Below, in pieces: positions 1 through 64,000 of a stretch of DNA of 64,000 nucleotides. A program made the position numbers and the translations under genes. The stretch is from Chiloscyllium plagiosum. Taxonomy: Eukaryota. Every line of letters begins with the position of its first letter. Position 1 is the stretch's first letter. Under the pieces are notes generated by a model that saw only the letters and a list, made by a program, of their open reading frames with translations, had not been told where the DNA came from and searched no databases. The stretch covers positions 24,405,465-24,469,464 of the forward strand of contig NC_057719.1 in assembly GCF_004010195.1 (NCBI RefSeq). The letters run 5' to 3'.

Positions 1-196
1 CATAATTACACCAGCACCACTCCCCACCTCTTTCTCCGCTACATTGATGACTGCATTGGCGCCACCTCGTGCTCCCGCGAGGAGGTTGAGCAATTCATCA
101 ACTTCACCAACACATTCCACCCTGACCTTAAATTTACCTGGACCATCTCCATCTCCATTAATGACGACCGACTTGACACCGACATTTTTTACAAAC

Positions 197-1054
197 NNNN
201 NNNNNNNNNNNNNNNNNNNNNNNNNNNNNNNNNNNNNNNNNNNNNNNNNNNNNNNNNNNNNNNNNNNNNNNNNNNNNNNNNNNNNNNNNNNNNNNNNNNN
301 NNNNNNNNNNNNNNNNNNNNNNNNNNNNNNNNNNNNNNNNNNNNNNNNNNNNNNNNNNNNNNNNNNNNNNNNNNNNNNNNNNNNNNNNNNNNNNNNNNNN
401 NNNNNNNNNNNNNNNNNNNNNNNNNNNNNNNNNNNNNNNNNNNNNNNNNNNNNNNNNNNNNNNNNNNNNNNNNNNNNNNNNNNNNNNNNNNNNNNNNNNN
501 NNNNNNNNNNNNNNNNNNNNNNNNNNNNNNNNNNNNNNNNNNNNNNNNNNNNNNNNNNNNNNNNNNNNNNNNNNNNNNNNNNNNNNNNNNNNNNNNNNNN
601 NNNNNNNNNNNNNNNNNNNNNNNNNNNNNNNNNNNNNNNNNNNNNNNNNNNNNNNNNNNNNNNNNNNNNNNNNNNNNNNNNNNNNNNNNNNNNNNNNNNN
701 NNNNNNNNNNNNNNNNNNNNNNNNNNNNNNNNNNNNNNNNNNNNNNNNNNNNNNNNNNNNNNNNNNNNNNNNNNNNNNNNNNNNNNNNNNNNNNNNNNNN
801 NNNNNNNNNNNNNNNNNNNNNNNNNNNNNNNNNNNNNNNNNNNNNNNNNNNNNNNNNNNNNNNNNNNNNNNNNNNNNNNNNNNNNNNNNNNNNNNNNNNN
901 NNNNNNNNNNNNNNNNNNNNNNNNNNNNNNNNNNNNNNNNNNNNNNNNNNNNNNNNNNNNNNNNNNNNNNNNNNNNNNNNNNNNNNNNNNNNNNNNNNNN
1001 NNNNNNNNNNNNNNNNNNNNNNNNNNNNNNNNNNNNNNNNNNNNNNNNNNNNNN
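197..1054. other. Assembly gap (858 N)
   Basis: Run of N. The X-rich ORFs across it are artefacts. Confidence 1.
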
Positions 1055-1114
1055 TTCTCCCCACCCCCACACTCCTCTAGTTTATCTCTCCACCCTTTAG
1101 GCTCTCTGTCTTTA

Positions 1115-1148
1115 TTCCTGATGAAGGGCTTTTGCCCGAAACGTCGAT
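1115..1148 (+). ncRNA. Minimal type I hammerhead ribozyme (PLE family 1)
   Basis: CTGATGA (1118-1124), stem II GGGC-TTTT-GCCC, then GAA-ACGT-C with palindromic ACGT in place of stem III. Predicted GUC cleavage after 1145. Stem I is short. Confidence 0.75.
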
Positions 1149-1204
1149 TTTACTGCTAAACCTCGGATGCTGCCTGAACTGCTGTGCTCTTCCAGCACCA
1201 GTAA

Positions 1205-1937
1205 TCCAGAAAGCAAGGGAATACCCAATCAACAGGAGGGTATTGAGAGGACCAAAGAACGCATGTCCACACATTAATGAAAGTGGTAAGCAGGTAGATA
1301 AAGTGGTAAAGAAAACTATACGGGATACTTTCCTGCATTGTCTGAAATATTGAGTACAAGTACAGTTAAGTAATGTTGAATCTATATAAGAGACTTGTTA
1401 GGCCGTAACTGGAGTTTAATTTACAGCTCAGGTCACCACATTACAGGAAGAACATAATTGTTTGAGATAAAGTACAGTGATGATTAACAAAAATATTTCC
1501 CGGGCATAAATTGCAGATATGAGGAACGATTGGGTCAGCTGGGGTTGTTTTCCTCAGAACAGAGGAGGATGAGGATGTACAAAATACTGAGGAACATGGA
1601 TAGAGTAGACAGGAAATATTTGTTACCCCAAGCAGAAAGGTCTATCACAGGGATCACAGTATTTACGGTGTTTGGGAGAAGGATTAGAGGGGAAAATGAG
1701 GAGTAACATTTCACCCAGAGGCTCATGGATATCTGGAATTCACTGCCCAATTTGGTGGTTGAGGTAGAAATTCTCAACTCATTTAAAGGAATCTTGATCT
1801 GTCCCTGAAGTGCGGTATCTTGCAAAACTATGGACTGGGTGCGAATAAGTGGGATTAGATTGGTGACTAGTTTATTCAGCCAGTCTGACATGTTGGGAAG
1901 AATGGCTGCTTTCTATGTGTAACCTTTCCATAGTTCT
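1205..1937 (+). mobile_element. Old CR1 LINE 3' fragment
   Basis: QVDKVVKK motif and degenerate similarity to the ORF2 C-terminus and 3'UTR of younger CR1 copies in the window. Confidence 0.75.
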
Positions 1938-2029
1938 TTGTTTTTTGTTGCACCTATTTGTGCTATCCTTGATTGTATGGCTAGTATTTGTACATCTTTT
2001 TAATATCACATTGCTGTTTATAGTGAGCA

Positions 2030-2165
2030 TGTTGGCTGCCTACATTACAACAGTGATTACATGGAAGTGATTACATGAGTGATTAAAGGTACTCATTGGT
2101 TATGAAACATTTGAGATATCTGATGGTTGTGATCGTTGCCATATGTAAATGCAAAGCTCTCTTTT
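2030..2165 (+). mobile_element. Deu-domain SINE (SacSINE1/AmnSINE1-like) 3' tail
   Basis: CCTACATTACAACAGTGA...CATTGGTTATGAAACATTTGAGA...TAAATGCAAAG resembles the recalled L2-derived DeuSINE tail. Confidence 0.55.
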
Positions 2166-2274
2166 TTTAATATCTAGGAAATAGTGGAAAACAGCTATGG
2201 GGAACGTGGCCATCCTGCAGTTTGCAAGAGTTCAGTTACAAAAACTTTGAATATAAAATAAGAATGAAACAGAA

Positions 2275-2770
2275 TGTACAAACCTATGAATCAGGCGCAG
2301 GAGTATGTTATTGAGGAAGGTGGTGGCCTAGTAGTATTGTAATTGGACTGTTAACACAGAGACCCTGGTAATGTTCTAGGGACCGAGCTTCAAATCCTGC
2401 CATGGAAGATGGTGGAATTTGAATTCAGTGGAAGTCTGGAATTAGGAGTCTAACAATGACCATTAAACCATTGCTGATTGTCAGGAAAAACCCACCTGAT
2501 TCGCTAACGCCCTTTAGGGAAGGAAATCTGTTGTGACTCCAGACCACAGCAATGTGGTTTGATTCTTAACTGCCCTCTGGGCAATAAATGCAGGCTTGGC
2601 CAGCGATGCTGTCATCCTGTGAATGAAAAAAAACCCCTTGGAAACTGCTCTGCCATTTGATAAGATTATCTGATTGTAACCTCAAATCCAAATTCCTGCC
2701 TATCCCAATAACCTTTCAACCCTGTCTTTTAACAAGAGACTATTTAACTCTACCTTTAAAATATTCAGCT
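2275..2770 (-). mobile_element. Old CR1 3'UTR fragment interrupted by a SINE
   Basis: Reverse-complement CR1 tail sequence lies on both sides of the 2317-2633 insertion. Confidence 0.55.
2317..2633 (+). mobile_element. tRNA-derived SINE (not HE1) with a LINE-shared tail
   Basis: A-box-like GTGGCCTAGTAG and B-box-like GCTTCAAATCC. The 3' end GGCAATAAATGC..GCCAGCGATG..CATCC..GAATGAAAAA matches the LINE tail at 31826-31888. Confidence 0.75.
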
Positions 2771-2810
2771 TTTCAAGAAGAAATTTCCAATGAATCTCCG
2801 GGAGAAGATA

Positions 2811-2958
2811 TTTTGCCTTCATCAGGAATTCCTGATGAAGGGCTTATGCTTGAAATGTCGATTCTCCTGCTCTTTGGATGCTGCCTGACCTGCTGTGCTT
2901 TTCCAGTTCCACACTTTTTGACTCTGATCTCCAGCATCTGCAGTCCTCACTTTTTCCA
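2811..2958 (+). mobile_element. Short PLE family 1 end with a fold-back palindrome and decayed hammerhead
   Basis: Perfect 26-bp palindrome CCTTCATCAGGAATTCCTGATGAAGG (2816-2841); CTGATGA..GAAATGTC core; tail CTCCAGCATCTGCAGTCCTCACTTT. Confidence 0.8.
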
Positions 2959-5044
2959 GGCCTCTGTCAAACCCATAACAATTGACACAGACAAAAAAAC
3001 GTAAGATTCAGCCCATAATCTATTTAGTCGGAAAATTTTCATGAACATTTCAAAACCAAAGACCTCATCATCAAAGGATGAATTTCAATTCCAAAAAATT
3101 TCTTGTTTTGTGTGGACGCAGGCCGTCATATTCCATCAAATCGGAGTTCCTTCCATTCAGTTACTCAGTGTGATTTGATTTAGGTTGGTGGTTTTGATTC
3201 AATTAGTTCCACTAGGTCACTGATGTTTGCCAAATAATTGGAGTTTTTAAAAATATTCTCCCTGAAATTGTCTTTCAACAATATGGTGGCTTTTCATGGG
3301 AGAAGAAGAGGTTAAACTTTATTTTTTTTCCAAAAAAGAGTTTGCAATGAACAATTTGAACTCAAAATTGCATGCTGGTTGTTGTATATTTTAAACAATG
3401 AATTATTTTTCTTACATGTATCAATCACAGAGAAAAATAGACATGCTCTTATTTACCATGAAAGGAGACATTTCACATAAAGTAGAATAAAGCTAAACTG
3501 CTATTGACAATCTGCAATGCACTTTTGAACATTAGTCATTTACTATTTATCATGTGGCTACATAGCTTATATGGGGTTACATTGTTATTATGGGTTTCAC
3601 TAACTAGACCCCTTCGCTCCCTTGAAGAAAACAAAAACAGAGCCAAAAGCAAGAAGATCCAACTCGCAGTGAGGGAGGTTCACCTAGCATGATGAATGGG
3701 TGAAACTTACAACATCTATTTACCCTTTACACAGCGACTGGTGTTATCCACAATACATGATTCTCCATTAACTGATGATTAAGGCATTCCAAATATGGAT
3801 ATATATCTGGAAGAATTTGGCCTAATTCAATCCAAGAGAACACACAATGCTGTGTGACTGGGCTTTTTTCCAGAGCATCCAGACAAGGCATACTACAAAG
3901 ACAGGGCAGCATCAAATCACTTCACACAAACAGAAACCGAGAGTTAAAAAAAACAAGCTTTAGAAGTGGGAAAACAAGTAGATAATGATAAAAGTGATTC
4001 AGTAGTCACAGACATCTTTTATTGGGAGTACGTATTTTTAAATAGCTGCATGATAGTCTAATGTTATGTTTATTATTATTTTCACTGTATTTACACATAA
4101 TGCATTGAACTTTAACCAAGGCAGTGCATGTGTTTAGAAGGTAGCAGTACCACAACACTAATGATGTCGAATATAATTCAGATTAAACCACCTATAGCTG
4201 CTGTGGTCCAATATATAAAAGTGAATGGCAGATAAAAAGATTCTGCATGACAATAGCTGCCTATAAAGGGCTGAAAGCCTAAAGTGTGTGAGAGCTCAGT
4301 GGTAAGACGAATGAATTAGGATCCTTAACGCTGACAATGTAAAGATAATTCCAGTGCTCATCAGAATAAGATGCTTCAGTCCTGACTGACAGTACCATAA
4401 ATGTCTCATTCATCAGCTTCAACAAACCTGTCACATCTGGATTCCAGTAATCCTAACTATTTTTCTGACAAATTGATGAGCTTTATGTTTAATACTCCTC
4501 TTTTTATAGAAAGAAGTGTAAGTGGCCAATACATGATGTGATGTACTTTGTTATCCAAATGTTTCGAGTCACATTTTGCTTAACTTGCAGTTAGCATCAT
4601 TCAGATAGTTGATGAGGTACTCATAGAGATGACATGTTTTATACAAATGAAGAAGGAAACAGTATAATCATAGATTGGTTGGTTAAGCCATAAATGACAG
4701 AATTTCCATTAAGAAACAATGTTACTACTGATATTTCGACTCAGCATTGTTACTGTTCCACATTTCACCTTATTTTAATATCAATTCTGGTAATAGCATC
4801 TATCATGCAAAAAGTATCTCAGGGTTGGGGGGAGGAACATCCTTGGGCAAGTACGAGGTCATTGACTACAACCGAGTAGTATAGAAATGTCAGGAATAAG
4901 GGCAGAAGTAAGCCATTTGGTCCCTTCAGCCTTCTCAAATATTCAAGTAAATGATCACTTATCTTCTACATTGAAGCCGTAACTCCCTCATTATCTCTTC
5001 ATGTCTTTAATATTTAGAAATCTAATAATTTTTGGCTTGAACAT

Positions 5045-5787
5045 TGTCTTGCCTCGTAGGACTAGTGCACTGGGAATCAAGCCCGACTGTTCCTGGAGTA
5101 ATCACAGAAGTTAAGACATTTTATTAATGTAGGAAAAGTCCCCACTTCACCTGTCAGACAGAAAATATTGACTAGGTTTTCGTACTTAAGAAGAACTATT
5201 TATTACAAATTAATATATTCTAACTACAGGTAAACAATTGTGACTTGTCAGCAGATTTCTCCAGTAGTTAAAGTTTTAAACCCCTTCTAGACCTCCTCTG
5301 CACATACTTATGATTAGACACAAACAGACAGTAATAGTGTTATCGGTTGAGAGGAAAAAATATAATGGGGAGATAGCTCAGCAGTATCAGTCCTTATGAT
5401 CCAATGGAGTGATCCTTTAGTTTACCAAGTTCTTCAGTTCTCTGACCATTCCTTCAGATTTTCTCTACTTCTTCATAAGCATAGAGCAACTGGTTCACAA
5501 ATTGTCAAGTCTTCAACTTATTGGTTAAAAGTTACAGTTTACAATTTGGGCAAGAGAATAAATTGGCTTTCTACAAACTTCAGGTATTTTACCATAGAGA
5601 AAGACTCACCATCTGCCATTCCAACAGTCTGAAGGCTGCTACACATATCATTCACACTCACAAACTGTTCAGCTACCCTGGAACCAATGAGATAGATGTT
5701 GTCTGGCTAATGGCATTTAACATTCATGACTGCTGATGATTGCTCAAAACAATTAACTGAGTTTCTGGCTGAATCTCACTTTGCACA
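5045..5787. mobile_element. Unclassified insertion, possible solo LTR
   Basis: Begins TG and ends CA, flanked by AACAT/CACAT, and interrupts CR1 sequence. No coding evidence. Confidence 0.3.
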
Positions 5788-6261
5788 CACATCCCAGAAC
5801 CTATGCCATCTCATGTTTTAATGAGGTCATCTCTCACAATTCTTAACTCCAGAGAATATTGGCTCAGTCTCCTCAATCTCTCATCAAAGGACAGGCCAAA
5901 TCATAATTAAGCATGGTGAACCATTGTTGTACTTCCTTTATGGTCAGTAAATCACTCTGTAAATAAGGAGACTAAAATTGTGCACTATACTCTAAGTAAG
6001 GTCTCACCAAGCTCCAAACGATTGCGGTAGGATACCTTTACACCTGTACTCATATTCTCTAGAAATAAAGGTTAACAAACCATTTTCCTTCCTAACTGCA
6101 TGCAAGACAAGTATGTTAAGTTTCAGTGACTCAAGAACAAAGATATCCAGGTCCCTTTGGACATCAACATTTTTCAATCTCTCACCTTAAATATTCTGTG
6201 TTCTTTCACACAACTCACATTGCCACTGAGTTTTGTATCATCAGCAAACTTGGACTTACTA

Positions 6262-8076
6262 CAGTCACAGAGGCAGAGAGATGTGCAGCATGGAAACAGA
6301 CCCTTCGGTCTAACTTGTCCATGTCGACCAGATATCCCAACCTAATCGAGTCCCATTTGCCAGCATTTGGCCCATATCCCTGTAAACCCTTCATATTTAT
6401 ATACCTATCCAGATACCTTTTAACTGTTGCAATTGTACCAGCCTCCACCACTTCCTCTGGCTGCTCATTCATACGCACACCACCCTCTGCGTGAGAAAGT
6501 TACCCCTGAGGTCCCTTTTATATCTTTCCCCTTTCACCCTAAACCTCTAGTTCTGGACTCCCCGACCCCAGGGAAAAGACTTTCTCTATTTATCCTATCC
6601 ATGCCCCTCATGATTTTATAAACCCCTATGAGGTCGCCCCTCAGTCTTTGACGGTCCAGGGAAAACAGCCCCAGCCTATTTAGCCTCATATCCTCCAACC
6701 CTAGCAACATCCCTGTAAATCTTTTCTGAACCATTTCAAGTTTCACAACATCCTTCCGATAGGAAGGAGACCAGAATTGCATGCAATATTCCAACAGTGG
6801 CCTAACCAATGTCCTGTACAGCTGCAACATGACCTCCGAACTCCTGTACTCAATACTCTGACAATAAAGGAAAGCATACCAAATGCCTTCTTCACTATCC
6901 TATCTACCTACAACTCTACTTTCAAGGAGATATGAACTTGCACTCCAAGGTCTCTTTGTTCAGCAACACTCCTGAGGACCTTACCATTAAGTATATAAGT
7001 CTTGCTAAGATTTGCTTTCACAAAATGCAGCACCTCGCATTTATCTAAATTAAACTCGATCTGCCTCTTCTCAGCCCATTGGACCAACTGATCAAGATCC
7101 CCTTGTAATCTGAGGTAAGCTTCTTCGCTGTCCACTACACCTCCAATTTTGGTGTCGTCTGCAAACTTACTAACTGTACCTCTTATACTCGCATCCAAAT
7201 CATTTATATAAATGACAAAAAGTAGAGGACTCAGCACCGATCCTTGTGGCACTCCACTGTTCACAGTCCTCCAGTCTGAAAAACCACTCTCCGCCACCCT
7301 CTGCCTTCTACCTTCGAGCCAGTTCTGTATCTTAATGGCTAGTTCTGCCTGTATTCCATGAGATCTAACCTTTCTAACCAGTTTCCCATGGGGACCCTTG
7401 TTGAATGCCTTACGGAAGTCCATATAGATCATGTCCACTGCTCTGCCCCTCATCAATCTCCTTTGTTACTTTTTCAAAAAAACTCAATCAAGTTCGTGAG
7501 ACATGATTTCCCACTCACAAAGCCATGTTGACTATTCCACATCAGTCCTTGCCTTTTTAAATATATGTAAATCCTGTCCCTCAGGATTCCCTCCAACAAC
7601 TTGCTCACCACCGAGGTCAGGCTCACCGGTCTATAGTTCCTTGGCTTGTCCTTACCACCTTTCTTAAATAATTGTACCACATTAGCCAACCTCCAGTCTT
7701 CCGGCACCTCACCTGTGACTATCGATGATACAAATATCTCAGCAAGAGGCCCAGCAATCACTTCTCTAGCTTCCCACAGAGTTCTCGGGTACACCTGACC
7801 AGGTGCTAGGGATTTATCTGCCTGTATGCATTTCAAGACATCCAGCACTTCTTCCTTTGTAATATGGACATTTTTCAAGATGTCACCATCTATTTCCCCA
7901 CATTCTATATCTTCCATGTCCTTTTCCACAGTAAACACCGATGCAAAATACTTGTTTCATATCTCCCCCATCTCCTGTGGCTCCACAGAAAGGCTGTTTC
8001 TGATCTTTGAGGGGCCCTATTCGCTATCTAGTTACCCTTTTGTCCTTAATGTATTTGTAAAAACCCTTTGGATTCT
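6262..8076 (-). mobile_element. Younger CR1 LINE, 5'-truncated (RT and C-terminus, disrupted)
   Basis: ORFs contain NYRPVSLTS, QHGF..KSCLTNLIEFF, SGVPQGSVL, KFADDTK and LYRTLVRPLLEYC. CR1 tail at 6262-6330. Confidence 0.95.
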
Positions 8077-8456
8077 GTCTCCATATCCAAATTATTTCTC
8101 TAGATTGCGAATAGCTGGGGCCAAGCACTGATCCTTGTGAAGCACTGGGGCCAAGCACTAATCAACTGATCATCCCACTTGCCACAGCCTACCAATATAG
8201 GAATGACCTTTTTATTCCTACCGTCTGTCTTCTGCCTGTTAACCTATTCTTAATCCATGCCAGTGGATACCCAATCCCATGTGATCTAATTTTTGTGTAC
8301 CAGCCTGTGAGTCTGTGGGATCTTATCAAAAGGTTTATTGAAATTATACAATAAACAATAAAAAATTACATGTTAGAGATAATTTTTAATTGAAAACGCT
8401 TGTGAGCAACATTAGCATCTAAAATTCACATGCCTCTGGAATTTCCCTCTGACTTT

Positions 8457-8630
8457 TGCACCTAACACTATGGCCAATTTACTTGACCTGCACATCTTTG
8501 GACCATGGGAGGAAACCCATGCAGACACGGGGAGAATGTGCAAATTCCACACAGTCATTTGAGGCTGGAATCGAACGTGGGCCCCTGGTGATATGAGGCA
8601 GCAGTGCTAACCACTGAGCCACCGTGCTGC
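8457..8630 (-). mobile_element. HE1-type V-SINE, partial
   Basis: Reverse complement of the tRNA head GCACGGTGGCTCAGTGGTTAGCACTGCTGCCTCA and V core GCACATTCTCCCCGTGTCTGC. Confidence 0.85.
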
Positions 8631-9047
8631 ATATTCGGCATATTTTGGTGCCTAAAATATAAAGGCTTGATAAAAGCTACTGTGTACATTACTATAGCTG
8701 AATTATTATTTAAGACCTGTACTATGTATATTTGTGAAAAGTCTGCATCTATATCCAACTTTATGAATGTTGCACAGTAAGTATTAGTTTATGTTGAATA
8801 TCCTCATGATACCTGTCACCATAAACCTTTACCTTTTCAACAAAAAACAATATTGATATTTGAAAACATTAGCTGAAAACACTACTGATCTTTGTATTCA
8901 TGTATTGTTGTGCAAAATAATGTCTTATTAATAACTTTGCACCTTAAAATACAAAGAGATCAGAGAATGAAAAGAATAGCATTGGGCTCAATGCATTCTT
9001 ACAAATTACCACTGAATGCCAACATGTTCAAAGTTGAAGATGTCAGT

Positions 9048-10335
9048 ATAGAACATAGAACTTAGAAAAGTACAGCACGGAATAGGCCTTTTGGCCCACG
9101 ATGTTGTGCCGAGGATTATTCTAATCTAAAATAAAATAACCTAACCTACGTACCCCTCAATTCACTGCTGTCCATGTGCATGTCCAGCAGTCTCTTAAAT
9201 GTGATCACCACAGCTAACAATGCATTCCATGCATTCACAGCTCTCTGCGTAAAGAACCTACCTCTGAGGTCTCCTCTATACCTTCCTCCTAACATCTTCA
9301 AACTATGACCCCTCGTGCCAATCAATCCTACCCTGGGGAAAAATCTCTGGCTATTGAATCTATCCATTCCTTTCATCACCTTGTATACCTTGATCAGCTC
9401 ACATCTCTTCCTCCTTCTCTTCAGTGATAAAAGTCTGAGTTTAGTCAACCTCTCTTCGTAAGACAAGCCCTCCAGTCCAGGCAACATCCTGGTAAACTTC
9501 CTTGCACCCTCTCCAAACCTCCCTATCTTTCCTATAACAGGGTGACCAAAACTGGACACAATATTCCAAGTGTGGACTCATCAGGGTCTTATAGAGCTGC
9601 AGCAAAACCTCATTGCTCTTAAACTCGATCCCACTGTTAATGAAAGCCAAAACACCATATGCTTTCTTTACAACCCTATCCACTTGGATGGCAACTTTGA
9701 GGGATCTATGCAGTTGAACACCAAGATCCCTCTTTTCCTCCACACTGCCAAGAATCCTGTCTTTAATCCTACATTCAGCACTCAAGTTCGACCTTCCAAA
9801 ATGCATTACTTTGCATTTATCCAGGTTGAACTTCATCTGCCATTTCTCAGCCCAGCTCTGCATCCTGTCTATGTCACGCTGCAGCCTGCAATAACCCTCA
9901 ACAGTATCATCAGCACCTCCAACCGTTGTGTCATCGGCACATTTACTAACCCACCCCACAACCTCCTCATCCAAGTCATTTATAAAAACTACAAAGAGCA
10001 GAGGCCCAAGAACAAAGCCCTGCGAGACCCCACTCAACACTGACCTCCAGGCAGAATGCTTTCCATCTACAACCACTCTCTGCCTTCTGTCAGCCAACCA
10101 ATTCTGAATTCAGACAGCCAAACCTCCCTGTATCCCATACCTCCTGACTTTATGAATGAGCCTACCTTGGGGATCAAATGCCTTGCAGAAGTCCATATAC
10201 ACCACATCCATGACTCGACCTTTATCGACCTGTCTCGTCACCTCCTCAAAGAACTCAATAAGATTTGTGAGGCATGACCTGCCCCTCACAAAGCCATGCT
10301 GATTGCCTTTACTCACTCTATGCTTTTCCAAATAG
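9048..10335 (-). mobile_element. CR1 LINE 3' part, same subfamily as 50257-54497
   Basis: QHGFVRGRSCLTNLIEFFEEV, VLGPLLFVVFINDLD, ADD; ORF ends MHMDSSELRG; TTCTA(T/A)G tail repeats. Confidence 0.95.
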
Positions 10336-10948
10336 TATATGTCGCAGCAAGGAGGACAGCCAGTGCTGTAATACTCTTGCCTATCTATAAGATGATAAGT
10401 TGTATGTGCAGTGGTAGGCTATTCAGCCCATTGAATCTACTCTACCACTCAATGTCATTGTGGATGATCTGATGGTCATCAACTCCACTTTCCTGCCTTT
10501 TTCCCATAACCCTTAGTTCCCTTACTGATTAAACGTCTGTCTGCCTCAGCCTTGGATATACTGATCAATGAACTTCAACAGCCCTCTGCAGTAAAGAATT
10601 CCAGGAATTTGCTAAACTCTGAGAGGAAACATTCTTCCTCATCTCTGTTTTAAATATTCAACTCCTTATTCTGAGTTTGTGCAGTCTAGTCCTGGACTCT
10701 CTCACAAGGGACAACAAACATTCCACATCTACCCTGTCATGTCCCCTAAGAATTTCATGTGTTTCAATAAGATTGCCTCTCATTCTTCCAGATTCCAATG
10801 AGTACAGGCCCAAACAGTCAACCTCACCTCATAAAATAAAATAATCTCTCCATACATGGACTGCAAAATCTCCTCCGGACTGCCTTGAATGCTTGGGTTC
10901 CTTAGATAAGGAACCCAAAACTGTTCACCGAGCTGTGGTCTGACTAGT

Positions 10949-11151
10949 CAAAATGTGTGCTTCTGGAAAAGCACAGCAGGACAGGCAGCATCCAGGAGCA
11001 GGAGAGTCAACGTTTTGGGCATAAGCCCTTCACCTTATGCCTTAAATGTCGACTCTCCTGCTCTTTGGATGCTGCCTGACCAGCTGTGCTTTTCCAGTGC
11101 CACACTTTTCGACTCTGACTCTCCAGCATCTGCAGTCCTCACTTTCTCTCA
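10949..11151 (+). mobile_element. Short fold-back PLE family 1 insertion with TSD
   Basis: Inverted arms ~10954-11025 and 11033-11105. Flanks GTGGTCTGACTAGT (10935-10948) and GTGGTCTGAATGGT (11152-11165) are 12/14 identical. Confidence 0.85.
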
Positions 11152-11453
11152 GTGGTCTGAATGGTGCTTTATGTAGTGTTAGCAAAACCTTGCTACTTTT
11201 ATACACCATTCCCTTTGAAATAAAGGGCAACATTCCATTTGCCTTTCCTATTATCCACTGAATTTAAAAGCTAGCTTTCTGTGATTCATGGACAAAGCTA
11301 TCCACGTCCCTCTGTTCTGTGGCTTTCTGCAGTCCTTCTCCTTTTAAATAATATTCAGCTCCTTTATTCTCCATTCATAGCCTCACAGTTTCCCATATCA
11401 AATCCAGTCTGTAAGGTTTTTGCCCATTCACTTAACCTGTCTACATTCCTCTG

Positions 11454-11521
11454 CAGACTCTTTATGTCATCCTCCCCAGACTCTTTATGTCATCCTCCCC
11501 AGACTCTTTGTGTCATCCTCC
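11454..11521. repeat. 23-bp tandem repeat x3 inside CR1
   Basis: CAGACTCTTTRTGTCATCCTCCC at 11454, 11477 and 11500. Confidence 0.95.
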
Positions 11522-14339
11522 ACACCTGTTTAAGTATCATCTGCAAACTTGGCAATGGTACATTCACGATTCTCATCCATGCCAGAGGATAGCAGTAACT
11601 TAAAGGCATTATCTATACAATTTGTATGGATGCTGCTTGGGGTCAGCAATATGAGTTTGAACTGTTTTCCCTAGTGGATGTCTTTAAAAGCAAAGGTCAC
11701 CACTGGAATGTTCAAAAAGCCAATAATTTGTTCTGCCTCCATTTGACTCATGTCAGCAATTGGAATTATGCTGGGAATTTTTTTTAACATCTCAGGAAAA
11801 AGTTGTTCGTACCCTTAAAACTCTCCAAGCACTTCAGTAAATAAGTTCTGTGTTCAGACTTCGGCAAGGATATTTTTCAATAAGTCCTCAAGCAACATGT
11901 AAAGCCAAAAGTTATTACAAATGGATTTGGCAATTTTTGATGCTCCGGCTATGACTTTGTCACACGCTATTAATAATTTTCATGCGATTACATGGGATTT
12001 AATTGGCAGATAGATATGCTTACTTAGTTAGCAATGTCTTGTTTCTGGAACCATTTTCTTCATGTGAATATATTTATTTTTCCATTTCTGTAGCTGACTA
12101 AAGTTATAATCTGAAGATTTAGCTCATAATTGAAACAAAGCTTCACAAAGACAAGACCAATGGCAATGTAATCAAACACTTTACACTATCTCATTCGGAC
12201 TGGAGTAAGCACTTCATACCGGTAGTTTACAACACAACACAACACTAAGGAATTCTGATGAATCTTTAGCAGAGAATGATGACCAATAATTGACCAACTA
12301 TTGGGTTCTGATATGTTTTGCAGTAATAAACAGAATCAGGGGAAGAATAGAAATTAACATTGACACTGACAGCATGGAGGTAGTGATTGAGAGATGTGAC
12401 CAGCAGAGGTTGACTGCTGGAAGAGGTAAGTAGAAATGAATAGCTCAACTGGCTGGGAAAGGTCCCAGGGAAAATTAAGACCAGCAAATTGTGCATCCTT
12501 TCAGCTCACTATCTTTCTCTGCAGCAAATACAGCAGGTATACCAGAGTGGGGCTCCTGAGTGACAGCAAGTGAAGCTTAACAAAGAGTTGACCACCACAG
12601 TGCAAACCATTGACTTACAGAAAGCTCTCATTACACAAAGATCAATGTTTAAATTGTATCAGGGAATGGTTTTCAAATCATTTTTCTATGGCTATGAAGC
12701 ATAGACAACATACTGGCATCTTTGTATTGTTGATGACATACTGGTTTCCTTCCTGAACACTCATCCTGCAAAATAATTAGAGAATCCAATAACATGTTAT
12801 TCAATAACTGGTAGAGATTAGATTGATATCAACACCAGAGGCTGAGCACAGATTATTCCCTTCCTCAACTGGATGCATTTTGAATATTCTCCTTCAAACA
12901 TCCTGAGATTGTGACTGCACTCCATCATTAGACCACCAGCAATCAAGAGATCAAACACTAAAGGGTCAGATTCCTCATTCCCTTTTAGTAGACCACCAAG
13001 GGGAAAACATGCATTTAAAAAAGCTGGATCCTGTGTCTGCAGACATCTAAAACTGGCTCCTATGTGTATGTACATGTTGGAACACTTTGTCTGCTGATGC
13101 TCACCACTACTTTCAATAGCACACCACCATCTGGGATTTAAAGATGAACTCTAATTCAAGAATTTGCAAACCAGGCTTATTCAGATTTAATATTAATCAT
13201 ATCAATCACTCATCCCTGACTGACATCTGCCAACAAACAGATCATGTACTAAGATCACATTTGCGAGGAAGGTCTTGAATCTAACTTCTTTAATAGTTCA
13301 GCAAGGCTGTGGAATCATCATTTTAAGTCATTACACATTTGTTATCAAGATAAATTGTGTTTCACCAGACCCTAATTTAGATGCACCCTGGGTTTCAAAG
13401 GGGAGAGATTCTTTGCCGAAGCCTATCATTTGAGACAGATGGTGTACTATTATAAATGAATAGCTCCTGTCAGCGTCACAGCATGAATTTTACAATTGTG
13501 TTGGTCGTGAGATGGTGTATGGTTGAGAGACATCTGCTTAGTGTTATGAATCTTATATTTTTACTTCAAAAATGAGGAAAACAACAGGATATATTGTAAG
13601 TTTGCTGGCAGCAGTGTGAAAGCATACGTTTGCAAAAAACTTCTTACAGTAGCTCACTATATCAGCCTGCATGCAGGCCTTTGCTGGGGATTCTAAGAGT
13701 CTGATTAATGTTTCCATAGCAACATGATTGTGAAAGACTGGAAAGAGCAGTGAAGTGCCAGTTTATAACCCTATGACTGTCTGCCCAACACAAAGATAAA
13801 TTCCAAAAATGGTCATATAGCCTGTATAACTAGTTTAATAGCTGGTGGGACAGGATTTCTTTTGCTGTGTTTTAAGTTGTGAAGTAAATGGTGTGTAATT
13901 TTAGCTCAATTTTTGTGATTATCTGTTCTTATAAGCCATTTCATTTATGATCATCCTTTCAGGATTGGATCAACAATTTTGTACCAAAATTGTCACAAGC
14001 TGTTGTTTCAAGTTACATTTTTCTACTGTTCAGGTAATATGGAGAAAGAGTAACTCTTTTACAATCCAATGTACTTATTTCCTTCTGCGAACATAGACCA
14101 TGCAAGTTGTATTAACTCAATTCTAGATTTATGTGGCTTTCAAAAGCATTTATACTTCACTCCAGATATTAGGTGTGTTTAAGTTTGAAATTGTGAGTAA
14201 TTATGATTTTGGATGAGTAGATATGATACATTATATTGGTTCAGCTGCACCCACAACAAGTCTAGCAATAGGCTGTTCTCCCTCTTCACTAAAACATTAC
14301 AGGTCAGTAGTCAGCAGAAAAAATTAAAATCACAGAAAA

Positions 14340-14790
14340 TAAATGGAAGCAGAATCTTACTTGAAAGCAAAGAAGAATTAAGAATTATAGTTTTGAGTGA
14401 TGGTGTCATTGAAACATTTAAGATGAAAGGCTGTGGCTGGGTTGCACTGAGTGCTTGTTACATCTGACTGGGGAAATCTATAAGATGGTCGCACATAGCC
14501 TCAGGTTAAGGAGTTGCTCATTTAGGACTGAGATGAGGAAAGATTTCTATATTCAGAGGATTGTGAATCATTGGAACTCTCTTCTCTGGAGGATGTAAGT
14601 ACTCCATCAATGAGTGTAATCACCATTGGGATGGGTAGATTTTTGATCTCCCAGGAAGTCAAGGGATATGGGAAGTGAACAGAAAGTGGAGTTGAACTGG
14701 AGAATCAACTGTGATTGTACTGAATGATAATGCATGCCTGAAGAGCATTGTGGTCTGGTACTACTGCTAATTCTTATGTTCTCATGATTT
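14340..14790 (+). mobile_element. Old CR1 3' end
   Basis: TTTAGGACTGAGATGAGGAAAGATTTC..CAGAGGATTGTGAATC and the TTCTTATGTTC tail. Confidence 0.65.
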
Positions 14791-15784
14791 GATCAAAAAG
14801 GATAAAATTATTAAACATTTATGAAGCCCAGCCTCACTTTAGAAACTTTTAAAGTAAGTCTAAACAAATTTATACACTAAATCTTTATTGTGCAATGCTT
14901 CCCTTTTCTTGCTTATCCAGTTTTTAAATGATCCTCCATTCTTCCCACTTCTTTCCCCAGGCTTGATGCAAACTTGTGGACTATTTGGATTTCAGCTAGC
15001 ATTTCCAACACACATTATTTTACTGTGTCCTTCTGTGAGCGTAATTGACTCTCCAGGTTACTCAAGGGCGAACCTTAGGGTTTATAATCAGTGTTAGAGA
15101 CATGCAAGCAATGCAATGGACCTCTGACAGTGTGACAATAACAGTTCCAAAAACTCAGGTATTTCCTTCAGTAAAATAAAGTTAAATAAAATGGAATTAT
15201 GAATGGAAAACAACAAAACCTTGGAAATCTGTGGGATGTCAATCAACATCAGAATGAGACAAGTGGGGGCTAAATTGAATAGCCCCTCAAAAAGGCCCTG
15301 AATTGTGATGGCGATTAACCCATGACCCTTCAAAGTAACGTAGGCAGCACGCCAACTTTGAGCTGCCAACTTATTTGAATGATAGCTGTGTGCAGTCAGA
15401 ACTAACCATTCTGCTTTTAACAGAAGGGAACCTAAAATTGGAACTTGCTAAGCCCCAGTTAAAGCTCGCTTGAACCTCAAAAAGCTAGCCTCTTACTGAT
15501 TAGATACTGATAGTCCTGTAGGACGTGGTTCTGGCCAAATAAATAGTGAATACTAGCACAACATGGGAGACAATGGCCTTCAAAAGTTTTAGACATTGTG
15601 ACAGAGGAACACTGAGAAGACAGTGATAATGAAATCACTGTACCATCATTTAGTTATGCACTCACATCCACCAGGTCAGATGCTAATACTGCAAATATTT
15701 CTTGGGAAAGATCCAAGGCACAACCTGCATGTTGGAAGATACCATGGCTACACTCAGCTCCAGCCAGAGTAGAAGGTAAAGATG

Positions 15785-16030
15785 ACAATAAAAGCTGGAA
15801 GTGCTGGAGGAACTGGACAGGTCTGACAGCATCTGTGGAGAGAGCAACATAGTTAATGTTTTGAGTTCAATCTGACTCTTCTTTGGAACTGAGGTTCCGG
15901 AGAAGAGTTGCATTGACTCAAGATGTTGCATCTGATTCTTTCTACACATACGCTGCCAGATCCAGTGAATTTCTCCATCCTTATCTTTTTTTAAATTTCA
16001 GATCTCCAGCATCTGCAGAACTTCGTTTTG
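15785..16030. mobile_element. Old fold-back PLE end (diverged relative of family 1)
   Basis: Imperfect inverted repeat centred near 15892 (CTCTTCTTTGGAAC..GTTCCGGAGAAGAG); tail CTCCAGCATCTGCAG. Confidence 0.7.
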
Positions 16031-16044
16031 GTAAGGACAGCAAC

Positions 16045-16327
16045 CATATTTTCAAAATAAGAAGAGAAAGATTTTAAAAATACAGGCCGGGCAATTTTTT
16101 TACACAGGGGGTGGATTGTGTGTGGAATGAACTTCCAGAGGAAATGGTGGATGCAGGTATAGTTACATCATTTAAAAGACGTTTAGATAATTACATGAAT
16201 AAGAAATGTTTGCAGAACTATGGGCCAAGTGCAGGCAGGTGGGAGTGGTTAGTTTGGAATGATGGTTGGCATGGACTGGTCAGACTGAAGGGTCTGTTTC
16301 TATGCTGTATGACTCTACGACTCTATA
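16045..16327 (+). mobile_element. CR1 3' end
   Basis: VWNELPEEMVDAG..FKRRLDNYMN; tail ATGACTCTACGACTCTA. Confidence 0.85.
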
Positions 16328-16384
16328 ACCATCTAGCTAGCTAGAGAATAAGGTTACAAACTGGTTCTGGTGTGAAGACATGAC

Positions 16385-16712
16385 AGGGTGGATGTGGATA
16401 TGATGTTTCCTGTGGCTGATGGGTCTAGAATGGGGATGTCATCTCTGAATAAGGGTAGAACATTTAAGACTGAGATTAGGAGAAATTTCTTCATTCAGAG
16501 ACTGGTGTGTCTTTTCTCCTCCCACAAAGCTATGGAAGCGATGGAATACAATCATTGTGCATATTCAAGGTGATAATTGTCAGATTTCTGTATGCTAAAG
16601 ACATCAATGTGTTCTGAAAGCAGAGGGAAAATGATGTAGAGTGAATGATCAGCTATGCTTTGTTTGATTGACAAAGTAAGATTAATCGGTCAAATGGCCC
16701 AATCTGCTTATA
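16385..16712 (+). mobile_element. Old CR1 3' end
   Basis: FKTEIRRNFFIQR motif followed by a degenerate 3'UTR. Confidence 0.65.
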
Positions 16713-16722
16713 ATATCAGTGT

Positions 16723-17073
16723 TAGAGACAAGAAAAATGCAGATGCTGGAATCCAAAGTAGACAGGCAGGAGGTTGGAAGAACACAGCCAGCCAGACAGC
16801 AACAGGAAGTGGAGAAGTTGACATTTAGGTTGCAAGCCTTCTTCAGGAATGGGGGTGGTTGTAGGGGGAGGCGGGGGCAGGGTCGTGAAGTGGGGATAGG
16901 TGAAGACAGGCAGAAGATACGACCTGGTTGGTCAATGGGAGGAATGAATCTAGTTGGTGGCAGAGAGCAGTAGAAGGGAGGGGGTGGGGCTGAGAAGGGA
17001 GTTGGGGGATAGGGAGGGAAGTAACTTGAAATTGGAGAGCTCAATATTGAGTCCTCCCGGCTGTAGGGTACCA
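16723..17073 (-). mobile_element. PLE 3' terminus including the end of the ORF
   Basis: Minus strand encodes GTLQPGGLNIELSNFK, typical of a PLE GIY-YIG C-terminus, then a C-rich UTR, decayed hammerhead CTGAAGA..TAAATGTC and tail TCCAGCATCTGCA. Confidence 0.75.
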
Positions 17074-17850
17074 GTATTCCAGTGAACATTCTGATGGAGT
17101 AGCCTACAGAATAAGTCTGATGGTTATTCACAATTAAATGGTTAGTGTGGTTGCAAACCTGCCAGAAGAACTATGATTACTGTCACTCACCATGAATCTT
17201 GAAACCTGCACTGGAAAGTAGTGCCGGGCTCCTAGACAGTGGTCTGGGCAACAGATTGCATTGTCTCCAAGTGCCACCAAAAGAAAAGAACTGCTATAGA
17301 GAAAGGAAAACCTGTGAATGTAAATTCAGCACCTTTTTAGCAAAGTCACATGTGAATGTAAGGGAGTGTTCCACCTGTAAAGGATTAAGAAACAGGGAGC
17401 AGTTTAAAAAGAAGAGATGGGGCTGAATACCCACCACCACACCCCAATCCCTCTCAGAAAAAGTGACCTCCTGTTTTACCCAGCCAGAATATACAAAAAA
17501 GGATTAAAATAAACTATTTCAACAATGGTATGTATGTGATTTTGGTTGGACGTGGACTGGAAAGCTAAGCGGCCACAGCTCTAACAACAACTATGCAACC
17601 ATTTAAATGCCCCTGCACTACAGGTAAAGCAAAACAGAAAGACTTCTCGTCTCTTTGAGTGCTGCCAGATAAATTCAAAAGGAAATAGGACAAAGGAATT
17701 TAATTCAAGTTATAAAACCAAGAATCTCAAGACTGATTGTTCTCTGCCAATGTCAGCACTACTGGTGCCTTTCAATAACAGCCTTGATATCTTTGTATCT
17801 GGTTATCATGGGCAAATCAGAAATTTTTAAAAATTAATCTTTTTTTTTTA

Positions 17851-17984
17851 GGGGGTATCCAAGATGGCGGCGACCCAGTAAGACTGAGTCTATAGTGCTC
17901 CTCCCAAATATCTGAGAGTTTTGTTTATTTTTGTAAACTTGTAAAAATGTTAAATTTCTAATAAAAATATCTATAAAAAAAAAA
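17851..17984 (+). mobile_element. ~135-bp L1-derived bipartite retrocopy (5' head joined to a poly(A) tail)
   Basis: Starts GGGGGTATCCAAGATGGCGGCGACCCAG, similar to the L1 5' end at 18475; ends AATAAA...A-run. 16-bp TSD AAAAATTAATCTTTTT (17829-17844 and 17980-17995) preceded by TTTTT. Confidence 0.75.
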
Positions 17985-18315
17985 TTAATCTTTTTGGACA
18001 CACCCCTTATTTAAATTCTCTATCCATGTATTTCTTCTTACTTCTAATAATTTACAAACGTTTTTATTGATTCAAGGAAGCCTGATTAAATAGGTTCCTT
18101 TTAAAATATAAGTTCATTTGTTTCTTGAGAAAGGTATTTACAGGGAAAGGGATCCTTTTGCAATTAACCTTGTCCAACAAATGGGGCATGTGATTAGAGA
18201 AGAAGAGCCAATTAAACCCTCTTCACCTGAGTGTTTAACAATTTGGATATGTCATCTTGAGTCGTAGCAAACCAGGACCTGATCAGGAGTACTAGAACTC
18301 TATGGGAAGCTAGGG

Positions 18316-18472
18316 AAGTGCAAGTGGAGTTTAATTTAGATAAATGTGAATTGCCGCAATTCGGAAAGGTAAATCAGAGCAGGACTTATATACTTAATGG
18401 GAAGGTCCTGGGAAGTGTTGCTGAACAAAGAGACCTTGGCTTTCAGGTTCATAGTTCCTTGAAAGTAGAGTC
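18316..18472 (+). mobile_element. CR1 fragment, left part of a copy split by the L1
   Basis: QVEFNLDKCE..FGKVNQSRTYILNGKVLGSVAEQRDLG..SSLKVES. Confidence 0.9.
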
Positions 18473-18645
18473 TCGGGGGATCCAGGATGGCGGTGACCTA
18501 GGACCGAGGATGGCTAGGCTCCACACCACGACATTGCCAGGACAGAGCTTTAACCCATCCTATCTATTGCTACTGTAAGTAAAACCACAGCAAAAGAGCT
18601 ATAGGACTTAAACATTTTACCTACCTTTGTTTTTACTGTGGAAGA

Positions 18646-19451
18646 ATGCTGAAGAAAGGAGGAAGTTCACCTGGGGCTGGGTCCTCGGTCCAACCCACTG
18701 AGGCGGCGGGCTTGCTTATTCACCAGGCCTTGGTTGTGGAGCTTGCCAAATCTAGCGAGGTCCTGGAGAGGCAGCTTGAAGAGAAAATCAAGGAAAAGCT
18801 GGCCCCAGTCTGCTATGCTGCAAGACCTGGCGAAAAGGACTGATGAGCTCAAGCACCAGACTACAGGGGTGGAGGCAGAGGCTGATTCTTTTCAAGTGTT
18901 AGACAGATGCCTTGGAAACACAAGTCTGTGGTTTGCTGGATCTGGTGGATGATCTTGAAAACAGGGGTAGAAGAAAGAACCTTCGTGCTCTTTGCACATC
19001 AGAGGGGATGGAAGGTCAGCGACCAGAGGAATTCTTTGAGAAGTGGTTCCTGGAATTTCTTAATTTGGAGGCTGAGAAGGGAAGGATAAAGATTGAGAAA
19101 GCCCTCCGGGTGATGGCACGAAGGACAGGAATGGACCAGCATCCTCTCCCTGCCCTGGTACAGTTCCATCATTATAAACATAGACAGAGAGTCATAGAAG
19201 CTTCCAGAGCCCAAGGGAAGGATCTGGAGGTGTTGGTGCGCGAGGGCTCCTGGGTTATGCTTTTCCAAGACTTTTCAGTAGCGATGATCTGGAAAAGGAA
19301 GCTCAATAACGACGTCAAGAAAAGATTAAGAGAGCTTGGGATCTAGTACTCTCTAAGAAAGCCAGCGGTACTTTGGATTAATTATATTGGATCTGTACAT
19401 TTATTTGACTTGCCAGAGAAAGTGAGGAAGTTTGTGGATACGCTGACTTAA
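18646..19451 (+). pseudogene. L1 ORF1 (coiled coil plus RRM/CTD), frameshifted
   Basis: DDLENRGRRKNLR, IKIEKALRV, FQDFS and KKRLRELGI motifs; internal frameshifts and a stop. Confidence 0.88.
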
Positions 19452-19826
19452 GCTGTGTCAGGCACAGCTGACAGAGCTGTTCAGGTTTGTCCTTCTTTAG
19501 ACAGGACTTGGTGGAGTCTCCTTTTGTTGGTAATAAGGTGCTTTAAATTATGCTCAGGATAGATAGAGTCTTTACCTTTAATTTCTAAGTTAAGTTATAC
19601 CAAAGGGTGGGTGATGTATTTACTTCTAACATACTTGTGTATAGTACTAACCTATTCTTTTCCACCAGGTTGCCTGTGTGTGTGGTGCGACACGAGTTGA
19701 TAGGAGTTAAGAGGTGGTTGAGATGGTTAGTAAGGTTTTGGGATGTGTAGGTGCCCCCTTTCAATGTTGGGTAAATTCCTCTAATCAATGCCATTGGTGC
19801 TTTTTTGTTTTACTGTTCTTGGTGCA

Positions 19827-19999
19827 CAGAGGAACTTCAATTATCCGAAGGACATGGGTGGGAGTATTTCCTTCGGTTAATTGCATTCTGGATAATCGAA
19901 TGCTGGATAACATAGTTTAGCCGAGCATCGAGGCATTGCAATCTTTCTGGATAATCCAATATTTGTATAATTGAATGCCGGATAATCAAGGTTCCTCGG
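19827..19999. mobile_element. Tc1/mariner (Tigger/pogo-like) MITE, 173 bp
   Basis: ~21-bp imperfect TIRs CAGAGGAACTTCAATTATCCG and CGGATAATCAAGGTTCCTCGG; TA on the right and CA on the left; internal GGATAAT repeats. Confidence 0.75.
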
Positions 20000-20150
20000 T
20001 ACATAGTTTCTGCAAGTTTCATAGGTTTGTTGGTAGTAGGTGTTTTAGTTTAAATAGTTTTTGTGTTTTGTGGACTTACTTATACTGAAGCTCAGTGATT
20101 CGTTGTTTAAGTTCTCCATCTCTGAAGGCTAAAGGGTGCTATCGAAGGTT

Positions 20151-23100
20151 ATGGCTAAGGATGTGTTCAAGTGTTATACCTGGAACATCAAAGGGAGTCA
20201 CTCCCTGGTCAAGAGGAAGAAGGTACTTTCCAGTCTTAAAAGGGAGAGGGTGGATGTTGCCATATTTCAGGAAACACACCTACATGATGCAGAGCATTCG
20301 AAGCTGCAACAGAACGGGTATGATCAGGTTTATTTATCATCTTTCAATATGAGTAGAGGGGTGGCCATTCTTGTTGGGAAGAATCATTTAATTTGTTAGA
20401 GTATATTAAAGACACACACAGGAGATTTGTCATCCTTAAAGCTTGGATACATGGGCAAGAATATGGGATTTAAATGTTTACTGTCACCCAGTCCACCTCC
20501 TCAAGTTCTTGATAGACGCACTTTCTAGACTGGTTAACCTCGTATCTCAACATATTATCATAGGGGAGGATTTTAGTTGTCTAGTAGATCCTATGGTGGA
20601 CAGATTACCTAAAGGCCCCCCGATACCTTCTTCATGATCTGAGCAATTAAGGGATTTGTGTATTGAACTAGGATTGGTAGATGTTTGGAGGCATCTTCAC
20701 CCTACTGGCAGGGATTTTACTTTCTTTTCGCATTTGCACAAATGCCCTACCAGGATTGATCTCTTTTTGACTCCTGAAGCATTTGGGCTCAGTGGCATCA
20801 TGTACAATTGGCAATATTACTATTTCTGATCATGGTCCAGTGTATTTAATGATCAAGGGTAAGGACACTATGGTAGGTTTGAGGCATTGGCAATTAGATC
20901 CCTTTATCCTTAAGGATAGCAAGTTTACTGAATTCTTTTCTACTGAATTCAGGGCTATTTTTAGACATTAATTTAGACTCAGCCAGTAATCCATTCATTC
21001 TCTGGGAAACTGCTCAAGGCTATGCTAGAAAGTTAGTTATTTCCTATTCTGCCAGTAAGAAACTGCAGAAGGGTGAACAGCAATGCTTGCTCGAGTCATG
21101 TCTGAAGGCAGCTGAAAAGGCATACTTTAATAGGCCCTGGTTGGCTAAACTGCAGAGGATTGTGTCAGTCCACACTGAACTTCATGCTCGCACAGACAGC
21201 TAAGAGGGAGAATACGTTTGCAAACCAAAGACTGTTTGTAGATAAGTACCTAGGGTATCTTGCCTGGAAAAAGAGCACTCCCCAAGCCATTGTTTCAATC
21301 AGGGAGGATACTGGAAATTTATTCCACAATTCTAAAAGGATTAAGAAATTTTACTACAAGCTATACCAGTCTGAAAGTTGTGAGGCTGGGTGGGTTAGGA
21401 AGGAGTCTTTTTTAAAGAATTTGGACCTTCCGGGTGTATCTACTTAGCAAGAGTCTCTCCTTAATGCCTGTTGTCAGTGCAAGAGATACAAGAGGCTGTG
21501 AGGCAGCTCCAGAATGGAGAGGCACCTGGTTCTAACGGACTTCCCAGTGAGTTTTATAAGGAATTTGTAAGTATACTATCAGGACCAATGCTTAGCATGT
21601 TTAATTATTCACATTGTCATGGTCTGCGAGGTGCTGCATTTTGGGAAAGCAAATCTTAGCTGGACTTATACACTTAATGGTAAGGTCCTAGGGAGTGTTG
21701 CTGAACAAAGAGACCTTGGAGTACAGGCTCATAGCTCCTTGAAAGTGGAGTCGCAGGTAGATAGGATAGTGAAGAAGGCATTTGGTATGTTTTCCTTTAT
21801 TGGTCAGAGTATTGAGTACAGGAATTGAGAGGTCATGTTGCGGCTGTACAGGACATTGGTTAGGCCACTGTTGGAATATTGCATGCAATTCTGGTCTCCT
21901 TCCTATCGGAAAGATGTTGTGAAACTTGAAAGGGTTCAGAAAAGATTTACAAGGATGTTGCCAGGATTAGAGGATTTGAGCGATAGGGAGAGGCTGAACA
22001 GGCTGGGGCTGTTTTTCCTGGAGCATCGGAGGCTGAGGGGTGATCTTATAGAGGTTTACAAAATTATAAGGGGCATGGATAAGGTAAATATGCAAAGTCT
22101 TTTCCCTGGGGTCAAGGAGTCGAGAACTAGAGGGCATAGGTCTAGGATGAGAGGGGAAAGATATAAAAGAGACCTAAGGGGCAACATTTTCACACAGAGG
22201 ATGGTATGGGTATGGAATGAGCTGCCAGAGGAAGTGGTGGAGACTGGTACAATTGCAACATTTAAGAGGCATTTGAATGGGTATACAAATAGGAAGGGTT
22301 TGGAGGGATATGGGCCGGGTGCTGGCAAGTGGGACTAGGTTGGGTTGGGATATCTGGTCAGCATGGACAGTTTGGACCAAAGGGTCTGTTTCCATGCTGT
22401 ACATCTCTATGACTCTATGACTCTTCCCACCATCTTTAAGAGAGGCAAATATCTCTCTTATTCGTAAAAAAGGAAGGTCCCATTGTACTATACTTTCTAT
22501 AGAGCCATTTCACTCCTAAATGTCGATTTTAAAATTCTATCTAAGACTCTGGCACTAAGGTTATAAACTGTTCCATCTTCCATCAATAAGGAGGATCAGA
22601 CAGGGTTTATAAAAGGTTACAGGTCATGGAATAATGTCTGGAGGTTACTTAATATGATCTAAGTATGTTAACAACAATTGATATGGGGATTACTGATCTC
22701 TTTAGACACGGAAAAGGCATTTGACCGGGTCGAGTGGCCATAGCTTTCTTATATTTTAAAGCAGTTTGGCATGGGTGAGGCCTTTATCAGATGGTTAAAG
22801 GTTTTGTATAGTGACCCTCTTGCTGCGATCCTCACCAATGGTGTGCGATCAAGAAATTTCAATATTCTTAGGGGCAGTTGACAGGGCTGTCCCTTCTCAC
22901 CATTGCTTTTTACACTGGTGATTGAACCACTGGTGGACGCAATATGTAGGGATCCCAATATATCTGCTCCAGAAGTGGGGACAAAGTCACATAAGATTGC
23001 ATTGTTAGCAGATGACGTTCTTGTCCTTTTATCAAACCCAACAGTTTCGGTGCCACATCTGATACAATGCATTAATTCGTTTGACAGCTTTTCGGGTTAC

Positions 23101-24160
23101 AAGATCCACTTTGCAAAATCAAAGGCCATGCCCATGGGTGGTCTCCCGAAAATGCCTGATCCTGAGGATGAATCTCGATTTCCTTTTAGGTGGTCAAAAG
23201 AGGGCTTTCTCTACTTAGTTATGTTTAAAATCAATTTTGCCCATTTATTCGACAAAATCAAACAAGACCTTCAAAGATAGAAGGCGCTTCCGATCTCCTG
23301 GTTATATTGGATATCCCTCATTAAAATGAACATTCTCCCCTGTCTGCTGTATCCTATGCAAATATTTCCTCTGCTTTTGCTAAGCAAATATTTAGAAGTC
23401 TGAACAGTTGGTTCAGTTCCTTTACCTGGTTTCACAAGTGACTCCTTATTAAATTGACTAAATTGCAGCTACCCCACAGACTGGGAGAAGTGGACCTCCC
23501 AAATATCAAAAACTATCAGTTAAGCTCGCTGCTATTTTATGTGAATGACTGGGCCCGGGCAACTCTTGCTCACTTTGGCTGGACACCGAGGAATCTCAGG
23601 CAAGGTGCCCCTTACGAGCTTGTTATTCTTGGACAGAATGAGGACAGTTAAGGATTATTGTCATAGCCCAATAGTTATTAATACTGTCAAAGCGTGGAGG
23701 GCAATGCAGCAGAGTGAGGAAATACTGCCAAAACATAATATTTTACACCCATAGTTGGTATGCTGGGTTTCCAGCCAGGGATGATGAACTCTGGGTTTAA
23801 ACTATGGGCAGCTAAGGGTGTGTCTTGACTGGTTGCCTAATTCGAAGGAGATACACTGATGTCTTTTGACCAGTTGGCTCGGAAATACAAGTTGCCCAGC
23901 AGGGACGTCTTCCGTTTTTTTCAAATTAGGAATTTCATACAAAAAGACTTCACACTTCTAACTGATTCTTTATAGATCTGACATGGAGAAAAGGGTGCTG
24001 AGTGCTGAGAACACACGTTCTGTCAGTAATATCTATCACCTATTGGGAGAGGGCCCCTTGGATATGTCCAATCAGCGCTTTAAGGTATGGGAGAGAGAGT
24101 TAGACATTGAGAACTCTTCTGAAGTATGGGAGGCTATCTGGGAAAATGGAAGGAGGATCT
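20151..24160 (+). pseudogene. L1 ORF2 (APE endonuclease plus RT), multiply disrupted
   Basis: TWNIKG..KRKKVL..FQETHL, ISDHGPV, APGSNGLPSEFYKEF, SLDTEKAFDRVEW, QGCPFSPLLFTLVIEPL, LADDVL, FSGYKI. Confidence 0.92.
21625..22424 (+). mobile_element. Young CR1 3' fragment inserted in L1 ORF2
   Basis: Long open CR1 ORF2 C-terminus and a TCTATGACTCTATGACTCT tail. The L1 reading resumes after it (PPSLREANISLIRKKG). Confidence 0.95.
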
Positions 24161-24164
24161 TGAT

Positions 24165-25195
24165 ATTGTGTTTGCCGAGCTGGAAGTTTTTGTTGCAAAC
24201 GTTTCGTCCCCTGGCTAGGCGACATCATCAGTGCTTGGGAGCCTCCTGCGAAGCGCTTCTTTGATGTTTCCTCCGGTGTTTATAGTGGTCTGTCCCTGCC
24301 GCTTCCGGTTGTCAGTTTCAGCTGTCCGCTGTAGTGGTTGGTATATTGGGTCCAGGTCGATGTGTTTATTGATGGAGTTTGTGGATGAATGCCATGCCTC
24401 TAGGAATTCCCTGGCTGTTCTCTGTCTGGCTTGCCCTACGATAGTAGTGTTGTCCCAGTCGAATTCAACAACCAGATTTACGAACAAATCAACGGAACAC
24501 CCATGAGATCACCAATCTCGGGACTCATAGCAGAGGCAGTTATGCAAAGGTTAGAACAAACAGTCTCTTAGGCATCTGCTGATGTAGTTGCGCGGGTATC
24601 CGTTTTTGGTGAATACCTTGTATAGGTGTTCCTCTTCTTCTTTTTGCAGTCCTGGTGTTCTGCAGTGTGTTGTGGCCCTTTTGAATAGTGTCCTGATGCA
24701 GCTTTGTTTGTGTGTGTTGGGGTGGTTACTTTCATAGTTTAGTACTTGGTCTGTGTGTGTGGCTTTCCTGTATACTCTTGTGGTGAATTCTCCGTCTGGT
24801 GTTCTCTGTACCATCACGTCTAGGAATGGGAGTTGGCTATCCTTTTCTTCTTCTCTCGTGAATTGGATTCCTGTGAGTGTGGCGTTGATGGTCCGGTGTG
24901 TTTTTTCTATTTCCGTGTTTTTAATGATTACGAACGTGTCATCGACATATCTGACCCAGAGTTTGGGTTGAATTTGTGGTAGGACTGTTTGTTCTAACCT
25001 TTGCATAACTGCCTCTGCTATGAGTCCCGAGATCGGTGATCCCATGGGTGTTCTGTTGATTTGTTCGTATATCTGGTTGTTGAATGTGAAGTGTGTTGTG
25101 AGGCACAAGTCCAGTAGTTTAAGTATTTGTTGATAGGTTCAGCGTCCTGTTTTCTGTTCTGTATGTCCAGTAGGTTGGCTATTGATACATTTTTG
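24165..25195 (-). mobile_element. Penelope-like element family 2 (probably Poseidon-type), 5'-truncated and internally rearranged
   Basis: ORF 24551-25108 has PMGSPISGLIAE, WVRYVDDTF, FTREEE..LPFLDV, VYRKATHTDQVLNYESNHP. ORF 24215-24487 has the GIY-YIG C-part FDWDN..REFLEAWHS..SINKH. Confidence 0.92.
24195..24234 (-). ncRNA. Minimal hammerhead ribozyme (PLE family 2)
   Basis: Minus strand reads GCA-CTGATGA-T-GTCGCCTAGCCAGGGGAC-GAA-ACGT-T-TGC: stem I GCA/TGC, stem II GTC.CCT/AGG.GAC, palindromic ACGT. Confidence 0.75.
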
Positions 25196-25337
25196 CTATA
25201 AATTTTGTGTTTTACAATCTTATTCTCCACAATCACCTGATGAAGGAGCAGCGCTCCGAAAGCTAGTGCTTCCAAATAAACTTGTTGACTTATAACCTAG
25301 TGATGTCTAATTTTTAAATTTGTACACCCCAGTCCAA
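25196..25337 (+). mobile_element. PLE family 3 3' pseudo-LTR
   Basis: Hammerhead followed by AATAAA..GACTTATAACCT..CCCCAGTCCAACACTGGCATC; homologous to 63138-63621. Confidence 0.8.
25234..25268 (+). ncRNA. Minimal hammerhead ribozyme (PLE family 3), core intact
   Basis: CAC-CTGATGA-A-GGAGC-AGC-GCTCC-GAA-AGCT-A-GTG: stem I CAC/GTG, perfect 5-bp stem II, palindromic AGCT. Confidence 0.8.
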
Positions 25338-25835
25338 CACTGGCATCTTCAAATCATAAAACTTGAAATGGTTGAGAAAAGATTTCCAAGGATGTTGCAG
25401 GGTTGGAGGGTTTGAGCTATAGGGAGAGGGTAAATAGGCTGGGGCTGTTTTCCATGGAGCGTCAGAGACTGAGGGATGACCTTATAGAGGTTTATAAAAT
25501 CATAGGGGCATGGATAGTGTAAATAGACAAGATCTTTTCCTTGAGGTAGGAGGGTTCAGAACCGAGGGCATAGGTTTAGGGTGAGAGGGGAAAGATTTAA
25601 AAGGGACCTAAGGGGCAACATTTTCACAGAGTGTGGTGAACACATGGAATGATCTGCCAAAGGAAGTGGTGGAGGCTGGTACAATTACAACATTTAAAAG
25701 ACATCTAAATGGGTATATTAATAAGAACAGTTTAGAGGGATATGTGTCAAGAGTTGGCAAGTGGGACTAGATTAATTTAGGATATCTGGTTGGCATGGAC
25801 AGGTTGGACCAAAGGATCTGTTTCTGTGCGTTACA
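25338..25835 (+). mobile_element. CR1 3' end, probably the continuation of 18316-18472
   Basis: AAACTTGAAATGGTTGAGAAAAGATTT through the CR1 tail; same subfamily as 21625-22424. Confidence 0.9.
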
Positions 25836-27149
25836 GCTCTTTGCCTCTAAATTGGGAAATCTCACCCAGAGTCTGGTTGTAACAAAATAGCACTTGTGCT
25901 ACAATTTGAACTGACAGATGAACAGTAAGAATGAGAGTAGATAAATTGTCACTTTGAGATGAATTTTTAAAAGCTAGAACCACAAAAGGCTTTATTAAGT
26001 TTGCACTTCTATTGTGTAGAAATGTTTGCATATAATGCCAAAGTATTCCTAGCGAATTAGGACAACTTAATTTTGAGGATTTAAAAGGTTTCTCCCTTTA
26101 ACAGTTAAAAGTGAGGCCCTTGGGATGAGAAATTCACAAACCAGGAAGCATGGAATTTTAAAAAAGGTAGCCAATGGTTTTCAAGTGGCAATTGAAAATT
26201 CTGAAATAGATGGAATAGTAGTGGAGAGATTAAAATGAACTTTTCACTGGCATTATTGTGCTTGGCCTGCTCTGAGTCATGGCCGGCAGAGGTTATTATT
26301 TGGGAACTTAGATTTGAAAGTGGAGGGAAAAGTAGATTTTAGTTTTCAGCTGTGTGAAGGTAACTTGTTTAATTTAAAATTAGTTTAGAAAGCCATTTTG
26401 AGTGGTAAACTAAAGAAAGCTTTTGTAAGAAAGTATGTGTTTTAAGTTAAATGATTCAGTCAACTACCTGGGGAGCTAATTGTTGAGCGTTTACTAAGTT
26501 GAATTTTTATGAAACAGATACAGATTGTCAGTTGCCACTGCTAGCATTTTTTTTGATTTGTAGAAGCCTCCATGTTGTGAGAGTTTAATTTACAGAAGTC
26601 TTCAGTGTGTGAGGGTTGGTAGAAATCTACAGGCTGTCAGAATTAGAAAAAAACAGCCGGGCCATCAGTGATGGAAGGGAGGTTTGAAGCCATCACAGCT
26701 GAAAGGAAGTCTTAAGATGCTTCATCAATCCAAGAGGAAGGATTGGAAAGGGCCATTTGAGTAAGAAATTAAGGTATTAAGACAGGAGCAACACTTTACT
26801 GGATTTAATGACTTGAAAGGACATTTCTGGGAAAAGGGTTGAATAATTTTTTTTACTGCCAATATTAAGATTTTGATCTTAGATTCCTATTAAGATCTTA
26901 AGATCTATATTAAATGTTTCTTTAAATACATAAAAAGGAAGAGAGGGGTCCAAGTGAACCTGGGCCCCTTAGAAAATGAGTCTATGGGGACCAGATTTGA
27001 AAAACAAGGAAATGGCTAGGGATTTGAACAGCCATTTTGCATTAGTTTTTATGGTGAAAAATATTTCAAATATTCCAGTAATATTAAAGGACATGAGGGA
27101 GGAATAAATACCATCACTATCACTAGAGAAGTATTAAAGAAACTAATAT

Positions 27150-27330
27150 GGAGAAAGGCAAAAGTGAGGACTGCAGATGCTGGAGATTACAGTCAAGATT
27201 AGAGTGGTGCTGGAAAAGCACAGGAGGTCAGGCAGCATCCGAGGAGCAGGAAAATCAGTGTTTTGGGCATGAGCCCAATTTTCCTGCTCCTTGGATCTGC
27301 CTGACCTGCTGTGCTTTTCCAGCACCACTT
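27150..27330 (-). mobile_element. Short fold-back PLE family 1 insertion
   Basis: Long arm on the minus strand (27150-27276) plus a short inverted arm (27277-27330). Confidence 0.85.
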
Positions 27331-27412
27331 TAATGGGCAGAAAGGCAGATAGGTCGCCTGGCCCTAATGGTTTGTACCTGAAGATCCTATAAGGAGTAGC
27401 TATAGAGATAAT

Positions 27413-28095
27413 GGGTAGCAGGGTAGCTCAGTGGTTATCACTTACTCCTCACCGTGCTATTGGCCCGGGTTTGATTCCACCCTCGGGTAACTGGCTGTGT
27501 GAAGTTTGCACATTCTCCCTGCATCTGCATGGGTTTCTTCTGGGTCGTCCGGTTTCCTCCCAATGTCCAAAGGTGAACTTAGGAGGTATAGTTGGTAAGT
27601 TTGCAGATGACGCCAAAATTAGAGGTGTACTGTACAGCGAAGAAGGCTACCTCAGAGAACAATGGGATCCTGTTCAGATGGGCCAGTGAGCTGACGAGTG
27701 GCAGATGAAGTTTAAGTTAGATAAATGTGAGATGCTGCATTTTGAAAAGGCAAATCAGAGCAGGACTGATACACTTAAAGGTAAGGTCCTGGGGAGTGTT
27801 GCTGAACAAAGAAACCTTGGGACTAGATCAGGTTAGGATATCTGGTTGGCATGGACAAGTTGGACCGATGTGTCTGTTTCCGTGCTGTAGATCTCTATGA
27901 CTCTATGCAGGTCAGGTGAATTGCCTATGCTAAATTGCCCATAGTGTCTAGGAATGTGCAGGCTTGGTAGATTAGCCAGGGGAAATGCAGGGTTACAGAG
28001 ACAGGTGGGTCTGATTGGGAGGCTCTTCAGAAGGTAGGTGTGGTCCTGATGGGCCAACTGGTCTATTTCCACGGTATTGGGATTCCAAGATTCTG
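27413..28095 (+). mobile_element. HE1-type SINE split by a CR1 fragment
   Basis: Head and V core at 27413-27571; remainder CAGGTCAGGTGAATTG..GCTAAATTGCCCATAGTGT from ~27908. Confidence 0.8.
27572..27907 (+). mobile_element. CR1 fragment with an internal deletion, nested in the SINE
   Basis: GKFADDAKI region joined at CCTTGG/GACTAG directly to the 3' tail TCTCTATGACTCTATG. Confidence 0.85.
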
Positions 28096-29639
28096 TAAAG
28101 GATGCATTGGTTGTAATTTTGAAAACTCATTGTATCCTGGAGAAGTACTGGAGGATTGGTAGACTGTCAGTCTGACACCCCTGTTCAAAAAGAGAGGGAG
28201 AAAAAAAGTGCATAACTATAGGTCAACAATATTGTTGGAAACTTGTTGCAATGAACTATTAGAGAAGTATTTGCAGCATGTTTGGAAAACACGATCTAAT
28301 CAAGCAGAGTCAGTATGGCTTCATGAAAGGGAAATCACGTTTGACTAATTTATTGGCGTTTTTTGAGGAACTCTCAACCATAGTGGATGGAGGAGAACCA
28401 GTAGAAGGGTTGTATTTGGACTTCCAGAAGGCATTTGTCAAGGTACTTCACAAATGATTAAATATTAAGATAATTGCCCACAGTATTGGAGATGGTACAT
28501 TGGCATGAATATAGAATTGGATCTTGTGCATGAAACGACTAGTGGGGATAAAGGGTTGTTTTTCAGGTTGGTGACCTTTAACTGTGGGATTGCACAGGGA
28601 TCAATGTTAGGACCCCAACTGTCTATAACATATATTATTGACTTGCGGGAAGAAAGCAAATGTACTGTAGCTAAATTTTCAGATGACACAAAAGTAGGGG
28701 GAAAGCCAAGTTGTGAAGCAGATATGAACAGTTTACAGAAAGATATTGATAAGAAAGTGGTAGAAAAGAAATTGGTAAGTAATGTGGGAAAATGTGACAA
28801 TGTTCATTTTGGAAGGGAGAACAAGAGGACAGGGTATTATTTAAATGGAGAAAAGCTGTCGAAAGTTGCAACACAAAGGGAGACTTGTGGGTACTTATGC
28901 AAGAAATATAGAAAGCTAGCACCCAGGGTGCATCAGGTAACCAGGAAGTCTAATGGAATGTTGGCCCTTATTTCAAGGGGGTTGGAGTATAAGAATAGGG
29001 AACTCTTACTACAACTGTACAAGGTGCTGGTGAGAACACACCTGTGAGTAGTTTTGTCCCCTTATGTAAGGAAATGTATAATTGGAGGCAGGACAGAGAA
29101 GGTTCATTAAGAAGGGCCCCAGTACAGAGGGAGTGTCTAATGAGCAAAGATTAAACAATTTGGGGCTTGACTCACTGGAGTTAGAAGAATGAGTGGTGAT
29201 CTCATTGAAACATGTTGAATTCTTAAGGAGTTTGATAGGATAAATGCTGAAAGGGTGTTTCCCCTCATAAACCAGAGGATATAGTCTCAGAATAATCGTG
29301 TGACAATTGAAGAGTGAGATGAGGAGGAACTTCTTCTCTCAGAGGGTTCTAAGTCTTTAGAACGTCTTGCCACAGAGAGCTGTGAGAACAGGGTCCTTGA
29401 CTATATTTAAGGTTGAGATAGATAGATTCCCGATCACCAGGGAAATTAACACTTATGGGGAAGGGCAGGAATGTGGTGTGAAGAATGATGGATCAGACAT
29501 GACCTTATGGAATGGTGGAGCAGGCTGTAAGGGCTGAATGGCTTACTCCTGTTCCTATTTCTTATGGCCTTATGACCTTTGTGTGAGCATGTTCAATGAC
29601 TGACTATCCTGGTAACTGTCTAACAGTCTAACTACTGTA

Positions 29640-31888
29640 CAATGGCATCAATATGAGCAGCCACCACACAGTTCTTGTGGAGATGTGGCTCTGCCTTCAC
29701 ATTGAGAATATCCTCCATTGTATTGTGTGACACTGTCACTGTGATAAACTAACAGATCTAGCAACTCGAGACTGGGCATCCATGAGGTGATTTGGAAAAT
29801 CAACAGTAGCAGAACTGTACTCCAGCACAGTCTGTAACCTCATGGCCTGGCATATTTCCCCCTCAACCATTATCATTAATGCAGGGGTTCAACCCTGATT
29901 TAATGAAGAGTTCGGGAAGGCATGTCAGGAGCAGTTCCAGGCATGCGTAAAAATGAGATGTCAACCTAGTGAATACACCAAACAGGACTTCTTGCATGCC
30001 GAACAGCATAAGCAGAAAGTAATAGATGAAGGTAAATGATCTCACAATCAATGGGTCATATCCAAACTCTGCAGCCTGCTATATCCAGTCTTGAATGGTG
30101 GTGGACAATTGAATAATTAAATGGAGGAGGAGACGCTCCACAAATATCCAAATCCTCAATGATGAAAGAGCCCAGCACATCAGTGCATTTGCAGCAATCT
30201 TCAGCCATAAGTGCCAAATGGATAATGCAACTCAGTCCCCTCCAGCGGTTCCCAACATGACAGATACCAGTCTTCAGCAAATTCAATTACACCACGTGAT
30301 ATGAAGAAGTGGTTGGAGGAACTGGATACTGCAAATGCTATGGGCCTTGACAACATTCTGGCAAAAATTCTGAAGACTTGTGTGCCAGAACTTGCCACTC
30401 CCCTAGCCAGCTTTTCCAGTACAGTTGCAACACTGGCATCTGCCTGACAGTATGGAAAATTGTCCATGTATGCCTGAACATCAAAAGCAGGACAAATCCA
30501 ACCTGGCCAATTACCACCTCATCAGTTTGCTGTCAATCTTTCGTAAGTAATGAAACGTGCCGTCAATAGTGCTATCAAGCAGCAACTGCTCAGCAATAAC
30601 TTGCTCAGTGATGCCCAATCTGGGTTCCACCAGGGCCACTCAGCTCCTAACTGCATTACAGCCTTGGTTCAATTATGATAAAAGAGCTGAATTCCAGAGG
30701 TGATTAAGGTGGGAGTGACAGCTCTTGACATCAAGGCTACATTTGACTGAGTGTGGCATCAAGGAGCCCTAGAAAAATTAGTATCAATGGGTATTGGGGG
30801 GAACTTCTCCAGTGGTTGGTGTCATACTTGGCACATAGGAGGGTAGTAATGGTTGTTGGAGTTTAGTCATCTCAGCTCGAGGACATCTCTGCAGGAGTCC
30901 CTCAGGGTAGTGTCTTAGCCAAACCATTTTCAACTGCTTCATCCACAAAACTCACCTCCATCATAAGGTCAGAAGTTGGGAAGTTAGCTGATGAGTGCAC
31001 AACATTCTGGACCATTTGTAACTCCTCAGGTGCTGAAGCAGCCCATGTTCAAATGCAGCAAGGTCTGGGCTGCTTAAGTATCTGAAGAGTTACAAATGGT
31101 TCAGGCTTAGTCTGACAAGTGGCAAATAACATTTGTGCCACACAAATGACAAGCTACAATCATCTCCAAAGAGAGACAACCTAATACAGTGGTGTTGTCA
31201 CCACTAAAAAACCCCACTATCAATATCCTGAGGGTTACCATTGACCAGAAACTCAACTGGACTAGCCACATAAACACAGTGGCTACAAGAGCAGACCAGA
31301 CGCTAGGAATACTGCAGCGAGTAACTCACCTCCTGACTCCCCAAAGCCTGTCCATCATCTAAAAGCACAAGTCAGCAGCGTGATGGAATACTCCCCACCT
31401 GTCTGGATGACGGCAAATCCAATAACACTGAAGAAACTTGAAAGCATACAGAACAAAAAACATCATTGATTGGCATCACATCCAAAAACATCTACTCCCT
31501 CCATAACCAACTGTCAGTCACAGCAGTATGTACTATCTACTAGATGGAGTGCAGAAACTCACCAAAGACCTTTAGACAGCACCTTCCCAACACATAACCA
31601 CTTCCATCTAGAAGGACAAGGGCAGCAGACACATGGGAACATGGCCTGCAAGTTCCATTCCAAGCCACTCGCCATCCTGACTTGAAGATATATTGCTGTT
31701 CCTTCACTGTCGCTGGGTACAAATCCTGGAATTCCCTTCGGAGTGGCATTGTGGGTCACTCCACAGTACAGAGCCTGCAGTGGTTCAAAAAAGTAACTCA
31801 TCATTACCTTCTCAAGGGTAACCAGGGACAGGCAATAAGTGCTGTCCAGCCAGCGATGCCCATGTCCCACGAGTGAATTAATAAAAAT
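29640..31888 (+). mobile_element. Second CR1-group LINE lineage, from the end of the endonuclease through RT to the tail, decayed
   Basis: DTANAMGLDNI, ELATPLASFSS, QSGFHQGHSA, ALDIKATFD*VWHQG, AGVPQGSVL, ADEC, LRVTIDQKLNWTSHI; distinct tail. Confidence 0.85.
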
Positions 31889-32759
31889 CAATTGCAATAA
31901 TAAAACTTATCATCTATCAAACCAGATTTCACTCTGAGATCTGACTAGTCCAGTACTACCATCAGCTGGGTTCATAACAATATTAGTTGCAGTGTTGAGC
32001 CCCAAAATGAGACCACTGGCATCAAATTTTGCTGCAAGTTGATTGGCCTCATGTCTCCTTTCAGCAGTTATTCTTGGCTCATGTAGTAATGCTTATTCCA
32101 AACAGGCACTAATGAATCTAAATCCTCACCCAATATAAATATTTCTGGGCTAAATGTTCATCAGAAAAAAAGTTTTTAACTTCACATTGTGAAGATAGCC
32201 TGTTATGGGGGAATCATAACTCAATACTGTAACTCAATGGTAATGTAAGTGTTAATTGCATATTCATGAGCAACAATAAATCTGACAGTACTGAATGTGA
32301 TAATCACAACCTTTTAACTATGTTGTTGCTATTGCCCCCTTCTGAGGAACACAATGTTTTGACTCGGAATATGTGTTATGATTTCATTATCACTGTCTCT
32401 CTATTCTCAAATTCATTACCTAATGCTATTGTGAGTACACTATCCCCACCACAAGGGCTGCTGTATGTCAAAGAGAGGACCCACTACCAGCTTGTTATAT
32501 TGATAATCAATTATTATAAATATGGTTTGCCAGAATTATCCACATGGCAAGCTAAAGGCTGTTTTGAAAAATGTGCTGAGTTGGAAATCCCTGGCCGTAC
32601 TTCTGCAGTTTCACCATGGTTTCAGGTTCCAGCCTTATGTTATATATCCAAAATGTAAATTTATTGACTGTTCAAAACCTAGCAAGTTGTAGTGATGAAG
32701 GGATGCTCTATGAGTTGTGAATAGTTGCAGCTAGATAGGTGATTTTCATTACTCAGTCA

Positions 32760-33075
32760 TTCACGCAATCACAGATGTGTTACAGAGCAGAAGGAGACCA
32801 TTCGGTCCATCATGTCTGCACCAACTCTCCAAATGATCATCATGACATGGTGCCTTTATCCTATACCCTTGCACTTTCCCACTTACCCTTGCCTTTTCCT
32901 CATTCTCTAGTTTTATTTCTATTTAAATAATAATCTAATGCTCTCTTGAATGGCTCCGAATCTGTTTCCATCACACTGCCAGGTAATGCATTCCAAAACT
33001 CATTTTGTGAAGACGTTTCTGTCAAATCACAGTTGCTTATTTTGCAAATCATTTTAAACCTGTCCCTTTTATAAA
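32760..33075 (-). mobile_element. Old CR1 3' tail
   Basis: Minus strand WNALPGSVMETDSEPFKRALDYYL. Confidence 0.7.
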
Positions 33076-33866
33076 GTCTCACTCCTGCAGATCGTAAAAT
33101 ATTCCATCAGATGCCAAAGATTTGATATTTTGTTTCACTGTTTCTCCTTTTGAATCAAAATTGATTCTAATTCACCTTTTTTCCTCTGGCACTCATTTGT
33201 TTTCTCTCAACATCTTTATGTTTTCTCAGTTAAAGAGATAGGTCATTGGACCTGATCTTTACAAAATTGCATGTGTCTGATGAAAGTCATTGTGTCATTA
33301 TCAATTATCATCTGGGGTTTAATGACCTGCTGTAAATATCTAATGCACGCTCTTGCCAAAGAATGGAGCACTCCAACAAATTTTAGCCGACAGCAGTTCC
33401 AGGAAATCTCTGTCTCTCCTCTATGAATCAAGTTTTAAAGGTTTTGTTCACTCACAGACTTTGAAGATTTTCTTTGTTCTGTCAAAAGCAGAACTGAGTG
33501 CAATGATAAAAATGCAGCCTCTACAGCTTCAACACCAAGCATTCAGATTTTACATCTACCAGTTTGGCAATTCCCAACCTTCCATTCACTTGTTGGTTGC
33601 TACAATAAATAGGCAGAATGATAATCATCTTCAATCTCACTCATCCTCTACTTGAGCTGTTTCCAATCCATCATCCAGGGTATCGACTGTAACTCAGTGT
33701 CCAAGCAGTAATATCTCCAAGTTTCACTTCAGGCTGATGATGTGGTGTTGTATCATTGGATATCCTAGTGCATTGGCAAATAAAATACAAATGCCAAAAA
33801 CAGATAATCTGATCATCACCTGCTTGTATGCTTGCTAGATTTTTTTTCTATATTTCCTGCAACATC

Positions 33867-34045
33867 CCTCCGGGTGCTCTGGTTTCCTCCCACAGTCCAA
33901 AGATGTGCAGGTAAGGTGAATTGGCCATGCTAAATTGCCTGTAGTGTTAGGTAAAGGGTAAATGTAGGGGTATGGGTGGGTTGCGCTTCGGCAGGGCAGT
34001 GTGGACTTATTGGGCCGAAGGGCCTGTTTCCACACTGTAAGTAAT
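33867..34045 (+). mobile_element. HE1-type SINE, 5'-truncated
   Basis: CTCCGGGTGCTCTGGTTTCCTCCCACAGTCCAAAGATGTGCAGG..GGGCCGAAGGGCCTGTTTCCACACTGTAAGTAAT. Confidence 0.88.
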
Positions 34046-37000
34046 GTGGAATTGAGTTCCAATCCTGCCTACTTGCAAATTTTGTCAAAGTTGTGCTATG
34101 GTTTCTTTTGAAGGTCACTTGACTCTATCCTCAAGGTTTAGCCCTAACTGCATATTTGATTAATTCATTTGCTACACTTTTGAACCTGGATGATTCTTGC
34201 CCATGGAAAGTAGGTTCTTTTTACTAAATCCATTTTCTAAATCATGCCTTTTTTTTGTGATGAAGAATCCTGAAGTCAGTATTGGCCAAGCAAAAAGACT
34301 TAGATTCATCACTCAGTGGATTACATTTGTTCTATATATTAAGAATGAAGAAAACATTTAGAGCACCGAAGGCAAATGTCTCACAAATGTAATAATTCAA
34401 CTGAAAAGAAACAAATCCAGGATGCCTGAAGGTTTTCTTTCATGCATTACATATTCTGGGAACTTTGATAACCTTTCAAACTTTTAAAAACTTCATTCCA
34501 GATGACATGTGATTGCCTATCCTTCTCTAGCCAAGTGGATGCAGCAATCTGGGGACCAAGTTTTTCAATCAATGCTGTTCAGTAACCAGGACAGGATATT
34601 CAAATGGTGCAAGCCATATTTCAGTTTATCCCTGCCCTCTCACCATGATAAACATCTTCTAAGAGCCCCTGCGGAAGCTTTCTAAATCTACCTTAATAAA
34701 GAGAGTGAATGACTGATCTCCTAGGACATTGATTTATAACCTCAAACTGAGGATCATGTACTGATTCAACTAAGAGGGAACTTCCCAGAGGTATGGAGAG
34801 AATAGACTGTGTTTGTCCAATTAATTTAGAAAAGGAATTTTAAATATTGCTGCTCAGGAAATTTATGAAGCCACTCCATCAGTACATATAATAACAAGCT
34901 CTGGGCAATATGAAAGTATGACAAATAGGATGTTCTCCAATACAAATGCTCATAGACACTGGGTGGAAATTGATGTTAACAATCATCAGCTAGTGACTTT
35001 TTGAGTTCATCAATAGAAGAATTTATTAATCATAATATTCTGGCATTATTTTAAACTTTTGAATATCAATTATGATTTGGTCTTCCTGTTGACTGGTGCT
35101 GTTTTCTTTTGAGTAGAATGCAATTCATTCTCCAAAGTTGTTCATTGAGTCTGGCCTGGGTTAGAGTTATTGGCATCTCGAGGATATGAAGAGCATGGTC
35201 ATTTGAAGGAACATTGCAGAACCACCTGCCGTGGCTATTGCTGAGGCCTTGATGCCAATGTCAGGAAGAACATCTGTCTCTATAGAAGGCATGCATCCAA
35301 TCATTCAGAGAATCTGAGGAAGTGATTTGTGATCTTTGGTGACTTTTTAAATGGTAAGGTGCAAGCAAGGGCAATCATAAGTCAATGTTACTTGCCTATG
35401 GCAGTCAAGTTAATCATGGCTCTCAATTTCTATACTATTGACAGCTTTTAAATTCCAGTGGAAATCAGCTGAGGAGGTGATCATTTGGCCAGCTGAGTCT
35501 GTGTTAACTCTAATCAGAACAATTTAATTAATCCCAGAGGTAACACCTTTCAATCTGGGAAGACAAAATACAGGTGACTGTCATTGATTTGATCTTGTCT
35601 GTTTGCATATCATCTTTGAAATGAAGACAGATAAACAAAATAAAAGAATCAGAGCTTGGGTTCAGGAAATAATTCAATGCACTCAAGTTATTATTAAAGC
35701 TTCATCCAGTGACAATAAAATTCAAACAGCTTGAACATGCTGATAAATTGTCACCATTGATTTGGATCATGCATGTTTATCCCAGAACTTTTAAAAACAA
35801 ATACTGGTAGGGATGTGGGTGTTGCTGGTAAGAGAGATATTTATTGCTCATCCTTCATTGCCCTGAAAAGGTACTAGTGGGTTTCTTCCTGAACTGCCGC
35901 AGTTTGTGAAGTAAATGGATTCCCAAATAGCACCAGACAGCATATTGCAACATTTTGACCCCGTGGTCATTAAGAACCTTTCACCTGTAAAGTGATCACT
36001 TCTGAACAAATGTAATCGAACAGTCACAACACTATGTGGTGCATGCATGATTTTTTGAAATGACTGGATAGTGTGAAACATTCCACAGATATTCCAAACC
36101 CTATGTACAATTTATGTTACTACAATGTCACAATGCCACCTTTATACAAGGATTGTATTTTTGCAGGGAATAGCACAGATTATCACTTAAACACCCTTCA
36201 TGTGTTGTAAGATAGCCTGAGACAGTCCACATTGTGGATAGAGATTAAATGAAATGGGGTTTTGGCTGGTAGAGCTTTGTGACCAAATTTCCCTTCATTG
36301 TCTGTCCAAAGTTATAACAAAACATACAGCAGGCAGGGGAAAAATCTCAGCTAGTTTATTAAAGAGAAGAACAGACTGAGCTGTGATTTTGTGATGAATT
36401 TCTATCTCTGGGTGTTCATTTTTGCTCCTGTGTCAGAATTTATGAAGAATTGTATATGCTACTATTACATCAGGTCAAGATATAATCTTTGTATCACTTC
36501 TCTTACTGTTCATAACCAGTGCTTTTGGATAAATCACACTTGTCTCTATTTCTAAGCCTCTGAGTGTGAGGTCAGTTTTTAAATAAATAAGTATTTGTGG
36601 ATTTAAATAAAGACGATTATTCATTGTCACATTTACTTTGCAAGTTTAAATTCTTATCTCTCACTCACACACACATACATTCCAGAAAGAGGATACTGCC
36701 CTTTTTCCAAGTTGTAAACAAAATAATACTTCACATTTCATTTGTGGCTTATTGTAGGAAAACAAAACACATTGTGGACCTGTTGAAAAAGGCATATGAC
36801 TCCAAAAGGGTACTCAAAGTGGTTTCAGAAAGTGGAAATTATATATAATCATTATTACAGGATATTCTCAGAGATGTTCTTCCCCCAGAAGATCATAATA
36901 TTAGTTACTTGTGGTTTCGTTACCAGAAAGTCAAGTTTCTAATTTGTTGGTCATTGAAAAGGAATAGGATAGTTTGGAGACTTTGGATACATAAAATCTG

Positions 37001-38059
37001 GAAGTCAATTGATTTTGGAAGTTTTGGATAAATCACAAACATTAGCAGGTATAAATATCACAGATAGGTTCCATTGGGTTACATCCATTGAAGGGAAAGG
37101 CTCCCATTCATTGATATTTAATGAGCTATTTTCCAGAGATTTGCAGCAGAAATTGCACAAATCCACCATGCCTTTGGCAGCCATCCCAGTGTCTATTTTA
37201 AAATAAAAACTGTTCCAGAAAATGATGTACTGAATGAGGTCCATGTCTGAAGTTATGAATAGTACATGCCTTCAATAGACATGACACATACTGATAAACT
37301 CATTTCTCTTTCTTCGAAATTGTGGTAACATCAAATCAATTCAACTCCTACTGTCTTATGAAAAAGAAAAAATAAGCTCATGTCATCCACAAACTGCAGG
37401 GAATATTCTCAAATTAATATTAAATCTCAGCAATTCAATGGCTGACAATTTAATCATTCTTAACTGAAATAATCAAGTCTGAAAATGCCGGAGGATTTTT
37501 TTTAATATTTGTTTCTTTCGCACAGTGAAGAATGTAGCCATGCACACTGAGGTGAACAAAGTCATCCACTGCAGGCACTCCTTGTGTGATCACACACAAG
37601 CTGCCTCCAATGTGCACTACCTGCAGCTGAGGTCCCATTGGCCTGGAAATGGGACTTAACCACATCTGTACCATTTTGGAGAAAAGTTGTCATACTTAAC
37701 TGATATCAAAATACACTCAAATCATGTTCAACGTAAAAATGTGTTGTTAAAAACTTATTTTCAGAAACTGAAAATTACATTGAAATATTATTAAATACTC
37801 TTGAAAACTTTACCTTGTTAGCCAGAGTATTTCGTAACATAAATATTTTTTGTATTTCTGTTCTGATTCAGCAATTATTTTCTGCCAGTGGATTGTCACA
37901 TACCAAGTACAGTGCCTCACTGCCTGGCACTTATTATCTCACCCTATAGGTCACTTCTTGTGTACCAATTTGGGCAAGGGGTTTGGCAAGCTCATCCTTT
38001 GGTGGAAGTATCATAACTAAACTTGACTTGGCTACAACTGACAATCAAGCACAGTTGGT

Positions 38060-38463
38060 CAACAGGCAGCACTGCTGCCTCTCACAGAACCAGGGTCCCA
38101 AGTTCGATTCCAACTTCGGACAACCGTCTGTATGAAGTTTGCACATTCTCCCTGTGTCTGCATGGGTTTCCTCCCGGTGCTCCATTTCTTCCCACAGCCC
38201 AAAGATGTGCACATTAAGTGGATTAGCCATGCTAAATTACCTATAATGTCTAATGGATTAGCCGTGCTTAATTACCCATAATGCCTATTGGATTAGCCAT
38301 ACTAAATTACTGATAATGTCTAGGCTAGATGGATGAGCCGTGGGAAATACAGGATTGCAGGGATAGGAGTGTGGGTCTGGGTGGGATGCTCTTCAAAGGG
38401 GTCGGTATGGACCTGATGGGATGAATGGCCTGCTTCCACACTGTAGGGATTCATGATTCATGA
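38060..38463 (+). mobile_element. HE1-type SINE with an internal 35-bp triplication
   Basis: tRNA head and V core; GATTAGCCRTRCTWAATTAC.. units at 38221, 38256 and 38291. Confidence 0.85.
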
Positions 38464-39715
38464 TTATATTTTGACAGATGCCATGGGTTATTAATCAGGA
38501 GACAACACTCACTTATTCCTTTCTACAGACTTAGGATGCCAAATCTGCTTGTGCTATCATGGTTGCTGGATGACTGAGAATAGCTAATCTTGCACAAACC
38601 TAGGATCAAACTGGAACTTTTCTTGACATCCCATCTCAGTACCTGCTCCAGCCATTCCGAAGGACAATTCCCTGTATTCTGGTACATCCACCTCCCCCCC
38701 CCCAAAAGTGTCCTTTCAAATGGGATGATCCAGAGGGTTTGGTTGCAAATATGTTAATAATTACCCATGAAAAGCTAAACAATTAAATACCTAGTCTTAT
38801 GTAAAATGAACACCCCTCGACATCTTGCCACTCATGCACACCCTCAACTGCACCATTTCCAAAACCCATTACACTCCTGGAAATGAGATGTGGTTTGCTT
38901 TCTCCTGACTAATCTGCATTATGAGGACAAAGTTGCATTTAAGGTGCATTCTGAATTTCTGCAGGATCCATGTTTGGAATTTCCTGTCAGAAATAGGGAA
39001 CTCTTTCTTCCTATCAAAAGAAGAAGCAGAATGAGAATTTGAATGAATGGTTGCTCCTCCTCTGAAAATCTGACCCTATGACTGTACTATGAGCAACAAT
39101 GAGTGAAATATCACACATGGGTTAAATGAGTAACAATTATTTGCTGGGACTGATCACCAACAATCTTACCAAGGAATACATACATGTGTTATTATTAGAT
39201 GCATCTTTGTAATAATTTATTGATATTTATTTTCAGTTACAAATGTATTGGTGAAGATTAACAGTTGTGAAATGCTGTTTATGTTCAACATTGACATTGT
39301 CAGTGATTGTAATGCAAGCAGTGCTTATTTAAAGATAGTAATAAACAACAACTGATTGTGAGAAAATATCAGTTTAAAATATAATGTTGAATTGGCGCTT
39401 CCCTTGAGGCTCACTGAGTTGTGAATTCAAACGAATAGCACAAAAGAAAGAGGTTATATCAGAATGAATGGTAAGTATTTTTTAAAAATTGCCCTCTCAA
39501 GATGAATCCTGTAAGCTATTTCACTACCATTTTGTAAATATCAAAATTCAGGCTGTAATTCAAAACAGATTTGAGAATGCAATAATGAACATCCAAAATC
39601 ATAAATTTTGATTGTCAAATAAGGGAATTGTTTGCAATTCTCCATTTTTGTGATTGGTTGCTGCTTTCTGTCATTGCCAATGATGTCAGCTTCCTCTTTG
39701 TGGATGCATGCTTTT

Positions 39716-39734
39716 TGCGCCATCTAGAGGTGCC
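39716..39734 (-). promoter_or_regulatory. Candidate CTCF-binding site
   Basis: Minus strand CACCTCTAGATGGCGCA closely fits the CTCF core CCnCnAGRKGGCRS and lies in unique sequence. Confidence 0.5.
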
Positions 39735-41164
39735 TGAACTACAGCCTTTGAGAAAAGAACAAACTATGTGTATATGGCACGTAGCACAATCTCCCAAAAG
39801 CATCAAGGACAATAAAGTGCAGTTCCTGGTGGAATGCAGCAGCCAATTAGAAAACTGCAAGACAAAGGTTAAGATACATGCATTTAAATAAAATGATTTG
39901 TGTCCAGGCCAGATCGCTGTATTCAGAACATATTGTCACAATGTATATGCCATTCGCAAAATTCTCTTACTCTTTTATCCATATTAGCCTTCCATCACAA
40001 AAGCATGTTTAATAACAGAAGTGATAGTGGCATGGCAGTGCTATGGCTGAATCCAAGTTATTCTGAAGCTATTAAGAATTAAGCCTGTAGTGTGGAATTG
40101 AAGGCACATATTGGTAAACCTAGGTAATCTTACTACCTGCCCTACAGAGTGATAATGTACCAGTAGGGTTTATGCAGCAATCCAATACATTTAATGATCA
40201 TTTTGTTTATTGCTAGGCAACATATTACAGGATTTATTGAATCCGAGTAATCTTGAACTTGGCCTTGCTATGTTTCGTAACACAATCTGCTAAAATTAGA
40301 TTTGAATATATGATCTCTAGATTAGCTAGCCTTGTCTAGGTTACCTTGCCTAATTTTAAATTATTCCATTGCTGTTCTTTTAGTTGTAAAATAAAATTCT
40401 CAATTATTCATCACTTTCCATTTTCATCAATTTCCACCATAAATTTGATTCATTTTACCTGTTATAGCAAACTTCCACATTATCCCATAGGAAACCTGTA
40501 AAAAGTTACACAGTTTAATGAAGGAATTAACATGGTAATAATTGTAGAAAAGCTGACAGAGTTTAGCCAGAGTTTAGAATATATATATTTCAAATGCACA
40601 GTTTAAACAATTTGCAGTAATTTCTCAGTTTGAATCTTGAATTTATTTCTCCCAAATGAAGTCACCACTGTTTGCAATCGCAGTAGAAGTGGTGATATAA
40701 CCTGAATAAAAGGACAAATATTATAGTCAGTGCCTGAAAGCAAACAATCACCAGTGAATTACAGCCTTTACAAATGCATTATCCTCTTCACACCAGCCAT
40801 TAATATGTGCTGTCAGACTAAAGCTGAACAGGTACTTTTTATTTCCCTGTATGACAACTGGTGGCACAGGCATTCGTCAAAATGGGACCAGAGAACTGGT
40901 GTAACACCAAGTTCTGAGGAGCATCTTGCCCATGTTATGATCAGTTCCTGGGTGAGAGTCAGCATTACATTATGGATAATATACTGCTAATTGCTTATTC
41001 TCCCTGGTGAGGTGTCAACAAGGTTAATCTAAAAGAGTTCTGTTCCCTTGTGGGTATTTTTCCCCAATCTAAATTTATTTAGAGCCATAGAGATGTAGAA
41101 AACTTGCAGCACAGAGAAATGCTATTCATTAGCTAAATAAATGTTGCAAAATGCCCAGGCAAAA

Positions 41165-41375
41165 AAATGAAAGCTTTGCATTTATATAGTACCTTTCACA
41201 ACCACCAGCTGAAAAACCAGTTGTTTTACAATCAAATCATGACTGAAAGTGTAAATACCGCTGTAATGTAGGTAGCTAAGAAGCATAATAACTCCCCACC
41301 AAACAGCAAAATGAGAATAACCAAATATGTTTTTGTGATGTCAATTCTGGCATAAGTAATGCCAGAGGGATAACT
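41165..41375 (-). mobile_element. Deu-domain SINE 3' part, old
   Basis: TTGCATTTATATAGTACCTTTCAC..GCTGTAATGTAGG is the reverse complement of the tail seen at 2030-2165. Confidence 0.55.
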
Positions 41376-41384
41376 CAAATAGGT

Positions 41385-43410
41385 GCAACAGAAAAATTAC
41401 AACAAAAGAAGGAAGCTATTCTTCCCATCTGAATAAACTATTCTAATCCATTCTAATCCCACTTAGTATGTCTGTAGCCTTGCAGGTTACAGCACTTGAG
41501 GGACAGTTCAAGGTTCCTTTTCAATGAGTTGAGAGTTTCTGCCTTGAACATTAAATTGGGCAGTGAATTCCAGAAGCCGAATACCATCTGGGTGAAAGAT
41601 TTTCTTAATGTTCCCATTAATCCCTCTTCCAATCGCTTTCAGTCTGTTTTTCCCGGCAACTGACCTCTCTGCTTGGGGTAAACAGGTCTCTCCTCTGCTC
41701 TATCAAACTCCTCATTATTTTGTACATTTCAATTAAATCATCCCTCAGTCTCCTCTGTTCTAAGGAGACAATGCTACATTCTCCAATCTTTCCTCATGCC
41801 TGCAACATTCTTGTAAATTTTCTTTGTACTTTCTGTATGGTGGTTATGTCCTTTTGTAATGTGGTGAGCAGAACAGCACACAAAACCCCAGGTGTGGCCT
41901 AACTAGTGTCTTATAGATTTATAGATATTTTCTAATCACCCCTTCAGAGACAGGACCTGAATCTGAGCCTGCTGGTCCATAGGAAGGGACACTATCACAT
42001 TACATCCTTAATATTGTATTCAAGACCTTACCCTCTGAATGAAAGCATCCTATGTGCCTTACTTACATTCAATTGCCTGTAAGCAAGTATCCAATGTCTC
42101 TCAATTTCACTGCCCATCTCAGTGCCCTCCTGTTTATTGCGTATTCCCATGCTTTGTCTGATGTGACTAAATGCATTTAGTTCTACAGATTGAATTCCAT
42201 TTGCTAGCTTTCTGCCCACTCAACTAAACCATTGATATCTTCCTGCAGTCAATAGCCATCTTCCATTCATAGCTACCTGTGTTATTGCCAAATTTCCTAA
42301 TCATGTTCTCACATTTAAGGCTAAACATGAATGTATGACATAAAAGGAAGGGCTTGAAAAATGAACCCCATTGAACACTACTAGAAAATGTGTTTGTCAT
42401 TTGCAAAAACATTGATCAACTGTTATGCATCATTTCCTGTAACTGAACAAATTTTGGATCCGTTTTGCCACATTCCACATACGCACTTTAATTATTGAAC
42501 AGTCTGCCATGGGGAACCCTGTTAAATGTCTTATGACAATCCATGTACACAACATCCACTGTACTTCCCTTATCTTTCCTCCTTGCTACTTCCTCAAAAA
42601 GTTCAATTTATTTAGTAAGACATGTTTATCCCTTAAAAGAACCATATTGACTGTTTCTGATTAATTCATGTCTTTCCAAGTAATAGTTAATTCAATTTGT
42701 CAACTTTGACTTTGATCACTTGCTCACACCAACGGTCACACTGATGAGCTAAATTTATTTGGCCTATCTTTTGCATCTTACCAAAACCCCTTCTATCTCA
42801 TCTGTAACTCAAGAGGATTGGAAAATGATATTCAGAACAGCTGTTAGTTACACCTCCCCTCTCCCCAGTTCCTGAGGGAGCACAAGCAGCCAGGCGCTAT
42901 TGTGCCTCTCTGCATCTGTGTATGTGTGTGCGTGCGCGCGTGCTTGCTATATGGGATGAGGGATGGGGCGGTGATTATCCACCTTCAAGGAGGTCAATCC
43001 TTCCAATACTTCCCTTCTCATTATACTTATTGTGTATCAAATTTGTCGGTCCACCTATTGAACTAGAATGTCTGCACAAACAAAAAACAAGAGGACGAGA
43101 GATGCTGTAAATCAGAAACAAAAACAGAAGTTGCTGGAAAAGCTGACTAGATCTGGCAGCATCTGTGACGAGAAATCAGAGTTAATGTTTTGGGTCAAGT
43201 GACCCTCCCTCAGAACTGCATCACCTGCACAATTATTCTCCTTTGGGTAAAATCATTATTAAGAATCCTGACTACATTTTGTGCATCTAAGTGTAAGTTA
43301 CCATATACATCTCTAATAGTCCCAATCCTTTCCATAGTCATCCTCTTGCTCTTAACACACTGATAAAAAAAATCTCTAATTTAACTGGCCAATGTTTTTT
43401 CATACCTTGT
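41385..43410 (-). mobile_element. Very old CR1 remnant with small nested insertions
   Basis: 41500-41680 mirrors 1620-1830 in reverse; CTTCCTCAAAAAGTTCAATT (IELFEEV) at ~42590. Confidence 0.6.
43081..43217 (-). mobile_element. Short PLE end (older subfamily, as 15785-16030)
   Basis: GAGATGCTG..GCTGGAAAAGCTGA..TCTGGCAGCATCTGTG..CCCTCAGAACT; CTGCACAA occurs on both sides. Confidence 0.7.
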
Positions 43411-44701
43411 GGTTTGAGACAAATTCCCTAGAAGCTGACTTTCTGCTAAGAGAGGTAATCAGTCCCTCATTATAGCTATGGTCAGTTTGTTTTCAAATGC
43501 ATTTGACGCTTTGAAGTTTTGCTGTTTGAAGTTCCCTTGTTTCCATCAGGCATGACATTCCCTGATTTCCTCTCAGTGTTTCGACCAGTGGCCTCTGAAT
43601 GTGCACCCGCAGCCATCTTTTGGCTACCCATCAACTTCTAAAAAACACATGGCATCATTAAAAGATCAACATGCTCATAAATAATCTGGGGATATGATCC
43701 ATTGTTATGGCAGCAGATAAATGGGCTGGAAACTACTGTTGTCCCATTCCGCATTGTTTAAAACTAATTTCTGTACTTTGCAGGTGTTGTGTAGCATCGC
43801 TGATTTCTGTCTGTAGAAAGAGATCCTGAGAATCCAAAGCAGGACTACATTTTTGTGTGACTCATGAGATATATGGTAATGTCGGGCACACTTTCTTTGC
43901 CAGATCCCTATGGTTTTACAATCTTCTTCTGCATCTGTTTCCTGGTGTATTCAGCATTGAAGTTTGTCATCATCTTTTGTCAAGGATGCTGCACTGCAGT
44001 GGATATGGCAATTGAGCAATGCCGTACGCATTCATTTCATGGTATGCTGTAAGTTCACTTCTTCATCAAACAGACCACAGGACCACTGTACCGTTCTGTC
44101 AATAATCACAAAATCTATTTGATGCCTCCAATTGAATTTCCTTTCATTTAATTTATGCCTGTCATTTTTTCACTGCACCACCCCGCCTCCCCCCCACCCC
44201 TTTCCCAGCCTTAGCAAAGGCTGACAAATATTGAAAATTAATTTTGAAGCTTGATCAAGGTTAAACAAATATGTGCCCCTATTTGAAGCCACTTATCTTT
44301 TAAAACCCATTTAATTTGAAGCCGCTGGCCAGATTTTTCACTACCTTCAAAGACCAAGGCTGCATTGTCAGCTAAGAGTAATTATTCAGATGAGGCGAGG
44401 TGGAAAAATTGGGGCAGTCAGTTCACTGTGTCGCTAGCCAGATTTTCTTAGCAATGTGGCATGAAACCCTTGATTGCTTCAATCATGGAAAATCAGCTTT
44501 TGAGATTTTTCAAAACTTAGTGTCTATAGCTAAGAAGCAAAATTCAGCTGGCCCAGCTCTCTTGATTACTGTGGTCTACTTGGAACTATTAGCAGTGTTA
44601 ATGATTTTATTATTGTCAGTTTCAAATGATCAATGTGCTTTGTGTGGATCAAGGTGTACAATGCCAGTATTTTAAAAATATTTTAACACATTTTGATACC
44701 A

Positions 44702-45358
44702 AGGTGAAATCTTGTAGCCACTGACAAGGTAGTAGGCAGGCGACTCTGGTCGCCTCTTTTGGGAAGATCAACTGCATCTTGTTCCACTCAAGCTCCTGAT
44801 AGGTTAGTGGCCAAGGACCCTACTGAGAACTGCTGGACAATCAGAGGCCAGAGGCCATTGAATAGTAGTGCCACTAGACAGGTGGTGGCTGCTGCCAAAA
44901 CTACATCTTCCCAAGGCCTATGATGGTCATTGAGTCTAAGGCCAGAGGTGAATGAGGACTGCAGTGGCATATGGTCACAAAGGAGATGTAGAGTTGATGG
45001 GGAGAATGGGGAGTGGGTGAGGGTCCAGAAGCAAGGGCAGGGGATAACACTTAGCATAGTTCCACTTCCCAACACTGGCTCATTCAGGCACTGAATGCCT
45101 TTGAGTGAGGGACAAATGCCTCACCCTCAACCCGGTCTCCACTAGTCTCCGGGTTAACCAGAATGCAGCCCTTAAGTGAGCATTAATTGCCCCTTTCAGG
45201 CCTTCAATCACTGGTGAGGTTGTAAGGCTAACTTCCTGGCATGGGCATAGTCAGGGTGGGGGCATGAAGGTGATGGGGTACTTACCACCAAACGTCCACC
45301 TGTTTAAATGCCCTATCACCACCAAACACAGCTAAGGACATGGCATAAGATTCTGCTC
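44702..45358. mobile_element. Possible non-autonomous DNA transposon (GC-richer block with degenerate TIRs)
   Basis: Left end AGGTGAAATCTTGTAGCC versus reverse-complemented right end GAGCAGAATCTTATGCC; abrupt composition change; no clean TSD. Confidence 0.35.
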
Positions 45359-46419
45359 ATAGCTATCCAATGTCAAATGTTTTATGGATTGGGTGTGATG
45401 TTAGACTTCCTCGAGGTTGCCATAACAACATGCCAACCTTAGAACAATCCTTCAAAATCATTGTGAGATTTCTTTTTTCCCCACACCATTTATTCTTTTG
45501 GCACCTTTGAGTGAGAGTGTTTAATGCCAAATCATCAACAGGTTTTCTTTGCTGTTATGATATAACGCAATTAGACTGAGGTTACTTGAATTTTTTTAAA
45601 TCTAAAACCTTTGTAGTAGACATAAATAATCAGTTTGGACTCAATTAATGAACACAGGTCCTGGAGATGCCATATCATGAAACACCTTAAAATATTTAAA
45701 TATATAATCTGCGGCATATGGACCTTGGAACAATCCTGCCTTAGATTCTAACTAAAATAATAAATTGCAGGTGGGTTAAAATTAATTCACTGGCTGATAA
45801 TCATTCTGGGGTTTGTGTGAGGACATCATGGTAAGCTGTGTTGGCATAAAACTTAATTTGATAATACAATGATTCATGTTCAACACTGGTCAGACCATCA
45901 TCAGAAACCTGTTAGAGGTCATGGACTCTGTAGTAGTGAGAATATGTTGCTTCCACAATAAAGTAAATCTTCCTAACTCTACTGTAAATATCAATTAATG
46001 CCAACCATGAGGTGTGCCAGTATATTTAACTCCCTGCATAAGCTAATCTCAAATAAAGTGAAACCAATACAATGTGAAATACTTCCAAGTGAAATTTGAA
46101 TTTGAAAAACACCCGCACTAACTTTGTGCTCTGTATACGTCTAAGGTTAATGGTAATAGAGCTAGGGAAGATAGTTGTGACTGTGATGTAAAAGCACCCC
46201 TGTTTGTCCATGAAACTCTTTTATAGCCCAACGCAGCTGCAGCATTGTCAACTGACAGCAGAGCTCACCGCCACTGAATCACATGTGTTTTGCATGTCCG
46301 TTGCCAGCACATAGAATTTTAATTGTAATTGCATGGGAAACAAGAGGAAGAGGGAGTATAAGTGATGCACAGTTCTGATTACCATATCAGAAATGGCACG
46401 TTTTTCTGACTCATGGGTG

Positions 46420-47085
46420 AGCTGTAACAGCATTCAAGAAACTCAATATTACCCAGGACAAGGCGGTCCACTTGATGTGTATCCCTAACATTGTGCATTC
46501 CCTTCATAACTGACAAGACTGTGAGTCCAGTATTACTTTCTACAGGCCACTTTGACACAACTCCTAATCTTGTGATCTTCTTTCAGGACAGAGATGAAGA
46601 AATCTTTTTCTCATAGAGGTTGGTGTGACTTTGGTGTTCTGTGCCTCAAAAGACAATAGAGGTGGGGTCATTGAATAATTTGAAGATGGAGTTGGATTCT
46701 TGTGGGAAGGAGAATCTAGAGGTAGCTGGGAATGTGGAATTCAACACACAAGCAGAGCAGCCGTGATCTTATCGAATGGCAGGGCAGGTTTGAGGGGCCG
46801 AATGGTCTACTGCTCCTATTTTGTATTGTACATATGTTTACCAAGCTGGAGGACAAAATAGTAATGCATAGAAATGCTATCACTTTTAAATTACCCTTTA
46901 AGTACACACCAACCTGCATTGTATATGATGTATTTCTATAAGTGAGGCAAAATTCTGAAATATGGCACCTTATCTCATCACCACTGACTATAGTGGTTCA
47001 AGGAAAAGCCATTGTCTTTTCGGGTTGATTAGGAATCCTCAATAAATGTGACCTTCCCAGAAATGCCCAAAAAATTGTTTTTTAA
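46420..47085 (+). mobile_element. Decayed tail of the second LINE lineage, interrupted by a CR1 3'UTR (~46575-46835)
   Basis: Similarity to 31420-31888 on both sides; the inner segment resembles other CR1 tails. Confidence 0.5.
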
Positions 47086-47476
47086 AAATAAAAGGTCGTT
47101 TAAGTCAGGTTCAGGATTTACATGTAAATTGAAATTCTAACTAATCACTACTACTCCCAGATCTTATAGTGGTACTATTTGGTGCTATCTGGTCTATCTT
47201 TGAAGTTTGAATCTTAAACGCTTTTGGAGGTACAGTGGCAGATAATGTGTGTTGTAAACATCAAATAAATACGTCATCAATTGGTCACTTCATCTGCGGT
47301 TATATCTAATTTGAGTAAGCTCATGCAATTTTTATTTAGGCACCTTTGATAAAAAAAATCTACTTTCTTGGACAGTAGTTCTGCTCAGTTATCAATGGTG
47401 ACCTTGTATAATTTTTCCTCAATAGTAACTAATCCATCTCCAATTGTCTGGTCTTATATTTACTGCAATGTGCTGT

Positions 47477-48014
47477 AGTCATAGAGCTGTATAGCATGGA
47501 AACAGACCCTTTGGTCCAACTCCTCCATGCTGATCAGATATTCTAAATAAATCTAGTCTCATTTTCCAGAATTTGGCCCATATCCCTCTAAATCCTTCCT
47601 ATTCATATAGTCATCCAGAAGCCTTTTAAATGGTGTAATTGTATCCGCCTCCAGCACATCCTCTGGCAGCTCATTCCATGCACACACCACCCTTTGCATG
47701 AAAAAGAATTGCCCCTTAGGTTCCTTTTAAATTTTTCCCCTCTCACCTTAAACTATGCCCTCCAGTTTTGGACTCCGCTAAGCTGGGTAAAAGATCCTGG
47801 TTATACCCGCCCCTCATGATTTTACAAACTTCTATAAGGTCACCCCTCAGCCTCTCCGTATTGCTCAAACCCTCCAACCCTGGCAACATCTTTATAAACC
47901 TTTTCTGAATCCTTTCAAGTTTCACAGCATCATTCCTATAGCAGGGATACCAGAACTGAGCGCAGTATTCAAAAAGTGGTCTAACCAATGTCCTGTACAG
48001 CCGCAACATGACCT
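47477..48014 (-). mobile_element. CR1 3' fragment with small deletions
   Basis: MLRLYRTLVRPLFEYCAQFW..LRGDLIEV; CR1 tail. Confidence 0.92.
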
Positions 48015-49142
48015 TAGCCTTCTCTGTAGTAAAAGCCTTAAGGACAATTTACCTTCTTACATATAAAACTTGGCATTGGTCAAGCTGAAATGCAAGTCTT
48101 TATAAGAATCATCTTTATTCTTCCACTGCTATGAAAAATCCCCAAGTGGATTCAATTTTGATTTCATGGTAACCATACCAAGCAATGATAACTTTGCACC
48201 AGTAGAGGGTATAGCTGTTTCAGATTTGACCATATCTACCATTTATTGCAGTATCTATATTAATATTAATATCAATTGCAAAAATACATTAACATACCTT
48301 TATCCTTCGAAATATCTTATTTCTTCCTCCAAATCTCAGTTGATTAAGTGTTGATGGTGGATTTAAATTATTTCTTCATATTACTAAACTCTAATCTGAG
48401 ATCCATCATTTCGATGATATAGTGGATCATTTGTTGCCTTGTTAAATGTATAAATAAATGTGTCATGAACAGTTTTTCTGTCTGCTCAAAAATAAAATAA
48501 ATACCCAATACCTCAACATGGATACTTTTGAAATCATAACCAATTCAGGTTTCTTTAAAAAGGTAATGATTCAGACAATCAGATGGATGCATAATCACTC
48601 ATGTTTCTGAACAACATAATTGCTACCAAAATTAGACATGACATTAATCGAATCAACATTGAGTGTCACTAGTTCCTCTATTCTCTCTAATTTTTGTTAC
48701 CAAACAACATACCACATAATTTCAGTGGATTGTCACACAAACAAGGAGGAAAATTAAACTGATTCTGAAGTAGCAATGTCTCAGATTTTATACGTACAAA
48801 TCTCACATATTGCATTTCCATACCTCATGATTTTTTTTTAAGGTTTGTCAAGCTGGCTACAGGAACTATAATTTGGTACTTATTAAGAAAACAAAATAAT
48901 ATATTGAGAATATATTTTTCTCTACTGCTAAAAACTCTACTGCTCTCATTGGGCTTTTTTGAACATTTTGGACTTCCGCAGTGCAACTCTCTGAGCAATT
49001 CCAATGGGTTGATTAATGTTTTAACATGTATTATTCTTTGAGCAAAGGTAAATATTCAAATATATCTGATTAAATGCAAGATTTTTGGTCAAAATTTTCT
49101 ATTTTAGCTTGAAGCAACATTATATCATAACACCCATCATCA

Positions 49143-50170
49143 GTCACTCACTAATGAGTTTGATTGCCCAGCTAGAAATTTCAGAGTCACTGGTCCTAGG
49201 TTTTGTGGGTCTTTGTGTGGCTGATGAGCCCGATTCTAGAGCTGGATCTCTGACCACACAATTGGCAAGTATTTCCAGGAGGTGGACCTGATCCTTGGCT
49301 TTGCAATCCCTGGCATACCTTTCTCTGGTTCCTTTTCCATACTTCCTCTTGCCAATAGTGTTCAAGAAGAATTCATAGAATCACAGAATCCCTACAGTGT
49401 AGGGACAGGCCCTTCGGCCCAACAAGTCCACACCAACCCTCCGAAGAGTAACCCACCCAGACCAATTCCCTACTCTATTACTCTACATTTACCCTTGACT
49501 AATGCACCCAACCTACACATCCCTGAACACTATGGGCAATTTAGTATGGCCAATTCACCTAACCTGCACTTCTTTGGATTGTGGGATGAAACCGGAGCAC
49601 CCAGAGGAGACTCAAGCAGACACAGGGAGAATGTGCAAACTCCATACAGACAGTTGCCGGAGGCTGGAATTGAACCTGGGACCCTGGCGCTGAGATGCAG
49701 CAGTGCTAACCACTGAGCCACCATGCCACCCTAATTGTGTCCTTTCAAACAATACTTTCCTTCATATTTGTTTCTTCTGAGTGAGAGCCTCCCAGGTATT
49801 GATACCTATGTTGCATTTTTTGAGGTAAGCCTTCATGGAGTCTTTGAAGTGTTTCCTTGGTCCATCTCTTGTTTGAGTGCCTTCCTTGAGCTGGGCGAGG
49901 AAGACCTTCTTTGATTACCAGAACTTAGACATTCTCAGCATGTGGCCAGCCCAGCGGAGTTGGTTTCAGATGATTGTGGCCTCAATGCTAGTGTATTGGC
50001 TCCTTCAAGGATGCTGATATTTGGATGCCTGTCTTCCCAGCTGATGTAGAGAATCCATCTCAAACAGTGTTGATGGTCCTTTGCCAGGACCTTGAGGGGG
50101 CATCTACACATAGCACATGTTTCCAAATTTTGGGAATATGACTGCCTTATACACAAGAATCTTGGTATCA
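49143..50170 (-). mobile_element. RTE-clade LINE 3' remnant split by a SINE
   Basis: Minus strand HQHCLRWILYISWEDRHPNISILE, QLRWAGHMLRM, GPRKHFKDSMK and terminal CQLCGQRSSSRIGLISHTKTH. Confidence 0.8.
49372..49731 (-). mobile_element. HE1-type V-SINE, full length
   Basis: Head GGGTGGCATGGTGGCTCAGTGGTTAGCACTGCTG, B box GGTTCAATTCC, V core and CR1-like tail ending GATTCT(G/A)T. Confidence 0.92.
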
Positions 50171-50350
50171 GTACAGGTGTTGTGATCATCGGAGATCCTT
50201 ACAGAGAGTTTGTGGGGACAGGGTCCTCATGTGTATTTAAGGCTGAGACAGATAGAATGTAGAACATGAAAAGATACAGCACAGAACAGGCCCTTTGGTC
50301 TATGATGTTGTGCCGAGGATTAATCCTAACATAAAATAAAATAACCTTAC

Positions 50351-53110
50351 CTACGCACCCCTTAATTCACTGCTGTCCATGTGCATGTCCAGAAATCGCT
50401 TAAATGTCCCCAGTGACTCTGCTTCCACCACCACCGCTGGCAACGCATTCCATGCATTCACAACTCTCTGTGTAAAGAGCTTACCTCTGATGTCCCCTCT
50501 ATACCTTCCTCCTAATATTTTAAAACCATGACTCCTCGTGCCAGTCAATCCTGTCCTGGGGAAAAGTCTCTGGCTATTGACTCTATGCATGCCTCTCATT
50601 ACCCTGTATACCTCAATCAGGTCACCTCTCTTTCTCCTTCTCTCCAGAGAGAAAAGTCCAGGCTTAGTCAACCTCTTTTCATAAGACAAGTCCTCCAGTC
50701 CAGGCAGCACCCTGGTAAACCTTCTTTGCACCCTCTCCAAAGTCTCTGTATCTTTCCTATAGTAGGGCAACCAGAACTGGATACAATATTCCAAGTATGG
50801 TCTCACCAGGGACTTGTAGAGCTGTAGCAAAACCTCACAGCTCTTAAACTCTGTCCCCCTCTTAATGAAGGCCAAAACACCATATACTTTCTTAACAATT
50901 CTATCTACTTGGGTGGCAACTTTGAGGTGAACACCAAGATCCCTCTGTTCCTCCACACTGCCAAGAATCCTGTCTTTAATCCTAAATTCAGCATTCAAGT
51001 TCAACCTTCCGAAATGCATCACTTCACATTCATCCAGGTTGAAGTTCGTCTGCTATTTCTCAGCCCAACTCTGCATCCTGTTTATGTCGTGCTGCAGCCT
51101 GCAATAGACCTCAATACTATCAACGGCACCTCCAACCTTTGTGTTGTCTGCAAATGTACTAACCCACCCCTTAATCCCCTCATCCAAGTCACTTATAAAA
51201 ACTACAAAGAGCAGAGGCCCAAGAACACAGCCCTGCAGGACACCACTCAACACTGACCTCCAGCAGAATACTTTCCATCTACAACCACTTTTGTCAGCCA
51301 GCCAATTCTGAATCCAGACAGCCAAATTTCCCTGTATCCCATACCTCCTGACTTTATGAATGAACCTACCATTGGGAACCTTATCAAATGCCTTGCTGAA
51401 ATCCATATACACCACATCCACTGCTCGACCTTCATCAACCTGTCTTGTCACCTCCTCGAAGAACTCAATAAGATTAGTTAGGCATGACCTTCCCCTCACA
51501 AAGCCATGCTGACTGCCTTTAATCATGCTATGCTTTTCCAACTAGTCATAAATCCTATCTCTCAGAATTCTTTCCAAAACCTTGCTGACCACAGACGTAA
51601 GACTGACTGGTCTGTAATTGCCAGGGATTTCCCTATTACCCTTCTTGAAAAGAGGAACAACATTTGCCTCCTTCCAGTCCTCTGGTATGACTCCCGTGGA
51701 GAGTGAGGAAGCAAAGATCTTCACTAGCAGCTTAGCAACCTCTTTTCTCACTGCCCAGAGCAGCCTAGGATAAATCTGGTCTGGCCCTGGGGATTTATCA
51801 ATCTTAATGTTTGCCAAAATTTCCAGCACATCAACATCCCAATCTTGATCTGTTCAAGTCTATATCCCAGCTCCTCAAAGTTCTCACTCACAACAAGATC
51901 CCTTTCCTTCATGAAAACTGAGACAAAATACTCATTTAGGGCTTCCCCTATCTGCTCTGACTCCATGCACAAGTTCCCTAAGCTGTCCCTGATCGGTCCT
52001 ACCTTCTCCCTGATCATTCTCTTATTCCTCACGTATGAGTAAAATGCCTTTGGGTTCTCCCTAATCCTTTCTGCCAAGCCTTTTTCGTGCCCTCTCCTGT
52101 CTCTCCTCAGTCCATTTCTGAGCTCCTTTCTAGCAGCCTGTAATCCTCTAAAGCTGTGCTAGATCCTTGCTTCCTCCACCTTACATAAGTTGCCACCTTC
52201 CTTTTGATGAGAAGCTCCTCTATTCTCATCATCCAAGGCTCCTTAATCTTACCTCTTCTTACCTGTCTCAGAGGAACAAAATCGAACATCACTTGCAACA
52301 ACTACTCCTTAAACAGTCTCCACATGTCTGTTGTGCCCTTTCTGTGGAACAATTGCTCCCAGTCTGTACTTCCCAACTCCTGTCTGATAGTGTTATAATT
52401 TCCTTTTCCCTAATTAAATATCTTCACTTGATAATTGCTCCTTTCACTCTCCAAGGCTATGCTAAATGTGAGGCAGTTGTGATCACTTTCACCAAAGTGC
52501 TCTCCCACCGCGAGATCTGACACCTGTCCTGGTTCATTGCCGAGCACCAAATCCAAAATGGCCTCTCCCCTCATTGGCCTGTCCACATACTGAGTAAGGA
52601 AACTCTCCTGAACACACCTGACAAAAATGGCTCCATCCAAACCATCTGCACTAAGAAGGTTCCAGTCGATCTTGAAGTTGAAATCACCCATAACAACAAC
52701 CCTGCTACATCTGCATTTTTCTAAAATCTGCTGCCTTATCAGTTCTTCAATCTCTCTATTGCTATTTGGGGGTCTGTAATAAACCCCCAATGAGTTGGCT
52801 GCTCCCTTGCTGTTCCTAACTTCCACCGATACGGACTCAGTATGCAAACCTTCCTCAACAACCTTTGTTTCTGTAGCTGTGATGCACTCTCTGATTAGCA
52901 ATGCTACACCCCCTCCTCTTCTTCCACCCTCCCTATTCTTTTTAAACGTTCTAAACCCTGGAACATCTAGCAACTATTCCTGTCCCTGTGAAACCCATGT
53001 CTCCGTTATGGCCACAACATTATAGCTCTATGTATTGATCCATGCTCAAAGTTCATCACTCTTATTTCCGACATTCCTTGCGTTAAAGCAGACACACTTT
53101 AACTGGTCCC
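50351..53110 (-). pseudogene. CR1 ORF2 (APE endonuclease plus RT)
   Basis: CFNARN, RGGGVAL, GVYYRPPN, MGDFN, ILDLVL, SDHN, KSPGPDQIYPR, YMDFSKAFDKV; broken into several frames. Confidence 0.95.
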
Positions 53111-53224
53111 TTTGTTTCATCACGTGAAAAACCTTCCCGCTAGATTCACTACATCCTGTCACTGCTCCCTCTACAACTGCCCCCTTCTCAGATAGGTGGC
53201 TTTGATTCCCAGTCCCCTGCCAAA

Positions 53225-54141
53225 CTAGTTTAAACCCTTTTGAACCACATGAGCAAATCTCCCACCCAGGACAATTGTGCCCCTCCAGTTCAGGTGCAAC
53301 CCGTCCCTTATGTACAGGTCCCACTTTCCCCAGAAGGCATCCCAATGGTCTAGGTATCTGAAGCCCTCCCTCCTGCACCAGCCTTGCAGCCATGTGTTAA
53401 GCTGCAATCGCTGACTGTTTCTCACCTATCTTGTGGCACCGGTAGCAAACCTGAGATCACTACTCTACTCGTCCTGCTCTTCAGCTTCCAACCTAGCTCA
53501 CTGTAGTCATTTTTCAGATTCTCAGTCCCTTTCCTAACTACATCATTGGTGCCAAATGTACCACGATTTCGGGCTGCTCACCTTCCCCTTCAGAATCCTG
53601 TAAACCCGATCAGCGATATCCCAGACCCTAGCAGCGGGGAGGCAACATACTTTCCAGGAGTCCTGTTCCTGACCACAGAAAGTCCTGTCAGTCCGTCAAA
53701 CTATTAATTCCCCTATCACTAGGGCTTTTCTATTCTCTCCCCTTCCCTTCTGAGCCTCAGTGCCAGAGACCTGACAACCATGGCTTTCTCCTGGTAGGCC
53801 GTCCCCACCAGCAGTATCCAAAACGGTATACTTATTGCTGAGGGGAACGGCCACAGGGGAACCCTGTTCTGTCTGTTGTTTCCCTTTCCTCCCCCGACTG
53901 TAACTCAGCTGTCCTTATCCTGTGTCTGAGGAGTGACCACCCCCCTGTACATCCTCTCAATTTCTCCCTCAGCCTCCCGGGTGATCCGTAGTTCATCCAG
54001 CTCCAGCTCCAGTTCCCTAACTTGGTTTTCGAGGAGCTGGAGTTGGGTGCACTTCCCGCAGATGTGGTCGGCAGAGACATGTGTCATGTCTTTCACCAAC
54101 CACATTCTGCAGGAGGAACATGCAACTGCCCTATCAGCCAT
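53225..54141 (-). pseudogene. CR1 ORF1 (zinc finger, leucine zipper, SGNH esterase)
   Basis: CSSC..CGKC, LLENQVRELELELDEL, GTND block and LYIRDGLHLNWRG; frameshifts and stops. Confidence 0.9.
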
Positions 54142-54633
54142 ACCCCGCTAATCTGAAAGTCCACACAGGACGAAACAAGGAAGAGAAGAAAAGGGACAAA
54201 AAATGAGAAAACCTGAAAACTTACTGAACTTACAGACTCTTAATAAGGTTAGAGGAGGTGGGTGGGAGGGAGGCCCTACGATGTAGGGTCTCAGGTTTAG
54301 ATCTCACCCACTTAAAAACTTCCCAGCAGCCCTTGCTTCTCTCCGCCCTCTCTCCTCGCCGCTATGTTCAAAAAATTTTGTTTTTTACTCACCCTCGTAC
54401 CTCTTGACAAATAGAGGCCCCGACGCCTGAGGTAAATGTTTTAAACTGTTTTACTCACCTTCTCAGCAGTCCTCTGCTCCTCCCTCACACCTCTCGACAA
54501 AAAGATAGATTCTTGATCAGTAGAGGAATCTGGGTTATGGGAAAAATGCAAGAAAAGTGTGTGTGAGGAATTTTGGATCAGCCAAGATCCTATTGAATGG
54601 TGGAGCAGGTTTGAGAGGCTAAACATTTTCCTC

Positions 54634-54752
54634 TTGAAGGGCTTTTGCCCTAAACGTTGATTCTCCTCCTCAGATGCTGCCTGACCTGCTGTGCTTTTCC
54701 AGCACCACACTCTTGACTCTAATCTCCAGCTTCTGCAGTCCTCACTTTTGCC
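54634..54752 (+). mobile_element. Short PLE family 1 end starting inside the hammerhead
   Basis: TGAAGGGCTTTTGCCCTAAACGTTGA..CAGTCCTCACTTTTGCC; TSD-like TTGAGAGGCTAAA (54611-54623) and TTAAGAGGCTGAA (54753-54765). Confidence 0.8.
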
Positions 54753-55309
54753 TTAAGAGGCTGAATGACTTACTTGTGTTTCTATTTCTTATGGTCTTAT
54801 TTAATTTGAGTCAAATCTCTCTTATTCATGCCATGATTCTTCATGTTTTATTTATGCAGTGTTGACTATATCTGGTGCAATAAATCCAACTCAGACTTGA
54901 CCAAACTTGATTATTTCTGCAAGCCTAAACTAATTGTTCAGCAAATATATGCACAATAGCAAGAAATGGGTAATAAGGTGATGATATATAAGTTCATTTT
55001 GTAAAAAGCCGACATGGGATGCAATATTCTTTCAAAATTCCTTTTGGAAGGATTGAGTTAACTTTGCCTTTACGAACAATCAGTTGGCATAAAAAAAGCT
55101 CTACATTTTGCCAAGATAGTAACAGTGAAGCTGTCAGAGGAAATTGGACAGCAGTGTAAATTGGATAACAGCTTGTATTTTCCTCAGAAGTGAAGAAACA
55201 CGCAGAAATCCCTAAGTTATTGTCAGATCCTTCACATGCTACACAGTTGCAGTCCTCCCTGATGGACTTTGCACTGAATTTATTAATGTCAAGAAGCTTG
55301 ACACTAATA

Positions 55310-55690
55310 AATCAACAAATGTGATCTGTATCCCATCCACCACGTTAAACATTTACTCCCTCCCCCAGCAATGTACGCTAGCAGCAGTGCATGCTATATA
55401 TGAGATACATAGGAGCAACTCACCAAGGCTGCTGCTGCAACAACTTCTAACGACGTGCTGAAGAAGGCAAGGGCATCAGAAACTTTAGTTAGATTATAAG
55501 TTATAATTCCATTTTAAGCCACACATGTTCTTAACTTGGAACGATATTGCCTTCCCACCACTGCCACTGGGTTAAAAAAACTGGAACTCTCTTTCTAACA
55601 CGTATGTCCACCACATGAATTGCAGCAGTTCAAGAAGTGAACCATCACGCCTTTTAAATGTAAATTATGGATGAGCATCAAAAAGCAGCC
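55310..55690 (+). mobile_element. Decayed 3' part of the second LINE lineage
   Basis: Collinear similarity to 31470-31850 (TACTCCCTCC..CAGCAGT..CAACTCACCAAGG..CTGGAACTC). Confidence 0.6.
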
Positions 55691-56094
55691 TTTAAAGTGT
55701 TAAACTTGGATTCCATATGTTTCAGTGAAGAGTTTTTTTCAATCTGATTGATTGAAGAGTCTCACAATTTTTTTTTGATTTACTCACAGATGACCCAAAT
55801 CCCTTTCAGCGGATGCATAAGTGTTCAAAAGTCTGAGAATACTTTGTGCAAATTCAATATAGTGAACCTGAGTGCAGTTCCTTTACTGCTGACACCAATA
55901 TCCATTTCTATGACATTCAAAGTGAGCATTTTAATAGCAAACAAAATATTTCATTGACGTTGTTCCTTCAGCATTTCTGCATTCCTTCACGCCCCCTCAA
56001 AACCTCCTTTCAGCCTGAAAGACAGATTAGCAGGTAATCATGAGTTCCAATAAAATTTCTTGATGTAGGTTGCACAGTCCATCTATTTACTGAC

Positions 56095-57210
56095 TAAAGT
56101 AATTGCACAGAGGCCAGCATCCCCTCACCAAGTCACCCTATATTTACACATGCACAGTACATTGGCTCTGACCAGCTAACTCAGAGCCAGCCCCCAGAGT
56201 GAGGAGACCATCTGAATCTCCAGTTTATATGTGGGTGGCACGGTGGTTAGCACTGCTGCCTCACAGCGCCAGAGACCCAGGTTCAATTCCTGCTTCAGGC
56301 GACTAACTGTGTGGAGTTTGCACATTCTCCCCATGTCTGCGTGGGTTTCCTCCGGGTGCTCCGGTTTCCTCCCACAGTCCAAAAATGTGCAGGTCAGGTG
56401 AATTGGCCATGCTAAATTGCCCATAGTGTTAGGTGAAAGGGTAAATGTAGGGTAATGTGTCTGGGTGGGTTGTGCTTTGGCAGGTCAGTGTGGACTTGTT
56501 GGGCCAAAGGGCCTGTTTCCACACTGTAAGTAATCTAATCTAATATCTGTCAGCCAAGGCTCCCAGGTTAACAGCCCCAATCAGGAAACTCATACTCAGT
56601 GAGATCCATCCGGCCCTCATTCCAATCACTACCTCCCTCGCTAAGCCCAGGGATGTAGGTCCGTTCTTCTTCTTGTAGCTTCTCCTGGGACGTTTTCACC
56701 ACATATCCAGTTCCTCAGACTCTGACTTGGACACGGGTGGCATGTACTGTACCGTAACCTGTTGATTGAGCATGGAGCTTCTCTGGTGTCTTCTCCTCTA
56801 CTTCAGGCAGTATCTGCAGCAAAATTGCATCCATCTTAACTCCAAGCTTTTTTCAACACTAGACAGAGGGGGAGACCCCTGGCTTCTGACAGGCTTTTCT
56901 GGCTATTCTGGGGGGGCAGGTACATTTAACTCCTGTCCTGTTTGCGTAGTAACAGCTTTCATGAGATGCACATGTTTGTTTAAGACCATCTCACCTGCCT
57001 GAACTTTGCATGTCATGTGACCTGACCTCGCATTGACCTCACTGCGTAACAATGCAGGGCCATTTCCATGGTTTCAACACCAAACGTCATTCCCTGAAGC
57101 AGACTGCCTTTCTCACTTAGAAGAGGCATGTGGCCGGCATTGGCGTTCCTGCTGCCATTTTACCCTCCCTTGCAGGTCCGGGAAAGCCAGATTTAACCTG
57201 GTGTGGAGTC
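56095..57210 (-). mobile_element. Gypsy LTR retrotransposon remnant: integrase C-terminus, PPT and 3' LTR (~56095-56633)
   Basis: Minus strand RLHTRLNLAFPDLQGRV and GNDVWC*NHGNGPALL..RSGHMTCKVQ..NKHVHLMK (GPY/F-like module). GAGGGA purine tract abuts an LTR with degenerate TGTAGTGATTG/CAATCACTAC ends. Confidence 0.75.
56233..56544 (+). mobile_element. HE1-type V-SINE inserted in the LTR
   Basis: Full head, core and tail ending (TAATC)n. Confidence 0.93.
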
Positions 57211-57530
57211 TGGAAAAGATTAAATTCACTTCAGAGATTTCACTGCATCTTTCTGGGTAAGTGGCAAACATTCTCATTTTGTCCTAACCATGGTATATGG
57301 ACCAATACATCAATTTTCCTTAAGTGGGAAGGTGAGAATTCAATAGAACATTGATTAGAACCAATGCTTAGACTACAATAGAAGGAGAAAGTAAATAATT
57401 TACCTCAGAAATATTGGGAGTAGCAGTGACATTCATCAATTTCAATTCAAAAAATAATTTTGCTATGCTAAAATTTATATACAGTTAATTTAAATTGTTA
57501 TGTTAATGATCACACACCAAACATGCTGAT

Positions 57531-58017
57531 GAAAAGGATTCAGAAAAGATTTACAAGGATGTTGCCAGGGTTGGAGGATTTGAGCTATAGGGAGAGGCTG
57601 AATAGGTTGGGGCAGCTTTCTCTGGAGCATCAGAGGCTGAGGGGTGACCTTATAGAGGTTTATAAAATCATGAGGGGCATGGATAGGATAAATAGACAAG
57701 ATCTTTTCCCTCTGGTGGGGGAGTTCAGACTAGAGGGCATAGGTTTAGGGTCAGAGGGGAAACATTTAAAAGGGACCTGAGGGGCAACTTTTTCTTGCAG
57801 CGGGTGGTTCATGAATGGAATGAGCTGCCAGAGGAAATGATGGAACCTGCTACAATTACAACATTTAAAAGACATCTTGGGTATATGAATAGGAAGGGTT
57901 TAGAAGGATATGGGCCAAATACTGGCAAATGGGACTAGATTAGGTTAGGACATCTGGTCAGCATGGACGAATTGGATCAAAGGGTCTACTTCCATGCTGC
58001 ACATCTCTATGACTCTA
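57531..58017 (+). mobile_element. CR1 3' end
   Basis: QKRFTRMLPGLEDLSYRERLNRLG..LRGDLIEVYKIMRG; TCTCTATGACTCTA tail. Confidence 0.95.
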
Positions 58018-58127
58018 CATTTCTGTGAAGGGAGCAGCAAAAGGCCTTATGAAATGAGCTGAAAATGGTACAAATGACTGTAATATTCAGTACACAAATA
58101 TACAGACAGTGCTTGCAATATAAACAC

Positions 58128-58850
58128 AACAAATCAGAGCAAGAATTGGCTGTTTGACCCATAGAGCCTACTCTGCCATTCATTATGATCATGGTGGATC
58201 ATTCAACTCAATAGTAGCCTGTTCCTGTTTTTCTCTTATATCCTTTGATCCTTTTACCCCCAAGTGCTACAGCCTTCATGTCATCATACAATGTTTTGAC
58301 CTTAACTGCTTTCTGTGGTAGCAAATTCTGCTGGCTCACCACTCCCTGAATGAAGAAATTTCTCCTCATCCCAGTCCTAACTAGTTTACCTCATATCCTT
58401 AGACCATGACCCCTGGTTCTGGACTCCTTCTCCATTGGAAACATCCTTTTTGCATATACCCTGTCTAGTCCTATAGAATTTTATCGATTTTTGAGGTCCC
58501 ACTCATCCTTCTGGACTTCCATGAATATCATCCTAATCAACTCAATGTCTCCTCATACACCTGTCCTGCCAACCTAAGCATCAATCTGGCAAGCCTTCAC
58601 TGAACTCCCTCTGTTGCAATAACATCCTTCCTCAGATAAGGAGACCAGAACTGGATCCAATATTCCAGGTGTGGTCTCACGAAGGCCCTGTTTAATTGCA
58701 GCAAGACATCCCTGCTCCCGTACTTAAATCCTCTCCCTGTGAAGACCACCCTACCATCTGCCTTCATTACTAACTGCTGCACCTGCATATTTACTGGTGT
58801 AAAAGAACACCCAGGTCTTGTTACATATTCCCTTTCTCAATAGTAAGGGT
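58128..58850 (-). mobile_element. Old CR1 3' fragment
   Basis: VRPHLEYWIQFWSPYLRKD motif plus 3'UTR. Confidence 0.85.
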
Positions 58851-59964
58851 TAGATAGATTGCAGAACCATGCTTTCTCTGGCCTGCTTACACAGTTCACG
58901 GATGTTAGTTAGTAGCAAAGGTGTTTCAAAGCAAGGTGCCAAATAAACATTTACAGCAATGCATCTGAACTTTGGCTCATGGATATTCTAAATTGATCTG
59001 GTGCATCAACATCGAAGGGCCAGATTTATCGTGTGAAGGTGCAAGGCAGGAAATGAGGGATGGGATTACTTTAGAATGGCATCATGGCTGAAGTATCTAT
59101 GGTGGGCTGAAGGGCCTGTTCCTGGGCTGTACTGTTCTATATTCTATGTAATTCCTGCTAATACTTATGTCACTCTATAATCACTAGAGACCTCACCATT
59201 TCTTTCACTGAGTCAGTTCATCAGCTTGTTATCATAGTTCTACCCCTAATAAAATCAATGGTGAGATCCAGTTTGCTGAATTAATAACTGTGATTGTAAC
59301 TATCACTTAGAGCATTGCAGAAGGCCGGTAGTAGGATTGGCCTGTTTGGTGCATTTACAAGTATCATAGTTCAAATGTCAAGACTAGATACAATCATTGG
59401 TCCCAGACATATTTAGGCAGCTTTCTAATCATCGAGCTCTTTAATCGATATAAAATTTAAATTTCTTGGACCCATGCTGGAATATATTTTCAAACAAATA
59501 TCTAGTGCTCAAATAGATGGTCTGGTGGAGCAGTGATGGGATTCCTATATCTGAATCTGAAGTTTCGGACTTGATGGCTAAAGTGTGACGAATCAGCTTG
59601 AATGTCAATCTGAAAGCCTACTGGCAAGTGGTAAGAGCGAGGCAGGTTCCTGGTTGGTCAAATTGGTCAGCATAATACCTCTGCATGTTAGGGGAGACTC
59701 CTGTCACAGGTGCTTGCCATGATCAAGCGCCACCCTTGTTCTGAGAGCCCCCTTGTTCAAAGAAATTAACAGATAGGATAAACCACTTAATGGATTTTAC
59801 TGCCTTTATAGCTATTTGATGTCAGTGTGAATTCCTATCTAACCATATATATTGGTAATCCCTATACCATCTGAATATTGTTTTGATCTGCCATATAATC
59901 ATCCAATTATTATATCTCATCCACCAAGAAGTTCAGACTTTTGTCCAATGTCTTTTGATGTTAC

Positions 59965-60133
59965 AGGTATTATTCTGGAATTCCCTCCTGAATATTATTG
60001 TGGGTCAACCCACAGCAGGTGAATTGCAACAGTTCTAGAAGGCAGCTCACCACCACCTTCTGAAGGGCAACTAGGGACAGGCAATAAATACTGGCCCAGC
60101 CAGCGATGACCACATCCCACAAGTGAGTAAAAA
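59965..60133 (+). mobile_element. 3' tail of the second LINE lineage
   Basis: CTGGAATTCCCT..CACCACCACCTTCT.AAGGGCAACTAGGGACAGGCAATAAA..GCCAGCGATG matches 31726-31888. Confidence 0.8.
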
Positions 60134-61926
60134 ACGAGTTTTCCAAAGGGCAGTATTAATCCAATGTTGACTTTTCAGTTAGATTTAAACTATGGATTCC
60201 TTTAATGTCATCACTCCAAAATGGTAAAAAAATTCAAAACTAGTAGTGCAATATTAAAACTGATACACGATGGCTAATGTTTTATACAAAACATTGATTA
60301 TATCGTAAAAGAAGGACCATACTTAAAAAGACCAACTTGCACACTGAAAAGTATCTGCATCCCAGTCATTTAATTTTTAAAAAATGTAGCAAGTGCAATA
60401 GGTGGTCACAAACAGTGAAAGATAATGAATAAATTGGCATTTTCTGTTGACTAACACACAACGTTGTCCTTGCCAACCATGAACTTCTGGTTAGCTCGAG
60501 TTTCTAATTACGCCTCACTGCTTGCCACAATATAACCCCTGTACACAGAAACAAAGTTAATCTCTGTCATAACAAATATCCCATACATAATTTATTCATG
60601 ACATCTTCAGAATAGAAGATTTTAATATAATTATTCTTAAAAAAATTTGAATCACAGATTATTTATTTCCAAAATAAACTCCAATAACTGCCTCACACAC
60701 TGTCACAGTGATTGAATAACAACTCAAAACTCCAGACTGCGGGAGACATCACAAATCAACGGGAGACAGTAGTCTGAAGATAACTACCTCCCAGCATCAT
60801 TACACTAGAACAACTGCATTGTCAGGCTCTTTATCTCTTGGGAAACAACACTCAGTTACATAATCTCTGCTTAATTCTGCTTACAATTTGGCAGTTAGTT
60901 ATCTGTTATATTCTCCCAACGGAACACAGTCTGCTATCAAATCAATGATACTTGTCTTTGTAAGAAAATGAGTTCTAACCTTTCTATATCAGGGTTGATT
61001 ACGCGACTGATAGTAAGTGCACCTCAAGAGCCAGAAATAGAGAAGTAAAACAAATAGGAAAAATATAATGTCCTCCCTTATCTACTAAGATTTGACCTTT
61101 TGAGTTGAGCTTGGCGTGGCTTATCATTGATGTCTACCTGATTGGCACACTGAATAGCCATCTCCATGCAGTTGCTGGAGTGATACTGCTGGAGATGGGT
61201 CATCACGGTATTCACTTACAGCAGTTAAATCAACAGAACTGGAGCCCTGCAGACCTGGAAATCACATTAGGCTCAGTGGTTGATGGGCAAATAGGAAGAA
61301 CAACAGGACTGTTCAGAGAAGAGTCAGTAATTTGCAATGATTGTGTGGCACTCTGCTGACTTTGAAAAAAACACATTAAGATTTCTGTAAAGGTTCTGGA
61401 TCATTGGCCACATAACTATAAAAGTTTAGAATCATAAACACAAAGCTGCATAAATGCAAACAAAAAGGAACTCAAGGGAAATGTTTCTGTTTTGCAAAGC
61501 TGCAGAGAATTGAGAATTCCATAAGTTTGGGAAAGGTTGCAGAGTAATTATTCTTGTTCACTAATTCACTGCAAGAGATAGTATTTTTGGGTGAGAGAAA
61601 GTTATGACCTAAATCAGTCAGAATCTAGAATGACATCATAACAAGCAGGGAATTTATCACGTATACCCACTTTAGTAGTAATATTTATTTCTTTAAGTTG
61701 AACCAATGTAGGTTAAGTTGACTCCAGGATTTGAACACATAGTCATGGTTCACAGAACTGTACAGTCTTGAGGGAATGCTGGACTATTGACCTTTTAATT
61801 CAAACACTAAACTGTAATAAAAAAAGGCATTATAAAACGAGAAATCTTTCCTCTCCACTTATTATTACAGCCCATCTCAAAAATATCAGCAAAATACTTT
61901 GTAAATTATTTGTACAGTAATTTTGT

Positions 61927-62246
61927 TTAGATTAGATTCCCTGCAGTGTGGAAACAGGTCCTTCGGCCCAACAAGTCCATACTGATCCTCTGAAGAGCAA
62001 CCCACCCAAACCCATTCCCCTATATTCACCCCTGACTAATGAACCTGACACTATGGGCAATTTAGCATGACCAATTCACCTGACCTGCACATCTTTGGGC
62101 TGTGGGACGAAACCGGAGCACCTGGAAGAAACCCACGCAGACATGGGGAGAACGTGCAAACTGCACACAGACAGTTGCCCGAAGTGGGAATTGAACCCAG
62201 GTCCCTGGCGCTGTGAGGCAGCAGTGTTAACCACTGAGCCACCGTG
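61927..62246 (-). mobile_element. HE1-type V-SINE
   Basis: Near-complete reverse-complement copy. Confidence 0.92.
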
Positions 62247-62269
62247 TTTATATACATATATAAAAGAGG

Positions 62270-62575
62270 AACAAGAATGAAAGGGCATAGATTTTAAAGG
62301 AAGATGCAAAAGAAGCCATTGTACATGAGGAAAAGCTTTTTTCAGACAGTGAGTAATTATGGTTTGAAATGCACTGCCTAGAAAGATGGTGAAGGCAAGT
62401 TTAAACGGGGCATTCAAGAGGGTATTGGATGACTAGTTTGATGGACATAATGTGCAAGGGTTTATTAAAAAAGCAAAAAATGGACAGTAGGCAATGATAC
62501 ACATTTGAAGAGCTGGTGCAGTCATGATGGGCTGAATGGCTTTCTTCTACGCTATAACAATCTGTGATTCTGTGC
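62270..62575 (+). mobile_element. Old CR1 3' end
   Basis: AGGGCATAGATTTTAA..GAAATGCACTGCCT..GATGGGCTGAATGGC..TCTGTGATTCTGTG. Confidence 0.7.
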
Positions 62576-63137
62576 TGTATTACCATTCCAGTACTGTAGA
62601 AGCATTCTTTTGGGTAACATCATACTTATCTTTCATTCTATTCTATTTGTAGTTTTAAATGTTATATTTTTGCATATGAATATGCTGAAATTGTCAACCT
62701 AATTCATTAAATGGAAATAGTTATTCTGATTATTTTCTCTCTCAAAAGAGAGAAAGACAATCTCCTTTCCATGAAACCATTGTCCAGTTAATGTTGAATG
62801 TTATCAATGACACGTACTGTATTCAAACAAATAAAGACGAGAGGGAGACGCAAAGTGCTGAGATTGTAAAGCAGGAATGTTGGGAGCTCTCTTTGTGGTT
62901 CCTATGGGATTGCAAAGCCTTTCCACTTTCATGTAGCTTCAGGCTTACGTCCATCTAAAATGAGAAAAGGAGGGACAACATGGGAAAAATATATTTTTTG
63001 CCAGAACCTTCAGGCTGCAATGAAAGGGGTAAAGAGCTCTGCAGAGCTTTATTAGAGACAATGAACCTTCCCCTGTGAGTGGGAAGGTTTTCTTCCAGAT
63101 ACGTCCTTCCCTATTTCATTCCATCCTCAACTTTCTC

Positions 63138-63621
63138 TAAGATGTGGAGGTGCCGGTGTTGGACTGGGGTGGACAAGGTCAGAAGTTACACAATGCCAGG
63201 TTATAGGCCAAAAGGTTTATTTGAAACTACAAGTTTTTTGGAGCCCTGCTCCTTCATCAGGTGAAGTGAAAAAAAGCATACAGTCACAGGATTTATAGGC
63301 AGAGAGATCAATGGACAGAGAGATCAATGGGCAGAGGGATCAAAAGATCATACAAATGGTGTGAGTAGATTGTTGAATAATAAGTCTCTGCAGGTGATCA
63401 AAAGTGTCAGACAGTGTGAGTAAAGTGTCAACAGCTGAATAGCAAGTGAAGGAGATGATCTATAAACCAATTAATTGAGGCAGAAAGATAATTGATCTCT
63501 CTGCCTATAAATTCTGTGTCTACACTTTTCTTCACTTCACCTGACAAAGGGACAGTGCTCTGAAAGTTTGTGGTTTCAAATAAACCTTTTGGACTATAAC
63601 CTGGTGTTGTGTGTATTCTAA
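63138..63621 (-). mobile_element. PLE family 3 end with an inverted pseudo-LTR
   Basis: 63178-63312 and 63491-63621 are inverted copies, each with a decayed hammerhead. Internal 16-bp repeat CAGAGAGATCAATGG x3. Confidence 0.85.
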
Positions 63622-64000
63622 CGCTAGCTAAAAGTAAGAATGAATAAATAATATGAGAGAGTGCAAGTGAATGTAAAACATAAGCAAGTAATCTTACAGG
63701 GGCCTGGTGCAAAACTTGGGCAGATTCATGTAAGAAATCCAGTAAGGCCTATCTCCACATTGGGAACAGCTCGCTGCATCTTTTAACTAGGTTCTGGGTG
63801 TTATGGTGAGACTCACACTATACAGCAGAGAGTTGCCAGTGAAGATGGTTTATTGCTTGTTAATGATCTTATGAACTGCAGATCTCATCTTATTAATAAG
63901 CAGCTTCCTGTAATACCACCATCACCTCGAACAAACAAGACGTTGAGAATTCCGACATCCTACTCAGAGATACAGAAAAGTGTGGATGGGAACAGGGTAA

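Follow-up and report, generated by a model that had tools for sequence, protein, structure and literature searches.

A recent 135-base insertion built of L1-type termini in the genome of Chiloscyllium plagiosum

Results

Structure of the insertion and its target site

A real and recent retrotransposed copy of 135 bases was found in the window, a term that here means the whole 64,000-nucleotide stretch of DNA that was analysed. It consists of the 5' head of an L1-type element joined to an L1-type 3' end. An empty site in a second organism, the homology of the head to an L1-type element, and the many different flanks on which head and tail occur support an insertion by the L1 machinery (TPRT) that was built only of L1-type termini. 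The explanation favoured here, held at about even confidence, is a one-off (or very rare) fusion of head to tail by a template jump during the insertion of a young L1.

The two TSD copies are identical, stand at an offset of 151 and enclose 135 bases (17845-17979). At a spacing of 50-400 bp they form the only exact direct repeat of a 16-mer in the 64 kb, and the three 14-mer repeats at the same spacing are all sub-words of this TSD. The earlier note had described an identical 16-bp TSD on both sides, TTTTT/AAAAA at the left edge, a few extra T ahead of the head, and AATAAA with an A tail in a T/A-rich segment; all of these were recovered (Table 1), the extra bases being five T plus one A. The switch it had placed after about 60 nt was located at 17907/17908, where the GC content falls from 0.56 in the head to 0.14 in the tail. 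Including its A10 run, the tail (17908-17984) measures 77 nt.

Table 1. Coordinates of the insertion, its target site and the neighbouring element in the window.
Feature	Positions	Strand	Basis
L1-endonuclease-type target, T5/A5	17824..17833	+	Sequence, compared with the consensus 5'-TTTT/A-3' in the available part of PMC2837659
Left 16-bp TSD copy	17829..17844	+	Exact repeat; site present once in organism B
Six-base stretch (five T, one A) separating the head from the TSD	17845..17850	+	Sequence
L1 5' head, 57 nt	17851..17907	+	Likeness to the start of the neighbouring L1; depth; varied flanks
L1-type 3' end, 67 nt without the A run; AATAAA at 17960-17965	17908..17974	+	Depth, loose ends
A10 run, poly(A) remnant; its last five A are the first five of the right TSD	17975..17984	+	Sequence
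Right 16-bp TSD copy	17980..17995	+	Exact repeat
Older, broken L1-clade element	18475..24170	+	5'UTR, ORF1, EN and RT pieces

Two features of L1 TPRT, poly(A) at the 3' end and a T-rich/A-rich target, are both present. Judged from the letters of the target, the bottom-strand nick would lie between 17828 and 17829. The target (17829-17844, 17990-18000) is near-palindromic with a T5-then-purine step on both strands, and both nicks may have fallen at endonuclease-type sites. The six extra bases together with the T5 of the TSD (17840-17850) are the reverse complement of 17974-17984. The 5' loose-end consensus of the family finishes in a purine run, and the A among the extra bases may be the family's own first base.

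Positions 17860-17871 of the head are taken here to be a YY1-like motif, as predicted from their letters. An ATG inside this motif, with a stop after four to five codons, was observed in both L1 heads (17864-17881; 18487-18501), and in the insert this upstream ORF of 5 codons is the longest.

Empty site and age of the insertion

Positions 17600-18250 were compared at 85% likeness with four of 24 listed sequencing runs, a list in which none is on record as RNA; runs X15-X17, X19 and X20, with their small shares, were left aside. In the related organism B (X13), one contig of 1272 nt (record 9), with a shorter side of 229 letters, spans both flanks and omits 150 bases (17827 to 17978). Of 497 flank bases compared, 14 (2.8%) differ between organism B and the window. 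The X1 data of organism A contain a contig that enters the head from the left flank (17600-17886, 0 differences) and another that extends from the A run across the right flank. Together with the TSD, the empty site in organism B shows that the insertion is real and recent, and the flank difference of 2.8% makes it younger than a shallow split between A and B, or polymorphic.

Both flanks also carry repeats. On the left, 17666-17742 is a low-copy repeat whose bin depth peaks at 61 (A) and 145 (B), and 18062-18127 on the right is a moderate repeat with a bin depth of about 280-1150 against 2-20 nearby; its translation resembles, by eye, a fragment of an old L1 endonuclease.

Origin of the head and the tail

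The start of the neighbouring L1 resembles the insert's head in 42 of 58 columns over the entire head, with a score of 45.5. Among 1998 tiles the best that overlapped neither the insert nor the L1 start scored 28. A blastn search within the window likewise matched the head to 18475 over 27 nt (E 7.6e-4), so that the claimed match to the L1 start was found. The divergence that the earlier note had seen after the initial match was not borne out, as a weak likeness instead continues beyond 28 nt and spans the whole head.

The element that begins there carries L1-type ORF1 and ORF2, with L1 and Tx1 not split by a tree. Its RT piece matched human LINE-1 ORF2p at E 2.5e-17 and also RVT_1. The ORF1 piece (18903-19343) was nearest to Transposase_22 clusters (0.91) and had no match in Pfam or PDB, and the EN piece had no Pfam match. 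A CR1-type insert (21625-22422) interrupts the element, stops also break its reading frames, and rearranged Penelope-like sequence follows it from about 24170. Its 3' end was not found, and as TSD partner only an unconvincing 8-mer, at two places, was detected. A strong donor-like word occurs in it at 18575. Elsewhere in the window, a single run of 858 N (197-1054), either an assembly gap or a mask, lies between RT-like sequence and a Penelope-type end in which a hammerhead-like motif was noted by eye.

By its likeness the neighbouring L1 is a relative of the insert. As its parent it was rejected, since it agrees with only 42 of the 58 head columns and the tail scores 24.5 against its body, which is chance level. 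Pieces of the parent were not found elsewhere in the window either (0 matches for two motifs at up to 3 mismatches). Exact matches were also absent from metagenome contigs (head word, tail word) and viral contigs (tail word), where the host is not expected.

Both parts of the insert are highly repeated. The summed depth of the X1 contigs ranges over the head from 47,000 to 93,000 and peaks on the tail at 202,000, compared with 2-6 for the unique flanks. In X13 the head has 29,000-43,000 and the tail at most 159,000 (bin mean), with flanks at 10.5. Summed contig depth is not a copy number and possibly overcounts 31-fold; even so, the copies of head and of tail each number in the hundreds to thousands. 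Long, A-rich 5' flanks that do not resemble one another lead into position 17857 in 41 contigs of X1 and 34 of X13, and similar numbers of contigs exit at 17981-17984 into unlike 3' flanks. A head derived from the 5' end of a host mRNA, the processed pseudogene that the earlier note had set against its own reading, is ruled out by a head depth thousands-fold above that of the flanks and by these dozens of unlike 5' flanks meeting at one position. A Pol III SINE, whose head would derive from a tRNA, 5S, 7SL or snRNA, was likewise rejected: the head is L1-like, and an Rfam search over 17700-18700 gave 2 matches only (E 5 and 5.8), far below the gathering score.

At the junction, copies of the head and of the tail each continue into other sequence. 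At 17907, 20 contigs of X1 pass from the head to one shared sequence unlike the insert (agreement 0.90), and at 17891 six pass to a sequence related to the former. Record 16 of X18, a run whose RNA status is a guess, continues for 432 nt past 17907 in sequence unlike the tail, which makes the parent of the head at least about 500 nt long. RNA reads entered the tail from a common upstream sequence, 79 of them at 17908 (0.93) and 25 at 17913 (0.90). Head and tail are the ends of longer, abundant L1-type elements. No record ties the parent of the head to that of the tail, or the tail to an ORF, and a chimera of two different families is possible.

The RNA run had 9 reads on the head, compared with some 200 on the tail. 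All seven plus-direction reads on the head extend to 17907, and the tail reads continue into many unlike flanks, as expected for copies within longer transcripts. Read direction in X21 was about 4:1, the strand depending on the library type. The head-to-tail depth ratio was 0.25-0.46 in DNA contigs and 0.04 in RNA reads, the former being high for a LINE subject to 5' truncation. Many copies of the parent family may be complete at the 5' end, or the family may be a shorter non-autonomous element in its own right.

At 17879 the window's own letter accounts for 40% of head depth in A and 2.6% in B, and at 17883 for 47% and 0.2%, respectively; related heads have therefore expanded in the lineage of A. 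These enriched letters and the second head type, which exits at 17891, suggest that an L1 subfamily underwent a burst specific to that lineage. Depth in organism A drops from 86,000 at 17883 to 51,000 at 17893, which suggests that much of the expansion in A belongs to the head type exiting at 17891.

The junction between head and tail

In the best-supported loose ends, the parent sequence removed from the insert starts with GA after 17907 and finishes with TT before 17908. These junction bases are those of the loose-end consensus rather than of an assembled parent, and in it the parents of head and tail have no base in common at the join itself. By eye, the 5-mer ACTTG was noticed shortly past the head in the head's parent and, in some parents, shortly after the start of the tail. 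Of the two junction types proposed earlier, neither a GT-AG splice nor an exact microhomology matched the parent ends, and what was noted nearby is this imperfect 5-mer.

RNA folding offered no guide to a looped template. The structure of the insert gave a z of 0.26 (head 0.71, tail -0.31, junction -0.34, head of the neighbouring L1 1.13), and a head-tail duplex of -5.8 kcal/mol was ordinary, as 27% of 2000 shuffles were equally good.

Pieces crossing the junction and simulated copy numbers

None of the 24 longest listed pieces crosses the junction (2327 more exist). The longest internal pieces measured 68 nt in X1, 73 nt in X13 and 70 nt in X18, each confined to one side. A variant at 17893 was carried by 19 contigs in X1 and 17 in X13 with a from_end of 15, the exact distance to 17907, and the sole X18 contig over 17893 exits at 17907. 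The left-flank contig of X1 is unbranched to 17886, from which it would follow that no other locus in X1 has exactly the same 5' end. Within the 64-kb window there was no second copy of the insert.

How many copies such a table of pieces would reveal was simulated with 1000 parent heads and 3000 tails in three runs per setting, leaving out bubble removal and low coverage. With 50 copies at 4% divergence, 12-13 crossing pieces longer than 68 nt appeared in all three runs, 4-6 of them flank-anchored. At 300 copies and 2% there were 7-9 crossing pieces (1-2 flank-anchored), at 300 copies and 1% only 0-2 with none flank-anchored, and at 1000 copies and 0.5% none. A single-copy junction yielded a piece of about 60 nt, which is shorter than the listed pieces. 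Taken with the zero crossing pieces, the simulation disfavours an old mini-family shared by A and B, whereas a young family of up to several hundred copies at no more than 1% divergence would escape the piece table. Contig assembly drops rare variants. Depth persists at the junction, with X1 bin means of 47,000 and 52,000, and crossing copies thus remain compatible with the data.

Discussion

A proposed template jump during L1 insertion

The earlier note had offered either a SINE-like family made of L1 termini or a spliced or internally deleted transcript. The composition from L1 termini stands, splicing is not supported, and an old family is disfavoured. After A and B had split, the target was cut at the L1-endonuclease-type T5/A5 and 16 bp of it became duplicated. 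In the favoured fusion by template jump, ORF2p would have used the poly(A) for priming and reverse-transcribed some 77 nt. It would then have switched, without a change of orientation, to +57 of an L1 RNA and copied on to the 5' end of that RNA. The acceptor could have been a short 5' fragment or the original RNA in a broken or looped state, and the short imperfect likeness of the parents beside the junction (ACTTG) may have guided the jump. Perhaps the T-ended top strand then primed briefly on the poly(A) and produced the extra T run; slippage, or the family's own first purine, may explain the extra bases equally well.

Same-orientation L1 joins are ascribed to template switching of the RT in the available text of PMC11702581 and in that of bioRxiv 10.1101/2025.02.02.635956, the latter naming RNA ligation as an alternative. 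Cultured cells yield internally deleted L1 insertions (PMC3414825, in the part available), and for L1 insertions with 5' poly(T) the accessible portion of PMC2837659 proposes priming on poly(A).

Alternative explanations

A young mini-L1 family that is specific to organism A and copies itself, with L1 mobilising a master copy in trans, is an unlikely explanation with a real share of the probability. Such an L1 SIDE would be transcribed from the 57-nt head or from a host promoter. Stated in full, the insert would belong to an unspliced Pol II retroposon of about 135 nt, with a 57-nt YY1-like head and a 77-nt tail, present in A in tens to hundreds of near-identical copies that would have arisen after the split from B within the A-enriched burst of this head type, and this too is unlikely. 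The intact state of both ends, the AATAAA and the clean TSD all suit such a family. So do the burst of related heads at 17879 and 17883 in A, the high head-to-tail depth ratio in DNA, and the extension of 7 of 7 plus-direction head reads to the junction, and according to the simulation the piece table would miss such a family. A random encounter is also more likely with a member of a family than with a one-off. At the junction itself the pieces speak against it: no listed piece crosses, contigs with the variant at 17893 stop at 17907 in both DNA runs, and the only X18 contig there exits at the same position. The head type exiting at 17891 may, moreover, hold much of the depth enriched in A, and the 5' end of the insert is private in X1. 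In the available part of PMC5786205 (2018), RTE, Ingi, Vingi and R2 are the only reported sources of ORF-less bipartite LINEs.

It is distinctly unlikely that a longer or full-length L1 inserted first and that a later genomic deletion left its two ends. A perfect TSD, a true 5' end and a unique junction that is not a splice would be explained equally well by such a history, and non-homologous recombination is the favoured origin of R2 SIDEs in the accessible text of PMC3414825. However, little time has passed since A and B split, and in it both breakpoints would have had to arise as near to the ends as 57 and 77 nt; the loose-end consensus, too, shows no exact microhomology at the junction. 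A longer allele was not seen, in data unable to show one.

An error of assembly is improbable as well. In that case a long young L1 would be present, and two contig ends reaching into it would have been wrongly joined. Lengths of 57 and 77 nt are what short-read contigs reach into a repeat, no independent piece spans the internal junction, and the window carries its run of 858 N inside a Penelope-like repeat, although that run may be a mask. The best run contained 31 of 39 sampled words, a slightly better fit to an absence of the junction words (P 0.16) than to their presence (P 0.07). Against this, the missing words are mostly a matter of low coverage, as shares vary widely between runs of one sample (0.80 and 0.56; 0.67 and 0.59), and the junction has neither an N nor an overlap that a gap-closer could use.

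Splicing of an L1 RNA from 5'UTR to 3'UTR in an unseen subfamily, copied back in trans, is very improbable: while by eye the tail parent shows a word like a branch point upstream and, some 9-11 nt into the tail, an AG, the best-supported parents read GA...TT and not GT...AG at the join, which rejects a junction of the SpIRE type and leaves the spliced transcript of the earlier note unsupported, the match of 17908-17916 to the tail parent keeps the junction from sliding to the inner AG, and the sole GT[AG]AG in the insert (17878) was kept, unused.

Relation to known elements

The architecture of the insert is like that of an ORF-less bipartite LINE, or SIDE, and its insertion like that of any L1 TPRT product. 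With the chimeric or internally deleted L1 products described in the available parts of PMC3414825, PMC11702581 and bioRxiv 10.1101/2025.02.02.635956 it shares a single TSD, poly(A), a target of the endonuclease type and a make-up of two identically oriented pieces derived from RNA. Compared to these it is extreme, at about 134 nt, with both pieces being termini, in the germline and in a non-mammalian vertebrate. The available section of a classification of 3,611 somatic L1 insertions contains no ends-only class (bioRxiv 10.1101/2024.08.27.596794).

SIDEs and bipartite LINEs (RIME, NARTc, Bov-A, the derivatives of Vingi-1_EE and the R2 SIDEs) likewise consist of LINE ends only, with no ORF and no Pol III head, in the accessible portions of PMC5786205, PMC3414825 and PMC7245038, and like them the insert would need the proteins of its parent in trans. 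They are multi-copy families whose sources, as far as those portions go, are RTE, Ingi, Vingi and R2, and several carry ribozymes at the 5' end, whereas the insert belongs to an L1-like clade and is known from one locus. The RTE bias is restated in PMC7245038, in the part available. An L1 SIDE was unobserved according to the available text of PMC3414825 (2012), which ascribes this to cis preference. In the literature covered, mostly titles and the starts of abstracts, with Repbase and supplements outside it, no ORF-less family made only of L1 ends was found.

SpIREs also keep the L1 5' start, lose promoter sequence, insert by TPRT and are probably dead on arrival. In the accessible part of PMC5860796 their junctions are splice sites within the 5'UTR or into ORF1 and recurrent (131 of 6,609), in contrast to the insert, whose junction is not GT-AG and which lacks the whole L1 body. 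The human SpIRE97/622 joins 97 nt of the start to the end of the UTR and has lost most promoter activity (same part of PMC5860796). Extrapolated across vertebrates, this loss makes a head of 57 nt probably weak, and an insert with 57 nt of promoter would probably be dead on arrival.

Two further comparisons are more distant. An extra T run from the left TSD to a sense L1 piece is shared with the 5' poly(T) insertions of PMC2837659 (available portion), but here five extra T plus one A are followed by a true 5' end. HAL1, or half-L1, is also L1-derived and non-autonomous with both ends kept (PMC5786205, in the part available). It retains ORF1, whereas the insert has 135 bp with no ORF1 and no ORF past five codons, and HAL1 was rejected as an assignment.

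Significance

Should the insert be multi-copy, it would represent an ORF-less bipartite family of the L1 clade and would test the explanation by cis preference given in the available text of PMC3414825. If it is a true young SIDE, less than 140 nt would hold a working LINE promoter together with a mobilisation signal, which would define a minimal internal promoter. As a one-off, the insert is a good example with no new principle: a natural record, dated by the empty site, of the L1 RT joining both ends of its RNA. Parasites of the SIDE type are believed to originate in just such a joining of the ends.
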